A stretch of DNA of 64,000 nucleotides, from NCBI GenBank assembly GCA_937873715.1, contig CALMYJ010000004.1, positions 12,722 to 76,721 on the forward strand. Reading direction: 5' to 3'. The number at the start of each line of letters is the position of its first letter. Within the stretch, counting starts at the first letter, position 1. The notes under the pieces are model-generated. The model did not search any database, had not been told where the DNA came from, and saw only the letters and a list, made by a program, of their open reading frames with translations. Origin of the DNA: an uncultured Chitinophagaceae bacterium (GTDB taxonomy: Bacteria; Bacteroidota; Bacteroidia; Chitinophagales; Chitinophagaceae). Position numbers and translations under genes: made by a program. Positions 1-64,000 of this stretch are shown here, piece after piece.

Positions 1-270
1 GAACTGGTAGCTGCCGCACATGCCGGTTGTTTTACCATGAAACTGAGCTTTGTATTAAATGCTGCCGGCTTTACCGCAGATGCTATAGAAACCAGGTGTG
101 ATATTACACTTGATAATGGCAGCATTACCGAATCGCACTTAAATGTGAAGGCAACAGTGCCGGGTATTGATGCTGAAAAATTTGCCGAATGTGTGGCTGA
201 TGCTAAAGCCAACTGCCCTATTTCAAAATTGTACAACACCAATATTACACACGAAGCAGTACTGGGATAA
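1..270 (+). CDS. osmC: OsmC family peroxiredoxin (5'-truncated by window edge)
   Basis: Frame open from base 1: ELVAAAHAGCFTMKLS...AKANCPISK, containing both conserved OsmC/Ohr cysteines. Confidence 0.9.
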   Translation, partial: ELVAAAHAGCFTMKLSFVLNAAGFTADAIETRCDITLDNGSITESHLNVKATVPGIDAEKFAECVADAKANCPISKLYNTNITHEAVLG

Positions 271-296
271 AAATTGTTGTGAATGTATCAGCACCG

Positions 297-324
297 GGGC
301 CGGACGTATTTGTCCGGCCCTTTT
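297..324 (+). terminator. Rho-independent terminator after osmC
   Basis: gggccggac-gtattt-gtccggccc followed by tttt. Confidence 0.7.
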
Positions 325-349
325 GTTAGCTTTGAATAAAACAAGGGCT

Positions 350-1168
350 ATGTCATTTGAAAACAAAACCATCATCATCACCGGGGCATCAAGGGGTATT
401 GGTAAAGCCATCGGCTTACAGCTGGCCCGGGAGGGTGCCAATATTGTAATTGCCTCAAAAAGTGTGGAAGAAAACCCAAAGCTGGGCGGCACTATTTTTA
501 GTGCCGCCGCCGAAATGGAAGCCGCAGGCGGTAAGGCCTTAGCCGTACAATGCGATATACGCTTTGAGGATCAAATACAGCAGGTAGTGGATAAATCAGT
601 GGAACGTTTTGGCGGTATTGATATGCTGGTAAATAATGCCTCGGCTATCAACCTTAGTGCTACCGAAAAAACAGAACCCAAGCGCTTTGATTTGATGTAC
701 GATATCAATGTTCGGGGCACATTTATGATGAGCAGGGCTTGTATCCCGTATTTGAAAAAATCAACCCAGGCTCATATCCTTAATCTTTCGCCTCCGTTGA
801 ACATGGATATGAAATGGTTTACCAACCACCTTGCCTATACCATTAGCAAGTATAATATGACCATGATAGCCCTTGGCCTTGCCGCAGAACTTAAGCCGTA
901 TCATATTGCCGCCAACAGCATCTGGCCACGCACCACCATTGCCACCGCAGCAGTAAATAATTTACTGGGTGGTGAGGCGCTTATGAAAATGAGCCGCACC
1001 GTAGATATTATGGCCGATGCAGCATATTATATTTTATCTCAGCCACCAGCATCCTGCACGGGCAATAGCTTTATTGATGAACAGGTGCTGGCTACTGCCG
1101 GTATTACAAACCTGGAAAAATATGCCGTAGTGCCGGGCGGCCCGCTGTACAACGATCTTTTTGTGTAA
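350..1168 (+). CDS. Short-chain dehydrogenase/reductase (HSDL2-like SDR)
   Basis: MSFENKTIIITGASRGIG (TGxxxGxG), NNAS, YTISK (YxxxK). Start moved from 167 to 350, downstream of a TAgcTTTG promoter at 327-334. Confidence 0.88.
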   Translation: MSFENKTIIITGASRGIGKAIGLQLAREGANIVIASKSVEENPKLGGTIFSAAAEMEAAGGKALAVQCDIRFEDQIQQVVDKSVERFGGIDMLVNNASAINLSATEKTEPKRFDLMYDINVRGTFMMSRACIPYLKKSTQAHILNLSPPLNMDMKWFTNHLAYTISKYNMTMIALGLAAELKPYHIAANSIWPRTTIATAAVNNLLGGEALMKMSRTVDIMADAAYYILSQPPASCTGNSFIDEQVLATAGITNLEKYAVVPGGPLYNDLFV

Positions 1169-1306
1169 AAAACCTGTTAAGATTTCCCTGCCTTTTGCTG
1201 CTTTTGATGAGCGGTAATCCTTTTTGTAAGGGTACGTTTAGCTTCGTAATGGGATCAAAACTTTAAGTGAGATTTCCGCCAACACCACCAACCAAACAGT
1301 ATAGTC

Positions 1307-3820
1307 ATGAATCATTTTCGGGTGGCGGCATGTATTTGCCTGCTCCTCCTCTCTGCTACAGCCCAATGCCAAACGGTACAGCGGAGTATGCCTGCAGTTC
1401 GTATTAATACGCCTTTAAAAATAGATGGGTTACTCCACGAAGCAGAATGGAAACAGGCTCCTGTAGCGGATAAATTTGTGGCCTTGCGCCCTACCCCCTT
1501 CCGGCCCGAAAATCCTGAAAATGCCACTGAAGTTTATTTACTCTATGATGATGCCGGCATTTATGTTGGGGGATATTTACATGAAAAAATTAAAGACAGT
1601 ATCTCTCACGAACTGATAGGCAGGGATGGCTTTGGTGCCAACGATTTTGTAGGAGTAATATTTGATACCTACTACGATAAACGCAATGGGTTTGAATATT
1701 TTATAACACCACTTGGCGAGCAGATGGATGCCAGGCAGGCCCCTAATCCTGATGGGGAAAGTGAAGATTTTAGCTGGAATGCGGTATGGGAAAGCGCCGC
1801 CAAAATACATGAAGATGGCTGGAGTTTTGAAATGTTTATACCCTATGCCGCCATACGGTTTGGTAAAAATAAAATACAGGACTGGGGACTCAATATTGTA
1901 CGCCGCAGGCAAAAAAGTGGGGAGCAATTATTTTGGCAACCTATAGACCCTACTATTAATGGCTTTCTTACCCAGGAAGGTCTTTTTACCGGCCTTGAAA
2001 ATATTAAGCCCCCCATGCGCCTGCAACTTTCACCTTATTTTTCTGTGTATCAAAATCATGATGGACGGGCACAGGATATACAAAAGAAAAACACTACCAG
2101 TATTAACGGGGGCATGGATATTAAATATGGCCTTAACCAGGCTTTTACGCTGGATATGACGCTGGTACCCGATTTTGGCCAGGTAGTAACCGACAACCGC
2201 ATACTGAACCTGTCGCCTTTTGAACAACGCTTCAACGAAAACCGCACTTTTTTTACAGAAGGGGCAGAGCTGTTTAATAAAGGCAACCTGTTTTACAGCA
2301 GGCGCATTGGCCGTGTAGGGCAAGGGCCCCTAAATTACTGGAACATTGGCGAGGAGGGCACCAAGCTGAACGACGAAGAATATGTGAAGAAAAATCCCCA
2401 GCAGGTAATGCTGATGAATGCCACTAAAATAAGCGGTCGTACACAAAAGGGCCTGGGTATTGGTTTTTTAAATGCCATTACAAAAACCCAACATGCAGTT
2501 ATTGAAAACACCACAACTGGCGGCGAACGAAAAATAGAAACCGACCCACTCACCAATTACAATGTATTTGTACTGGATCAAAACCTGAAAAACAACAGCA
2601 GTATTTCGCTGGTAAATACCAATGTATGGCGCAGTGGTAATGAGTACGATGCCAATGTAACCTCGGGTTTGCTTGATATTTACGACAAAAAGAATACCTG
2701 GAACGTTAATGGCAATTTCAGCATCAGTAATCTTTTTGGAAAATACAACGGCAAAACCACCACCGGCTACGCACATAATATTTATGCCGGTAAAGTAAGT
2801 GGCAACTTCAATTTTCAGCTATGGCAGGAAATTAGTGATGCCCGTTATGATAAAAGCGACCTGGGTTTTTTTACCAACAACAACAGCATGGACCAGGGCA
2901 TTTGGCTGGGGTATAACTGGACCAAACCCACAAGCTGGTACAACCGCTTCAGGCTAAATTATAACCTCTGGTACAGCAGGCTGGTATCACCAATGGATGC
3001 CCTGGGCCGCAAAGAAATGATGTACCAGAATGCTGGTACCAATATTAACGGTAATGCACAACTGAAAAACCTGTGGTGGGTAGGCTTTAATGTAAATGGC
3101 GGGCCGGGCCGCAACGATTTTTACGAACCACGTACCTATGGCCGGGTGTTTAGGGATAAGGGCAGGATAAATATTAACGGCTGGTGGGAAAGTAATTTTG
3201 CAAAAAAAATATCCTGGGGCGGCAGTTTTTCATTTGGTAAGGGTAGTGTGTTCAACAGGCGCATACTGAATGCAGGGCTATTTGGTAAAATACGCTTTAG
3301 CAGCAAGTTTTCGGTAGATCACCAGGTAAATATCGAAGACGTAGATAATCAGGCCGGATACGCAGCCCGAGTTGATGATGTGGTGTATTTTTCCCGCCGC
3401 CATGTAAACGTAACCGAAAATGTATTAACGCTTAAATACAATTTCACCAACAGGATGGGCCTCAACATCCGCACCCGGCACTACTGGAGTAAGGTTGACC
3501 CACAGCAGTTTTACGAGCTGGATAGTTACGGCGATTTAAAAACCCCTACTACAGCATTTACCCGTAATGTGCGGCAGAACTACAATTTCTTCAGCATGGA
3601 TATGGTGTATACCTGGCAGTTTGCACAGGGCAGTTTTATTAATATCGTGTGGAAGGATATTGCCGAAGATTTTAACCGGGAGTTTGAGAAAAATTATTTT
3701 TCCAACTTCAGCCGGATTATTAACGGGCCACAGTTTAGCAGCTTTTCCTTAAGGGTGATTTATTTTCTCGATTACTTAACAGTGAAAAATAAAATCAGGC
3801 AGCGGAGGAGCACTGTATAG
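1307..3820 (+). CDS. DUF5916 outer-membrane protein with N-terminal CBM9-like domain
   Basis: Signal peptide; KIDGLLHEAEW, WNAVWESAA, GWSFEMFIPY, TLVPDFGQV, ERFNENRTFF, LFYSRRIG motifs. Confidence 0.8.
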   Translation: MNHFRVAACICLLLLSATAQCQTVQRSMPAVRINTPLKIDGLLHEAEWKQAPVADKFVALRPTPFRPENPENATEVYLLYDDAGIYVGGYLHEKIKDSISHELIGRDGFGANDFVGVIFDTYYDKRNGFEYFITPLGEQMDARQAPNPDGESEDFSWNAVWESAAKIHEDGWSFEMFIPYAAIRFGKNKIQDWGLNIVRRRQKSGEQLFWQPIDPTINGFLTQEGLFTGLENIKPPMRLQLSPYFSVYQNHDGRAQDIQKKNTTSINGGMDIKYGLNQAFTLDMTLVPDFGQVVTDNRILNLSPFEQRFNENRTFFTEGAELFNKGNLFYSRRIGRVGQGPLNYWNIGEEGTKLNDEEYVKKNPQQVMLMNATKISGRTQKGLGIGFLNAITKTQHAVIENTTTGGERKIETDPLTNYNVFVLDQNLKNNSSISLVNTNVWRSGNEYDANVTSGLLDIYDKKNTWNVNGNFSISNLFGKYNGKTTTGYAHNIYAGKVSGNFNFQLWQEISDARYDKSDLGFFTNNNSMDQGIWLGYNWTKPTSWYNRFRLNYNLWYSRLVSPMDALGRKEMMYQNAGTNINGNAQLKNLWWVGFNVNGGPGRNDFYEPRTYGRVFRDKGRININGWWESNFAKKISWGGSFSFGKGSVFNRRILNAGLFGKIRFSSKFSVDHQVNIEDVDNQAGYAARVDDVVYFSRRHVNVTENVLTLKYNFTNRMGLNIRTRHYWSKVDPQQFYELDSYGDLKTPTTAFTRNVRQNYNFFSMDMVYTWQFAQGSFINIVWKDIAEDFNREFEKNYFSNFSRIINGPQFSSFSLRVIYFLDYLTVKNKIRQRRSTV

Positions 3821-3830
3821 ATTTATTAAG

Positions 3831-4229
3831 TTATAATTTTTTCAATTTTCCTCTAATTGGAACTTCAAATCCAAAGGGCCGCTTTTCAACTTTAGACAAT
3901 TCAACTATTTGCTCCCAGCAGTTGATTAAAAGCTTTACTATTTCCCAATGCTTACTCATTCCTTTAGGTAACTTTATAAAGAAAACTCCAAGAACATATT
4001 CTTCGCAAAGTTGAAACTGCAATTTTGTTCTTGAAATATTTAAATCCCGTGTAATTAGTATCCCATTTGATTTGCCGATAGAAGGTATAATGACTTCATC
4101 AGGGGCACCTTTTCCAAATTTTGTTTTTGTTGAATGTACATATATGTCTTTGAAGTAACCTTTATTTAGAGCATTCAACGCATCAGCAACATACTCAGAT
4201 AAATTTTCATCCAGGTAAATCTCAATCAT
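3831..4229 (-). CDS. PIN-like (VapC45/PIN_10-type) putative toxin
   Basis: IYLDENLS...DE...ILITRD acidic PIN residues; overlaps the upstream DUF433 gene by 4 nt. Confidence 0.7.
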   Translation of the reverse strand: MIEIYLDENLSEYVADALNALNKGYFKDIYVHSTKTKFGKGAPDEVIIPSIGKSNGILITRDLNISRTKLQFQLCEEYVLGVFFIKLPKGMSKHWEIVKLLINCWEQIVELSKVEKRPFGFEVPIRGKLKKL

Positions 4230-4906
4230 GCAGCTTTACTTTTATAGAAATTAATTGCATCATTTACCTGCTTTTCTGTAATATCATATAAAATCCCAAT
4301 AGATTCAACCGGTTCATTACTTTGATACATATAAAAAATACCTTCGGCACTAATATTAGTCCCATTAATAATTGGCTGACCAAATTGGTGATGAGGGTCT
4401 ACTACTACTGAGTTCTGTTTCCCTTTTGGCCAAAAACGACTTGCAAGATTATTTTTATCAAAATCTACATTTTGTGCAAATGTTCTGATAATTTCTGAAA
4501 GATTTATTTGATTACTTCCATCTGCTGAAATAATCAAGTCTTCAAGTTCAAATAAAATTTTTCGACCAGCAATTAATACTTTATATGAGGCAAAAGGGTA
4601 AGGGGTTTCCAATTGTTTACTCATATTTTTTCTTGCTTTCATTATTGATTGGGTAGAAGCGCCGAGCTCTCTCAATAAAAAGCAAGTGTATAGTTCGATT
4701 AAAACATAAAAGTTTACAGCCCTTTGATTGTTGTCTTTTTTCCAGCTATATGTTTCTTTAAATAGTTCTTTACCAAGGCTGTCATCCCAATAATCATTAA
4801 TGTATCTTCTTACCTTTTGCTGTGAGTAGCCTAGAATCTTAGCTATATCAGGTATAGTGTATATGCCTGACCCAATTTGTTTTTTCTTAAAATTCGCAAC
4901 AGACAT
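4226..4906 (-). CDS. HTH + DUF433 putative antitoxin (VapB45-like)
   Basis: N-terminal GIYTIPDIAKILG HTH; C-terminal VVVDPHHQFGQPIINGTNI...YDITEKQVNDAINFY DUF433 pattern. Confidence 0.75.
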   Translation of the reverse strand: MSVANFKKKQIGSGIYTIPDIAKILGYSQQKVRRYINDYWDDSLGKELFKETYSWKKDNNQRAVNFYVLIELYTCFLLRELGASTQSIMKARKNMSKQLETPYPFASYKVLIAGRKILFELEDLIISADGSNQINLSEIIRTFAQNVDFDKNNLASRFWPKGKQNSVVVDPHHQFGQPIINGTNISAEGIFYMYQSNEPVESIGILYDITEKQVNDAINFYKSKAA

Positions 4907-4936
4907 ATGTTTATGTTTTACCCAAGTTACAAAAAA

Positions 4937-6460
4937 TTAAGGGTTTTGTTCAGGCCGCATCATTGGGAAGAACAATACATCCTGTATGGAGGGCTGGTTG
5001 GTAAGCAGCATGCACAGCCTGTCGATACCGATACCAATACCGGAAGTGGGTGGCATGCCGTATTCCAGCGCACGCAAAAAATCATAATCGATAAACATGG
5101 CTTCATCATCGCCACGCTGCATCAGTTCGGCCTGCTCTTCAAAGCGGCGGCGCTGATCGAGTGGGTCGTTCAGTTCGCTGTAAGCATTGGCAATTTCCTT
5201 GCCGTTAATCATCAGCTCAAAGCGCTCTACCAGCCCGGGTTTGCTGCGGTGTTTTTTGGTTAGCGGGCTCATTTCTACCGGGTAATCGATAATAAAAGTG
5301 GGCTGTATATAATTGCCTTCACATTTTTCGCCAAAAATTTCATCAATCAGTTTGCCCTTGCCCCATTTTTCATCGGCATGGATATGCAGTTGCCGGCATA
5401 CTTCCCTGATGCCTGCTTCATCCATTTCGCTGATATCAATACCGGTATGTTCTTTTATGGCATCAAAAATTGAAATGCGTTTGAAAGGGGCTTTAAAAGA
5501 AATTTGCCTATCCCCCACCGTTAGTTCGGTAGTGCCGTGCAGGGCAAGCGCCACTTTTTCAAACAACTGCTCGGTGATTTCCATCATCCAGAAATAATCT
5601 TTATATGCGGTGTACCATTCCAGTATGGTAAATTCAGGGTTGTGGGTACGGTCCATCCCTTCGTTGCGGAAGTTGCGGCTGAACTCATATACCCATTCAA
5701 AACCACCTACAATCAGGCGTTTTAAATACAGTTCGTTGGCAATACGCATATACATGGGAATATCTAACGCATTGTGATGCGTAATAAATGGCCTTGCAGC
5801 CGCACCGCCGGGTATTGCCTGCAGCACCGGGGTATCCACTTCCAAAGCACCCTTTTCATTTAAAAATTCCCGGATGGTATTTACCAGTTTGGTACGTTTT
5901 ACAAAAGTGTCTTTTACGCCGGGGTTTACAATTAAATCGGCATAGCGCTGGCGGTAGCGAAATTCAGGGTCGGTTACTTCATCAAAAGCCTCACCATCTT
6001 TTTCTTTAACTACGGGCAACGGGTGCAGGGCTTTTGTAAGCAGGGTAAATTCTTTTACATGAATGGATGTTTCGCCTGTTTTGGTAGTAAACACGTAGCC
6101 CTTTACACCAATGATGTCGCCAATATCCAGCAGTTTTTTCCACACGGTTTGAAATAGGGATTTGTCTTCGCCGGGGCAAATATCATCCTGCTTGATATAA
6201 ATCTGAATTCTACCCTCACTGTCCTGTATTACGGCAAAATTGGCCTTGCCCATATCCCTTACACTCATAATCCGGCCAGCTATACATACATCAGCAAAAT
6301 CAGCCTTATTCTCTTCTCCTTTATAATTTTCTTTTATGTTTTTCGAAGTTGTATTTACCGGGTATAATGGTGCCGGGTAAGCATCAATACCCAGTTTGTC
6401 GAGTTCGGCTAATTTTTCTCTCCTGATAACTTCCTGCTCCGATAAAGGCTTTGTACTCAT
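4937..6460 (-). CDS. lysS: Lysine--tRNA ligase (class II)
   Basis: OB-fold [58 protein letters not shown]. Confidence 0.98.
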
Positions 6461-6493
6461 AAACCTGAAGTGTTATTTGTTTATTTTGGGCAG

Positions 6494-6501
6494 CAAAGAT
6501 A
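6494..6501 (-). promoter_or_regulatory. Bacteroidota sigma-A -7 element upstream of lysS
   Basis: Reverse complement is TAtcTTTG, about 35 nt upstream of the start. Confidence 0.6.
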
Positions 6502-6580
6502 CCGGATGCAACGCATTTTTGCTATATGGCCTCTTAGCTATAATTTGCCCGGGTTTATTTACCAGATTGATACATCTATT

Positions 6581-7279
6581 ATGAAAAGAATACTGCTCCT
6601 CCTTACAACAGTTTTTTTGTTTTCCGGTTGCGATATGTTTCAACATTTGCCCACCACACCCGTTGGCGTTACGCAGGCTGAGGCCGGCCAGGGTATTAAA
6701 GAAGCTTTGAGCAATGGCATTGCAGGCGCTGTATTGCAGTTGAATAAAGAAGATGGCTTTTTTAAAAATGCACTTTACAAAGTGTTGCTGCCACCCGAAG
6801 CCCGGAAAATTGAAAATACCCTCCGGGATATTGGTATGGGCAAAATGGTGGACAGGGCTATTCTGCAAATTAACCGTGGTGCAGAGGATGCTGTTGGCTA
6901 TGCCAAACCCATATTTGCTGATGCTATTAAAAGTATGACGATTGAAGATGCCATCGGCCTGGTAAAAAACGGGGATACCAGCGCTACCCATTTTTTCAGG
7001 GTGAAAACAACGGACAAGCTGATGGCGGCTTTTCAGCCGGTAATAAAAGCATCGCTGGATAAGGTGGAAGCTACAAAGTATTATGGTGATGTAATTAATG
7101 CCTACAATAGTTTTCCTACCACTTTCACAAAACTCAATCCTGATTTGCCCTCCTTTGTAACCGGTAAAGCCACCGAAGCTTTGTTTGATTTGATTGCTAA
7201 AGAAGAAGTAAACATCCGTACTAATTTTGCGGCACGTACATCGGATATTTTAAAGAGGGTGTTTGGGCAAAAGTGGTAA
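6581..7279 (+). CDS. DUF4197 family lipoprotein
   Basis: Lipobox LFSGC; GIKEALSNG, NRGAEDAV, IAKEEVNIR, RTSDILKRVFG; start at MKRILL. Confidence 0.85.
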   Translation: MKRILLLLTTVFLFSGCDMFQHLPTTPVGVTQAEAGQGIKEALSNGIAGAVLQLNKEDGFFKNALYKVLLPPEARKIENTLRDIGMGKMVDRAILQINRGAEDAVGYAKPIFADAIKSMTIEDAIGLVKNGDTSATHFFRVKTTDKLMAAFQPVIKASLDKVEATKYYGDVINAYNSFPTTFTKLNPDLPSFVTGKATEALFDLIAKEEVNIRTNFAARTSDILKRVFGQKW

Positions 7280-7288
7280 AGCAATTTG

Positions 7289-7837
7289 CTATTGCCAGAT
7301 ATTTTCCAGCAATACTTCAAATGTGCAGTGGTTATCGGTTGTAAAGCAAAAGGGCTGTTGTGCTGTTAGTGGTTGTAACTGGTATTTATTTTCCTTATCA
7401 AGTGCGTATATTTCAATGGTTTTGTTATCGGCATCAACCATAATGTAATACTGGATTTTAAAAGCCTGGTACAGGTAAAATTTATTGTTCCTGTCTTTCA
7501 TGGCTGTGGATGGAGAGAGTACTTCTACTACAACAGTAGCAGGAAAATCGAGGAAAGGCCTGGTGATTTCCCTGCATACCACAAGGGCATCCGGTTGCAA
7601 TATGGTGCTTTCGTTAATTTTTACATCAATAAAGTCATACACCTTACAATTGTTACAGCCGGATTTTTTTATAGCATCTTTTAATTCATATTTTATATTG
7701 CTGCTTACCCACTGATGCCCGGGTGCAGGTGCCGGGCTCATGGCATAGGGTATGCCTTCTATTAATTCCCAGCGACCCTCCCAGTGTTGCCACTCATCGT
7801 AAGTGTAATGGGGTAATATTTTTATTGCCGATGACAT
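7289..7837 (-). CDS. Uma2 family (PD-(D/E)xK) endonuclease-like protein
   Basis: RWELIEG...MSPAP, QPDALVVC, VEVLSPST...D...K..LY. Confidence 0.9.
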   Translation of the reverse strand: MSSAIKILPHYTYDEWQHWEGRWELIEGIPYAMSPAPAPGHQWVSSNIKYELKDAIKKSGCNNCKVYDFIDVKINESTILQPDALVVCREITRPFLDFPATVVVEVLSPSTAMKDRNNKFYLYQAFKIQYYIMVDADNKTIEIYALDKENKYQLQPLTAQQPFCFTTDNHCTFEVLLENIWQ

Positions 7838-7855
7838 TACTACAAATCTAACTAA

Positions 7856-8743
7856 TTAACCCAAACAAAGGAGCACCTGCCAGGCTGCATTTACATTTCC
7901 ACTATTCAGCAACTCTTTTGCATAAGTGTGCAGTTCCTTCTCCATCTCATTAGGATTGATAGAAAAATACTGGATGATATTCTTAAGTCGGTCATCATCA
8001 AAGGCAGGATCAATAACCGGCATTTCATGTACATTGGCTAACTGCCCCAGGTTGTTGCCGGTAAGTATTGTACTGTTTCGGATGGACGCCGGCAGCATAT
8101 CTATGCCAATACCCAGTTTGGTATTTGGTTTTTCCACTTTAAATAAATTGCTGCTGTTTACTTTGCAATACCAATCGCCGCCCAGCCTTGCAATATGCTG
8201 CAGTTTGGTTTGGTCAATCATGGTTTTATCTTCGTTGAGTACAGCTTCATTAATGTGCATCAGCAACACTTCTGCAATTACTAAGTTGCCGGCACCGCCT
8301 TCAGTACCCAATGGTTTTATTTCAATTACGTTACACTCCATTTGTACGGGGCTTTCTTTTACCCGGGGTGGCTGTATGAGCCGGGAGGGTTCTTTTGTAA
8401 AACCGGCCTTAATAAATTCGTCTATGCCTTTTGGATAGTCGCAACTGCTGAGGCTTACCTGTTGCACCATATTGTAATCGCAAATATTTACCACTACTTC
8501 AGGTACTTCCAAAATATTTTCGAGTGTATGTTTGGTTGTATTATCTCTTACCCTTCTTGCAGGGGAAAAAATAACGATTGGTGGATTAGAAGAAAAAAGA
8601 TTGAAGAAACTAAAGGGGGATAAATTTACGTTTCCATTTTTATCAATAGTGGATGCAAAACAAATTGGCCTTGGGGCAATAGCATGTTGCAGGATGTTTT
8701 GCCGTTCAGCAGGTTTGAGATCTTTTACATTTAGTGCAAGCAT
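7856..8743 (-). CDS. Flavin reductase family protein (DIM6/NTAB)
   Basis: APRPICFASTID, NLSPFSFFN, KHTLENI, PPRVKESPVQMEC, IARLGGDWY. Confidence 0.9.
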   Translation of the reverse strand: MLALNVKDLKPAERQNILQHAIAPRPICFASTIDKNGNVNLSPFSFFNLFSSNPPIVIFSPARRVRDNTTKHTLENILEVPEVVVNICDYNMVQQVSLSSCDYPKGIDEFIKAGFTKEPSRLIQPPRVKESPVQMECNVIEIKPLGTEGGAGNLVIAEVLLMHINEAVLNEDKTMIDQTKLQHIARLGGDWYCKVNSSNLFKVEKPNTKLGIGIDMLPASIRNSTILTGNNLGQLANVHEMPVIDPAFDDDRLKNIIQYFSINPNEMEKELHTYAKELLNSGNVNAAWQVLLCLG

Positions 8744-8752
8744 AAAAATGCA

Positions 8753-8777
8753 GTTATGGGTTGGCGGGTTACGGGTT
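8753..8777. repeat. Left arm of a 25-bp imperfect inverted repeat flanking the four-helix-bundle gene
   Basis: gttatgggttggcgggttacgggtt; 21/25 identical to the reverse complement of 9211-9235. Confidence 0.85.
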
Positions 8778-9170
8778 TTTGTTGTTTGTGGTTTTTGCAG
8801 TTTTATTCCTCATGAGATACCGCATCATACTGCCTATTTGTTTTGCCAGTGATCTTGAATAATCAATCATTTGTTCCACTTCATCTCCAGTTGTGTATTT
8901 TACCCTTTCTGAAAATAGCAGGCAATTTCTTACTTCGCCACAAGAGCCTTTAGAAATACGCAGAAATCTGTAAAAATCATTATTGTTGCTGTACTCAAAT
9001 CCTTCTGCAATATTATTTGAAATAGAAAGTGATGCTCTTTTAATTTGATCTTTAAATGAATAGTCTTTAGCAATTTTTAGATTCGCCTCGCTTAACTCAA
9101 AAACCATAACACCAAGATTCTGGGCCTTTTTCCAGATTTCCAATTCTTCAAATGATTGTATTGTTGCCAT
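8769..9170 (-). CDS. Four helix bundle protein (23S rRNA IVP / TIGR02436-like, Avd-like fold)
   Basis: FEELEIWKKA, DQIKRASLSISNNIAEGFE, FLRISKGSCGEV; AT-rich. Confidence 0.92.
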   Translation of the reverse strand: MATIQSFEELEIWKKAQNLGVMVFELSEANLKIAKDYSFKDQIKRASLSISNNIAEGFEYSNNNDFYRFLRISKGSCGEVRNCLLFSERVKYTTGDEVEQMIDYSRSLAKQIGSMMRYLMRNKTAKTTNNKNP

Positions 9171-9210
9171 AACTAGTACAATTTATAGTTAATGAAATCA
9201 AACATTAGTT

Positions 9211-9235
9211 AACTCATAACCCGTCAACCCGTAAC
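9211..9235. repeat. Right arm of the 25-bp imperfect inverted repeat
   Basis: aactcataacccgtcaacccgtaac; contains the stop codon of the FAH gene. Confidence 0.85.
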
Positions 9236-10237
9236 TTTCTTCAACAACAAAATCGAAAAATCACTATCCTCTTTAACAATTGTATTACTCAGTTTTCCTA
9301 ATCCGTCTATTTCCATATCCACCACATCGCCTTCCTGAAGCCATTGTTCTATATATTCCGGGTCATTTAGTTTACCTGTACCATTTAATTCTAAAAAACA
9401 ACCGGTGCCAACCGTGCCGCTGCCGATGATATCGCCGGGATAGAGGTTAACACCATAACTGCACCGCTCTATAATTTCAGCAAAAGTCCAGTCCATATCA
9501 CTAAGATTGCCTTCGCTAACGGGTATGCCATTTATGGCGCAGGTCATTTTCAGGTTCCAGGCTTTGCCGGTGTGGTTGGGTTTGCAGGGCACTTCGTATT
9601 GCTCTAATTCATCTAAAGTAACCAGCATGGGGCCAATGGCTGTTGCAAAATCTTTGCCTTTGGCGGGGCCGAGATTCAGCAGCATTTCTTCCTGTTGCAA
9701 TTGGCGGGCACTGATATCGTTCATAATCATCAACCCACCGATATATTGATCGGCTTCTGCAGCAGGAATATTTCTGCCGGGCCTGCAAATCACTATGGCT
9801 GCTTCCAGTTCAAAATCTAATTTTTTAAAATGGTCGGGCATGCACAGGATATCGCCGGGGCCCTGGATACTGTTGTGGTTAGTAAAATAAAAAATGGGGT
9901 ATTGGTCAAATTCCGGAATCATTGCTGCATTACGGTTTCGGCGTGCGGCAGCCACATGCTGCCTGAAAGCATAGCCATCCCGGCAACTGGTTGGGTGCGG
10001 CACGGGTGCCAAAAGCGTGGCGCTTTCAACATCAACAGGTGTGGCGGCCCTGCCCATCCCGTCTTTAAGCCGCTGTTCAGCAGCAAGAGCAAGCGGATAC
10101 ATATCATCCCAATAGTTTAAAAACATTGCCATACTTACCGGCAAATCAGGATGCAGGGCATCGGTATCGTACAGGTTACCATTAATGAGTATTGCAAGCT
10201 GGTCGTGCCCGTCTTTTATATAACTAACTAATTTCAT
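9224..10237 (-). CDS. Fumarylacetoacetate hydrolase family protein
   Basis: SCRDGYAFRQH, LDFELEAAIV, MNDISAR, AKGKDF, GDIIGSGT; start MKLVSY at 10237, TAcaTTTG promoter at 10255-10262. Confidence 0.92.
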   Translation of the reverse strand: MKLVSYIKDGHDQLAILINGNLYDTDALHPDLPVSMAMFLNYWDDMYPLALAAEQRLKDGMGRAATPVDVESATLLAPVPHPTSCRDGYAFRQHVAAARRNRNAAMIPEFDQYPIFYFTNHNSIQGPGDILCMPDHFKKLDFELEAAIVICRPGRNIPAAEADQYIGGLMIMNDISARQLQQEEMLLNLGPAKGKDFATAIGPMLVTLDELEQYEVPCKPNHTGKAWNLKMTCAINGIPVSEGNLSDMDWTFAEIIERCSYGVNLYPGDIIGSGTVGTGCFLELNGTGKLNDPEYIEQWLQEGDVVDMEIDGLGKLSNTIVKEDSDFSILLLKKVTG

Positions 10238-10343
10238 ATTAAAACAATTGCAGCCAAATGTAATTATTAAAAATTGATGATTTTTATAATTAACAGGGTG
10301 GTAATAGCAGGAAAAGTTATTTTCGTGCAAGAAATGTGTAAGT

Positions 10344-11036
10344 ATGAAGTTTGAGAAAATTCACAACAAAGGGCAGGCCCGTCTTTTTAAAAATAAGTAC
10401 CTGGAGTTTTTTACAAAAACACACCCTCTTGTTATTTGGGGTATGTACCTGCCACTCATTATTTTTTTATTGTATTACAGTAATGCCGTTAAGTCTTTAG
10501 GGATGTTGTCTGTATTCCTTAGTTTTTTTGCTGGTATTTTATTCTGGACTTTTTTTGAGTACATCATGCACCGGTTTGTATTTCATTTAATTGCCGAAAG
10601 CGAAAGACTGCAAAAGGTTGTGTATGTAATGCATGGTAACCATCATGAATATCCCAGGGATAAAGAACGCCTTTTTATGCCGCCCCTGCCCAGCCTTATA
10701 CTGGCTTCGGTAATTTTTGGTACTATGTTTTTAATGGCAACGCTGATTGGTGTTACTGTGTTTGTATTTTCATTTTTTGCCGGGTTTATGCTGGGTTACC
10801 TGATGTATGGCACCATGCATTATGCCATCCATGCCTGGAACCCTCCTTTTAAATGGATGAAACCCCTGTGGCGCAATCATCACCTGCATCATTATAAGCA
10901 ACAGGAAAGGGGCTTTGGTGTAAGTTCCACTTTGTGGGACAGGGTTTTTGGCACCATGTTCGATCTGAAGACTGAAAAAGAAGACAAGGAAAAAGTAAAG
11001 GAGCTGATGTTTGATGGAGAAAAAGTGGCGCATTAA
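10344..11036 (+). CDS. Fatty acid hydroxylase / sterol desaturase family (FA2H-like)
   Basis: His boxes EYIMHRFVFH, HGNHH, HYAIH, NHHLHH; hydrophobic segments. Confidence 0.9.
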   Translation: MKFEKIHNKGQARLFKNKYLEFFTKTHPLVIWGMYLPLIIFLLYYSNAVKSLGMLSVFLSFFAGILFWTFFEYIMHRFVFHLIAESERLQKVVYVMHGNHHEYPRDKERLFMPPLPSLILASVIFGTMFLMATLIGVTVFVFSFFAGFMLGYLMYGTMHYAIHAWNPPFKWMKPLWRNHHLHHYKQQERGFGVSSTLWDRVFGTMFDLKTEKEDKEKVKELMFDGEKVAH

Positions 11037-11042
11037 CCAGCA

Positions 11043-11363
11043 TCACCATTTTTCATCTTCCGGTATATTGTTATCGTTTTTCATTTTTTTTCTTGTATTG
11101 ATTTTTTCAAGCTGGCGTTCTATAATGGCGGCAGCAATAATACCACCGGCATCCTGGTGGCCTGCCTCCTGCAGCAATAGTTTTATTTTATTTTCATTTA
11201 TATCAATACGGTAAAGCAGGTTTATCAATGCTTCAAAGCGGTGTACAATCATGTGATTGATATGGGCAGAGAGTTGCTGCTGCAGCGTTTCCCCGTTTAT
11301 TGCATCGGGCAGTTGCAGGGCCAGTTCTTTATTAATTTGTTGTACTAACAACGGGTTGCTCAT
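11043..11363 (-). CDS. Hypothetical protein
   Basis: 106-aa ORF in a minus-strand gene run; LINLLYRIDINE and IIERQLEK segments look protein-like. Confidence 0.65.
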   Translation of the reverse strand: MSNPLLVQQINKELALQLPDAINGETLQQQLSAHINHMIVHRFEALINLLYRIDINENKIKLLLQEAGHQDAGGIIAAAIIERQLEKINTRKKMKNDNNIPEDEKW

Positions 11364-11368
11364 GGTAT

Positions 11369-12154
11369 TTAATATTTTTCAATTACGCCCAGGCCAAACA
11401 GGGCATAATCATATTTTACCGGATCGGCAGGGTCAAATTGCTTTAACTGGTGGGTAAGTTCTGTTGCTGCCTGCCAGTCGTTTTGTTTGCGCTGCAGTAA
11501 GCCTAAACCCCTGGCCACCCTTGCTACATGTACATCGAGGGGGCATACCAATTGTGCCGGGCTGATGTTTTTCCAGAGGCCAAAATCAACGCCGCTGCTG
11601 TCTTGCCGCACCATCCATCGTAAATACATATTGAGTCTTTTGCAGGCCGATTTTTTTTCTGGTGTGGAGATGTGTTTGCGGCAATGCTTTTCTTCATGAG
11701 CAGCTTCATTAAATCCAAATACATAGTGATGAAAGCCGGCAAGGGCCTGTTCAATAGTATCGTGGCCGGGCTGCATCCATTGTGTAAATGCCGTTTCGAG
11801 GCTTTGCTGTTTGGAATAGTGGTGCTGTAAAAACTGTAATAAGTGCCAGAGGTCGTATGTGTTAAAAGTGCGGTGTACAAATCCTTTGAGCCGGTTAAGT
11901 TGTTTTGGCCCGGCATGCAGTACAAAATCAAAAGGGGCATTATCCATAAGGGTCATCAATTTGGTGCAGGAAGCAATAATGCTTTTGCGATTGCCCCAGG
12001 CCAATATAGCGGCAAACAAACCAGCAATTTCAATATCCTGCTGCCGGGTAAAACGATGGGGGATGCTAACAGGGTCGTTGGTAATAAAATCAGGCTGGTT
12101 GTATAAAGCCGTTTTTTTATTCAATAAATCATGAAGGTTTTGCGTCATCGTCAT
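11369..12154 (-). CDS. TIGR02757 / DUF2400 family protein
   Basis: NDPVSIPHRF, DIEIAG, SACKRLNMYLRWMVR, PLDVHV, DPVKYDYALFGLG; ATGA overlap with the upstream gene gives start 12154. Confidence 0.88.
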   Translation of the reverse strand: MTMTQNLHDLLNKKTALYNQPDFITNDPVSIPHRFTRQQDIEIAGLFAAILAWGNRKSIIASCTKLMTLMDNAPFDFVLHAGPKQLNRLKGFVHRTFNTYDLWHLLQFLQHHYSKQQSLETAFTQWMQPGHDTIEQALAGFHHYVFGFNEAAHEEKHCRKHISTPEKKSACKRLNMYLRWMVRQDSSGVDFGLWKNISPAQLVCPLDVHVARVARGLGLLQRKQNDWQAATELTHQLKQFDPADPVKYDYALFGLGVIEKY

Positions 12155-12384
12155 TTTTCTTTGCGCAGGAGGGCTGCAATGGCAATTATTACCCAGGTGA
12201 TATTGACGACCATATTGGGATAAGTTCGGTGAGCAAAAGTATAAACCGAAAATAAAATGCCGCCAATAAGGTTGCACAGGATATAAGGCATGGCGGTGCT
12301 TTTGATTTTGCCATTAATGTTTAAAAAATAAGCGCCAACAATCAGTATGGTGCCTATCCAGCCGGTAATTTCAAGTGTGCTCAT
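12151..12384 (-). CDS. Small membrane protein (CBU_0592-like)
   Basis: GWIGTILIVGAY...Y...NLIGG...N..W..IA pattern, three hydrophobic segments. Confidence 0.75.
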   Translation of the reverse strand: MSTLEITGWIGTILIVGAYFLNINGKIKSTAMPYILCNLIGGILFSVYTFAHRTYPNMVVNITWVIIAIAALLRKEK

Positions 12385-12390
12385 TTTAAA

Positions 12391-13551
12391 TCAACCAATG
12401 GCCGTTTCTAAATCTTTAATTAAATCTGCTACATCTTCAATGCCTACACTCAGCCTGATGAGGCCATCGCTCAGCCCGTTTTTAATTCTTTCTTCCCTGG
12501 GTATGCTGGCATGCGTCATGCTGGCCGGGTGGTTGATGAGCGACTCTACACCGCCCAGGCTTTCGGCCAATGCAAATATTTTGGTAGAGGATAAAACCTT
12601 AAAAGCAGCTTCGGTGCTTTCGTCTTTCAAAGTAAAACTAATCATGCCGCCAAAGTCATTCATTTGTTTTTTGGCAATGGCATAACCAGGATTGTCTTCA
12701 AATCCCGGCCAATATACTTTTGCAACTTTAGGATGATTGCGCAGCCAGTGGGCAATCATGCGGCCGTTTTCGCAATGCTGGCGCATGCGCACATGCAATG
12801 TTTTTATGCCACGCAGTACCAAAAAGCAATCCATTGGTCCGGGTACTGCGCCACTGCTTTTTTGGATAAAATACAATTGTTCTCTCAGCGCAGGGTCGTT
12901 CATTACCAGGCAGCCTTGGATTACATCGCTGTGGCCGCCGAGGTATTTAGTAGCGGAATGCATAACAATATCTGCCCCTAGCGTAAGCGGATTTTGCAAA
13001 TAGGGAGAAGCAAAAGTATTATCCACACATACCAAGGCACCAGCAGTTTTGGCAATGGCCGATATGGCTTCGATATCGGTGATATTCATTAAAGGGTTGG
13101 TTGGTGTTTCCAGCCAGATGAGCTTAGTGCTTGCCGTTAGTGCAGCTTTTACATTTTCAATATTACCGGTATTGGTGTATTTAAAGCGGATGCCAAATTT
13201 TTCAAATATTTTGGTAAAAAGCCGGTAGGTGCCGCCATACATATCGCTGGCAGCAATCACTTCATCGCCGGGTTGCAATAATTTAATAACGGCATCGGTA
13301 GCGGCCACACCGCTGCTAAAAGCCAGGCCATATTGGCCGTTTTCGATAATGGCGTAGGCTTCTTCCAGGGCCTTACGGGTGGGGTTTTGGCTGCGGGCAT
13401 ATTCGTAGCCTTTATGTTGCCCCGGCGCTGCCTGCACATAGGTACTGGTTTGAAAAATGGGTGTCATAATAGCCCCGGTAGTGGGGTCGGGCTCGGCACC
13501 GGCATGAATGATACGGGTGGCAAGCGCTAAAGTTTTATCTTGTAATGTCAT
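12391..13551 (-). CDS. Cystathionine gamma-synthase / gamma-lyase (PLP)
   Basis: YARSQNPTR, FSSGVAA, ETPTNP, VDNTFASP, HSATKYLGGHSD, ESLGGVESL, RLSVGIE. The exact transsulfuration reaction is not determinable from sequence. Confidence 0.93.
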   Translation of the reverse strand: MTLQDKTLALATRIIHAGAEPDPTTGAIMTPIFQTSTYVQAAPGQHKGYEYARSQNPTRKALEEAYAIIENGQYGLAFSSGVAATDAVIKLLQPGDEVIAASDMYGGTYRLFTKIFEKFGIRFKYTNTGNIENVKAALTASTKLIWLETPTNPLMNITDIEAISAIAKTAGALVCVDNTFASPYLQNPLTLGADIVMHSATKYLGGHSDVIQGCLVMNDPALREQLYFIQKSSGAVPGPMDCFLVLRGIKTLHVRMRQHCENGRMIAHWLRNHPKVAKVYWPGFEDNPGYAIAKKQMNDFGGMISFTLKDESTEAAFKVLSSTKIFALAESLGGVESLINHPASMTHASIPREERIKNGLSDGLIRLSVGIEDVADLIKDLETAIG

Positions 13552-13614
13552 GGGTATTAAAAAATGTATTGTTATAAAAATAGCCTGTATAGTTGCTGAA
13601 GGCCAACAGGCTGT

Positions 13615-15528
13615 TTATTTTTCGGTATTGCTGTACAGTTGTGCGGCACACAGGTAGCGCCAATCGTAGCCTTTTTCATCGTAAGCGGCTTGAGGTACTA
13701 CTTTTTCCATCAATACATCGGCTTTTAAAACAGCCTCGTTTACCAGTATCCGTTTTGCTTCGTGAATGTATTCCTGCATTTGAGGATTTTCCATCCACTG
13801 CTGTTGCGGAGGTTCAAAGCCTATTTTGTCTTTACGCCATGTAATATTTTCCGGTAAAATGTTTTCCATGGCTTTGCGCAGCAGCCATTTGGTACAGCCT
13901 CCCCGTATTTTAAAATCTGCCGGGAGTGAAAAAATAAAGGCAACCAGTTCGTGGCTTAAAAAAGGCAGCCTTACTTCCCGGCTATGCGCCATGCTGTTGC
14001 GGTCGCAAAAACGCAGCAACTCTTCCAGCCCCATCGATATGGTATTAAAGTAAAGGATATCATTGAGCTTGGTAACTACGGGTTTGTAAATGCCTTCTAA
14101 CTCCCGGCCCTGCATAGAACGAATAAAATCACGCCGGAGGTAGGGATGGCGCAGTATGCGCTGGTACTCATTTTTTTCGAGGTGTATGGCGGCATGTGCC
14201 GGTAAAAATGTGGCGATATAATTTTTTATACCCCAGTTAAATGTCATGTGATTATCCCTGAATTTCTTTTTTTCGCTTATAGCTTCCCGGTAGCGTTTGC
14301 GGTTAATCAGTTGCTGCAGGTACCAGTGTATATATTTGTAATAACCGGCCAGTGTTTCATCGGCACCCTGCCCGTCCAGCAGCACTTTTGTACCCTGTTT
14401 TTTGGCCAGCTCAAATACTTTGTACTGGGCATAAATGCCCGCCGATTGAAAGGGCTCTTCCTGGTAGTAACAAAGTTTTTGAAATTCGCTGATAAATCCT
14501 TCTGCAGTGGGGGTGCAGGTATGGCTGTTGAGTTTGTAAGCAGTGGCAAGCTGTTTTATTGGAGCTGATTCATCTTTTTCAAAACCCGGAAAAATTGCGG
14601 AGAATGCCGATAGTTGTTTGCTGCCTTTGAGCAGGGTATAAATAGTGGCAGCTATTGAAGAGCTATCGAGCCCGCCGCTCAGGCTTACACCGGTTTCCAC
14701 ATCGCTGCGAAGCCTGCGTTTTACTGAAGTAGTAAATAATGCCGTAAACTCCTCAATGGCTGTTTCGGGGGCAATGGTAAGGGTAGCTTCTTTATCCAAT
14801 TCCCAATAGGGATGAACGCTGTAATCAAAAACGCTGGTTTTAAAGTGCAGGTAGTGGCCGGGGGGCAGTGCAAAAATGTTTTCAAAAAATGTTTGCTCCT
14901 TATCGCTGGCATTTTGCACATAGCCCAGTGCTAAGTAGTTCAACAGCATTTTTTGATCTACCTGCCTGGGAATGCCGGTGGCCCACATGGCTTTCATTTC
15001 GCTCGAAAAAACAAAATGCCTTTCATCAAAATACATGTAAAAAGGCTTTTCGCCAAAGCGGTCCCTGGCGGCAAAAAGCATTTGCTCCTGCTCGTCCCAG
15101 ATGGCAAAAGCAAACATGCCATCAAAATGCTGTACACAGGCTTCTTTCCAAAAATCGTAGGCGGCTAATATAATTTCGGTATCGCTGTGCGACCGGAAAC
15201 GGTACCCGTTTTTATACAATTCTTCCCGCAGCTCTACATAATTATATATTTCGCCATTGTAGGTAATGGTATAGCGTGGGGAGGCTGTTTCAAAGGGCAT
15301 GGCCGGGTTAAAGTGCATGGGCTGGGCTGCATTGGCCGAAAGGTCGATTACGGCCAGCCTGCGGTGGCCCAGGCATACATTGCCCGATTGGTTAATCCAG
15401 TGCCCCTCTCCATCGGGCCCACGATGGGCAAGGATATCGGTCATTTTTTTAACACGCTGCAGAAGGGCTGTTTTCTGATCCTGGTTTTTAAGCGTGAGCT
15501 TATCAATAATACCGGCAATACCACACAT
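13615..15528 (-). CDS. asnB: Asparagine synthase (glutamine-hydrolysing) family amidotransferase
   Basis: MCGIAG, HRGPDG, NGEIYN, RDRFGEKP, LSGGLDSS, DGQGADE, EVRLPFL. Confidence 0.92.
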   Translation of the reverse strand: MCGIAGIIDKLTLKNQDQKTALLQRVKKMTDILAHRGPDGEGHWINQSGNVCLGHRRLAVIDLSANAAQPMHFNPAMPFETASPRYTITYNGEIYNYVELREELYKNGYRFRSHSDTEIILAAYDFWKEACVQHFDGMFAFAIWDEQEQMLFAARDRFGEKPFYMYFDERHFVFSSEMKAMWATGIPRQVDQKMLLNYLALGYVQNASDKEQTFFENIFALPPGHYLHFKTSVFDYSVHPYWELDKEATLTIAPETAIEEFTALFTTSVKRRLRSDVETGVSLSGGLDSSSIAATIYTLLKGSKQLSAFSAIFPGFEKDESAPIKQLATAYKLNSHTCTPTAEGFISEFQKLCYYQEEPFQSAGIYAQYKVFELAKKQGTKVLLDGQGADETLAGYYKYIHWYLQQLINRKRYREAISEKKKFRDNHMTFNWGIKNYIATFLPAHAAIHLEKNEYQRILRHPYLRRDFIRSMQGRELEGIYKPVVTKLNDILYFNTISMGLEELLRFCDRNSMAHSREVRLPFLSHELVAFIFSLPADFKIRGGCTKWLLRKAMENILPENITWRKDKIGFEPPQQQWMENPQMQEYIHEAKRILVNEAVLKADVLMEKVVPQAAYDEKGYDWRYLCAAQLYSNTEK

Positions 15529-15540
15529 GGCGTAAATATC

Positions 15541-15564
15541 AAAAAAAAACCGGGTTAAACCCGG
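15541..15564 (-). terminator. Terminator after the DUF2911 gene
   Basis: On the minus strand, a ccggg/cccgg stem followed by a T run. Confidence 0.5.
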
Positions 15565-15581
15565 AATGTATTTAAAACTTT

Positions 15582-16148
15582 TTAGTGAAAACTGATGGGT
15601 ACGGTGGTTCGTACATCATCCCAGGCTATAATTAAATTGGCCCCTGTAGCAGATTTTTCAAAAGCCATTGCAAAAAATTCCAGCGATTCATTTTGTTTCT
15701 GTACGGGCACATCAATCCAGCCTACATCATTGGCTTCGCTGTACTTAAAAGCACCCCAGGAGTCGGTGTCTTTATTGATAATGATGGTCCATTTATCGGT
15801 ATAAGGAATACAGTAAAGGGAGTAACGGCCCTTTTTGATTTTTGTGTTGCCAATTTTTACCGGTTGAAAAAACTCTATTTCGGTGGCTTCATTGGCACCC
15901 AGCCGCCATATTTTGCCATATTCTATCAAGTCGCCAAAGAGGGTACGGCCGTTTTTTTGTGGCCTGCTGTACAGTACCCTTGCCACCAGGGGTTCTGATA
16001 TTTTATCCTGTATTTTTAAAACAGGATAGTTGGCAGGGTAATAGCTTACATCCATCGGTGATTTATCTACCGGGGGTAGCTTGGTTTGTGCCAGCAGTGC
16101 CGGGCAAAATATAATAATGAAAAGCGTGGATATTAATACTCTCATCAT
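15582..16148 (-). CDS. DUF2911 family secreted protein
   Basis: Signal peptide; YSRPQKNGR, WRLGANEAT, G.YSLYCIP, IAWDD. Confidence 0.88.
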   Translation of the reverse strand: MMRVLISTLFIIIFCPALLAQTKLPPVDKSPMDVSYYPANYPVLKIQDKISEPLVARVLYSRPQKNGRTLFGDLIEYGKIWRLGANEATEIEFFQPVKIGNTKIKKGRYSLYCIPYTDKWTIIINKDTDSWGAFKYSEANDVGWIDVPVQKQNESLEFFAMAFEKSATGANLIIAWDDVRTTVPISFH

Positions 16149-16179
16149 AACCGTTTTATTTTGTTCAAAAATAAGTTAC

Positions 16180-16776
16180 TCAGGTGTTTATCAGCTTGTG
16201 GAGTGTATGAATGGTAAATGATTTCAATGAGGGGAAAAACTCGTTGTAGCAGGCCTGTAGGGCTTCGTAATGCTCGTTAAAGCTGTTAAAAGCGGCATCG
16301 GAACTTTGCAGGTAGGCTGCCCGGCGTACAAGGCCTTCAAAGCTTCGCTGTATTCCTTCTTTATAACGGTAATGGTACAGCCAGTTTTGTGCATGCATAT
16401 AAGGCAGTATATTGCTAAAAGGCCCGGGCATAGCCCCCCGGTATTGTAGAAGCTGCTTGTATGTGTGGCTGCAAAATGCAGCATGTGCCTCAGCATCTGA
16501 AAATTGCATGTTGTCGTTGGCCAAAAAATGATCGTATACAATATCAACAAAAGCACCGGCATACAGGCGGTAGTGGTTGCGAAAGTAAACTTTAGCCTTA
16601 GCCGTAGCAGGGTGTGTATCTGTATAAGCATCGATAGCCCGGTGAAGTGTGATGCCTTTTTGTATACCCGGCGTGTAGGCGAATTTTTTTTTACCCTTTA
16701 CATAATCGCTAATCATGTTGCCCACCAGTATTTCCGGGTGGCTAAACGAAAGAAAGGCATGGGCCAGTAAATTCAT
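16180..16776 (-). CDS. acpH: Acyl carrier protein phosphodiesterase (DUF479)
   Basis: MNLLAH, GNMISDYVKG, GITLHRAIDAYTDTHP, DIVYDHFLA. Confidence 0.88.
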   Translation of the reverse strand: MNLLAHAFLSFSHPEILVGNMISDYVKGKKKFAYTPGIQKGITLHRAIDAYTDTHPATAKAKVYFRNHYRLYAGAFVDIVYDHFLANDNMQFSDAEAHAAFCSHTYKQLLQYRGAMPGPFSNILPYMHAQNWLYHYRYKEGIQRSFEGLVRRAAYLQSSDAAFNSFNEHYEALQACYNEFFPSLKSFTIHTLHKLINT

Positions 16777-17109
16777 CGGCGATGATTGTTGATTAAAATT
16801 AGGTGCTTTGGTTGGTAGATTGGCCTGACAGGTTTTTGTTAAAACCATCTTTACCATTTAACATTTTTAAAACATCCTTTGTGAAACTTTTTGCAATTTG
16901 GCTCAAGTACAGGCTGGTACTGCATCCTGTAGATATTGCCGGTATAAGTTATACACTTCAAACGTCTTTTTCGCTGCCTGAACTGCCTTTATTGTGTCTT
17001 TAATCAAGTTTTGATTGCAGTATGTGCCGGGGCACTATACTTTTGTTTCATCATCAAAACAGCCGCAAGCCATGAAGCGGCTTATTAAAAACCTTTAAAA
17101 AGTATAGTT

Positions 17110-17559
17110 ATGAAAAAGCTCACAATCGCTTTTGCAGCATTGCTGCTCACCACAACCGCTGTATTTGCCGGCGACAGTAACGAAACCACCATCAGCACCA
17201 GGGTGCGTTCCTCTTTCGAAAAAGATTTTGCCCGGGCCGAAAATGCCACCTGGGATAAAAAAGATGGTGTGTATTATGTATCCTTTGATGTAAATCAAAA
17301 AAGAAACGAAGCCGCTTACACCCCTGCCGGTGAGTTGCTTGCTGTTTCTAAAGTAATTTTAAGAACAGAAATGCCTGCCACAGTATTAAGGTCGGTAGAG
17401 CAAAAATTTGCCGGGTACAACTTTTCGCCAACCGCTACAGAAATTACCTACGAAGGTGAAACCAACTACTACATGACTGTGGCGAACGAAAAGCACACGC
17501 TAAAGCTTAAAATAGATACTTATGGCGATATTACTGTAGAGCGCCGCATCAAAAAATAA
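17110..17559 (+). CDS. Secreted PepSY-like / BLIP-like protein
   Basis: Signal peptide; V..SFEKDF..A...W...Y.V.F...A.Y...GELL pattern; TActTTTG promoter upstream. Confidence 0.65.
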   Translation: MKKLTIAFAALLLTTTAVFAGDSNETTISTRVRSSFEKDFARAENATWDKKDGVYYVSFDVNQKRNEAAYTPAGELLAVSKVILRTEMPATVLRSVEQKFAGYNFSPTATEITYEGETNYYMTVANEKHTLKLKIDTYGDITVERRIKK

Positions 17560-17576
17560 AATAAGCCAAAATTTAT

Positions 17577-17647
17577 AACCGGACTTTTCCGCCGGAAGTA
17601 TAATTGTAACGGTAAATGCCAATACAGTTTGCTTTCGGCGGTTTTTT
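17577..17647 (+). terminator. Extended terminator-like hairpin
   Basis: ccgccggaag pairs with ctttcggcgg, followed by tttttt. Confidence 0.55.
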
Positions 17648-17723
17648 ATTATAAAATGATAATAAGCAAATTGATGCACTAACCTTTCAAACTGCTATTT
17701 TTGCTGCCTGAAAAAAATGCATT

Positions 17724-18698
17724 ATGAGTAAAGGACCCGTTTCAAATTTTATACAGCATCATTACAGGCACTTTAATGCTGCAGCACTGATGGATGCCGC
17801 TAAAGGATACGAAACCCACCTGAACGAAGGTGGCAAAATGATGATAACCCTTGCCGGCGCTATGAGCAGTGGTGAGCTTGGCCTTAGCCTTGCCGAAATG
17901 ATACGGCAGGATAAAGTACAAATTATTAGTTGTACCGGCGCCAACCTGGAAGAAGATGTGATGAACCTGGTGGCCCATTCCAAATACAAACGCATACCCA
18001 ACTACCGCGACCTTACCCCACAGGATGAATGGGATCTGCTGGAAAATCATTACAACAGGGTTACCGATACCTGCATACCGGAAGAGGAGGCTTTTCGCCG
18101 CTTACAAAAACATTTATATGCACAATGGAAAAAAGCGGAAGCAAATGGTGAAAGATTTTTTCCGCACGAATTTTTATATAAAACCATACTGAGTGGCGAG
18201 CTGGAGCAGTATTATGAAATAGACCCTAAAGACAGTTGGGTGGTAGCTGCCGCACAAAAAAATATTCCGATTGTGGTGCCGGGCTGGGAAGATAGCACTA
18301 CCGGCAACATTTTTGCCAGCTACGTGATAAAGGGTGAACTAAAAGCCGATACGGTTAAAAGTGGTATTGAATATATGGTGTGGTTAGCCGACTGGTACCG
18401 CCAAAATTCGTCTGGTAAGGGTGTGGGCTTTTTCCAAATTGGCGGTGGCATAGCCGGCGATTTTCCGATATGTGTGGTGCCCATGATGTACCAGGATTTG
18501 GAATGGCATGATGTACCCTTCTGGAGTTATTTCTGTCAAATTAGCGATAGTACTACATCCTACGGCTCGTACAGCGGTGCGGTGCCCAACGAAAAAATTA
18601 CCTGGGGCAAACTGGATATTCATACGCCGAAATTCATCGTTGAAAGTGATGCCACCATTGTGGCCCCATTGATTTTTGCCTGGATATTGGGCTGGTAG
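17724..18698 (+). CDS. Deoxyhypusine synthase-like protein (probable homospermidine synthase)
   Basis: LAGAMSSGELG, SCTGANLEED, WEDSTTG, QIGGG, SYSGAVPNEKITWGK, SDATIVAP; TAttTTTG promoter at 17696-17703. Confidence 0.88.
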   Translation: MSKGPVSNFIQHHYRHFNAAALMDAAKGYETHLNEGGKMMITLAGAMSSGELGLSLAEMIRQDKVQIISCTGANLEEDVMNLVAHSKYKRIPNYRDLTPQDEWDLLENHYNRVTDTCIPEEEAFRRLQKHLYAQWKKAEANGERFFPHEFLYKTILSGELEQYYEIDPKDSWVVAAAQKNIPIVVPGWEDSTTGNIFASYVIKGELKADTVKSGIEYMVWLADWYRQNSSGKGVGFFQIGGGIAGDFPICVVPMMYQDLEWHDVPFWSYFCQISDSTTSYGSYSGAVPNEKITWGKLDIHTPKFIVESDATIVAPLIFAWILGW

Positions 18699-18714
18699 TA
18701 AAAACAATTAACAC

Positions 18715-18755
18715 AAAAAAACCTCCTGCCAATGTATGAGCAGGAGGTTTTTTTT
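18715..18755. terminator. Bidirectional-type terminator after the DHS-like gene
   Basis: aaaaaaacctcctgc / gcaggaggttttttt perfect stem. Confidence 0.85.
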
Positions 18756-18757
18756 GC

Positions 18758-18770
18758 TAAAACAATATTA
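18758..18770 (+). promoter_or_regulatory. Putative AraC site upstream of the CE2 esterase
   Basis: taaaacaatatta matches TAAAAnAnTATTA; -7 element TAatTTTG at 18813-18820. Confidence 0.55.
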
Positions 18771-18856
18771 TATGCTGCTAAATAAATACCGGGCTGCCAT
18801 ATCGATTGCTCCTAATTTTGATTGCAGCATCTTTTCAATCCCCACATCAAAGCGAT

Positions 18857-19918
18857 ATGAAAAAAATCATCCCTTTTCTGTTCATACTTCTATCCGTTTT
18901 CAGCATTTCCTGTACAAAAAAAACAAAACTGTTTACAGCCGATGATGAACGCTTTGCCTATATGGGCCGGATAGATTTTTCAGAAAAAGCAAAGCCAAAA
19001 ATGTGGGCCAGCGCTGCACAGGTGAGTTTTGTATTTGACGGTTCCGACTGCTCTGCCATCATTACCGATGAGCAACTGTATGGCAATTATCACAATTATC
19101 TCAACATTATTGTAGATGGTGTGGTGCAGCGCATTAAGCTAAAGCAAAAAACAGATACGCTGCAAATTGCTAAAGGGCTTGCCAGGGGCACACATACCGT
19201 GGTAATTGCCAAAAGTACCGAGGCGGGTATTGGCTATATACAGTTTGAAGGTGTGCTTTGCCAAAAGCTGTTGCCGGCACCAAAGGCTGCTACACGAAAA
19301 ATTGAAAGTTACGGCGATTCTATTACCAGTGCTATGGCTGCAGATACAGTGGATATACCCTGCGACAATGGCGAATGGTACGACCAGACCAATGGTTACA
19401 TGAGTTATGCTGCTATAACCGGAAGGCAACTTGATGCACAGTACCATTTGGTATCTGCATCAGGCATTGGGCTTATACGTAGCTGCTGTAATATGGATAT
19501 ACTGATGCCACAGGTATACGATAAAATAAGTGTACGAGACAATAAAATTGAATGGGATTTTAAAAAATACCAGCCCGATGTGGTAACCATCTGCCTGGGG
19601 CAAAACGACGGGGTGCAGGACTCTACTGCTTTTTGCAGCGCTTATGTACAATTTATTCAAACGCTTCGGCGCCATTATCCGCATACCGCTATTATCTGCC
19701 TCAGCAGCCCGATGGCCGATGCCACTTTACTGGCCGCACAAAAAAAGTATCTCAGCGGTGTGCAGCAATACCTGCATACAACAGGCGATACAGCAGTGCA
19801 TACTTTTATTTTTTCGAAACAATATATTGGTGGTTGTGGCTATCACCCTACGGTGCAGGAACAACAAATGATTGCGGCTGAACTTACGCCTTATATCAGG
19901 AGCGTAAAGGGCTGGTAG
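18857..19918 (+). CDS. CE2-like SGNH/GDSL carbohydrate esterase lipoprotein
   Basis: Lipobox ISC; N-terminal beta domain (YMGRID, KSTEA), GDSITS, GIG, LGQND, GYHP. Confidence 0.82.
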   Translation: MKKIIPFLFILLSVFSISCTKKTKLFTADDERFAYMGRIDFSEKAKPKMWASAAQVSFVFDGSDCSAIITDEQLYGNYHNYLNIIVDGVVQRIKLKQKTDTLQIAKGLARGTHTVVIAKSTEAGIGYIQFEGVLCQKLLPAPKAATRKIESYGDSITSAMAADTVDIPCDNGEWYDQTNGYMSYAAITGRQLDAQYHLVSASGIGLIRSCCNMDILMPQVYDKISVRDNKIEWDFKKYQPDVVTICLGQNDGVQDSTAFCSAYVQFIQTLRRHYPHTAIICLSSPMADATLLAAQKKYLSGVQQYLHTTGDTAVHTFIFSKQYIGGCGYHPTVQEQQMIAAELTPYIRSVKGW

Positions 19919-19921
19919 TGC

Positions 19922-20800
19922 TTATATAAAAATCCTGGTTCCCGAATAACTTTCTCTGAACTCTTTGGGTGTGCATCCTTTTTTCTTTTTAAAAATACGG
20001 TTGAAATTAGAGAGGTTGTTAAAGCCGCAACTGTAAGCGACTTCCGAAATGGAGTGTGTGGTATCAATCAGCATACGGGAGGCATTGCCAAGCCTTATTT
20101 CGTTCAGGCTGTCGATAAACGTAATGCTTGTACGATTTTTGAAAAACCGGCTGAACGACACTTCCGACATATTTACCAGTTTCGACACTTCGTTTAAAGT
20201 GATCTGTTTGTCAAAATTGTTGTTCATGTATTCATAGGCTTTTTCAATACGGCGGCTGTTGTAGCTAAAGTGTTCGTTGCCATTAAAAGATGAGTCAGAG
20301 AGGATACGCATATTCCTTGAAGTAGAGAGGTCGTGGAGGATAGACATAAGTTCCAGTACAGAATCGAAACCATGTTTTTGGTTAAGGTTGATGATTCTGT
20401 CCTGCAACTGCAGGGCGGTTTCTTTAGAAAACAAAATGCCACGGATGGATTTTTCAAACATCGTTTTAATAAAACTGAGTTGATTGCGGCGCAAAAATTT
20501 TTCATCAAACAAATCTTTGTGAAACTGTAAGGTTAGCTCCCTGATATTTTTGCTTTTGCATTTGTGTGTAAACCAGGCATGCTGCAGGTTTGAGCCTACA
20601 AGCACCAGTTCTATATCATCTATTTCGCCGAGGTGATCACCTACTATACGCCTTGCCCCTTTTGCATTCAGGATAAAATTTAGCTCCAGTTCTTCGTGGC
20701 TGTGCAAGGGAAAATCAAACTCAGATTTTGTACGGGAAAATATGGTAAAGCAGTCGCCGCTGGTAAGTGGCGTAATTTCTCTAAGAATACTTTCTTTCAT
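19922..20800 (-). CDS. AraC family transcriptional regulator
   Basis: Cupin FPLHSHEELEL; C-terminal SEVAYSCGFNNLSNFNRIFKKKKGCTPKEFR. Confidence 0.95.
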   Translation of the reverse strand: MKESILREITPLTSGDCFTIFSRTKSEFDFPLHSHEELELNFILNAKGARRIVGDHLGEIDDIELVLVGSNLQHAWFTHKCKSKNIRELTLQFHKDLFDEKFLRRNQLSFIKTMFEKSIRGILFSKETALQLQDRIINLNQKHGFDSVLELMSILHDLSTSRNMRILSDSSFNGNEHFSYNSRRIEKAYEYMNNNFDKQITLNEVSKLVNMSEVSFSRFFKNRTSITFIDSLNEIRLGNASRMLIDTTHSISEVAYSCGFNNLSNFNRIFKKKKGCTPKEFRESYSGTRIFI

Positions 20801-20827
20801 TGCAAGCGTATTATATCAGGATAAAGG

Positions 20828-20963
20828 TAAAAAAGTATTAGTACAATTTTATGCTGCTTATTATAGTGCCCGGAACTTATTATCTATAAGATGTGCAGGT
20901 GTGCAGAAGCCTTATCCTGTGCATACAGGAATAAAATACTATTACTTGATAAAATAGTATTAC
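20828..20963. promoter_or_regulatory. Divergent araC/susC control region with three TAAAAnAnTATTA copies
   Basis: taaaaaagtatta at 20828, taaaatactatta at 20932, taaaatagtatta at 20950; susC -7 element TAatTTTG at 20985-20992. Confidence 0.65.
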
Positions 20964-21011
20964 AACAACATCATGCAATCGGTATAATTTTGAACAAAAC
21001 TTACTTGCTAT

Positions 21012-24000
21012 ATGAGATACAAAAGACTTCTGCGGACAGTCGTATTGTACTGTTCACTATTATTTTCCCCAGCAATTTTATTGGCACAAGACAAATCAAT
21101 TACCGGATCCATAAAGGATGCTGCCGGTAAGCCGTTGCCCGGTGCTACAGTAACGGTTAAGGGTAGCCCCAAAATTTCCACAGTTGCTGAAGCCGACGGA
21201 AACTTTAAGCTTAATGTGCCCGCTGCGGCACGGGTGCTGCTGGTTTCTTATGTTGGTTATGTTACTAAGGAATTACCCATTGGTAACAAATCCAGTTTAA
21301 GTGTTGTACTACAGGTAGACAATTCCAGCCTTGAAGAAGTGGTGGTAATTGGATACGGTACTCAAAAACGGGGCGATGTAAACGGTGCAATATCCTCTGT
21401 TACAGCAAAAGAAATTGCCAACATACCGCAACCAACAGTAGACCAGATGCTGCAGGGCAGGGCTGCCGGCGTTACAGTTACGGCCAATTCCGGTCAGCCG
21501 GGTTCGGCTATCTCGGTACGTATCCGGGGTATCACCCGTTTTGGCAGCTCGGAGCCACTCTATGTAATAGATGGTGTACTTATAGATGGTAATGCGCCAT
21601 CGCAGGCATCCTCTAACCACCCGGTTTTTGGTGGCCTTTCGCCTGTTACACAGGAACAAAAACCCAGTGTGCTGGCCAGTATCAACCCTAATGATATTGA
21701 ATCTATCGATGTATTAAAAGATGCCTCCGCATCAGCCATTTATGGTAGCCGTGCTGCTAATGGTGTGGTAATAATCACAACAAAAAAAGGTAAGGCTGGT
21801 GATGCACGCCTAAATTATGATGCTTATGTGGGCTTCCAGGAACAGCCAAGGTTTATGGATATGATGAACCTGGGCCAATATGCTGCATTTCAAAATAAAC
21901 TTTCTGACTTATTTAATACCACGCCTCGTTTTGAATTTGCCGATCCCAGCAAACTGGGCCCGGGTACCAACTGGCAGGATGCGGTGTTTCGCAGGGCCAT
22001 GCAGCAAAGCCACACCCTTTCTATATCAGGCGCTAATGCTAAAACCGATTACTATATATCGGGTGGTTATTTTAAACAGGAGGGTACCATCATCGGCTCA
22101 AAGTTCGACAGGATATCCCTGCACACTTCGGTGAACTCACAGGCTAAAGACTGGCTGAAAGTAGGTACAAGCCTTACTGCCAACCGCAATAATACCAGTA
22201 CCGTGCTGGGCAATAACTACGGTATAGTGTGGAGTGCTTTATTACAAGCACCCGACGTACCTATTTATAATGCAGATGGCAGCTTTGCCGGGCCTGCACT
22301 CGACCCCGGCGGACAGCCCATGGGGCTAAGGGATAATCCCCTTCAGCGGGCTATGACGGTAACCAATACACTGGAACGCAGCAATATCCAGGGCAGGGTA
22401 TATGGCGATATAAAGTTGTTTAAACATTTTACCCTTCATTCAGAATTGAACGGCAGCTTTAACTGGGGACAGGGAAAAATATTTAACCCTACTTATTCCG
22501 TTGGTGCTCCTGGCCTGCCGCCTGCCCAATCGGTAACCATAGCTACCCTGCTGCAAAATAATACACACGACAGCTACTGGGGATGGGTACAACATTTGAA
22601 TTATAATAACACTTTTGGCGATAAGCATAATGTGTTTGCACAAATTGGCCGTGAAGTATGGCTTTCTGAATATGGAGGTATTACTGCCAGTACCAGTGGC
22701 TTTACGGCAGGCAATACCATACAAACACTTAACCTCGGTACACAGGCCAATAACCTGCTGGATGAGCCCAAGGGAAGCACTTCGATGGAATCGTATATGG
22801 CACGCCTTATTTATACCTTCGATAACAGGTATAGCATAACCGCTACTGTACGCAGAGACCGTTCGTCTAACTTTGCCGAAGGTCGGCAGGTAGGCTACTT
22901 TCCCGGTGTTGCAGCTTCGTGGAAAGTTTCAGAAGAAAAATTTATGGAAGGGCTGAACCGCTCTGTCAGCAACCTTAAAGTAAGAGTAGGCTATGGCACC
23001 ACCGGTAACTCAAGCATTCCGCAGTACAGTTATGGCTCGGCTATATTTCCTGTAAATACAGGGCTGGGCACTGGCTTCAGGGTTGGCAACTTCAGCAACC
23101 CCGACCTTACCTGGGAAACAGCCATACAACAAAACCTGGGTATCGATTTTGGTTTGCTCAACAACCGCATCAGCGTAACCTTTGATATTTATAAGAAAAA
23201 TTCCAAAAACTTTTTATTTCAACAGCCACTGCCTTCTTTCCTGAGTGGCGGTACTGCCGAATATTCCAACGTAGCAGTGGTGCAGCCACCATGGGTTAAT
23301 GCAGGCGAAATTGAAAACAAAGGATTTGAATTTACCATCAATACCCGTAATATAAATCGTAAAGATTTTACCTGGAATTCCACCCTCATTTTTTCAAGGT
23401 ATAAAAACAGGGTGGTTTCACTCAATGGATTCCCTGAATTGAATGGTGTAATCTCTACCGGCTTTGGCCCACAGGTATTTGCTACAAAAACAGCACCGGG
23501 CGGAGCCATTGGCGACTTTTACGGGTACAGGGTGCAAGGCATTATCAGTACACAAAAAGACCTGGAAAACCTAATACTTAGCCCACAAAATGTATTGGGC
23601 TTTCCGCAAACGGTTAGCAGCGACAGGTCCTTAAATTCAGCCATCTACCTGGGTGATATTTTATATGCTGGCAACAATGGTGGACTGCCCAATACACAGT
23701 ATTACCTGGGCAGCCCCAACCCAGATTTTACCTATAGCATTACCAATAATTTTACCTACAAAAATTTCGATTTGTCCATATTCTTAAATGGATCGTATGG
23801 GGGTAAAATTTTGAATGCACTCAACTTTCAGGCAATGGGTATGTATGGTTTATACCTGAACCAGAGGGCTGAAGCTGCTGATTTTTGGACACCTCAAAAC
23901 CCCAACTCAACCATACCGGCACCAAGGGCCGGATGGGGCAACAATAACCTGGTGATGTCCGACAGGTTTTTAGAAAGTGCCTCTTACCTGCGGATACAAA

Positions 24001-24224
24001 ATGTTCGTTTCGGGTACAGCCTTCCGGCAAAATGGGCAAGTAAGGCGAAACTACGCCAGCTAAAACTGTACTTCAGCGGCCAAAACCTGCATGTGTTTAC
24101 CAAGTACAGCGGGTTAGATCCTGAAGTAGGTTCGCTTAACCAGAATCCTATTTTGTCTAACATAGATTATGGCAGGTATCCCACGCCACGCACAATTACT
24201 TTTGGTATCAATGCTGAATTTTAA
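21012..24224 (+). CDS. susC: SusC-like TonB-dependent transporter
   Basis: CarboxypepD-like N-terminus, LEEVVVIGYG, DASASAIYGSRAANGVVIITTK, WET, YPTPRTITFGINAEF. Confidence 0.97.
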   Translation: MRYKRLLRTVVLYCSLLFSPAILLAQDKSITGSIKDAAGKPLPGATVTVKGSPKISTVAEADGNFKLNVPAAARVLLVSYVGYVTKELPIGNKSSLSVVLQVDNSSLEEVVVIGYGTQKRGDVNGAISSVTAKEIANIPQPTVDQMLQGRAAGVTVTANSGQPGSAISVRIRGITRFGSSEPLYVIDGVLIDGNAPSQASSNHPVFGGLSPVTQEQKPSVLASINPNDIESIDVLKDASASAIYGSRAANGVVIITTKKGKAGDARLNYDAYVGFQEQPRFMDMMNLGQYAAFQNKLSDLFNTTPRFEFADPSKLGPGTNWQDAVFRRAMQQSHTLSISGANAKTDYYISGGYFKQEGTIIGSKFDRISLHTSVNSQAKDWLKVGTSLTANRNNTSTVLGNNYGIVWSALLQAPDVPIYNADGSFAGPALDPGGQPMGLRDNPLQRAMTVTNTLERSNIQGRVYGDIKLFKHFTLHSELNGSFNWGQGKIFNPTYSVGAPGLPPAQSVTIATLLQNNTHDSYWGWVQHLNYNNTFGDKHNVFAQIGREVWLSEYGGITASTSGFTAGNTIQTLNLGTQANNLLDEPKGSTSMESYMARLIYTFDNRYSITATVRRDRSSNFAEGRQVGYFPGVAASWKVSEEKFMEGLNRSVSNLKVRVGYGTTGNSSIPQYSYGSAIFPVNTGLGTGFRVGNFSNPDLTWETAIQQNLGIDFGLLNNRISVTFDIYKKNSKNFLFQQPLPSFLSGGTAEYSNVAVVQPPWVNAGEIENKGFEFTINTRNINRKDFTWNSTLIFSRYKNRVVSLNGFPELNGVISTGFGPQVFATKTAPGGAIGDFYGYRVQGIISTQKDLENLILSPQNVLGFPQTVSSDRSLNSAIYLGDILYAGNNGGLPNTQYYLGSPNPDFTYSITNNFTYKNFDLSIFLNGSYGGKILNALNFQAMGMYGLYLNQRAEAADFWTPQNPNSTIPAPRAGWGNNNLVMSDRFLESASYLRIQNVRFGYSLPAKWASKAKLRQLKLYFSGQNLHVFTKYSGLDPEVGSLNQNPILSNIDYGRYPTPRTITFGINAEF

Positions 24225-24250
24225 ACTATTCATCACCTAAGTAAACAAAA

Positions 24251-25948
24251 ATGACAATGCAACTAAGATATATATTAAGCATAGCAGTGCTGATAGCAGC
24301 AACTACTACAAGCTGTAAAAAAGATTTCTTTAACCGTCCGCCCGAAAATGCGGCTACGGTAGGTAGTTATTACCAAACGGCCGACCAGGTGCGGTCCAGT
24401 ACCAACATCCTATATGCCGCCCCATGGTTTGGTTTCAATGGTAAGGCATTCCTCGGTATTTGCGAACTGCAGGCAGGTAATGCCATGTGCTATGCCGGCT
24501 CCGACGGCTCCTTTGATGCTTTTGGCGCTTTTGAAGCAGGCAATGCCACACAAGCTGTTCAAAGTGCATGGAACTCACTGTATACAGTTGTAGCACAGTC
24601 CAACGCATTAATAAACAATTTACCCGGAGCAGCATCAAGCGTGCCTGCTGTGGAAGTAAATAATGCCCTCGGCGAAGCCCGGCTCATGAGGGGCCTTGCC
24701 TATTTTTATCTTACCCGGCTTTTTGGAAATGTACCCATTATTACCGACCCTGCGCCCTATGTAGGTTCATTTAGTTCGGTGCGTACCAACCTTGTAGATG
24801 ATGTATACAAGTTTATAAAACTAGACCTGCAATTTGCAGAAGCCAATTGCAAACCCGGCGTAGCGGGCACAGGGCATGTATCGAGCGCCTCGGCAGCAGG
24901 CCTGCTGGCAAAAGTGTACCTGTACCAGCAGCAATATGATAGTGCAAGGATACAGGCCGAAAAAGTAATTAACAGCGGCGAGTTTGCGCTGGTGGGCCTG
25001 GATGCACCGGGTGCCTATGTAAATATGTTTGAAAGAACAGGCAACAATAATAAAGAATCTATGATAGCCCTGCAATGGACATCCAATGGCGGTTATGGGT
25101 TTGGCAACCAGCACCAGTCGGTAATTGCACCCAATACAGATATTACCGGTACCGGCGATGGATGGGGTCAATTAGGGCCAACACTCGATTTACAAAATGC
25201 TTATGCCGCTGCTGGTGATGTGGTACGCCGGCATGGATCTATTATGACAGCCTACGATTTTTACCCTCAAATCCACAGCAGTGCCGGCGGGTATTATATA
25301 TGCCGCATTGATACCACGTTTAATGGTAAAACATACCGGGCTGTTAATGCACAGGGTTCAGGTGCCGGGATGAAAAAGTATGTGGTGGGCACCCCGGCAG
25401 ATAATAGTGGGTTCAGCGCCTTCCAGGCCACTTCAACCAACACTTACCTGCTGCGTTTTGCCGATATGTATTTAATAGCAGCCGAGGCTATCCTGGGCAA
25501 AGCGGCCGGGGTGGCACCGGGCACCGGTATTCCGCTTACGGCAACCAGTACCGATGGTGTAGCGCTTGGTTACATTAATAAAGTACGCCAAAGAGCAGGT
25601 ATACCACCTTTGGGTAGTTTTAGCTATGCACAGTTGCTCAACGAAAGAAGGCTGGAGTTTGCCATAGAAGGCGACTACTGGTACGATTTACAAAGGATAG
25701 ACGGGTACCAGCCCAATGTTAATACAGGCAATAATCCCAAACATGGCAATCACCCGGTTGCGATAAGCATCATTAATAACCAGGACAGGCGCACCGTTAG
25801 TGTAGATGGCGCCACAGGCCTTATTAACGGTTACAATCCCGGACGAAGCTTTACTTTAACTAATGCCAAATTCCTGTTGCCATATCCTGCCACAGAAATT
25901 GCTGCAGCGCCCGCCCTGATGGAAGACCCTGTACCATACCAATTTTAA
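24251..25948 (+). CDS. susD: SusD/RagB family lipoprotein
   Basis: Lipobox TSC; GEARLMRGLAYFYL, LAKVYL, LRFADMYL..AEA, ERRLEFAIEG..W.D. Confidence 0.95.
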   Translation: MTMQLRYILSIAVLIAATTTSCKKDFFNRPPENAATVGSYYQTADQVRSSTNILYAAPWFGFNGKAFLGICELQAGNAMCYAGSDGSFDAFGAFEAGNATQAVQSAWNSLYTVVAQSNALINNLPGAASSVPAVEVNNALGEARLMRGLAYFYLTRLFGNVPIITDPAPYVGSFSSVRTNLVDDVYKFIKLDLQFAEANCKPGVAGTGHVSSASAAGLLAKVYLYQQQYDSARIQAEKVINSGEFALVGLDAPGAYVNMFERTGNNNKESMIALQWTSNGGYGFGNQHQSVIAPNTDITGTGDGWGQLGPTLDLQNAYAAAGDVVRRHGSIMTAYDFYPQIHSSAGGYYICRIDTTFNGKTYRAVNAQGSGAGMKKYVVGTPADNSGFSAFQATSTNTYLLRFADMYLIAAEAILGKAAGVAPGTGIPLTATSTDGVALGYINKVRQRAGIPPLGSFSYAQLLNERRLEFAIEGDYWYDLQRIDGYQPNVNTGNNPKHGNHPVAISIINNQDRRTVSVDGATGLINGYNPGRSFTLTNAKFLLPYPATEIAAAPALMEDPVPYQF

Positions 25949-25967
25949 AGATTATAAATAAGCCAAT

Positions 25968-27239
25968 ATGAATAAGAAAATATTTCAACCTGTTCATCTT
26001 TGCCGGATAACGATACTCGTTAGTTTAATTGCTATGGTATCCTGCAAAAAATATGACTATCTCGGTTTTACACCGGGAACAGGAACGCCAACCATTTCAT
26101 CTGTTCATACCTATTTGAAAACAGATACCACTACAAGGTATGATACGCTGTACAGCTACGATGCTGCAGGCAACCTTGTTACAGCCCTTAGGGAAAAGCA
26201 GGATTCCCCTTATCCCTTCGATTCGGTTACAACTTCGGGTAACCTTGGTGGTTATTATGTTATTTATGGTACCAACCTGGGTAATGCTACCAGTATAACT
26301 TTTAATGGTTACCCTGCTTATTTTAACAGGGCACTCATAACCGATAAATCGATAGTAGTACAGGTGCCTGCAAAAACACCTTATTTTGGCAGCCTGGCTA
26401 CTGATAGCCTGGTGGTACACACATTGAACGGCCGTGCTCATTTTATGTTTAAAATTTTATCCCCTCCACCTACTGTTGCCAGTTATTCCAACTATAATTT
26501 TTCTCCCTCCCTTGCTTCGGCATCTCAAATAACCCTGCAGGGTGTGGGTTTTGTAAATGTAACTGCAGCAACACTTAAAGGCCCGGGAGGTGTAACAGGC
26601 ACTACAACCATTGTTAGCCAAAACGATTCTGTACTCACCCTTAAGTTTGATGCCACAGCTGCCACAAGAGGTGTATTGGAATTTACCTACAATGATGGTG
26701 GTACACCCAGAACTATATCTGCAACGCAGGAACTGGTGAACCTTGATAACACCGAGCCGATATTTTTAGACGATCCGGGGCCGGGTTGGGGCAGTTGGTC
26801 CTGGGGGCCATCCGGTACCAGCACAGCACAGGTTAAAACTGGTACTGCCTCTTATGCCACCCTGTTTGGTGGTAATAGCTGGTGGGTAAATGGGTTTAGA
26901 AATGGTGGGGGCGGAGCCGGTGATGGTATAGTGTATTCTGCCGATTACAGGTTTCTGTCTTTTTGGGTACATGGCGGCACTGCAGACCAAACCGCATATA
27001 TCGAGTTTGGTAACGAAGGGTTCTCTAATAGTAATGTCAATAATGTGGGTAATCCTTTTACTATACCGGCAGGCAAATGGACCTACATTAAAATACCCAT
27101 TGCCGATTTAAAATGGAATACAACCGCTACCGGCTGGTCGGCACATAGTTCCGAAAGATTAAATACCGTAGCATTCTTTATGTACCAGAATACATCAGAT
27201 CAGCAATTGTATATTGATGACCTGGTATTGATAAAGTAA
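25968..27239 (+). CDS. Surface glycan-binding lipoprotein (IPT/TIG + CBM-like C-terminus)
   Basis: Lipobox VSC; G.Y.IYGTNL...SITFN IPT pattern; Trp-rich C-terminal domain (WGSWSW, LSFWVHGG); position after susD. Confidence 0.75.
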   Translation: MNKKIFQPVHLCRITILVSLIAMVSCKKYDYLGFTPGTGTPTISSVHTYLKTDTTTRYDTLYSYDAAGNLVTALREKQDSPYPFDSVTTSGNLGGYYVIYGTNLGNATSITFNGYPAYFNRALITDKSIVVQVPAKTPYFGSLATDSLVVHTLNGRAHFMFKILSPPPTVASYSNYNFSPSLASASQITLQGVGFVNVTAATLKGPGGVTGTTTIVSQNDSVLTLKFDATAATRGVLEFTYNDGGTPRTISATQELVNLDNTEPIFLDDPGPGWGSWSWGPSGTSTAQVKTGTASYATLFGGNSWWVNGFRNGGGGAGDGIVYSADYRFLSFWVHGGTADQTAYIEFGNEGFSNSNVNNVGNPFTIPAGKWTYIKIPIADLKWNTTATGWSAHSSERLNTVAFFMYQNTSDQQLYIDDLVLIK

Positions 27240-27250
27240 AAATTGAACCA

Positions 27251-28414
27251 TTGTTATACAGGGCGGTTTTTGTAAGGGTTTGCTGTTTTTTTGCACTTGT
27301 TGCAACAGGCTGTAAAGATGCTGCAGTAGCAGCGCAGGGCCCATCAGATACAGCAGCTACTCAACAAACCGCCCTCTTATATGCCAACTTAAAAACATTA
27401 GCGCAAAAGGGGTTTATGATTGGCCACCAGGATGCGCTGGCTTATGGCGTACACTGGCGTTACGAAGAAGGGAGAAGCGATATAAAAGATGTTACCGGCG
27501 ATTATCCGGCCGTGTATGGTTGGGATATTGGTGGTATAGAAAAGGAAGGCAACAGCAAAAACCTGGATGCTGTACCTTTTGATAAAATGAAAAGCTTTAT
27601 TGAGGCAGCGTACAACCGTGGTGCGGTAAATACCATTAGCTGGCATGTGGTAAGCCCCTTAGGCGCCGGTAAAACAGCCTGGGATACTACAAAAGGCGCA
27701 GTGGCTACCATACTCCCCGCTGGCAGCAATCACACATTATATAAGCAGTGGTTGAATAAAGTAGCCGACTTTATCAGCAGCCTGAAAGGCAAAAACGGCG
27801 AGCCTGTTCCTGTATTGTTTCGTCCATTTCATGAGCATACCGGTAGCTGGTTTTGGTGGGGTAAAGATTTTTGTACGCCGGAAGAATACAAAGCTTTATG
27901 GCGATTTACCGTGCAGTATTTACAACAGGAAAAAAAACTGCATAACCTGCTGTATGTTTTTAATACCTCGGGTGATATTGTTACCGAAGCAGATTTTTTG
28001 GAACGGTACCCTGGCGATGATGTGGTAGATATGTTGAGTATTGATACTTACCAGTACGACGATCCGCAACAGGGCAATACTTTTATAACGAAAACAAATG
28101 CAGCACTAACACTGGTGAATGATATAGCCATCAAAAAAAATAAATTACTGGCCCTTGCCGAAACAGGATATGAGGCTATTCCTTACGAAGCCTGGTGGAC
28201 AAAAACCCTGTTGCCGGCTGTAGGGGCTAATAAAATTTCTTATGTACTGCTATGGCGTAATCACGGGTATAATGAGTGGATGAAAAAAATGCATTACTAT
28301 GCGCCATACAAAGGGCAGGTATCCGCAGCAGATTTTATTAAATTTTTTAACCTGCCCCAAACCTTATTTGAAAAACAAGCGGCAGCAGCAAACCTGTACC
28401 AATTGAACAACTGA
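27251..28414 (+). CDS. GH26 beta-mannanase (lipoprotein)
   Basis: GHQD, FRPFHEHTGSWFWWG (acid/base Glu), LALAETG (nucleophile Glu), YVLLWRN; TTG start. Confidence 0.93.
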   Translation: MLYRAVFVRVCCFFALVATGCKDAAVAAQGPSDTAATQQTALLYANLKTLAQKGFMIGHQDALAYGVHWRYEEGRSDIKDVTGDYPAVYGWDIGGIEKEGNSKNLDAVPFDKMKSFIEAAYNRGAVNTISWHVVSPLGAGKTAWDTTKGAVATILPAGSNHTLYKQWLNKVADFISSLKGKNGEPVPVLFRPFHEHTGSWFWWGKDFCTPEEYKALWRFTVQYLQQEKKLHNLLYVFNTSGDIVTEADFLERYPGDDVVDMLSIDTYQYDDPQQGNTFITKTNAALTLVNDIAIKKNKLLALAETGYEAIPYEAWWTKTLLPAVGANKISYVLLWRNHGYNEWMKKMHYYAPYKGQVSAADFIKFFNLPQTLFEKQAAAANLYQLNN

Positions 28415-28432
28415 TTTTTTCTCATGGGCGGG

Positions 28433-28493
28433 CAATACAAGGGCACATAAGCCTGGTGCTTCTTCACCGGGCTGCCATGTGCCCGGGGTATTG
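28433..28493. other. Long GC-rich intra-operon stem-loop between GH26 and the symporter
   Basis: caatac/gtattg, gggcacat/atgtgccc, gcctggtg/caccgggc nested stems; no U-tract. Confidence 0.7.
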
Positions 28494-28535
28494 ATGGCTT
28501 TGTGTACTGCAATGAAATAAATGCCTTAAACCACA

Positions 28536-30362
28536 ATGAAACTAACGCTGATAGATATAAGCATTGTTGTGCTGTACCTCGTAACCATGGTTATGGTGGG
28601 CTGGTTCATGCGCAAAAAAGCCAGGCAGAATAAAGAGAGCTATTTAATGGGTGGCAAAAGCCTGCCCTGGTATATGCTGGGCCTTAGCGATGCCAGCGAT
28701 ATGTTCGATATCAGCGGTACCATGTGGATGGTGGCCTTATGCTTTGTGTATGGCTTTAAAAGCATCTGGGTACCCTGGCTGTGGCCGGTGTTCAACCAGG
28801 TGTTTATGATGATGTTCCTGAGCAAATGGCTCCGCCGCAGTAACGTAAATACCGGTGCCGAATGGTTGCAAACCCGGTTTGGCACAACAGGAACGGGTGT
28901 ACAGGCATCGCATATTGTTGTGATTGCGTTTGCATTAATTAGCTGTCTTGGTTTTTTGGCATACGGTTTTATTGGTCTTGGTAAATTCATTGAAGTATTT
29001 ATTCCCTGGGATGCAGTTAAAGCCTACCTGCCTTTTGATTTGCCGGCAAAGTATGTTCCGCATTTTTATGGTATTGTATTTACACTCTTTGCGATGTTTT
29101 ATTCCATTATTGGCGGTATGCACAGTATTGTGCTGGGCGATGTAATCAAATACATGATTATGATTGTGGCATCACTGGCTATTGGGGTAATAGCCATGCG
29201 GCATTTAAATGGCCATACCCTGCAAACACCTGCCGGGTGGAACAACCCTCTTTTTGGCTGGAAGCTAAACCTCGACTGGAGCCATATTATGCCTGAAGCA
29301 AATCAAAAAATTGCGGAAGATGGCTTTGGAATTTTCGGTTTGTTTTTTATGATGATGTTGCTCAAAGGCATTTTTGCCTCGCTGGCCGGGCCTGCACCCA
29401 ATTATGATATGCAAAAAATACTCAGCACACGCAGTCCTAAAGAAGCCAGTAAAATGAGCGGCTTTGTAAGCATCGTGTTACTACCGGTAAGGTATACCAT
29501 GATTGTGGGGCTTACAGTACTGGCATTGTTGTATTATCATCAGCTTAACCTGAAAGGGCCGGATGGGGTTACTGATTTTGAAAGAATATTACCAGGAGCT
29601 ATTAATAATTTTTTACCTGCCGGTATCCTTGGCCTGGTGCTTACTGGTTTGCTCGGCGCATTTATGGGCACTTTTAGCGGCACGTTAAATGCAGCACAGG
29701 CATATATCGTTAATGATATTTATCTCAAATACATTAATCCCGGGGCAGGCACCAAAAAAACCATTACGGCCAATTATATCGTGGGTGTAGTGGTGGTATT
29801 AACAGGAGTGGTATTTGGTTTTTTATCCGGTAATGTTAACAATATACTGCAATGGATTGTAGGCGGATTGTATGGAGGATATGTGGCTGCCAACTGTTTA
29901 AAATGGTATTGGTGGCGTTTTAATGCCAATGGTTTTTTCTGGGGTATGATGGTAGGCATCGTTGCCGCATTGGTAATGCCTTATGTAACCACCGGTTTGC
30001 CACTTTACTGGTGGCCATTGCTTTTCTTGTTATCACTTGCCGGTTGCATCATCGGCACTTATGCAGCACCTCCAACTGAGATGGCTGTATTAAAATCATT
30101 TTATAAAACAGTACGGCCCTGGGGATTTTGGAAACCTGTGCATGAAGCCGTAATTGAGGAAGATGCAGGGTTTGTAGGCAATACCCGTTTCAGGCTCGAT
30201 ATGTTTAATGTGGCCCTGGGTATTATAGCCCAACTATGCCTTACCATATTGCCCATGTACCTGGTTTTGGGCTACAATAGCCAACTGTTCATTACAATAG
30301 CCATTTTTACAGCTATTGCCCTTGTGCTCAAAAAAACCTGGTGGAATAAACTTGAAGATTAA
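28536..30362 (+). CDS. Sodium:solute symporter (mannobiose/mannosylglucose importer)
   Basis: YLMGGKSLPW, FDISGTM, many transmembrane segments, GPAPNYDMQK. Confidence 0.9.
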   Translation: MKLTLIDISIVVLYLVTMVMVGWFMRKKARQNKESYLMGGKSLPWYMLGLSDASDMFDISGTMWMVALCFVYGFKSIWVPWLWPVFNQVFMMMFLSKWLRRSNVNTGAEWLQTRFGTTGTGVQASHIVVIAFALISCLGFLAYGFIGLGKFIEVFIPWDAVKAYLPFDLPAKYVPHFYGIVFTLFAMFYSIIGGMHSIVLGDVIKYMIMIVASLAIGVIAMRHLNGHTLQTPAGWNNPLFGWKLNLDWSHIMPEANQKIAEDGFGIFGLFFMMMLLKGIFASLAGPAPNYDMQKILSTRSPKEASKMSGFVSIVLLPVRYTMIVGLTVLALLYYHQLNLKGPDGVTDFERILPGAINNFLPAGILGLVLTGLLGAFMGTFSGTLNAAQAYIVNDIYLKYINPGAGTKKTITANYIVGVVVVLTGVVFGFLSGNVNNILQWIVGGLYGGYVAANCLKWYWWRFNANGFFWGMMVGIVAALVMPYVTTGLPLYWWPLLFLLSLAGCIIGTYAAPPTEMAVLKSFYKTVRPWGFWKPVHEAVIEEDAGFVGNTRFRLDMFNVALGIIAQLCLTILPMYLVLGYNSQLFITIAIFTAIALVLKKTWWNKLED

Positions 30363-30375
30363 CAAACACACACTT

Positions 30376-31569
30376 ATGAATATCGATTTTGATAAAAGAA
30401 AAGCAATACTCGAAGCGGCATATAACGATTTGCTGTGTAAGCCCAACGAGATAGTGCAACAAACTAATGGTGTTTTTCATCGGTATAAAAATCCCATACT
30501 TACGGCAGCGCATAGCCCATTACACTGGCGCTACGATTTCAACCCGGCTGCCAACCCATATTTGATGGAGCGCTTTGGTATTAATGCTGTATTCAATGCA
30601 GGAGCTATAAAACTGGATAGCAAATATTTGCTGGTGGCAAGAGTTGAAGGCGCTGACAGGAAATCTTTTTTTGCAGTTGCTGAAAGTCATAACGGTATCG
30701 ACAATTTCAGGTTTTGGGATAAACCTGTTTTAATGCCCGAAGCGGAAGTGCCCGATACCAACATTTACGATATGCGCCTGGTACAACATGAAGATGGCTG
30801 GATATACGGCCTGTTTTGTACCGAGCGCCGCGACCCCGAAGCACACCCTAATAACCAGTCTGCCGCAGTGGCTCAATGCGGTATTGCCCGTACAAAAAAC
30901 CTGGTACAGTGGGAGCGCCTTGCCGATTTAAAAACACCATCTCCGCAACAGCGGAATGTGGTATTACATCCAGAATATGTACAGGGCAACTATGCTTTTT
31001 ATACCCGGCCGCAGGATAGTTTTATAGAAGCAGGTACAGGCGGCGGCATTGGATTTGGCCTCAGTAGCAGTATTGAAAATGCCGTGATAGAAAAAGAAAC
31101 CGTGATGGATAAAAAAGTGTATCACACCGTATACGAAGCTAAAAACGGCCTGGGCCCGGCCCCGATAAAAACAGCGAAGGGCTGGCTGCACCTGGCACAT
31201 GGCGTAAGGCATACTGCTGCCGGGCTGCGTTATGTATTGTATCTTTTTATGACAAGCCTTGATGATATTACCAGGGTAATATACAAACCGGCCGGCTACT
31301 TTATGGCGCCTGAAAATGAAGAACGGGTAGGTGATGTATCGAATGTACTTTTTAGCAATGGCTGGATTGCTGATGACGATGGAACCATATTTATTTATTA
31401 TGCTTCTTCCGATACAAGAATACATGTAGCCACCAGTACCATCAACCAATTGCTGGACTATGTAATGCATACGCCGCCAGATGGCTTTTCATCGGCTGCA
31501 TCGGTGCAAACCATTAACAGTATTATTGATGCCAATGGCAGTTTGGCAAAAAAAATTACTGTTGTATAG
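30376..31569 (+). CDS. GH130 4-O-beta-D-mannosyl-D-glucose phosphorylase
   Basis: RYKNPILT, VFNAGA, YDMRLVQHEDGWIYGLFCTER, GWLHLAHGVR, GDVSNVLF. Confidence 0.93.
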   Translation: MNIDFDKRKAILEAAYNDLLCKPNEIVQQTNGVFHRYKNPILTAAHSPLHWRYDFNPAANPYLMERFGINAVFNAGAIKLDSKYLLVARVEGADRKSFFAVAESHNGIDNFRFWDKPVLMPEAEVPDTNIYDMRLVQHEDGWIYGLFCTERRDPEAHPNNQSAAVAQCGIARTKNLVQWERLADLKTPSPQQRNVVLHPEYVQGNYAFYTRPQDSFIEAGTGGGIGFGLSSSIENAVIEKETVMDKKVYHTVYEAKNGLGPAPIKTAKGWLHLAHGVRHTAAGLRYVLYLFMTSLDDITRVIYKPAGYFMAPENEERVGDVSNVLFSNGWIADDDGTIFIYYASSDTRIHVATSTINQLLDYVMHTPPDGFSSAASVQTINSIIDANGSLAKKITVV

Positions 31570-31579
31570 TTTTTAAATA

Positions 31580-32803
31580 ATGATACGAACAAAGAGCTTA
31601 CCAGAGCAAATCCCCGGTGCTATACTTGAGCTGTACCACAAGCAGATGGTTGAGGAATTGCACAGCATCCTGCAATACTGGATGCAGCACACGATTGATG
31701 CAACCAATGGCGGTTTTTACGGCAAAGTCGATAATAATAATATGGCTGATGCTCATGCACCTAAGGGTGCCGTACTCAATGCCAGGATATTGTGGACGTT
31801 TTCAGCAGCGTATAACCTTACCCGGCAGCCCGGGTACCTGCAGGTGGCCAACAGGGCTTATCAATACATTACCGAATATTTTATCGACAGGAAGTACGGC
31901 GGCACCTACTGGTCGGTAAATTATAAGGGTGAGCCACTCGAAACAAAAAAGCAGGTTTATGCACAGGCATTTTTGTTATACGCCTGCAGCGAATATTATT
32001 TGTGTACCCACAACGAAGCCATAAAAGCGAATGCCCAAAAGCTATACCGGCAGATAGAGAAGCATAGCTTCGACAGGCAATACACTGGCTACTTTGAAGC
32101 ATTTACCCGGGAGTGGCAGCCGCTTGCCGATTTAAGGCTGAGTGATAAAGATGCCAACGAAAAAAAATCGATGAATACACACCTGCATGTGCTGGAAGCA
32201 TACAGCAGTTTGTATAAAATATGGCCCACGGCCGAATTGAAAAGAAGCATAACCCTGCTGTTACATAATTTCAGTGAGCATATAGCAGGCACTAACGGAC
32301 ACCTGCATCTTTTTTTTGATGAATGCTGGAGGGTAAAGGATGATATTATTTCGTACGGGCATGATATTGAAGCGGCATGGCTGATGCTGGAAGCAGCCGT
32401 GGCAATTGGTGATAACCAGTTGATAGATAACTGTAAATTTCTGGCTATAAACATTGCTCAAGCTGTGCAGGCTGGCCTGGATGCGGATGGTGGCCTTTGG
32501 TACGAAAAGCAAGGCGATAACCTCATCAAAGAAAAACACTGGTGGCCGCAGGCAGAGGCAATGGTGGGTTTTTATAACGCCTGGCAAATTAAGGGTGATA
32601 CCCATTACCTCAACCTTTCTTTAAGGGTGTGGCAATTTATACAAGCTTATATCAAAATCAATACACAGGATGAATGGTACTGGGGTATTGATGATAATGG
32701 CCAACCCATGCAGGGAAAAGATAAAGCCGGTTTTTGGAAATGCCCTTACCATAATAGCAGGGCCTGTATGGAAATCATTAAGCGAATCGGTATCAATTTG
32801 TAA
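31580..32803 (+). CDS. Cellobiose/mannobiose 2-epimerase (AGE family)
   Basis: NARILWTFS, MNTHLHVLEAY, SYGHDIEAAW, WWPQAE, WKCPYHNSR. Confidence 0.93.
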   Translation: MIRTKSLPEQIPGAILELYHKQMVEELHSILQYWMQHTIDATNGGFYGKVDNNNMADAHAPKGAVLNARILWTFSAAYNLTRQPGYLQVANRAYQYITEYFIDRKYGGTYWSVNYKGEPLETKKQVYAQAFLLYACSEYYLCTHNEAIKANAQKLYRQIEKHSFDRQYTGYFEAFTREWQPLADLRLSDKDANEKKSMNTHLHVLEAYSSLYKIWPTAELKRSITLLLHNFSEHIAGTNGHLHLFFDECWRVKDDIISYGHDIEAAWLMLEAAVAIGDNQLIDNCKFLAINIAQAVQAGLDADGGLWYEKQGDNLIKEKHWWPQAEAMVGFYNAWQIKGDTHYLNLSLRVWQFIQAYIKINTQDEWYWGIDDNGQPMQGKDKAGFWKCPYHNSRACMEIIKRIGINL

Positions 32804-33413
32804 TCAGCCTGGTTGCAGTTTTCACAGCAGCATCATTGATTTAAACCTCATCATTTATCCTGCAGCGCTTTTAAAAAATATATTTTGGCTTTTTGCAAAC
32901 ACCTGCATCACTCATAAAATGACTTCAGCATCCACAAAAGCCATTTTGAGACCTCATGTTTGAAAAAAACTTATCCACATTTTTGTTAACCTTTCAAAGG
33001 TTTTTTACCCGGGCAATAGCAAGGCAGTAGTACTGTATCAAGGTAGACTTTTTACTGTATTATTCCAAAAAGGCGCTTCATGCAGGGCTCTAAATTTTCA
33101 GGAAAATTTTAGCTGCTTACAGGTAATTAAAGCCCCTTGTTTTTATTTTTTCAATTTTAAAATCCGCCGCTTTTTCTTCTTATATCCTTCCGGCAATTTT
33201 TTATATATAGTAAAATACCTTATTCGTTTTGGGCTGCGTGCTGTTTTGTAAGACCAGGGCTTTTGATGCAGCTAAAATTTAGCCAAACACAGTGCTGTAC
33301 TGCATTACAGGCAACTGCCTTTTGGGGCCCCTTAACAATAATTTACATGCAGGGCTAATATTATTTTCCCTTTTTTTGCGTCATATAGGTAAGCCATTTT
33401 AAAGGCTCATAAC

Positions 33414-33737
33414 ATGAACAGACAAGCTATCAACCAGGAATTGGTGCTCAACCTCAACGCTTCTTTTTGCCAGCGTCAATGGTGCCTGAAGCAGGCTTCG
33501 CAGCAACAAAACACGGCAACATCCACCGAGCAGTTAAAAATGATTTGCTGGGATGGCATGTTGCCTGAAATTTTTCCAAACATTGTTTTGAAAGCAGACA
33601 ACAAACCCCTGGTTATTTGGGAATTGCTCGAAACGGAGCACATGCTGCATTTAAAAATGGGAGAATTTAATGCCAGGCTCGAGGCAGATAGTGCGTTGCA
33701 TCCTTACTTTTTATTGCAGCAGCTACATGCCAATTAA
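33414..33737 (+). CDS. Hypothetical protein
   Basis: 107-aa ATG ORF after a long intergenic region; convergent with the next gene. Confidence 0.65.
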   Translation: MNRQAINQELVLNLNASFCQRQWCLKQASQQQNTATSTEQLKMICWDGMLPEIFPNIVLKADNKPLVIWELLETEHMLHLKMGEFNARLEADSALHPYFLLQQLHAN

Positions 33738-33751
33738 GCCCAACCCTCTGG

Positions 33752-34159
33752 TTACTTAGATTCATTATCAGCAAGCATTGCCTTTAAACGGGCTATACTG
33801 TTTTGCGCCTCTATTAATTGCAGCTTTAGGGCATGTACTTCTGGCTGAGTTACCTTAAGCAAAGCTTCGGTTTCCTCATAGTTCTTTTGCATTAAAAGTA
33901 TATCACTATCCATTTCCCGGATGATATTTTCGGCGGCCTGTAATTTGTTGGTGAGTTCCAGTTCGGCAGCCATTTTATGCTGGTGCAATGCCGCCAGTTC
34001 TTTTTGCAGGGTTTCTTTCATTAATCTTTCACTCTCCAAAAAACCGCTGGCACTTTTTAGCGCCCTGCGTTCTTTTTGCAATTTGCGTACACCAATAAAC
34101 CATGCAATGCCCATACCGGCAATAAAGGCAGCAAGGATGTAAAGGATGGTGTACAGCAT
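33752..34159 (-). CDS. Membrane-anchored coiled-coil hypothetical protein
   Basis: One N-terminal TM helix followed by a heptad-like E/K/L/Q-rich helix. Confidence 0.7.
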   Translation of the reverse strand: MLYTILYILAAFIAGMGIAWFIGVRKLQKERRALKSASGFLESERLMKETLQKELAALHQHKMAAELELTNKLQAAENIIREMDSDILLMQKNYEETEALLKVTQPEVHALKLQLIEAQNSIARLKAMLADNESK

Positions 34160-34244
34160 GAATGAAAATTTCGGTCTGCAAAATATTTCATTTCAGCTTA
34201 AAAAGGTTCAGCGGGCAGCAATGATTTTTATAGCAGCACAGTTG

Positions 34245-34568
34245 TCAGGCACTTTGTTTCAAAAACAGCCTGCATTGTTCTTTACGCCTGCGGCTTACCT
34301 GCACCACATCCCCATTGGCCAGGGTTAACCTGCTGTTTGCTTCTATACAGGTAATATGCTGCCTGTTTACCAGGTGTGTACGATGTATCCGGCAAAATGT
34401 ATCGGTAGGTAAATTTTCTTCAAACCAGTGCAGCACTTTAGCCACTACCAACGGTTTTTCGTTGATAAAAAATATCCTGCAATAATTACTGCTGGCTTCT
34501 ACCCGTATGATGGCCTCCTCTGCTACGGGTTTTATGCCTTTGTTGGTAGGGATGAAAAACTGTTTCAT
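34245..34568 (-). CDS. Stand-alone LytTR DNA-binding protein
   Basis: IIRVEASSNY, F.RIHRTHLVN...I; no receiver domain. Confidence 0.9.
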   Translation of the reverse strand: MKQFFIPTNKGIKPVAEEAIIRVEASSNYCRIFFINEKPLVVAKVLHWFEENLPTDTFCRIHRTHLVNRQHITCIEANSRLTLANGDVVQVSRRRKEQCRLFLKQSA

Positions 34569-34575
34569 ACATCAT

Positions 34576-37500
34576 TTATTTATTTACCTGCAGTGGTGCC
34601 TGTAATATAAGGCCGCTGCCTGTGCCTACTTCTACACTGCCTTTAACGGTTAACGTTTTTTTATTGATAAAATGCCGGTTGCCATTACGGGTGCCTGCAT
34701 TAATGATGAGTTTGCCAATTTTTGCCGGAAAATTACTGCCGCCAAATCCATCAGGATTTTTGCCGGGAGTGGCTGATGTATTTACACCAAGTACCAGGGT
34801 GCTGTTGTCGCCAAAATTGTACGCACAATTAATGGCCTGGCTGGCATCGCCAAATGGAGGATCGGCCAACTCTAATATGCCGCCGGTGAAATTAAAGCCA
34901 AGCATGCCGGGGGAAGCTTCAAACAGCGACAGGCCATTGCTTACCGAAATATCCTGTACACCGGCATTGCCATCAATCTTAAGGTTGCCGCCACTCATAT
35001 TAAATGTACTGCCGCTTTTGTGCAACACACGGCCTTTTACACTTATTGTACCACTTTGTATGGTTAAAGTGCCGGCATTTTCCAGCATGGCAGTGCCTTC
35101 GCCAGTTTCGCCAATTTGCAGGTTAATTGAGGCATTGTTTAGCGTTAAAGTGGCACCCGGATTAATACGTGCTGCTTTAATGATAATGCTGGTATCGGCA
35201 TTAACGGCATGTTGCACAACAATAGAATCGCAGAGGCCAGGTACCACGCCTTTGCTCCATATGGCAGGGTTTTTAAAGCTGCCTGCTGCAATGGTTTTAT
35301 TTATACAAAAACTGTCCAGCGGCATAATTGTTTTTATCAGCAATGTGTCAGAAAACCCGTTGTATGTAAATATGCCAACAGCATCGCCTTCATTTAATAC
35401 GGTAAATCCGCCAATAGAGTCGATACGGGTAATAATGCCCGGCGGGTTGAAACTAACGGCAACGGCTGTATCTGCTGCAGGGTGATTTACCCATTTGCTA
35501 TTGTATTGTAACTGGTAAGGCGGAAAGTAGTATTCGCCGCCGTAAATGGTGAGTGGCCTGTCGCTATTTACCCTAAAGCCCTGCAGGGGGGCATTGTTTT
35601 TTACCAGCAGGTTAAATGTGTCAATATAATATTTCATGCCATTATCGGGCCGGTAATAAGCAGCTACGGCCCAAAGGGTTTGGCGTCCGCCAAGTTCGGG
35701 CCTTATTTTTACGGGCATTGTTTGTTGGGCGGTGGTTTTGCTAAGGCTGAAAGTATCGGTGTATTGAAATACAAGATTTACATAGGCCAGGTCTGTAGTG
35801 TTTTTAACCCTGAATTTTACGGCCACCGTGCTGTCTGCAAATACCTCAATTCCTTTTGCGGGGAAATCAATTTTTATCCTGGTAGAGTCGTAATAGATGC
35901 TGTCTGTGTTGAGTATTGTTTCGGTTGTTTTGGGTAATGCCAGCATTGGCCTTGCCTGTAACACCGGGTTGGGTTCGGGGTCGTTATTGGCCGGTATTAC
36001 ATCGCCAAACAGTGGACCATATACTTTACTATTAAGCAAATCCATTACCCGCTGGCCTACATCAGGTCGTTTTAAGATGGTTACATGCGATGCATCAAAA
36101 GCAGAGCCCGGCGAATTGTTGAACATGGTGATATATGGCTTGGCACCCGGCAATGGTATACGGGCATGTTCGCTGGCAAGGGGTACTATCAGGTCGCTTT
36201 CGGCCAGGTAGTCGGGATAGCCCAGGTTGCGGCTATACCACTCAAAAAAAGTGAGCATACGGGTAACATTTCCTACCGCCAGCATAGGCTCCAGTACAGC
36301 TTTTTTTATGGTAAGGGGTACCAGTCTTGAATTGAGCATGCACTTGATGATATTGTTGCAGTACTCAATTACTGGGTCCATTTCGGCCAGCATGGTGGTT
36401 GTTTGCACACTTAGCAGGTTTACATTGCCGGTTATCATGTGAAACTTAGCTTTTGTTTCTGCCAGGTTTATTCCTCCCCTTGCATCAGATACCTGCAGGT
36501 TGTTTACTGCATCCGATGCCTTAAAGGTGGTAGTGAGCAGGTTGTTTGGATTAGTGGGCTGTATAAAGTCGTAGGGTATTTGCCGCATCCTGTCGACAAG
36601 GTAACCGGTACGCATAATCGCATTTAGCCATTCAGGGGCCTGTGGTATAAATTCATCCACGCCGTCGCCCAGTATGGAGCTGTTGTGTGGGGTGTTTACA
36701 AAAACAATTTTGTGGGTAAAGCCCCTGTTGTAATTAAAATAACGGCGGCCGCTTCCTTCGCCGGCGTAAAATTTATACGCCATCCTGTCTATAGCATGGC
36801 GAATCATAATGCCTCCCATACTGTGGCATACATAATCTACCTGATTGGCCGCATAGCCCATGCCACGCATTTGCTCCAGGTTGCCCTGCAGGGTGTTTGT
36901 TCTATCCTGTGCAGTGTCTTTGTTAGGGTCGGCGGCAAGGGCATCGCCAGCCATTAACAGTTTTGCATTTTTTATGAATGCGGCACGGCCATTCATAGTG
37001 AGCATGTGTGCATATTTAAACCTGGGGCTGTTTTTAAAATAGATGCTGTCGTTGTGCCTGAAATCGTACCAGGTAGGCGGGCCGCTGGCAAGCCCATGCA
37101 CCATTAATAATGGCGGTCGTACAATTTTTAGTTTATCGTATACCAGGGTGTCTTTGCTGTTATTGGCATAGCTTACAATTATCCTGATTTTTTCGGTGCG
37201 TACTGATTTATCAGCATCCGGGCCATTGGCATCCATACTAAAATCATTGGGGGCTACATACCAGGCCCAAAATTCTTTTGGCTTTGCTGCAGTATTGATA
37301 GTAATATCGGTAGCCGTGCCGGTGCTGGCTTCTTCACTGTATTTATCTAAAACAGTGGCAACCTTTAAACGTCCTCTTATGGAGGAGTCGGCTGCTGTAT
37401 ATTCATGCAGGCTAATATTTACACTGGTTATATCGGGCAGCGTGGTATCGCCATTTTTTATAACCAAATACATTCTTGATACACCATCTGCTGCCACCCC

Positions 37501-38733
37501 TTTAAGCTTACCTTCTCTTGTAGGGAAGCTATAATCCCATTCCATATTTACCTCTATCTTATTCTTTACCGTCCAAAAAGCAATACCGGCATCCGTAGCA
37601 ATCAACATCCGGCCTTTGGCTTTGTCGTAAGCAAGCCCGGTGATATTATTGGAGGGTAGTCCGTCAGCAGTAGTTAACCGGGTATAATGCGAAGAGTCGG
37701 TTACTTCACCACCACCATCAAATACTACCAGGCCGGTACTGGTGCCGATGTAAATATTACCCCTGTCGTCTTCGGTAATCGCATTATTGTTGATTTGTGT
37801 ACCTAACGGGAAAGCATCGGGCATATTCACTTTATGCCATACACTTTTGTCCAGCACCCTCATACCGTCAAACTGCAGGCCTACCCATTTCCTGCCTTCG
37901 CTATCAAAAAATATTGCCTGCGCCCTGAAGCCCTGTGTAAATATGTTACCGCCAACATTGGTATAATTATAACTGCCCAGGAAGGCTTCATCCAAATTGT
38001 TTTTTGTGGGGTTGTACCGCAGTATTTGCGACATGCCGAAGTTTAACCGTACTGATACCCACACTTCTTCGTGGTTACCATGTACTGCATCGCAACTGGG
38101 GGTGCCCTGGTTAAAAGGGCTGATCACATAAGGAAATACCTGTAGCCCAAATGTTCGTTTTGAAAAATAAAGTGGGTTGGCATTCAGCCCAATGTTGATG
38201 CCACCGGCGGTTGTACTGCCCGATGTTATATAGGTATTCATTACCCCCCACACCCGGGGTAGTGGGCTGCCAACTGTTGCCGCAGTGGTATCTACATAAA
38301 TAGAACGTACGTTACGGGATACAAGCCCACCGTTGGTGGTGGTGCCCGGCACGCTGTAAAACTGCATAAAAGCATCATACTGGTCGGGGAAATAGTTAAT
38401 ACCACCGGCATTATTGGATGCGTTGCCTACAAGGCCACTGGTGCCCGATTGGGCAATCCATATACCGCCATTGCGGTCTCTTTTAATATCATTGATAAAT
38501 ACATTGGTAAGATGGATGGACTTTATCCATACTTTATATGAAGTATCGTATTTGTATAAACCCTGGTATTGTGTACCTGCAAAAATCACACTATCGCCAA
38601 TGGCTATACACTTAAAATTGTTGCCGGTAAAAGCCGGGGTATTTGCTGTGTTGAAAATGGTGAACTCATTCGTCTGGGCTTTTGCCAGGCAGCAACAACA
38701 AAAAAATAAAATGGAGATGCTTGCTTTCTTCAT
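34576..38733 (-). CDS. Large secreted protein: beta-propeller + alpha/beta hydrolase (lipase-like) + beta-rich C-terminus
   Basis: Signal peptide MKKASISILFFCCCCLAKAQ; propeller repeats (G.IWI, GLPSNNI); VHGLASG, DYVCHSMGG, SDLIVP, SH. Start may be 38733 or 38739. Confidence 0.8.
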   Translation of the reverse strand: MKKASISILFFCCCCLAKAQTNEFTIFNTANTPAFTGNNFKCIAIGDSVIFAGTQYQGLYKYDTSYKVWIKSIHLTNVFINDIKRDRNGGIWIAQSGTSGLVGNASNNAGGINYFPDQYDAFMQFYSVPGTTTNGGLVSRNVRSIYVDTTAATVGSPLPRVWGVMNTYITSGSTTAGGINIGLNANPLYFSKRTFGLQVFPYVISPFNQGTPSCDAVHGNHEEVWVSVRLNFGMSQILRYNPTKNNLDEAFLGSYNYTNVGGNIFTQGFRAQAIFFDSEGRKWVGLQFDGMRVLDKSVWHKVNMPDAFPLGTQINNNAITEDDRGNIYIGTSTGLVVFDGGGEVTDSSHYTRLTTADGLPSNNITGLAYDKAKGRMLIATDAGIAFWTVKNKIEVNMEWDYSFPTREGKLKGVAADGVSRMYLVIKNGDTTLPDITSVNISLHEYTAADSSIRGRLKVATVLDKYSEEASTGTATDITINTAAKPKEFWAWYVAPNDFSMDANGPDADKSVRTEKIRIIVSYANNSKDTLVYDKLKIVRPPLLMVHGLASGPPTWYDFRHNDSIYFKNSPRFKYAHMLTMNGRAAFIKNAKLLMAGDALAADPNKDTAQDRTNTLQGNLEQMRGMGYAANQVDYVCHSMGGIMIRHAIDRMAYKFYAGEGSGRRYFNYNRGFTHKIVFVNTPHNSSILGDGVDEFIPQAPEWLNAIMRTGYLVDRMRQIPYDFIQPTNPNNLLTTTFKASDAVNNLQVSDARGGINLAETKAKFHMITGNVNLLSVQTTTMLAEMDPVIEYCNNIIKCMLNSRLVPLTIKKAVLEPMLAVGNVTRMLTFFEWYSRNLGYPDYLAESDLIVPLASEHARIPLPGAKPYITMFNNSPGSAFDASHVTILKRPDVGQRVMDLLNSKVYGPLFGDVIPANNDPEPNPVLQARPMLALPKTTETILNTDSIYYDSTRIKIDFPAKGIEVFADSTVAVKFRVKNTTDLAYVNLVFQYTDTFSLSKTTAQQTMPVKIRPELGGRQTLWAVAAYYRPDNGMKYYIDTFNLLVKNNAPLQGFRVNSDRPLTIYGGEYYFPPYQLQYNSKWVNHPAADTAVAVSFNPPGIITRIDSIGGFTVLNEGDAVGIFTYNGFSDTLLIKTIMPLDSFCINKTIAAGSFKNPAIWSKGVVPGLCDSIVVQHAVNADTSIIIKAARINPGATLTLNNASINLQIGETGEGTAMLENAGTLTIQSGTISVKGRVLHKSGSTFNMSGGNLKIDGNAGVQDISVSNGLSLFEASPGMLGFNFTGGILELADPPFGDASQAINCAYNFGDNSTLVLGVNTSATPGKNPDGFGGSNFPAKIGKLIINAGTRNGNRHFINKKTLTVKGSVEVGTGSGLILQAPLQVNK

Positions 38734-38858
38734 TTGCATTTTGGTTGGTATAAAATACTTTTTTTGGGGAAGTTTACAACGGATTGGATAACTGCATAGT
38801 AAAGTTGCAGTATACCACCGTATACTGCAATACTTAATTTGATGTAGGAAAAGGGGGG

Positions 38859-41800
38859 TTAACGCACTAATACAACATTGCCTTTCATTTCTACAATCCT
38901 GCCACTGCTGGTTTTGCCTCTTAGCCACCATACATAGTTACCGGTAGCCTGCGGCTTGTTCCTGAATGTGCCGTCCCAGCCTTTGTTAAGTTGGTTGGTT
39001 TCAAATACAATTTCGCCATACCGGTTGGCAATACGGAACCATTCCAACACGGGTATACCCGAAGCAACAGGCCGGAAAACATCGTTCAGTCCATCGCCAT
39101 TTGGTGAGAATGCATTGGGTACATAAAACCTAATATCGGCAAATGTTTTTATAATAACGGTATCATAGCCAATGCAACCCACTGCATCCTTTACCTCCAC
39201 GCTAAATTGTGCATCACCGGAAAGTATCGCTTTCGGGTTGGCAATATTTGGATTGTCGAGCAGGCCGGGAGGCGACCATGAATAAAATACACCACCCGAT
39301 GCCTGCAATTGTTGCGGCACACCAATCACGGCAATAGTGTCGTTGCCGGCAAAAGCCGGTACTGGTGGTTGTACGGTTACCAGTACGGTATCTTTTATCG
39401 TATAATTACAACCATAGCCATCCGTAACCGTTAGTATATATTGCTGGGTGCTTTGAGGTTTTACAATAGTAGTGGCGGTAGCAGGGCTTACTATGCCACC
39501 TGCCGTTACGGGTTCCCAGGCGTAGGTTACCGGTGCGGTTGTATTGCTTACGGTAGCTTGCAACAGGGTTTCGCCTTGCTGGCAAATAGCAATATCATTT
39601 CCGGCATTTACAGTTGGCAGGGCATAATATTGCACCTGTACCGTACTGGTATTACTGCAGCCTGTAGCGGTGGTACCTTTTATGTACCAAAGCCCCTCGT
39701 TAACAGCGGCTGGGTTATTTACAGCAATTGTAGCTGCTGCATCTGCCCAGTAGCTAAATATAAGGCCGGGTGTGGAGCCGGCTGTAATTGCACTGGCGGT
39801 TAAATCAACGGTTTGTGGTGCACATATTAATGGCGGATTATTGACAACAACAACGGGAAGGCTGTTAACCACAAGGGTTACCTGTACTTGTGCGCTGCAG
39901 CCTGCGGTAGTAGTGCTGTTGAGCATATAAGTGCCCGAAGTGTTTACTGCTGCCGGATTGTTTACAGTAGTATTATTCAGTTGCCAAACATTGGTATTGC
40001 CGTTGATATTATAAAGCGTTGACAGGTTAAATGTGCTCCCCTCGCAAATAGTAATAGTGGTGTCGCTGCCGAGCTGTGGGCCAGGTGTAACCTGTATGGT
40101 TGCAAAAGCTGTATCTGTACATCCGGAGAGATTAGTTACAACAATGCTATAGGTGCCTGCTGCAGTTACAGCCGATGGTGTAAGTACAGTATTGTTGCCC
40201 AATGTCCATAGGGCAGTTTCATTGCTTTGAAGGTTGTACAGGGTAGTAAGATTAAAAATAGTGCCACTGCAAATTGCCACAAGGGTATCCCTGCCCAGTA
40301 CCGGCTTTGGTAAAATAGTAAATACTGCCAGGGCTGTATCACTGCAGCCATTGTTGTTAATAGCAGTCAACAGGTAGCTGCCACTGCTGTTTACTGTAGC
40401 CGGGTTGGCTACTGTATTTCCATTAAGGCTCCACGATGAATTTAAGCCTGTGGTATTATACAGGGTATTTAAATTGATTGTGGTGCCGGAGCAGCGGCTA
40501 ATTGCAGTATCATTACCTAATGCCGGCTTGCTGTTAAAACTAACTGTTGCAAAAGCCGTGTCGCTGCAGCCATCATTGTTGCTGGCAATAAGCGTATAAC
40601 TGCCGGATGATACAATGACCGATGGATTAATTACTGCATTGTTGTTCAGGTACCAGGATGCTGAAAGTCCGGACGTGTTGTACAGTGCAGAAAGTGCTAC
40701 AGCATCTCCAATACATTTAGTAAGGCTTGTATCGTTGCCCAGCAAAGGTTTGCTGTAAACAGTTAATGTTACAACGGCTGTATCGCTACAGCCATTTGCT
40801 GATGCAACAAGCTGGTAAATGCCAGTTGTATTTACCGCAGCCGGATTTACTACAGGGATATTATTACTGCTCCAGGCAGTAGTAAAGCCGGTTGAATGAT
40901 AAAGTGTATTCAAATTAACGGCGGCATCGCTACAAGTACTGATACTGGTATCATTGCCCAGTTCGGGCTTAGGGTTTACCGTTAGCAGGGCTTCGGCAGT
41001 ATCACTACAACCCTGGTTGCTGGTGAGCACCAGTTTGTAAATGCCCGATTGTGTTACTGCTTCGGGGCTGCCTACAGGGCTGCCATTAAATTCCCATTGT
41101 GCCGTATAGCCGGAAGTGTTGTACAATGTTGCCAGGTTGAAGGCCAGGTTGCTGCATACGGTAATGCTGGTATCTTTTCCGGCGGCAGGTTTATTGTTGA
41201 TCACCAGGTTTACTATTTGTACCAGGCTGTCGCAACCGGTGCCGGCACGTATTGTATCGGTATAGCTGCCGGCTGCAGTAACAGTGATACCCCAGGGCAG
41301 CAACAGGCTTTGGCCTTCACAAATGGCGGTATCCAGTACCGTTGTTGCCGGTTGCGGATATACGCCAATGTTTACAGAGTCCCTGGTGCTGCAGGTGCCA
41401 TAATTTACCTGTACCCAGTACAATCCAGAGGTGGTAGCGTTGAATATGGGATTATTTGAACCATCCTGCCACAGGTAGGAGAGCGCCCCCGTACTGGTAG
41501 CATTCAGCACATAGGCATTTTGTGCCAGGCATACTGTAGTATCCCGGCCTAAGTTAGGCCGGGGTAAAATATTTACGGTTAGTTTTTTTACCAGGCTGTC
41601 GCAACCAGCAGCATATTTAATAGTATCAGCATACACACCGGCCTCAGTAACTATTTTTCCGGAAGGCAGCAGGATTATTTGCCCGGCACAAATACTGGTG
41701 TCCCTGGTTTCTTCTAACGGGGCAGGATAGCCCGAAATACTTACGGTGTCGTTAATTGTGCAGCTTCCAAAATTAATTTTTACACTATATTCTCCCGGTA

Positions 41801-44800
41801 ACGTTACTTTCAATGTATCTGCAGTGCTGCCGTCCTGCCACAGGTAAGATTGAGCGCCGGTAATAGTGGCTTTCAAAATATGTCCATTGCCCGATACGCA
41901 TACGGTGGTATCGTTACCAAGGGGCCGGGCATTGTTTACATTTTGTACAATAAAACTATCCCTGTATATACAACCAAAATAATTCAGATCGGCCCAAAAG
42001 ATACCCGGCGTGGGTGTAGTGATGTAGTAAGCAGTGCTGCCGTTGTTCCAGGTGTAGGTTTCGCCCTGGCCACGATAGGCGTTAAGGGTAACATCGCCGC
42101 TGCACAACACCAGGTTTTGTGGTGCTTTGGGAGCAAGGTTGCTTAATACCACTTTTACGGTATCGGCACTGCTGCAGTTATTGTAATCAATCTTTACCCG
42201 GTATTCATGATTGCCGGCGGCAGTTACCGTGAAGCTGTCTGCAGTACTGCCATTCTGCCAAAGGTATGTGGCTCCGGGGTGAGAGGTAACTTTAAAAGTT
42301 ATTTGTTCGCCAGTACAGCGCAGCAAATCGGGGCCAAGATTTACATAGGGTCTGCCGGGTATGCTAATCGTTCTGCTTACAGAATCTTTTTTACCACAAT
42401 CTGTATTCTCTACTACAAGCTTCACCGTGTACACGGCATCGTTAGGTAATGCAGGGTAAAAGTAAGAGGGAGATACTGCTCCGGAAGTGGCACCATTGTG
42501 CCCAAAGTGCCAGGTGTATTTTATGGAGGTGCCGTAAGTGGAGTAATTCACAAATTTTACCGAATCATCTTTAGTGCAATCGAATAAAGAAAGAAAATTA
42601 GCCGAGGCAAGACAGTTGGGAATCGGGGCACAGGTGTCGGCATGTTTTACAGCCGAAAGTTTTAAATCGATAGTGCCAGTTACGGCCTGGTTAAATTTGG
42701 TGAGTGGCGTAAGTACTTGTACATAATAACTCTGCCCGGGTGCAAGGCACTGGTAGGTGTTTTGTGTAAGTGCATCCAGTACACAGCTTTGTTCCTGCAT
42801 GGCGCCACAGCCACCGGTCATCAGCCGGTATTTAATATCACCGGAGGCAGCATTGGTATTTTCTACCAGGTAAGTGGTAACATCCAGGGTATCGGTACCG
42901 CCAATATCCATACGAAACCAGCTTGATTTATAGTCGGTGGTTTTGGCATTTTCGGGGCAGGTAAGCGTAGGGCCAAATTCACCATAATCCGAGCCGATAG
43001 TGTGGCAGTTCACCAATACCGATACGGTGGCGGCCCCGGGGCCATCAATGGCGGCAGGTACAGCCCGGTTGCAAAAATCGCCGATGGCTTCTATAAGTTG
43101 TATTTCGGGGTATACCCATTCATTTACCTGTCCGCAACCAGTTACCATCAGGTAATATGTGCCTGGCGACACACAGTTCTCTGCCCAGTAGCTGTTGGTA
43201 ACATTATCGTATACGGTATAATAGCCCAGTATGGCAAGGCCATTGCTGGTAGAGTCGCCGGGAATCGTTTGCCGGAATAATTGAACATTGTAGTAATCGT
43301 ATTTATTTTGCCCGTTAATAAATACACGCCACCGCACATTGCCGGTAATAGTAGGGGTAAATTTGTACCAGAGTGTTTTGCGGCAGTCGTTACTATACCC
43401 GTAATAGTAAAAAGGGTCGGTAGCATCACGGGTAGCACAGGAGTAGTTGTCTTCCTCTCCGCTGTATTTACCCACACCAACGCTACCCATGTCATGGGCC
43501 TGGTAATAATGATCAAATTTTGGTTTGATTAAATTTACCGAATCTATCAGGATAGATACTTCTACCATTGTATTGGGCAGATTGCCCCCGGGCAGGTTGG
43601 GCTCCGAGTTAACATTTTCTACAAGGATATAATACCGGTTAGTAGTGGAGCTGCAAGGGTCCCGGTAAAATGATACTTCATTAGTGGTACTAAAACAATA
43701 ATATGGCCAGTACACAATCGGGTTTACCCCAATTAATTCTAATCCCTGTATTTTAGTTGAGTCAAGCTCGCCACTACTTACTACGGTGCCGAAAGGCAAA
43801 GTGCCATCCACATCACTTTTGTATACGGCAAACCTGGGCTGATAGCCTTTATTATCGCTCTTATTATTTACCTGCACCCTTACTGTACCGGGCTGGTCGG
43901 CCACAAAAGTATACCACAGGTTGCGCCGTGTTGCGCCATTTGATGGCGGATAAGCAGAATCGTACATCGGCTTATTAGCTCCTGTGTTATATACATTCGG
44001 ATTGATTTTGGTATTACAAACCGGGTCGGTTGGGTTGTTTTCGTCTGCCCCGGTAGTGCAGTAAAAAATATCGGCACTGGGTGCCCTGCCACTACTGAAG
44101 GGGTTTACATCACCCACTTTGCCATTGTGCCATGCCGAGTCGGGTGGTACTATTCCAAAGTCGTAAGCTTTGGCAGCAAAGTCAAAACGGGAGTAGCCAA
44201 TTTCCTCAGCATAAATAGAGGGGGTTACCGACTGGCAAATATTATTGTTGCCGGCAAAAATAACCAGCGTATATGTACCGGGCTGAAAGTAGCAGTATTG
44301 TATGTATCCGTTGGCGTTAGTGCAGGGTTGCAGTGGTTTAAGGCTGCTAAATAGTAGCGAATCGGTACGTACATCCTTATCGTACAAAGCAGCATGATAG
44401 CCCCCGGCGGCTATGTACAGGAAGCACTCTTTAGTAGTGGTAAATACATAATATACTACCCGGTTGGCCTCATTAAAACAGGCGTTTACCGGGTGCTTGC
44501 TAAATGGGGTATCTACAATGCAATTGAAATTTTCGGTAGGCAGCACATAGGTACTGTCGGTGCGTGGGTAGGCTGCAGTATGCCCGGCCCTGTTTACCGG
44601 TACCACCAGGTGGGGCTGGTTGCTGCTGTTAACCGAGGCTTTGTAAGGCCTGTTGTATTGCGGGCCTTTGCAGGTAGGCGTAATAGTGATGCGCCATTCG
44701 TCGTAATAACTTACAGCGCTGTTGTACCGGCCTTCCAGGTTGAGGCCACGCATGGTGCTATCGTAGCTGGGGCCGTGGTTGTATGATACTACGGTGTACC

Positions 44801-47240
44801 AGCCGGCCGGCAGTAATTCGCAACCGGCGGTTGTGCCGGCATTCCATTGAAAACAGTTCCAGTTGTTGCCAACTGGAGTCAGGCCATCTAATCCTTCGGT
44901 GGCTTTGCCATAAAAAAGTGTTTTGTAACCAAATGCCCTGTTGGCACAATACCAGTAATACACATATTCGATACGCACCAGTGCCGGTTCTTTTAAATAA
45001 AACTGCCGGTAAATGGCTTTGGTGGCGGGCCGGCCATTGATGCTGCAGGGCTGGTATCCATTAATGGGCACGGCATTATCTGTACAGTCCCATTGGTCGG
45101 CATCAGTTTGTATGGTGCCGCCATTTGGCCCAAGGGTATCCATGATACTGCCAAGATCCTGTGCGGTGAAGGGACTGCTATGTTTTGTTTTTACATAATT
45201 GAGTGTAAATGTTGGTTTATCCACCCGGCCCACATCGCCAACACTGCCCATAGTTGTAAAAGTGTAAGTACCGGGTACTACACAAAGGCTTTTGTTGGCA
45301 CAATTCATCCAGCCATCAAAACACTCTGTTTTTGGGTTAAGGTTGTTTATTTTATCGGGGTAGGAAAATACGTTTTGGGCACTGGCCAGAGCATTGGCAT
45401 CGCCGCTGTACACCCTGTATTTATAAGTGTTGTTCCATATTTGTGTAAGGTTCGAAAAATCCACAACACCGCTATCAGCAATGGCAAATTGCCGGTATAT
45501 CACCCGTTCATTATTTGGGTGGCAGGTGGTATCTGCTGCCATTAATGTAGGGCGGCAGCCAAAGGTATCAGAAACAGATGGGTGAGCAACACCAGGTTGT
45601 AAAGGTGCCATCAGGCTGCCCACCCTGTTGATGGTATCAAATGCGCCGGTGGCAGCTAAGGAATATTTGTTGGCAGCTTTACGGGAGTAAGCTGTCATAT
45701 CTAACACAAAGCTGGTACCAAGGTTGTTACTAAGGCACTGTTCATAATTATATAGCGGTACATTGGTGTTGTATGAACCAAACCATACAGGGCCATCCTG
45801 CCCCGAAACCTGCAGGGTATAATTGCCCGGTTCCATACAGTCTAATGTTGTAAATTGGTTGGTTGTTAAAATGATATTTGCGGTATCCAGTGCGGTACAA
45901 TCGTTTGTTACGCCTTGTTTAAACAGGCGTAATAATGGCCTTGGGCCACACTGGTTGGGGTAGGCATTAAAGCTTACTGCCGTAGCATCGGCAAGGGTAA
46001 ATGTAAAGAAGCTGCTGAGGTTATACCTGCCGCCGCCGTATAGAATACCACTATCGGGCATTGCGGGGCTGCAGGTATTGTTGTTGTGCCTGCTATTGCA
46101 TCCCCATACGTCGGTCAGGTAGGTACGGATGCCATCCGGCGAAGCGGCCAGGTTGCCAATAGTATTGGGTGCAGGTATGCTGCTTAGTGCAGGTTGCGGC
46201 GCATTGGTTTTCTTTTGGCCACCAACCATAATGCCTATACGAATATCATCTGTAAAGGTTTCCCTTATAAATACCTGGATGGTATAGGTAGTGCCACGCT
46301 CAAGCTCATCGCACCGGAATAATTTATAAGCAGCATAGTAGCCATCGGTTTCTACTGAATCGCAACCCAAAATGCTGGTAAGACTGCTAACCGGCGTGCT
46401 AACCACATTGCCTTTATATAGGTTAAGGCCAAAGATTCGCTTTGTAGCAGCGCCATTATTGGAAGGGAAATAACTTCCGTTGGCACTCGATAACTGCAAA
46501 AGGAGATAGTCGAAATAAAGCGGTGTTGTAAAAGTTAACCATGCCGTTTTGTTGTATAAGTATGGATTGGCAAAGGCGCTACAGATTTCAGAGGAGTCTT
46601 CTATCGACTGGCATTCGGTGTTGAAATCAATTTTTTGGGCATAATACCTTACTGTATCGAAGGCATAGGCCTGGTTGGGATGATCGTAAGCAGCGCCGGT
46701 TTGATCGCTAATTTCCAATTGTATCATCACCGGGCCGTTGGCCGCAAAATTAGAGGATACCTGTATGAGGTAATCGCCACTGGGTACGCAGGGGTGGTAA
46801 GTGTTACCAAAGGTTACAATTGGTGTGAGTTTATCACTTATATCGGCATTGCCGGGTACGCATTTGTTCGTTTTATATACGGTAAAGCCCACATCACCGG
46901 CCTTAATATCTATACCGGGCTGGGTTAGTGTAACCCTTACGGCCCTGATGGTGGGGATACTGAATTTGAACCAAACCGATTTTTTATCCAGCCCGGCCAC
47001 AAAAATAGCCGGGGCATAATTTTCGCCGGTTTCCACAGTGGCTTCAGTCATGTTGGCCTGTATGGAAGTAAAATTGCCAAGTCCAAAACCATTTTGCGGA
47101 ATAGGGATGATTGCAGCGTTGGAGCAGGCATCATTAGCCGGTGGTGCCGCCTGGCAAACTGTACATAAAGCTACAAATAGCAGCAGCATACAGTACCTGA
47201 ACAACCGGATTCGGGTATGAGAAGAAACTGGCATAAACAA
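38859..47240 (-). CDS. 2793-aa T9SS type-B cargo (gliding motility-associated CTD) adhesin-like protein
   Basis: Signal peptide; PKD (YTWHFGHNG); Ig-like repeats; C-terminus FYVPNAFSPNGDGLND...NRYG...GWDG...G.Y.W. Confidence 0.9.
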   Translation of the reverse strand: MFMPVSSHTRIRLFRYCMLLLFVALCTVCQAAPPANDACSNAAIIPIPQNGFGLGNFTSIQANMTEATVETGENYAPAIFVAGLDKKSVWFKFSIPTIRAVRVTLTQPGIDIKAGDVGFTVYKTNKCVPGNADISDKLTPIVTFGNTYHPCVPSGDYLIQVSSNFAANGPVMIQLEISDQTGAAYDHPNQAYAFDTVRYYAQKIDFNTECQSIEDSSEICSAFANPYLYNKTAWLTFTTPLYFDYLLLQLSSANGSYFPSNNGAATKRIFGLNLYKGNVVSTPVSSLTSILGCDSVETDGYYAAYKLFRCDELERGTTYTIQVFIRETFTDDIRIGIMVGGQKKTNAPQPALSSIPAPNTIGNLAASPDGIRTYLTDVWGCNSRHNNNTCSPAMPDSGILYGGGRYNLSSFFTFTLADATAVSFNAYPNQCGPRPLLRLFKQGVTNDCTALDTANIILTTNQFTTLDCMEPGNYTLQVSGQDGPVWFGSYNTNVPLYNYEQCLSNNLGTSFVLDMTAYSRKAANKYSLAATGAFDTINRVGSLMAPLQPGVAHPSVSDTFGCRPTLMAADTTCHPNNERVIYRQFAIADSGVVDFSNLTQIWNNTYKYRVYSGDANALASAQNVFSYPDKINNLNPKTECFDGWMNCANKSLCVVPGTYTFTTMGSVGDVGRVDKPTFTLNYVKTKHSSPFTAQDLGSIMDTLGPNGGTIQTDADQWDCTDNAVPINGYQPCSINGRPATKAIYRQFYLKEPALVRIEYVYYWYCANRAFGYKTLFYGKATEGLDGLTPVGNNWNCFQWNAGTTAGCELLPAGWYTVVSYNHGPSYDSTMRGLNLEGRYNSAVSYYDEWRITITPTCKGPQYNRPYKASVNSSNQPHLVVPVNRAGHTAAYPRTDSTYVLPTENFNCIVDTPFSKHPVNACFNEANRVVYYVFTTTKECFLYIAAGGYHAALYDKDVRTDSLLFSSLKPLQPCTNANGYIQYCYFQPGTYTLVIFAGNNNICQSVTPSIYAEEIGYSRFDFAAKAYDFGIVPPDSAWHNGKVGDVNPFSSGRAPSADIFYCTTGADENNPTDPVCNTKINPNVYNTGANKPMYDSAYPPSNGATRRNLWYTFVADQPGTVRVQVNNKSDNKGYQPRFAVYKSDVDGTLPFGTVVSSGELDSTKIQGLELIGVNPIVYWPYYCFSTTNEVSFYRDPCSSTTNRYYILVENVNSEPNLPGGNLPNTMVEVSILIDSVNLIKPKFDHYYQAHDMGSVGVGKYSGEEDNYSCATRDATDPFYYYGYSNDCRKTLWYKFTPTITGNVRWRVFINGQNKYDYYNVQLFRQTIPGDSTSNGLAILGYYTVYDNVTNSYWAENCVSPGTYYLMVTGCGQVNEWVYPEIQLIEAIGDFCNRAVPAAIDGPGAATVSVLVNCHTIGSDYGEFGPTLTCPENAKTTDYKSSWFRMDIGGTDTLDVTTYLVENTNAASGDIKYRLMTGGCGAMQEQSCVLDALTQNTYQCLAPGQSYYVQVLTPLTKFNQAVTGTIDLKLSAVKHADTCAPIPNCLASANFLSLFDCTKDDSVKFVNYSTYGTSIKYTWHFGHNGATSGAVSPSYFYPALPNDAVYTVKLVVENTDCGKKDSVSRTISIPGRPYVNLGPDLLRCTGEQITFKVTSHPGATYLWQNGSTADSFTVTAAGNHEYRVKIDYNNCSSADTVKVVLSNLAPKAPQNLVLCSGDVTLNAYRGQGETYTWNNGSTAYYITTPTPGIFWADLNYFGCIYRDSFIVQNVNNARPLGNDTTVCVSGNGHILKATITGAQSYLWQDGSTADTLKVTLPGEYSVKINFGSCTINDTVSISGYPAPLEETRDTSICAGQIILLPSGKIVTEAGVYADTIKYAAGCDSLVKKLTVNILPRPNLGRDTTVCLAQNAYVLNATSTGALSYLWQDGSNNPIFNATTSGLYWVQVNYGTCSTRDSVNIGVYPQPATTVLDTAICEGQSLLLPWGITVTAAGSYTDTIRAGTGCDSLVQIVNLVINNKPAAGKDTSITVCSNLAFNLATLYNTSGYTAQWEFNGSPVGSPEAVTQSGIYKLVLTSNQGCSDTAEALLTVNPKPELGNDTSISTCSDAAVNLNTLYHSTGFTTAWSSNNIPVVNPAAVNTTGIYQLVASANGCSDTAVVTLTVYSKPLLGNDTSLTKCIGDAVALSALYNTSGLSASWYLNNNAVINPSVIVSSGSYTLIASNNDGCSDTAFATVSFNSKPALGNDTAISRCSGTTINLNTLYNTTGLNSSWSLNGNTVANPATVNSSGSYLLTAINNNGCSDTALAVFTILPKPVLGRDTLVAICSGTIFNLTTLYNLQSNETALWTLGNNTVLTPSAVTAAGTYSIVVTNLSGCTDTAFATIQVTPGPQLGSDTTITICEGSTFNLSTLYNINGNTNVWQLNNTTVNNPAAVNTSGTYMLNSTTTAGCSAQVQVTLVVNSLPVVVVNNPPLICAPQTVDLTASAITAGSTPGLIFSYWADAAATIAVNNPAAVNEGLWYIKGTTATGCSNTSTVQVQYYALPTVNAGNDIAICQQGETLLQATVSNTTAPVTYAWEPVTAGGIVSPATATTIVKPQSTQQYILTVTDGYGCNYTIKDTVLVTVQPPVPAFAGNDTIAVIGVPQQLQASGGVFYSWSPPGLLDNPNIANPKAILSGDAQFSVEVKDAVGCIGYDTVIIKTFADIRFYVPNAFSPNGDGLNDVFRPVASGIPVLEWFRIANRYGEIVFETNQLNKGWDGTFRNKPQATGNYVWWLRGKTSSGRIVEMKGNVVLVR
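39861..41192 (-). repeat. Six tandem ~74-aa Cys-containing Ig-like repeats within the giant protein
   Basis: Consensus KP.LG.DT.I..C.....NL.TLYN..G....W......V.NP.AV..SG.Y.L......GCSDTA...TV; 1332 nt = 6 x 74 codons. Confidence 0.85.
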
Positions 47241-47423
47241 TTTTGAATATAAGCGGCTAACGATTTTTTAATCAAAAAAAGGGTTGGTAAAAGCAGTAGT
47301 TTCTCTCCGGAGGATAATGAATTGCAAACCTATACAATATAATAAAGTTTCCAAAAATTACTGGCCGGGTAAATACCAAATTTGTAGTAGCACGGTTGCA
47401 ATGGGGCAAATATTTGTAATCTT

Positions 47424-49394
47424 GTGAACACAACTGCAGGGCTGCTCATGAATTTTTTATTAAGAAAGGAAATTGGGATAACGCTAGTCTTTTTATGGCT
47501 TGCAGTATATGCTTTTGCACAAACCAAAACAATTGAGCAATTAAAGCAAAATGTATACAAAGCCCCTGTGCCCGCAGAGCAGCTTCGCTCCATATTGTTG
47601 TTGTGTGAGCAGGGTTATTCTCTTCACCCGGATACTTTAATGTGGTATGCAGCTTATGCAGAAAAGCTGGCAAAGGCACAAAACAATACACAGGCTGCTT
47701 TTTGGGCACAATACCATCAGTCTGCCGCACTTACCAACAAGGGGTTAACCGATTCGGCCGAGGCGCTTGCAGATGATTGCCTGGAAAGGCTAAAAAACGA
47801 GGAGGGCAGCCTGCAACTGGTGTGTAACCTGCTTAATCAAAAAGGCAGGTGCTATGTACGAAAAAATCAACACAAGGAAGCCATTGAAATGGGGTATGCC
47901 ATCCTCAGCCGTGCCGAAAAAATTAATGATGTTTTATTGCAGGTAAAGGCAAGGACACTGATTGGCTGGGCCTACCTGGAAATGGGGCAGTTAAGAGATG
48001 CACTGAACTGGCATTTAAAAGCCCTGCATACTACTGCCGATTCGTCTGTGCTGGAAAAATATGCCATACTGTATGCCAACCTCGCCACTAACTATAATGG
48101 CCTCGGCATAACCGATTCTGCATTTTATTATATTCAAAAAGCGGTTGACTGTTCCCGTAAGTATGAAAATCTTTTTGCACTTTCCAATTCGCTGGCTATT
48201 TATTCTGCTTTAAATGTAAATGCAGGCCATCCCTCACTTTCAGAACCATTATTGAAAGAAGTTGTAACGATACGCAAGCTGATTGGTGATCCATTTTATA
48301 CTGCATCCGACCTTGCACAATTGGGATATTATTATGCACATTATGGACAGCCCGAAAAAGGCATCGCTGTTTGCCTTGAAGGAATTGAACTGGCAAAAAA
48401 GTACCGGCTTAATACAAAGCTGTTTTTTTTATACGGCAGCCTTGCAGATAATTATAAAGCAATGGGTAATACTGCAAAATATGCTTCAGTACTGGAGGAT
48501 ATTCTTGCACTAAAAGATTCGGTATACGAACAAAATTCGGCACAAGCACTTGCCGAAATGCAAACCAAATTTGAAGTACAGAAAAAAGAGAATACCATTA
48601 TTCAACAAAAATTTGACCTGGTTACAAAAAATTACTGGTTATATGGCTCCATGATTTTATCAGTTTTTATTGTAGTGGCTGCATTTATAATCTTTCAGTT
48701 GTATCGCAAGAGGCAACAATTAAAATTGGAAATTGCCCTGGCAGAAGAAAAACGACTGGCCGCCACTGCTGTAAAGGAGGCCGAAGAAAATGAACGAAAG
48801 CGTATTGCAGCCGACCTTCACGATAATCTTGGTGCTTATGCCGCATCAATAGTAGCCAATATTGATACCATATCGCAACAAACAGCATTTAACAATACTG
48901 CTATAGGCGCTTTAAAGGAGTTGCACAGCAACTCTCAATCCATTGTTTCGCAGCTTGGAGATACTATCTGGATGTTAAAACGCAATGTACTTACGATTAC
49001 TGCTGTTAGCGACAGGATAAAGTTGTTGTTGCATAAGGTGCAGCCCAGCTATGCCCATATTAGTATTGATGTGGAAGAAAATATAAAAGAGGATTACAAA
49101 CTGCTGCCATCGCAGGGTTTTCACCTTTTCCAGGTTATACAGGAGGCAGTTATTAATGCCTTGCGCCACAGCGATTGCTCTGCATTGAAGGTGAGTTTTA
49201 CAGAAACTTTTTTTTGGGAGGTAACGATTACGGATAACGGAAAAGGTATGGTGCAACCTGTGGCTGCAAAGAGTGGTGGAAATGGTTTGCAGCACATGTT
49301 ATCCAGGGCAAAAGATGCAGGCTTTACGATACAGTGGTTGCCTGCTGATGGTGGTGGAACAACAGTGCAGATTAGGCCAGCTACTACAAATTGA
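47424..49394 (+). CDS. TPR-containing membrane sensor histidine kinase (HisKA_3)
   Basis: TPR-like helices, TM segment, ERKRIAADLHDNLG, EAVINALRHS, DNGKG, GNGL; start may be 47448. Confidence 0.9.
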   Translation: MNTTAGLLMNFLLRKEIGITLVFLWLAVYAFAQTKTIEQLKQNVYKAPVPAEQLRSILLLCEQGYSLHPDTLMWYAAYAEKLAKAQNNTQAAFWAQYHQSAALTNKGLTDSAEALADDCLERLKNEEGSLQLVCNLLNQKGRCYVRKNQHKEAIEMGYAILSRAEKINDVLLQVKARTLIGWAYLEMGQLRDALNWHLKALHTTADSSVLEKYAILYANLATNYNGLGITDSAFYYIQKAVDCSRKYENLFALSNSLAIYSALNVNAGHPSLSEPLLKEVVTIRKLIGDPFYTASDLAQLGYYYAHYGQPEKGIAVCLEGIELAKKYRLNTKLFFLYGSLADNYKAMGNTAKYASVLEDILALKDSVYEQNSAQALAEMQTKFEVQKKENTIIQQKFDLVTKNYWLYGSMILSVFIVVAAFIIFQLYRKRQQLKLEIALAEEKRLAATAVKEAEENERKRIAADLHDNLGAYAASIVANIDTISQQTAFNNTAIGALKELHSNSQSIVSQLGDTIWMLKRNVLTITAVSDRIKLLLHKVQPSYAHISIDVEENIKEDYKLLPSQGFHLFQVIQEAVINALRHSDCSALKVSFTETFFWEVTITDNGKGMVQPVAAKSGGNGLQHMLSRAKDAGFTIQWLPADGGGTTVQIRPATTN

Positions 49395-49432
49395 TTATTT
49401 TAACTTACATAAGCCAGATTTACTTTTAACGT

Positions 49433-50101
49433 ATGCCTGTTAATATTTCCCTTACAGAAGATAATTTTATCAACCGCAATACTTTTTTACAAAAGGTAAG
49501 CGTATACCCCGATTTGAACCTGGTGTTTACTGCAGGCAATGGTCATGAGTGCCTTGAAGAATTGAAAGGCCTGCCACAGGGGCTTATGCCACAGGTAATT
49601 TTTATGGATTTGGAAATGCCTGAAATGGATGGTATCGAGACAATCCAGATTGCCAAGTCGATTTACCCCGAAATTCATTTTATTGTACTTACGGTATTCG
49701 ATGATGATGAAAAAATATTTGAAGCCATCAAGGCTGGGGCTTCGGGCTATTTGCTAAAGCATGAAAGCGCCCAGGTAATTTATGATGCAGTGATTAATGT
49801 ATTGGATTTTGGCGGCGCACCTATGAGCCCGGCTATTGCCCGCAAAACCATGCACCTGCTTAGTAAAACTGCTGCACCTGCAGATGTTATTGCCGGCGAA
49901 TTAATGCCAAAAATGATTACCGAAAGAGAGCAGGAAATACTACAGCACCTTATTATTGGCTGGGATGCCAAACGCATCGCAGCCGGGTTAAATTTGAGTG
50001 TGCTTACCGTGCGAAAGCATATAGCCAACATCTACAATAAGCTGCATGTAACTTCAAGGGCACAGGTAATATCCCTGGCACATAAAAACAAATGGGTATA
50101 G
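49433..50101 (+). CDS. NarL/LuxR family response regulator
   Basis: FMDLEMP, LTVFDDD, GASGYLLK, ITEREQEIL...TVRKHIANIYNKLHV. Confidence 0.95.
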   Translation: MPVNISLTEDNFINRNTFLQKVSVYPDLNLVFTAGNGHECLEELKGLPQGLMPQVIFMDLEMPEMDGIETIQIAKSIYPEIHFIVLTVFDDDEKIFEAIKAGASGYLLKHESAQVIYDAVINVLDFGGAPMSPAIARKTMHLLSKTAAPADVIAGELMPKMITEREQEILQHLIIGWDAKRIAAGLNLSVLTVRKHIANIYNKLHVTSRAQVISLAHKNKWV

Positions 50102-50182
50102 CTTATCGGGCAGGGATACCCGGATGCCAATACTTCTCATTGAGTTGAATGATTTTCCTCTTTTTGGGCAATGCTCCATTTG

Positions 50183-50196
50183 CTAACAACCGTTAG
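50183..50196. promoter_or_regulatory. PaaR-like operator within the paaA promoter
   Basis: ctaacaaccgttag pseudopalindrome between TTTG (50179-82) and TAcaTTTA (50204-11). Confidence 0.65.
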
Positions 50197-50229
50197 TTTT
50201 TTGTACATTTATCCTATAAAAACCTGCAC

Positions 50230-51186
50230 ATGCTACAACAGGATGCGGAAAATTATTTCCAGGCTAAAATTGATCAGGATATAAAAATTGAACCTAAAGA
50301 CTGGATGCCGGAGGCTTACCGCAAAACCAATATCCGGCAAATAAGCCAGCATGCCCATAGTGAAATAGTAGGTATGCTGCCCGAAGGAAACTGGATAACA
50401 AGAGCGCCTACCTTAAAACGTAAAGCCATACTGCTTGCCAAAGTACAGGACGAAGCAGGGCACGGATTATACCTGTATGCCGCTGCTGAAACCTTAGGCA
50501 TAAGCCGGGACGAAATGATAAACGACCTGCATTCCGGCAAAGCCAAATACTCCTCTATATTTAATTATCCCACACTTACCTGGGCCGATATAGGCACTAT
50601 AGGCTGGCTGGTGGATGGTGCTGCCATTATTAACCAGGTAATGCTTACCCGTACTTCATATGGCCCATATGCAAGGGCTATGGTACGCATCTGCAAGGAG
50701 GAAAGTTTTCACCAGCGCCAGGGCTTTGAATCGCTATTGGTATTATCAAAAGGCAGTGCAGCGCAACAGGCCATGTGCCAGGATGCCATTAACCGCTGGT
50801 GGTGGCCGGCATTGATGATGTTTGGTCCTAAGGATAGTGAAAGCACGAACAGCGACCAAAGTATGAAATGGAAAATAAAAAGAAAAACAAATGATGAACT
50901 GCGCCAGCAGTTTGTTGATATGTGTGCCGAACAGGTTAAACTTTTAGGCATGACACTGCCGGATGAAAAACTGCATTGGAATGCACAAAGGGGGCATTAT
51001 GATTTTGGCGAAATAAACTGGGATGAATTTTGGAATGTGGTAAAAGGCAACGGGCCATGCAATACCGAAAGATTAGCCGCAAGGCGAAAAGCACATGAAG
51101 AAGGACAGTGGGTGAGAGAAGCAGCCATGGCCTATGCGAAAAAAAGGAGTACTGCCCCTCCCGGCGAAGGGCTGGTAAGGGCATAA
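50230..51186 (+). CDS. paaA: Phenylacetyl-CoA epoxidase subunit A
   Basis: [50 protein letters not shown]. Confidence 0.97.
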
Positions 51187-51596
51187 TGATTCAAACTTGT
51201 AGTATGAATATATTCTTTAAAAAATTTTATTACGGCGATATTCCGGAGGATAATGGCGGGGATGATAAAGCAAAAACTGCTTCAAAAATCTCCGCCGCTG
51301 TTGCAGATGCAGGCATGGGCACCTGGCCGCTTTGGGAAGTGTTTATCCGCAGTAAACAGGGGCTCGATCATAAGCATGTAGGCAGCCTGCATGCGGCCGA
51401 TGCAACCATGGCCATTGAAAATGCCAGGGATGTATATACCCGGCGTATGGAAGGCGAAAGCATCTGGGTGGTAGAGAGTAAATATATTACGGCATCCAAT
51501 CCTGAAGAAGCAGGAGAATTGTATGAGCCTGCAGCCGATAAAATTTACCGGCATCCTACATTTTATCATTTGCCCGACGAGGTGAAACATATGTAG
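51186..51596 (+). CDS. paaB: Phenylacetyl-CoA epoxidase subunit B
   Basis: WPLWEVFIRS...H.HVGSLHAAD...NARDVYTRR, YRHPTFY; start 51186 (TAATG overlap) or 51315. Confidence 0.93.
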   Translation: MIQTCSMNIFFKKFYYGDIPEDNGGDDKAKTASKISAAVADAGMGTWPLWEVFIRSKQGLDHKHVGSLHAADATMAIENARDVYTRRMEGESIWVVESKYITASNPEEAGELYEPAADKIYRHPTFYHLPDEVKHM

Positions 51597-51627
51597 GTAG
51601 CGGATAATTTTTAATGACCAACTAATA

Positions 51628-52437
51628 ATGGCAGCCATACAGCACCAGATAAATTTTGCATTGAGTGTGGCAGACACAACACTCATTTTGTTGCACCGCA
51701 ACAGCGAATGCTGTGGGCACGGCCCTGTATTGGAACAGGATATTGCCATTACCAATATTGCTCTCGATCTGTTAGGGCAGTCAAGAAATTTTTATCAATA
51801 TGCTGCTGCATTAATCAATGATGTGGTAAAATCCGGTGGCGCTGCTGCCCTGCCTGCTTTAAGTGAGGCGTTTGAGGGTGAGGTGAACGAGGATACACTG
51901 GCGTATTTAAGAAATGAGAGAGCCTATAAGAATCTTTTATTAGTGGAGCAGCCCAACGGCGATTGGGCCCAAACTATATTAAGACAATACTTATTCAGCC
52001 AATACCAGCTTTTTTTATTTGAGCAATTACAGTATCACGAGGATACAGGGCTTGCTGCTATTGCCACAAAATCTGTAAAAGAAACGGCATACCATTTACG
52101 CTGGAGCAGCGAATGGGTAATACGGCTTGGCGATGGTACAGGCGAAAGTCATCAACGTATGCTTAATGCCATTGGGGCACTATGGCGCTACACCGGCGAA
52201 ATGTTTATCCCTGCAGATTATGAAAGGGAAATGAATATTAATGTTGAACTGCTGCAGCAGCAATGGAGTAAAAGTGTAAAAAAAGTTTTTAAAGCAGCTA
52301 CACTTAGCGTTCCCGATTGGAAAATTGCGGCAAAGATGCAAACCGGCGGCAAACAGGGAATACATACCGAGCAGCTTGGTTATATACTGGCGGTAATGCA
52401 GTATATGCAGCGTGCCTACCCGGGATGTGAATGGTAA
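51628..52437 (+). CDS. paaC: Phenylacetyl-CoA epoxidase subunit C
   Basis: CGHGPVLEQDIA..NIALDLLGQ, EQPNGDWA, KE..YHLRWS, HTEQLGYIL..MQYMQRAYPG. Confidence 0.95.
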   Translation: MAAIQHQINFALSVADTTLILLHRNSECCGHGPVLEQDIAITNIALDLLGQSRNFYQYAAALINDVVKSGGAAALPALSEAFEGEVNEDTLAYLRNERAYKNLLLVEQPNGDWAQTILRQYLFSQYQLFLFEQLQYHEDTGLAAIATKSVKETAYHLRWSSEWVIRLGDGTGESHQRMLNAIGALWRYTGEMFIPADYEREMNINVELLQQQWSKSVKKVFKAATLSVPDWKIAAKMQTGGKQGIHTEQLGYILAVMQYMQRAYPGCEW

Positions 52438-52458
52438 AATAATTTTAAAACAGTAGGA

Positions 52459-52776
52459 ATGATAGCAAAAACTCCGGTGCCACCTTATTATGCTGTAATA
52501 TTTACTTCGGTGCGTACTCCTGCCGAAAATGATTATGCTGCAATGGCCAATCGTATGGCGGAGCTGGCAGCAGCACAGCCTGGCTTTCTTGGTTTTGAAT
52601 CGGCCCGTAATGAAGTGGGCATTACCGTTAGTTACTGGGAAAGCCTGGAAGCCATCAGGAACTGGAAACAACATGCGGAGCACCTTGTAGCGCAGGAAAA
52701 AGGTCGTAGCCTGTTTTACAGCAGTTATAAAACAAGGATATGCCGGGTAGAAAGGGATTATGATTTTGAACAATGA
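52459..52776 (+). CDS. Antibiotic biosynthesis monooxygenase (ABM)-fold protein
   Basis: PPYYAVIFTS, QPGFLG.ESAR...GITVSYWES.EAI..WK...EH..AQ..G. Confidence 0.85.
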   Translation: MIAKTPVPPYYAVIFTSVRTPAENDYAAMANRMAELAAAQPGFLGFESARNEVGITVSYWESLEAIRNWKQHAEHLVAQEKGRSLFYSSYKTRICRVERDYDFEQ

Positions 52777-53255
52777 CAAACACCACTACCATATCAGCAG
52801 GGGCAATAGAGCAGTTGCTGCAACAGGTACCCGACCCGGAAATACCTGTGTTAAGTATAATTGACCTGGGTATTGTGAGGGATATACAAATTGAGGGAGA
52901 TGGCATTACGGTATATATTACACCTACCTATACCGGCTGCCCGGCTATGGATATGATTGCGCTGTCGATTGTTCAATTATTACAGCAGCATCAATATAAA
53001 AAGGTGCAGGTGAAGCAACTGCTTACCCCAGCCTGGACAACTGCCTGGATAACCGAAGCCGGTAAACAAAAGTTATTGAAGTATGGCATAGCGCCACCGG
53101 ATAAACGCTTTTCTATACCGCAGGATGGCGTGTCTTGTCCGCAATGCGGATCAAACAATACCACATTGGTGAGTGCTTTTGGCAGTACAGCCTGCAAGGC
53201 TTTGTACACCTGCAAAGATTGCCTTGAGCCATTTGATTATTTTAAATGCCATTGA
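52773..53255 (+). CDS. paaD: Phenylacetyl-CoA epoxidase subunit D
   Basis: DPEIPVLSIIDLG, TPTYTGCPAM, CPQCGS, STACKALY.C..C.EPFDYFKCH. Confidence 0.95.
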   Translation: MTNTTTISAGAIEQLLQQVPDPEIPVLSIIDLGIVRDIQIEGDGITVYITPTYTGCPAMDMIALSIVQLLQQHQYKKVQVKQLLTPAWTTAWITEAGKQKLLKYGIAPPDKRFSIPQDGVSCPQCGSNNTTLVSAFGSTACKALYTCKDCLEPFDYFKCH

Positions 53256-53283
53256 AATGCGCTAACTTTTCGATGGAACATAA

Positions 53284-53937
53284 ATGTTTTTTGCTATGGA
53301 TATTTCCGTTTATCTCGAAGAAGCCGCCCAGGTTTCGGTAGCGTTTATCATTGGTGCTGTTATTGGTTTGGAAAGGGAGTTCAGGAGTAAGCCCGCCGGC
53401 TTTCGCACCATGATATTAATTTGTGTAGGCTCCTGCCTGTACACCATACTTTCCAAAGAAGCCAGCAGTATGAGCCCCGACAGGATTGCCAGCAATATTG
53501 TTACCGGTATAGGGTTTATTGGTGCCGGGGTAATTTTTAAAGAAGGGGTTTCGGTTAACGGGCTTACCACAGCCGCTTTGATATGGATTACTGCGGCATT
53601 GGGTATGGCCGTAGGCTATCACAATTATCCCATAGCCATTGTAGTTACTTCAATGGTTGTAGTGGCGCTATTTGTGCTGGAGCCGGTGCAGCGCTTTATC
53701 AATAATTTACACCGGGTAAAAGATTACCGGATTAAAACCCTTGAAACCGGCGCTGCATTTAAGGCCGAACTGGAGTTTTTTTTGAAAACAAATGGTATTT
53801 CTTACCGCTGTATGAAAGTGGTGAAAGAAAATAATGATGCGGTGTATTTATATCGTATTGGATCGCCGGACAGGGATTACGATGCGGTGAATAATTTTTT
53901 ATTAGGGCATACAGAAGTGAAAAGTTTTGAGTTTTGA
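53284..53937 (+). CDS. MgtC/SapB family membrane protein
   Basis: IGLERE...KPAGFRT, DRIASNIVTGIGFIGAG.I, GLTTAA..W. Confidence 0.92.
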   Translation: MFFAMDISVYLEEAAQVSVAFIIGAVIGLEREFRSKPAGFRTMILICVGSCLYTILSKEASSMSPDRIASNIVTGIGFIGAGVIFKEGVSVNGLTTAALIWITAALGMAVGYHNYPIAIVVTSMVVVALFVLEPVQRFINNLHRVKDYRIKTLETGAAFKAELEFFLKTNGISYRCMKVVKENNDAVYLYRIGSPDRDYDAVNNFLLGHTEVKSFEF

Positions 53938-53988
53938 TTCACGGCTTGTATGCATTGATGTTTACTTCATGCACAAAGCTAAAACAGT

Positions 53989-54765
53989 ATGGCTTCAGTA
54001 CTTTTTGAAATTAAGCAGGGCATTGCTTACCTGGTATTAAACCGGCCCGAAAAGTTTAATGCATTTAACCGGGAAATGGCTTTGCTGATGCAGGCCCGGC
54101 TTGATGAATGTGCCGCCCTGCCTGAAGTACGCTGTGTATATATTACCGGTGCCGGTAAAGCTTTTAGCGCCGGGCAGGATATTGGCGAGCTAACCGGGCA
54201 GGATAAAATAGCTATAAAACAAATCCTTTCTGAACATTATAATCCAATTGTAAAACGGATAAGAAATTTACCCAAGCCGGTAGTGGTGGCTGTAAATGGG
54301 GTAGCCGCAGGTGCCGGTGCCAATATTGCTCTTTGCGGCGATGTGGTGGTTGCGGCAGCATCGGCTTCGTTTATACAGGCTTTTAGTAAAATTGGGTTGA
54401 TACCAGATAGCGGCGGCACATTTACCCTGCCAAGATTAGTGGGTTGGCAAAAGGCTTCTGCCATAATGATGTTGGGGGAAAAAATAAATGCTGTTGATGC
54501 CGAAAAAATGGGGATGCTGTACAAAGTTTTTCCGGATGAAAATTTTGAAACCGAAAGCCAAACAATTGCACATACCCTTGCACAACTGCCCACTAAAGCG
54601 CTTGCATTTACCAAGTATGCATTGAATCAATCATACGGTAATAGCTGGGAGGCCCAGTTACTGCTGGAAGATGAATTGCAACAGCAGGCCGCTCAAACAA
54701 AAGATTATACAGAAGGGATTACTGCTTTTTTAGAAAAGCGTACCCCATTGTTTAAAGGACAATAA
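53989..54765 (+). CDS. paaG: Enoyl-CoA hydratase/isomerase, PaaG-like
   Basis: LNRPEKFNA, FSAGQD, VNGVAAGAGANIAL, IGLIPDSGG; paa context. Confidence 0.85.
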   Translation: MASVLFEIKQGIAYLVLNRPEKFNAFNREMALLMQARLDECAALPEVRCVYITGAGKAFSAGQDIGELTGQDKIAIKQILSEHYNPIVKRIRNLPKPVVVAVNGVAAGAGANIALCGDVVVAAASASFIQAFSKIGLIPDSGGTFTLPRLVGWQKASAIMMLGEKINAVDAEKMGMLYKVFPDENFETESQTIAHTLAQLPTKALAFTKYALNQSYGNSWEAQLLLEDELQQQAAQTKDYTEGITAFLEKRTPLFKGQ

Positions 54766-54771
54766 ATTTTT

Positions 54772-55203
54772 ATGGAATCAAGTAACAGGATAACGGCGAA
54801 AGTGGTTGTAGATAAAATGATGCAGGATGATTTGTTCTCCCAATGGCTGGGCATTACAATCCTTGACGTTAGAGATGGCTACAGCAAAATACAAATGACT
54901 GTGCGGCCAGAAATGATTAACGGCTTTGGTATAGTGCATGGCGGCATTGCCTTTAGCCTGGCCGACAGCGCTTTTGCATTTGCCTGCAATAACAGGAATG
55001 TATTATCAGTGGCGCTGGATACGGCTATTAATTTTTTAAAACCTGTTCATCCCGGCGATGTGTTAACGGCTGAAGCAAAGGAACTGCATAATGGTAAATC
55101 AACCGGCTTGTATAATGTAATTATATCCAATCAAAATGGGCATGTGGTGGCGGTGTTTAAAGGCACCTGTTTTAGAACAAAAAAAAAACTTACCGGGGAT
55201 TAA
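54772..55203 (+). CDS. paaI: PaaI hotdog-fold thioesterase
   Basis: DLFSQWLG, MINGFGIVHGGIAFSLADSAFAFACN. Confidence 0.9.
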   Translation: MESSNRITAKVVVDKMMQDDLFSQWLGITILDVRDGYSKIQMTVRPEMINGFGIVHGGIAFSLADSAFAFACNNRNVLSVALDTAINFLKPVHPGDVLTAEAKELHNGKSTGLYNVIISNQNGHVVAVFKGTCFRTKKKLTGD

Positions 55204-55209
55204 AGGGCT

Positions 55210-56274
55210 TTATTTTTCATCAAAATCAATGGTTACTTTTTTTGTTACCGGGTGCGACTGACAGGTAAGTATATACCCGTTTTTAATTTCATCTTCTTCC
55301 AGTCCCCAGTGAACATCCATCCGCACTTCACCTTCAGTTAGCCTGGCACGGCAGGAGCAGCACATGCCACCCTTGCAGGCAAAAGGTAAATCGGCGCCTT
55401 CCCTGAGTGCTGCATCTAAAATAGTGCTGCTGTTATTGATTGTAAATGTTTTGATACGACCATCATATTTTATTTCAATAACACTGTTAATGGTGGCCTG
55501 TACCGCAGCAGGAGTTGAAACAGGCTGCTGTTTACCGGCGCCAAATAATTCAAAATGGATTTTACCGGCATCAATCCCTTTTTCTAATAAAAAATCCCGG
55601 ATACAAAAAATCATTGGTTCGGGTCCGCAAATAAAAAATTCGCTGGTAATGGCAAGGGGCAGCAGTTTTGACAGCGCCTGCATTTTGGTATAATCAATCC
55701 GCCCTTCAGTAATACTGTTGCCCGTTTTTTCCTGCGTAAGTATAAATAATAATTGCAGCCTGTGGAGGTATTTATTTTTTAGTGCCTGCAGTTCTTCTAA
55801 AAAAATAATCGACCTGCTGTTTTTATTCGACAGCACAAGTGTAATACAGCTTTGCGGCTCAGTGTGAAGTATCGCTTTAATTAAAGCAAGAACAGGGGTA
55901 ATACCACTGCCTGCTGCAAAAGCAGTGTATTGTTTTTTGTTGCCACTGTGCAATGGGGTATAAAAGCTGCCTGAGGGTGGCAGTACTTCCAGTACAGTGC
56001 CCGGCTGTAGTTGCTCGTTGGCGTAGTTGCTAAAAATGCCCCCCGGTATTTTTTTTACTGCAATCTTCAATTCATTTTCATGGGGCGCTGTGCAAATGGA
56101 ATAACTGCGGCGTATCTCGGTACCATCCACCCTGGCTTTGAGGGTGATATTTTGTCCGGCGGTGAATTTAAATGTTTCCCTCAGTGCATCGGGCACTTCA
56201 AAGCATATCGATACACAGTCTGCCGTTTCTTTTTGAATCTTTTTTACGGTAAGTGTATGAAAATGCAGTGCCAT
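55210..56274 (-). CDS. paaE: Phenylacetyl-CoA epoxidase reductase (FAD/NAD + 2Fe-2S)
   Basis: RRSYSIC, AAGSGITP, FICGPEPM, PFACKGGMCCSC...LTCQ. Confidence 0.93.
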   Translation of the reverse strand: MALHFHTLTVKKIQKETADCVSICFEVPDALRETFKFTAGQNITLKARVDGTEIRRSYSICTAPHENELKIAVKKIPGGIFSNYANEQLQPGTVLEVLPPSGSFYTPLHSGNKKQYTAFAAGSGITPVLALIKAILHTEPQSCITLVLSNKNSRSIIFLEELQALKNKYLHRLQLLFILTQEKTGNSITEGRIDYTKMQALSKLLPLAITSEFFICGPEPMIFCIRDFLLEKGIDAGKIHFELFGAGKQQPVSTPAAVQATINSVIEIKYDGRIKTFTINNSSTILDAALREGADLPFACKGGMCCSCRARLTEGEVRMDVHWGLEEDEIKNGYILTCQSHPVTKKVTIDFDEK

Positions 56275-56275
56275 C

Positions 56276-56866
56276 TTATTTTACAATACCGTGTAATAAA
56301 TGGTTAATCATATCTTCTTCTAATACCTGCGGAGGGATATTTTTTTTATTGCGCTGCCAAAATTCGAGCCCCCTCACTGCCGAAAGTATGGTGAGTACGG
56401 CTACATAAGGGTTTATTGCCTGCAATTCATTTTTTTCTATGCCCTGCTCTATCAGGCTCACCAGGCTTTTTTCGTAATTGCGCCGGATGGTTAAAAAGTC
56501 GGTGAGGTAAGGTTCATCCAGGTGCTTCCATTCGTGGTTGGCAACATACAATTCGTTAAAGTTATGCATCATCATTTCAATATGGAAGCGAATAATAGCC
56601 CTGAGCTTATCTGAAGCCGTGCCACTGCTGCTTTTTATTTTAGCAGTTTGTGCGGTAAACTCGTTTCCCATTTTAAAGCAAATTGCCTGCAGCAGTTCGC
56701 TTTTGGAGCCGATATGATTGTACAGGCTGGGCGCTTCCACACCTATTGCTTCGGCAAGTTCCCTCATTGAAGTGCTGCTATAGCCCTTAGTTTTAAAAAG
56801 TGCTGCCGCAGTTTTTGTGATCACTTCTTTTTTGGATACATTTTTTTCTGTACGAATTTTTGCCAT
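56276..56866 (-). CDS. TetR family regulator (PaaR-like)
   Basis: AALFKTKGYSSTSMRELAEAIGVEAPSLYNHIGSK; directly upstream of paaE. Confidence 0.9.
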   Translation of the reverse strand: MAKIRTEKNVSKKEVITKTAAALFKTKGYSSTSMRELAEAIGVEAPSLYNHIGSKSELLQAICFKMGNEFTAQTAKIKSSSGTASDKLRAIIRFHIEMMMHNFNELYVANHEWKHLDEPYLTDFLTIRRNYEKSLVSLIEQGIEKNELQAINPYVAVLTILSAVRGLEFWQRNKKNIPPQVLEEDMINHLLHGIVK

Positions 56867-56889
56867 GCTTTTTTGAGCTTTATACAAAA

Positions 56890-56903
56890 CTAACGCTTAT
56901 TAG
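56890..56903. promoter_or_regulatory. PaaR-like operator overlapping the tetR-paaE promoter
   Basis: ctaacgcttattag; overlaps the minus-strand -7 element TAgtTTTG (56885-56892). Confidence 0.6.
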
Positions 56904-57009
56904 TTTGTTTCGAAAGGTTACGGTTCCTTTTCCGAATTTTATCGCCCTGAATTTATTCAGGTAAGCATTTATTGCTATTCTTTATTTTTGCAGCCAAAAT
57001 AAATTTGCT

Positions 57010-57894
57010 ATGCAGTTGCAACAGGTGCCTAAGGTGGAACATATTGCCCCGGATGAATTTAAGAGGGAGTATTACAACAATAACAGGCCACTGGTAATTA
57101 CGGGACTGGCAAAGCAATGGCCTGCCTACGATAAATGGGATTGGGATTATTTTACCAGTGTGGTTGGCCACAAAGAAGTAGGGGTATATAATAACGTTAA
57201 AAGCGATGCCTATACACCCATCAATACCGCTGATGCCTATATGAAATTTGGCGACTACCTGCAGCAGGTAAAAAACGGCCCGCTTGAACTCAGGATTTTT
57301 CTGTTTAATATATTTCAACATGCACCCCAACTGGTACAGGATTTTACCTGGCCGGATGAATTAATGAGCGGATTTGTAAAAAAATTTCCGATGCTGTTTG
57401 TTGGAGGGGAGGGGTCTATTACACACATGCATTTTGATATAGACCTGAGCCATATTTTACACACCCAGTTTATGGGTAAAAAAAGGGTTTTGCTATTTCC
57501 ATATAGTGAGCAATACAAATTATACCGAAAGCCCTGGGAGGTATTGAGCCTGGCTAATTTTGCCAATTATTATGAAAAATTTGATTACGATAATTTTCCA
57601 GCCACAAGGCTTGCCCGGGGTTACGAAGTAGTGCTGGAGCATGGCGACACCTTATTTATGCCGGCCGGTTACTGGCACCATATGGAGTATATAAACAGTG
57701 GTTTTGCTATGAGTCTTCGGGCTATGCAAAACAATTTTGGTGGTAAACTGCACGGCGTTTGGAATTTATTTGGTATGCGTGGCATAGATACGGTGATGAA
57801 AAAAACTGCTCCAAAATGGTGGTATGAGCGAAAGCGTGAAAAAATTTTCAATTTTGCAGATGCAGAGTTGAAAAAAGCCACTCATGCAGGCTAA
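57010..57894 (+). CDS. Cupin-like JmjC (Fe/2-OG) domain protein
   Basis: RPLVITG.A..WPA..KW, HMHFD (HxD), GDTLFMPAGYWHH; TAttTTTG promoter at 56983-56990. Confidence 0.9.
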   Translation: MQLQQVPKVEHIAPDEFKREYYNNNRPLVITGLAKQWPAYDKWDWDYFTSVVGHKEVGVYNNVKSDAYTPINTADAYMKFGDYLQQVKNGPLELRIFLFNIFQHAPQLVQDFTWPDELMSGFVKKFPMLFVGGEGSITHMHFDIDLSHILHTQFMGKKRVLLFPYSEQYKLYRKPWEVLSLANFANYYEKFDYDNFPATRLARGYEVVLEHGDTLFMPAGYWHHMEYINSGFAMSLRAMQNNFGGKLHGVWNLFGMRGIDTVMKKTAPKWWYERKREKIFNFADAELKKATHAG

Positions 57895-58121
57895 AAATTT
57901 TTTATATTAATTCCAAAAATATACTACTTTTACAATCTTCATTTAGACTTTTGGTCTTTCCTAATATTGTTGAAAACCCCATAGCACCATCCAGTTTTCC
58001 TTTGTACACCTGCTTTTTGGTATGTCGTGTGCCCTTATACCAGTTATTTTAGTATTGAATAGATAATTAATAATACTGCTGTAGCATAAAGATTTTTTCT
58101 TGTGGTTTCAGAGGTAAGCAA

Positions 58122-58155
58122 GGCCGGAGATTTTTATCTCTGGCCAACTTTTTTT
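58122..58155 (+). terminator. Rho-independent terminator
   Basis: ggccggagat-tttt-atctctggcc followed by aac and a T run. Confidence 0.7.
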
Positions 58156-58206
58156 AAGAAGGTACAGTTGCATTACGTAGCTGTAACCTGGTAATGTAAA
58201 TGTTGT

Positions 58207-58866
58207 TTATGCTATTGCTTCACGCAAAAAATCAATCATGGGTTTCATGGCGTTAAAAGTATTGAGGCTTTCTTTAAGGAGTGTTTTTGAAACCATTATT
58301 TCGTCTGTAAAATTGCGGCTTACAATAAAGCTTTTCATTTTCAGGTATTCAATGGCAGGGTTGTTGGCTTCATAGCCTTTGGGTGGCCGGCTCAGGGTTT
58401 CTATACCATCTACAGTTGTAAAATATTTTTTGAAATTTTTATTGGATATAATGCTTTTCCAGGCTTCGAAATTGTAATCAATTTCCTGCCGCACTTTGGC
58501 AAGCATCGCTGCTTCGGGTACATACAGGCCACCAGCGATAAAACTTTTCCCGGGTTCCAGGTGAATGTAATAACCTGGGGTATTTTCTTTTTTACCGCCT
58601 GGATTAATATAGGCGCCCATATTGGTTTTGTAGGGGCTTTTATCTTTACTGAAGCGGATATCCCTGTTGATTCTGAAAATGCAGCTTTTTGCCAGCAGGC
58701 CGTTTACTTCCACATCAAATTGGCTGATGCCATTAATAAGTTGTTGTACAAAAGCAATAAAGTCGGTTTTGGCGGCTTCGTAATTTTTGCGGTTGGCATC
58801 AAACCAGGCTTTATTGTTGTTTTGCTTTAAGGCTTTCAGAAATTTAAGTGTGGTGTGTTGCAACAT
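58207..58866 (-). CDS. DUF2461 (TIGR02453) family protein
   Basis: FLKALKQNNNKAWF, IFRINRDIRFSKDKSPYK, GYYIHLEPG, PPKGY. Confidence 0.9.
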   Translation of the reverse strand: MLQHTTLKFLKALKQNNNKAWFDANRKNYEAAKTDFIAFVQQLINGISQFDVEVNGLLAKSCIFRINRDIRFSKDKSPYKTNMGAYINPGGKKENTPGYYIHLEPGKSFIAGGLYVPEAAMLAKVRQEIDYNFEAWKSIISNKNFKKYFTTVDGIETLSRPPKGYEANNPAIEYLKMKSFIVSRNFTDEIMVSKTLLKESLNTFNAMKPMIDFLREAIA

Positions 58867-58997
58867 GGGTGTTAATTGTGGTAAAGCAATTTAGGTCAAA
58901 CTTTATCATACGGGCTACTGTTTTTGTATAAATGCTCAATTTGTACACCGGGTTAGGCCAATTAGTTGTATTAATCAATATACACAGGTATAATGCG

Positions 58998-60119
58998 CTA
59001 TTCGGATATTGTGTGGTAAATATGTAGAACGCTTTTGCCGTTTTTGAGGGTGATGCTGGTAAAGCCAGCGCCAATGGCTGGCGAAGCATTGTGAAAGAGT
59101 ACCAGGTATTCGTCGTTAATCAGATAGTCGGTAAAAAAATCCGGGCCTGTACCCGTTACTATATTCCAGGTTTCGTTGCCTTCTTTATCAATAAGGGTTA
59201 CAGCCATTTTTGAATGGCTGCCCCGCTTTTGCTGGTGTATAATAATTCTTTCGCCTTGTTGGCCATGCCAGGCAGTAGCGCCAAATTTATTATTTAAAAA
59301 ACCGCCAGCCTGGTACGCATTTTTCTTGGTTACAGGGCTTTGCTTTTTATCCAGCCCATTTGCTGTTTTATCAATAGGCATGATAGTGATGCGCCTTGCT
59401 TCGGGATTGCCGGCATCAATAGCAGCGCCATAATACCTGGCAACCTGGCCAACTTCTTTATCGCTGCCCAAAATATAGAGTTTGTTTGCTATTGTATCAA
59501 CATTAGATAAGGCGTATTTTAAAGCGTAGTGGTTGTTTACTTTATACTCGGCGGCAAACTCGTAGAGGAATTCTTCGGGTGCTGGGTCGTTAATACCAGC
59601 ATCTTCCTGTAGCTGCATATTAGCCGGGTATAGCCGATAAGCGTTGCCGTTAGCGGCAGTAATAAAGAGCACCTGTGCACCCTCGTCCATCAGGTATGCA
59701 TTGGGGTAGCTGGCAAAATTGTTTGCCATAAAAGTGTTGTTTTCGATGATGGCTGCTTCGGTTATTACCGGCTTAAGCGTTATCATATCATAGGCTACAA
59801 GGCTGTCGCCTAATATCCAGATGGTATTCTTTAGGCTACCGATAATTTTTTCGTGGTTGGCTGGCTCCTGCCCGGAAAATAGTAGTTGCTTTTTTAGTAA
59901 GGTGGCAGTTGCCGCATCATGCAGTTGCAGGTAACAGGTAAAGCTGTTTTGATTTTTTTCTTGTGCTACATATAGTATACCAGTTCCAGGGTTTGTGGTT
60001 ACCAAATAAGCCGGCCCGGTTTTTTGTATTGTGGGTTTGGCCTGTGCATTGCTTTGCATTGCAGGGATTAAATGGAGTGAGGTAAAAATTGCAGTAAGAA
60101 AATATTTGTATCGTGGCAT
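58998..60119 (-). CDS. Secreted hypothetical protein (propeller-like; paralogue of the upstream gene)
   Basis: Signal peptide; shares IW..VAYD...E..I..N and A.NG..Y.L motifs with 60128-61264. Confidence 0.7.
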   Translation of the reverse strand: MPRYKYFLTAIFTSLHLIPAMQSNAQAKPTIQKTGPAYLVTTNPGTGILYVAQEKNQNSFTCYLQLHDAATATLLKKQLLFSGQEPANHEKIIGSLKNTIWILGDSLVAYDMITLKPVITEAAIIENNTFMANNFASYPNAYLMDEGAQVLFITAANGNAYRLYPANMQLQEDAGINDPAPEEFLYEFAAEYKVNNHYALKYALSNVDTIANKLYILGSDKEVGQVARYYGAAIDAGNPEARRITIMPIDKTANGLDKKQSPVTKKNAYQAGGFLNNKFGATAWHGQQGERIIIHQQKRGSHSKMAVTLIDKEGNETWNIVTGTGPDFFTDYLINDEYLVLFHNASPAIGAGFTSITLKNGKSVLHIYHTISE

Positions 60120-60127
60120 GGCTTGAG

Positions 60128-61264
60128 TTAGTCTTGGAGTGAAGGATAAATGATTTGGCCGTTTTCAATGTTCACAATGCACAAGGCATCCCTGCCAATA
60201 GGTGGACTGAACATGTAATTTTTATTGGTGCTGATAACGCAGTATTTTTCTTTGAAAGTAAAATGGTCAATTGTAGTGCTCACGCTGGTTGCCGATTCCC
60301 AAATACTGTTTCCGTTTACATCAATACGTGTTAGTATTGCTTTTGATTTTTCTCCTGTTGTATCCTGGTGTATAACAAGCAGGCTGGCCGGGTTGGCGGG
60401 CTGTATTAATGTATTACTATACGTGTCTTTTGCCAGGCAGGGATTCAGCCATGTACGATTGCCCAATGCATGCACCCCGGTAATATTAAAAATATGGCTT
60501 GGGCCAGCCTTGTGCAGCATATAATCAACTTTAAAAAATTGGATGCGGTAGGCCGATTCATTCATGGTATTGTTGCCAGGCCTGCATTCGCTTGCGGCGG
60601 CTTCATTTTTTGCAAAAGCAAACATCATATTTGCAACCGTATCGCAGCGGGTGCCATACCGGCTGATTGTATTCGTATTGGCCCGGTACTCACTTTTACC
60701 AATACCTGCTGCCGGAGCAAGACTCAGGTTATTTAAATTTAGGGAGAACAATTTGCCATTAGTGGCAATAAAATCAATTCGGCCTTTTTCGATAGCCGGG
60801 TAAATTAGCCTGGCATCGTAAGGAAAGATTGATTTACTTATATTATTAAGCGCAGCAATTTTTTTTTCATTGGTTATTGTCTCAAGGCTGTTGGCATCAT
60901 AGGCAACCATACCGTTGGCATACAGCCATATTAAATTGTTGTAAATGCCATAGCAGCTAAGCCCTGTAATAGGCTCAGCCGGCGAAAACAGTTTTTTCTT
61001 ATTAATTAGTTTGCCGCTAACGAGGTTATACTGCTTTAGCCAGTATGTTGTGAGATAAGTTGTTTTTCTGAAACCCCCGTTTTCTGAATAGGTAGTAGCT
61101 GCGTTTTCGGCAACAATTACCGTTACAGTATTGTTGCCTGTATTAATAATAGGCATCTCTGCAACACTAAAATTAATAGCGTGCTGTTGGCAACTTTGCA
61201 ACCAGGTCAAAAATACGAAAGCCATCACCAGGCGTTTAATAGTACTGATACATTGTAACACCAT
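60128..61264 (-). CDS. Lipoprotein of unknown function (propeller-like, possibly PA2928-like)
   Basis: Lipobox LQSC; beta-rich; paralogous to the downstream gene. Confidence 0.7.
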   Translation of the reverse strand: MVLQCISTIKRLVMAFVFLTWLQSCQQHAINFSVAEMPIINTGNNTVTVIVAENAATTYSENGGFRKTTYLTTYWLKQYNLVSGKLINKKKLFSPAEPITGLSCYGIYNNLIWLYANGMVAYDANSLETITNEKKIAALNNISKSIFPYDARLIYPAIEKGRIDFIATNGKLFSLNLNNLSLAPAAGIGKSEYRANTNTISRYGTRCDTVANMMFAFAKNEAAASECRPGNNTMNESAYRIQFFKVDYMLHKAGPSHIFNITGVHALGNRTWLNPCLAKDTYSNTLIQPANPASLLVIHQDTTGEKSKAILTRIDVNGNSIWESATSVSTTIDHFTFKEKYCVISTNKNYMFSPPIGRDALCIVNIENGQIIYPSLQD

Positions 61265-61407
61265 AAAAACAAATAATAATGCTAAGGCTGCTTACAACGC
61301 CGGTATTGGTATACGGGGCCAATATCGGGCCGGGGCTAAATAGATTGATGTATGTACAACAACAATATGTTGAGCAGCCATTTTAGTGTTAATAAATTTT
61401 AGGTGAA

Positions 61408-61442
61408 TAAAAAAGGAACTGCTGCTGCGGTTCCTTTTTTTA
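61408..61442. terminator. Bidirectional-type terminator after the HNH gene
   Basis: aaaaaaggaactgc / gcggttcctttttt stem. Confidence 0.8.
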
Positions 61443-61464
61443 TACTGTTCATTGAAATCTTTTT

Positions 61465-62028
61465 TTATTTGATATGGCTCCAGTTTTCGCCACTTTTAAT
61501 GCGGTACAAAGTCATTTCACTAACCTTGTATTTGGCGGCCATTTGCTTGTAGGTTAGCTTTCTTTTGGGGTTATTGATTGCGTCTTTAATACTTTTTACT
61601 TTAGTGGCATTCAACTTTAAGCCTTCTGTTTTATTGGCCTGTCGTTTTTTGTAGGCTTTTTTCATTGGGCTGTTTTGCTGGTGGCTGCTCATTTCTTCCA
61701 GCGTAGCCCACTTAAGGTTGGTGCTGCGGTTGTCATCTTTTTTATGATTAAGATGAATAACGTATTTGTATTTGGGCGATGGTTTTTTGCAAAAAAGCTT
61801 TGCAATTTCCCGATGCAGGTAAATGGTACCGTTGCCACTTCCGGTGTGCAGGTTTAGGGTACGGTAGCCCGAAGTAACTGATCCGCTGAGCAGTTTGCCA
61901 TCTTCTGTAATATTTTCTTTAAATGAAGCTGCACGACCAAGGGAGGATACAGCATATTTTCTGCGAAGCCCTTTATGGGCGCCAAAGTTCAGGGGCTTCC
62001 ATGTTTCGCCGTTGATTTTTTTAAGCAT
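61465..62028 (-). CDS. NUMOD4-motif HNH endonuclease with C-terminal HTH
   Basis: ETWKP...YAVSSLGR (NUMOD4), YLHREIA..F, VIHLNHKKDDNRSTNLKWAT (HNH_3), YKVSEMTLYRIKSGENW. Confidence 0.85.
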   Translation of the reverse strand: MLKKINGETWKPLNFGAHKGLRRKYAVSSLGRAASFKENITEDGKLLSGSVTSGYRTLNLHTGSGNGTIYLHREIAKLFCKKPSPKYKYVIHLNHKKDDNRSTNLKWATLEEMSSHQQNSPMKKAYKKRQANKTEGLKLNATKVKSIKDAINNPKRKLTYKQMAAKYKVSEMTLYRIKSGENWSHIK

Positions 62029-62117
62029 ACCGTTTTAGTTTTAGGATGAGCAGAGCAAATTGGATGAGCACTGGTAATTTTTTGTGCCCGGTATAAATAT
62101 AAAAAATATTTCTGCTG

Positions 62118-64000
<1,883 letters not shown>

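Follow-up and report, generated by a model that had tools for sequence, protein, structure and literature searches.

The window, by which we mean the whole stretch of 64,000 nucleotides analysed here, carries a cassette of the intervening sequence (IVS) type, in which one small gene is combined with short repeats, between a fumarylacetoacetate-hydrolase-family (FAH) gene and a flavin reductase-domain gene (FLR). The explanation that we prefer, to which we give an even chance of being right, is that the repeat arrays are putatively read by the protein encoded between them and that the cassette is not an active transposon today. According to this model, a 5' GTTRCGGG array, a short leader, a gene of the PF05635 family, and the same array in inverted orientation would make up a long-resident, dispensable module, derived from a single old insertion between the hydrolase and flavin reductase genes. 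The encoded protein, probably a pentamer, would bind the arrays as its cognate sites, and gene and repeats would belong together in the way that RAYT belongs with REPINs and Ssn with NTS repeats, with additional copies of the repeat possibly present elsewhere in the genome. The likeness of the two arms would be maintained at the DNA level by recombination between them. Once transcribed, the arms could also pair as a 26-bp stem of the type that is cut by RNase III in 23S rRNA intervening sequences; processing of the cassette transcript by RNase III is plausible, and the RNA stem and its possible cleavage are likely a consequence of the repeats and not their selected function.

All the features of the locus lie on the minus strand of the window and are described here in the sense direction. 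The upstream host gene, FAH (9224..10237), is followed by the 5' arm (9211..9236; AGTTACGGGTTGACGGGTTATGAGTT), which was located by inverted-repeat search and consists of about three GTTRCGGG-type units, one form of which is GTTACGGG. An AT-rich leader of 40 nt (9171..9210) reaches from this arm to the ATG of the four-helix-bundle gene (8769..9170; 133 aa), and the 3' arm (8752..8777; AACCCGTAACCCGCCAACCCATAACT), retrieved by the same search, is built from CCCGYAAC-type units. The downstream host gene, FLR (7856..8743), starts 8 nt beyond the 3' arm, and a Uma2-family (PF05685) gene (7289-7837) comes after it. Both host genes are co-oriented with the cassette and are treated as flanks outside it; since the cassette has the same orientation as the gene upstream, it is presumably expressed by read-through. 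The GC content of the cassette is 34%, compared to 46% in FAH and 41% in the flavin reductase gene.

The two arms, of 26 nt each, are complementary at 22 of 26 positions (85%) and stand 433 nt apart. Their inverted-repeat score is 32, against a null mean of 16.2 (sd 2.4); of 3000 positions drawn at random from this genome, 0.1% attained as much. For either strand, both the minimum-energy and the centroid structure predicted have the arms paired with each other. The original prediction had described arms of 25 nt that match at 21 positions and differ by transitions at the other four, together with a low GC content at 9001-9060 (15/60), and our recount agrees with both. It had also proposed that the arms supply the stop codons of both genes; this holds in the window, where the right arm contains the last FAH codons and the TGA (9224-9226) and the left arm contains the TAA of the four-helix-bundle gene (8769-8771), but the feature is not conserved among the orthologous cassettes.

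The assignment of the encoded protein to the four-helix-bundle family was corroborated by profile matches to PF05635 (99.6 bits, cut-off 33.8) and TIGR02436 (90.9 bits, cut-off 24), that is, the 23S rRNA IVS protein family, and its closest solved structure is the pentameric XCC0516 (PDB 2GSC, E 2e-10). This is the only open reading frame inside the cassette, which encodes neither a transposase nor a nuclease. Searches with PADLOC and Rfam matched nothing relevant.

The presence of arms is a general trait of the family, as had been anticipated for its other members. The source genome (3.86 Mb in 38 contigs, 100% complete) contains six PF05635 copies, none of them within rRNA. Each has an array of short tandem units on one side and the inverted array on the other, with a unit that differs between copies, and for four copies the arms exceed the 99.8th percentile of the null. 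Arms are also present in 27 of 29 copies sampled in the genus and, with a score of at least 30, at 57 of 76 PF05635 loci from many phyla, CPR lineages included. For these comparisons we used local inverted-repeat alignment, as the RNAduplex energy calculated over the whole 150-nt flanks allows huge loops and is undiscriminating. An unbiased scan of the genome for inverted repeats around 250-800 nt returned as its top families only PF05635, GxxExxY (PF13366), and the REP-associated transposases (RAYT).

Each lineage of the family has its own arm unit of 7-9 nt. The median pairing score of an arm is 38 with its own partner and 18 with the arms of other cassettes, with the exception of comparisons within orthologous groups, which shows, at the level of sequence, an arm unit that is specific to the cassette lineage. 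The six paralogues of the genome are only 13-45% identical to one another, and their arms are different. In the sense strand, the 5' arm is rich in G+T (T 42%, G 27%); the length of the leader varies from 4 to 150 nt in the relatives, and the upstream gene is co-oriented with the four-helix-bundle gene in 33 of 34 cases. As separate observations, two of the six copies (C21:23725-24036 and C18:37518-37832) have an in-frame stop, TGA and TAG respectively, and still keep strong arms, while one four-helix-bundle lineage with GTTTGG-type arms (e.g. L041, L042, L044, L048, L054, L055) presents open frames of 280-320 codons that far exceed the gene and are apparently stop-free through the arms and the neighbouring sequence.

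To reconstruct the history of the site, the FAH-FLR junctions of 93 species were compared, 88 of them from the genus and five from other families, which served as outgroups; FAH orthologues were detected in 109 of 121 congeneric genomes. An empty spacer of 0-60 nt is found in 33 species, all five outgroups included, in agreement with the earlier claim that the cassette was inserted. The window-type four-helix-bundle cassette occupies the junction in nine species and a repeat-bounded GxxExxY nuclease cassette in 29, and the other 22 have intermediate spacers or other contents, among them several remnants that lack an ORF and have cassette-type arms. A decay series is represented at the junction, from intact cassette to pseudogene, ORF-deleted form, and solo hairpin.

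Every four-helix-bundle homologue with at least 53% identity in the 121 congeneric genomes lies at the FAH-FLR junction, and the identity of the orthologues to the window copy declines in the order of the species tree. The dN/dS values of the orthologues range from 0.08 to 0.27 (median 0.17) at dS above 1, compared to 0.05 for FAH and 0.08 for FLR, and two of the nine orthologous cassettes are degraded. On the tree built from the flanks of the 93 taxa, at least 28 changes of junction state are needed, and the cassette-bearing tips are nearly all isolated (11 changes). The single junction, the tree-ordered identities, the dN/dS values, and the isolated tips show that the window cassette derives from one ancient insertion, and was then inherited vertically under purifying selection, with at least 10 later losses or replacements. 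Global alignment of filled and empty spacers gave nothing usable on insertion boundaries or target duplications, as the spacers are too diverged; no target-site duplication was seen at the arm ends, where spacer divergence is too high for a firm statement. We also considered an ancestor with both cassette types in tandem followed by differential loss, which has little support: footprints of both types occur at one locus only (L060).

When the junction, the flanks, and the contigs were compared, no sign of recent movement of the four-helix-bundle cassette was found. Almost without exception, relatives at or above 57% identity occupy the orthologous position, and the six contigs that encode an identical flavin reductase all carry the cassette. 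A scan of the flanks of the cassette-bearing species for tracts of higher similarity detected none, so homologous recombination has left no trace of allele exchange there. The original prediction had envisaged a cassette that is mobile at present, possibly retro-mobilised in trans. The first idea is not supported, in view of the positional orthologues in nine species and of the six contigs just mentioned, and neither is the second, in view of the genome itself, in which a search for PF00078 reverse transcriptases returned none while its positive controls matched.

Several known types of element were compared with the cassette and rejected. An insertion sequence or MITE would not account for it, given that there are no near-identical copies, no presence/absence variation among the contigs compared, and no transposase or nuclease. 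For a diversity-generating retroelement (DGR), in which the protein would have the role of Avd, there is no reverse transcriptase anywhere in the genome, and template and variable repeats are absent. By its location the cassette is not a 23S rRNA IVS, since both of its flanks are protein-coding and do not correspond to helix 25 or 45 of the rRNA. What the cassette has in common with the IVSs is a set of terminal inverted repeats that encloses the element together with an S23p-family ORF, and, with the RAYT/REPIN and Ssn/NTS types, a gene placed between inverted copies of its own repeat.

In other species, the FAH-FLR spacer hosts a different small-gene cassette of analogous design. Its gene has a nuclease fold (GxxExxY; PF13366/TIGR04256) and was found in 29 species (L003, L005, L008, L012, and 25 further loci), with either CGCAGAG-type inverted arrays or a pair of complete hairpins at its borders. 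At least two GxxExxY lineages are present at the junction, sharing 50-63% and 69-85% identity with the L003 copy, respectively, and even closely related species can differ in which of them they carry. The cassettes of L008 and L012 are 96.5% identical, compared to 82-83% for their flanking genes, an indication that the cassette has recently spread laterally to this site; pairwise nucleotide identities of cassette and flanks are inflated for divergent pairs, and this pair is the only one that stands out. The L012 copy has an in-frame stop.

A second junction, between an ICDH-like gene and IDH, holds another four-helix-bundle cassette of the source genome, referred to below as the sister cassette. 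None of the other genes inserted at this junction (PIN, Uma2, lipoproteins) is armed. In other species, these unarmed inserts include the Uma2-like genes (identified by eye, with no profile check) and PIN-like genes of L187 and L193; as a Uma2-family gene also follows the flavin reductase gene of the window, such spacers gather small accessory genes generally. In one species (L158, G133:C1), the four-helix-bundle ORF at the second junction runs opposite to the genes on either side, and the orientation of the arms is unchanged. This flip shows the outcome expected of recombination between inverted arms at the DNA level, and we infer from it that the arms recombine.

The gene of the sister cassette lies at C4:182941, and its heptamer, CTGGATR, forms the largest tandem-repeat family with a period of 6-10 nt in the genome. 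From a total of 18 loci of this family, 17 are single, unpaired, intergenic arrays in either orientation. Orphan arrays were also found for the units of three other resident cassettes, among them the window cassette, whose own unit occurs in this form at, e.g., C26:78120 and C27:146302. At the first of these sites (C26:78120-78273), two orphan arrays adjoin without an intervening ORF, one of GGGTTAC type, the window-cassette unit, and one of CCAGTAT type, which belongs to the C4:182941 cassette. Some abundant heptamer families of the genome have no resident four-helix-bundle gene, which counts against the explanation that we prefer.

The co-occurrence of gene and arrays was examined in the 121 congeners, with a genome considered to have arrays if it contains at least five matches to three tandem CTGGWTR units. 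Such arrays are present in 13 of the 17 genomes with the cognate sister gene and in 9 of the 104 without it, with a probability of about 1e-8 (Fisher-type, computed by hand and uncorrected for phylogeny), and at least six independent contrasts between sisters on the tree of the flanks point the same way. The exceptions are three genomes that have the gene and no arrays, in one of which the gene is a pseudogene, and nine that have arrays and no detected gene, several of which are incomplete assemblies; in G093, an array located at a contig end and adjoining IDH looks like a truncated cassette. For a second unit, GTTTGGB, the association is weak, with any match in 11 of 31 gene-bearing genomes and 9 of 90 others. 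Across these congeners, gene and dispersed repeat are coupled for the sister cassette; the co-occurrence is clean for this one paralogue only, and the unit pattern of the window cassette is too degenerate to judge.

These data bear on the other explanations of the cassette. In one of them, which we consider unlikely, the cassette is an intervening sequence of the mRNA, with a stem that is selected as RNA and cut by RNase III, so that the four-helix-bundle message is freed and the FAH and flavin reductase messages are uncoupled. Its parts do correspond to those of the Coxiella IVS, which has an S23p ORF, a 28-bp terminal stem cut mid-stem, and tandem heptamers (PMC4990558); the upstream gene is almost always co-oriented, and the stem appears in the predicted folds. 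The order of the unit variants is also mirrored between the arms: arm scores drop when it is permuted (mean z 1.1), and in 27 cassettes the actual order scores higher than its reverse, against 4 with the opposite result and 14 ties, in a sample that was picked by arm score and is therefore somewhat biased towards mirroring. The mirrored order indicates that the arms are true inverted repeats, and a hairpin under selection as RNA or DNA would be consistent with it as well. However, an RNA stem that was the selected feature would give more G-U than A-C mismatches in the sense strand, and no such excess was found (23:23 in the genus and 50:47 across phyla, 73 vs 70 in total), so nothing specifically favours the RNA stem. 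The orthologues keep the GTTRCGGG/CCCGYAAC unit, which is common to all nine cassettes despite saturated synonymous divergence, instead of drifting with compensatory changes; pairing alone needs no fixed unit. Furthermore, the predicted fold of the sense strand is no better than that of shuffled sequence (z -1.6), unpaired single arrays of the same units are common, and at L158 the ORF is flipped within its arms.

The absence of a wobble bias and the recombination of the arms would both suit a neutral relic, an old dispensable insertion with functionless arrays and with arms that persist only through mutual gene conversion, and so would the frequent loss and degradation of the cassette, with in-frame stops in two of the six genome copies and two of the nine orthologues degraded. 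We nevertheless think this improbable, because the protein has been under purifying selection over dS above 1, the unit is kept across species, the gene and arrays of the sister cassette co-occur, and genes of the family have this architecture in many phyla, which the other genes inserted at the second junction lack. We also consider it improbable that the cassette is a minimal mobile element that is still active, either a transposon or a homing cassette, with the arms as its terminal inverted repeats. The many state changes of the junction, the full decay series from intact cassette to solo hairpin, the lateral spread of the neighbouring GxxExxY cassette, and the presence of four-helix-bundle proteins about 60% identical at non-homologous junctions would be expected of such an element. 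Against it stand the single four-helix-bundle lineage at the site with its congruent phylogeny, the positional orthology of almost all the closer relatives, the divergence of the genome paralogues and their arms, the six contigs without strain polymorphism, and the lack of an encoded enzyme in a genome that has no reverse transcriptase. A gene-plus-repeat cassette whose arrays would be read by its own protein remains the explanation that we prefer.

Among known systems, the likeness to an IVS that had been suggested for the cassette is borne out by the 23S rRNA IVS of Coxiella burnetii, whose 28-bp terminal stem is cut mid-stem by RNase III and whose S23p ORF is accompanied by tandem heptamers in variable number (PMC4990558). 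The two share the protein family, a stem of about 26-28 bp around the ORF, a length of about 430-490 nt, arms of tandem 7-8-nt units in variable number, and the lack of an enzyme. They differ in that the window cassette sits in an operon spacer between protein-coding genes, whereas such IVSs lie in helix 25 or 45 of the 23S rRNA, and in that RNase III cuts the Coxiella IVS, whereas for the window cassette its action is a prediction. In addition, the ORF of the window cassette is clearly under purifying selection, while the authors of the Coxiella study argue that its S23p IVS ORF is decaying (PMC4990558).

A different likeness is that to the REPIN/RAYT and Ssn/NTS systems (PMC11893778), which also combine a small gene with flanking inverted short repeats, further copies of which are spread through the genome; likewise, genomes that have the sister-cassette gene tend to be those rich in its repeat. 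However, RAYT and Ssn are nucleases, while the four-helix-bundle protein has no catalytic motif, and REPINs and NTSs are discrete palindromes, while the cassette repeats are tandem arrays of 7-9-nt units whose orphans are single. The heptanucleotide repeat arrays reported by Rehm et al. in 2015 between co-directional genes (PMC4692102) resemble the cassette arrays in being tandem heptamers, variable in unit number, that lie after the stop and before the start codons of aligned genes. The abstract of that study names no associated gene family (PMC4692102), whereas the cassette arrays enclose a four-helix-bundle gene and are found together with it. The accessory protein Avd of the DGRs shares its fold family, a pentameric four-helix bundle, with the cassette protein, but a DGR has a reverse transcriptase, a template repeat, and a variable repeat, all three of which the cassette lacks. 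Our literature search found nothing that ties the PF05635 family to repeat-armed cassettes outside rRNA.

The locus provides a well-resolved natural history, with one ancient gain, purifying selection, and at least 10 losses or replacements, and evidence that the arm unit itself is conserved beyond pairing; the sister cassette adds the link between the presence and absence of gene and arrays over the 121 congeneric genomes. Ralph and McClelland reportedly described ORF-bearing 23S rRNA intervening sequences in Leptospira in 1993, and to our knowledge no function has been assigned to the S23p/IVS protein family in the roughly thirty years since such sequences were described. Heptanucleotide repeat arrays are likewise, as far as we know, unexplained in many bacterial genomes, in which an excess of heptamer SSRs is said to have been noted by Mrazek; comparable heptanucleotide arrays are the STRR of cyanobacteria. 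Taken together, our results reduce the question of the family's function to whether the protein binds its own repeat. A broader proposal, which we put forward tentatively and as possible rather than probable, is that PF05635 proteins are putative sequence-specific readers of tandem 7-9-nt arrays with lineage-matched units, and that proteins and arrays constitute one widespread system, housed in rRNA helices as well as at the boundaries between genes. Under this proposal, the IVSs of rRNA and a large part of the unexplained heptanucleotide-repeat excess would be two manifestations of it.

Outside the window, the genome also contains an 18-nt dispersed repeat, TTCCCAGCAACGTCTCTT, which occurs in both orientations, often about 168 nt apart. 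Its sites are at C4:2039-2949, C36:37555-41642, C13:204027-205950, and C19:67352-67687. This repeat flanks two IS200/RAYT-like genes of 196 aa and looks like an ordinary REP/RAYT family.
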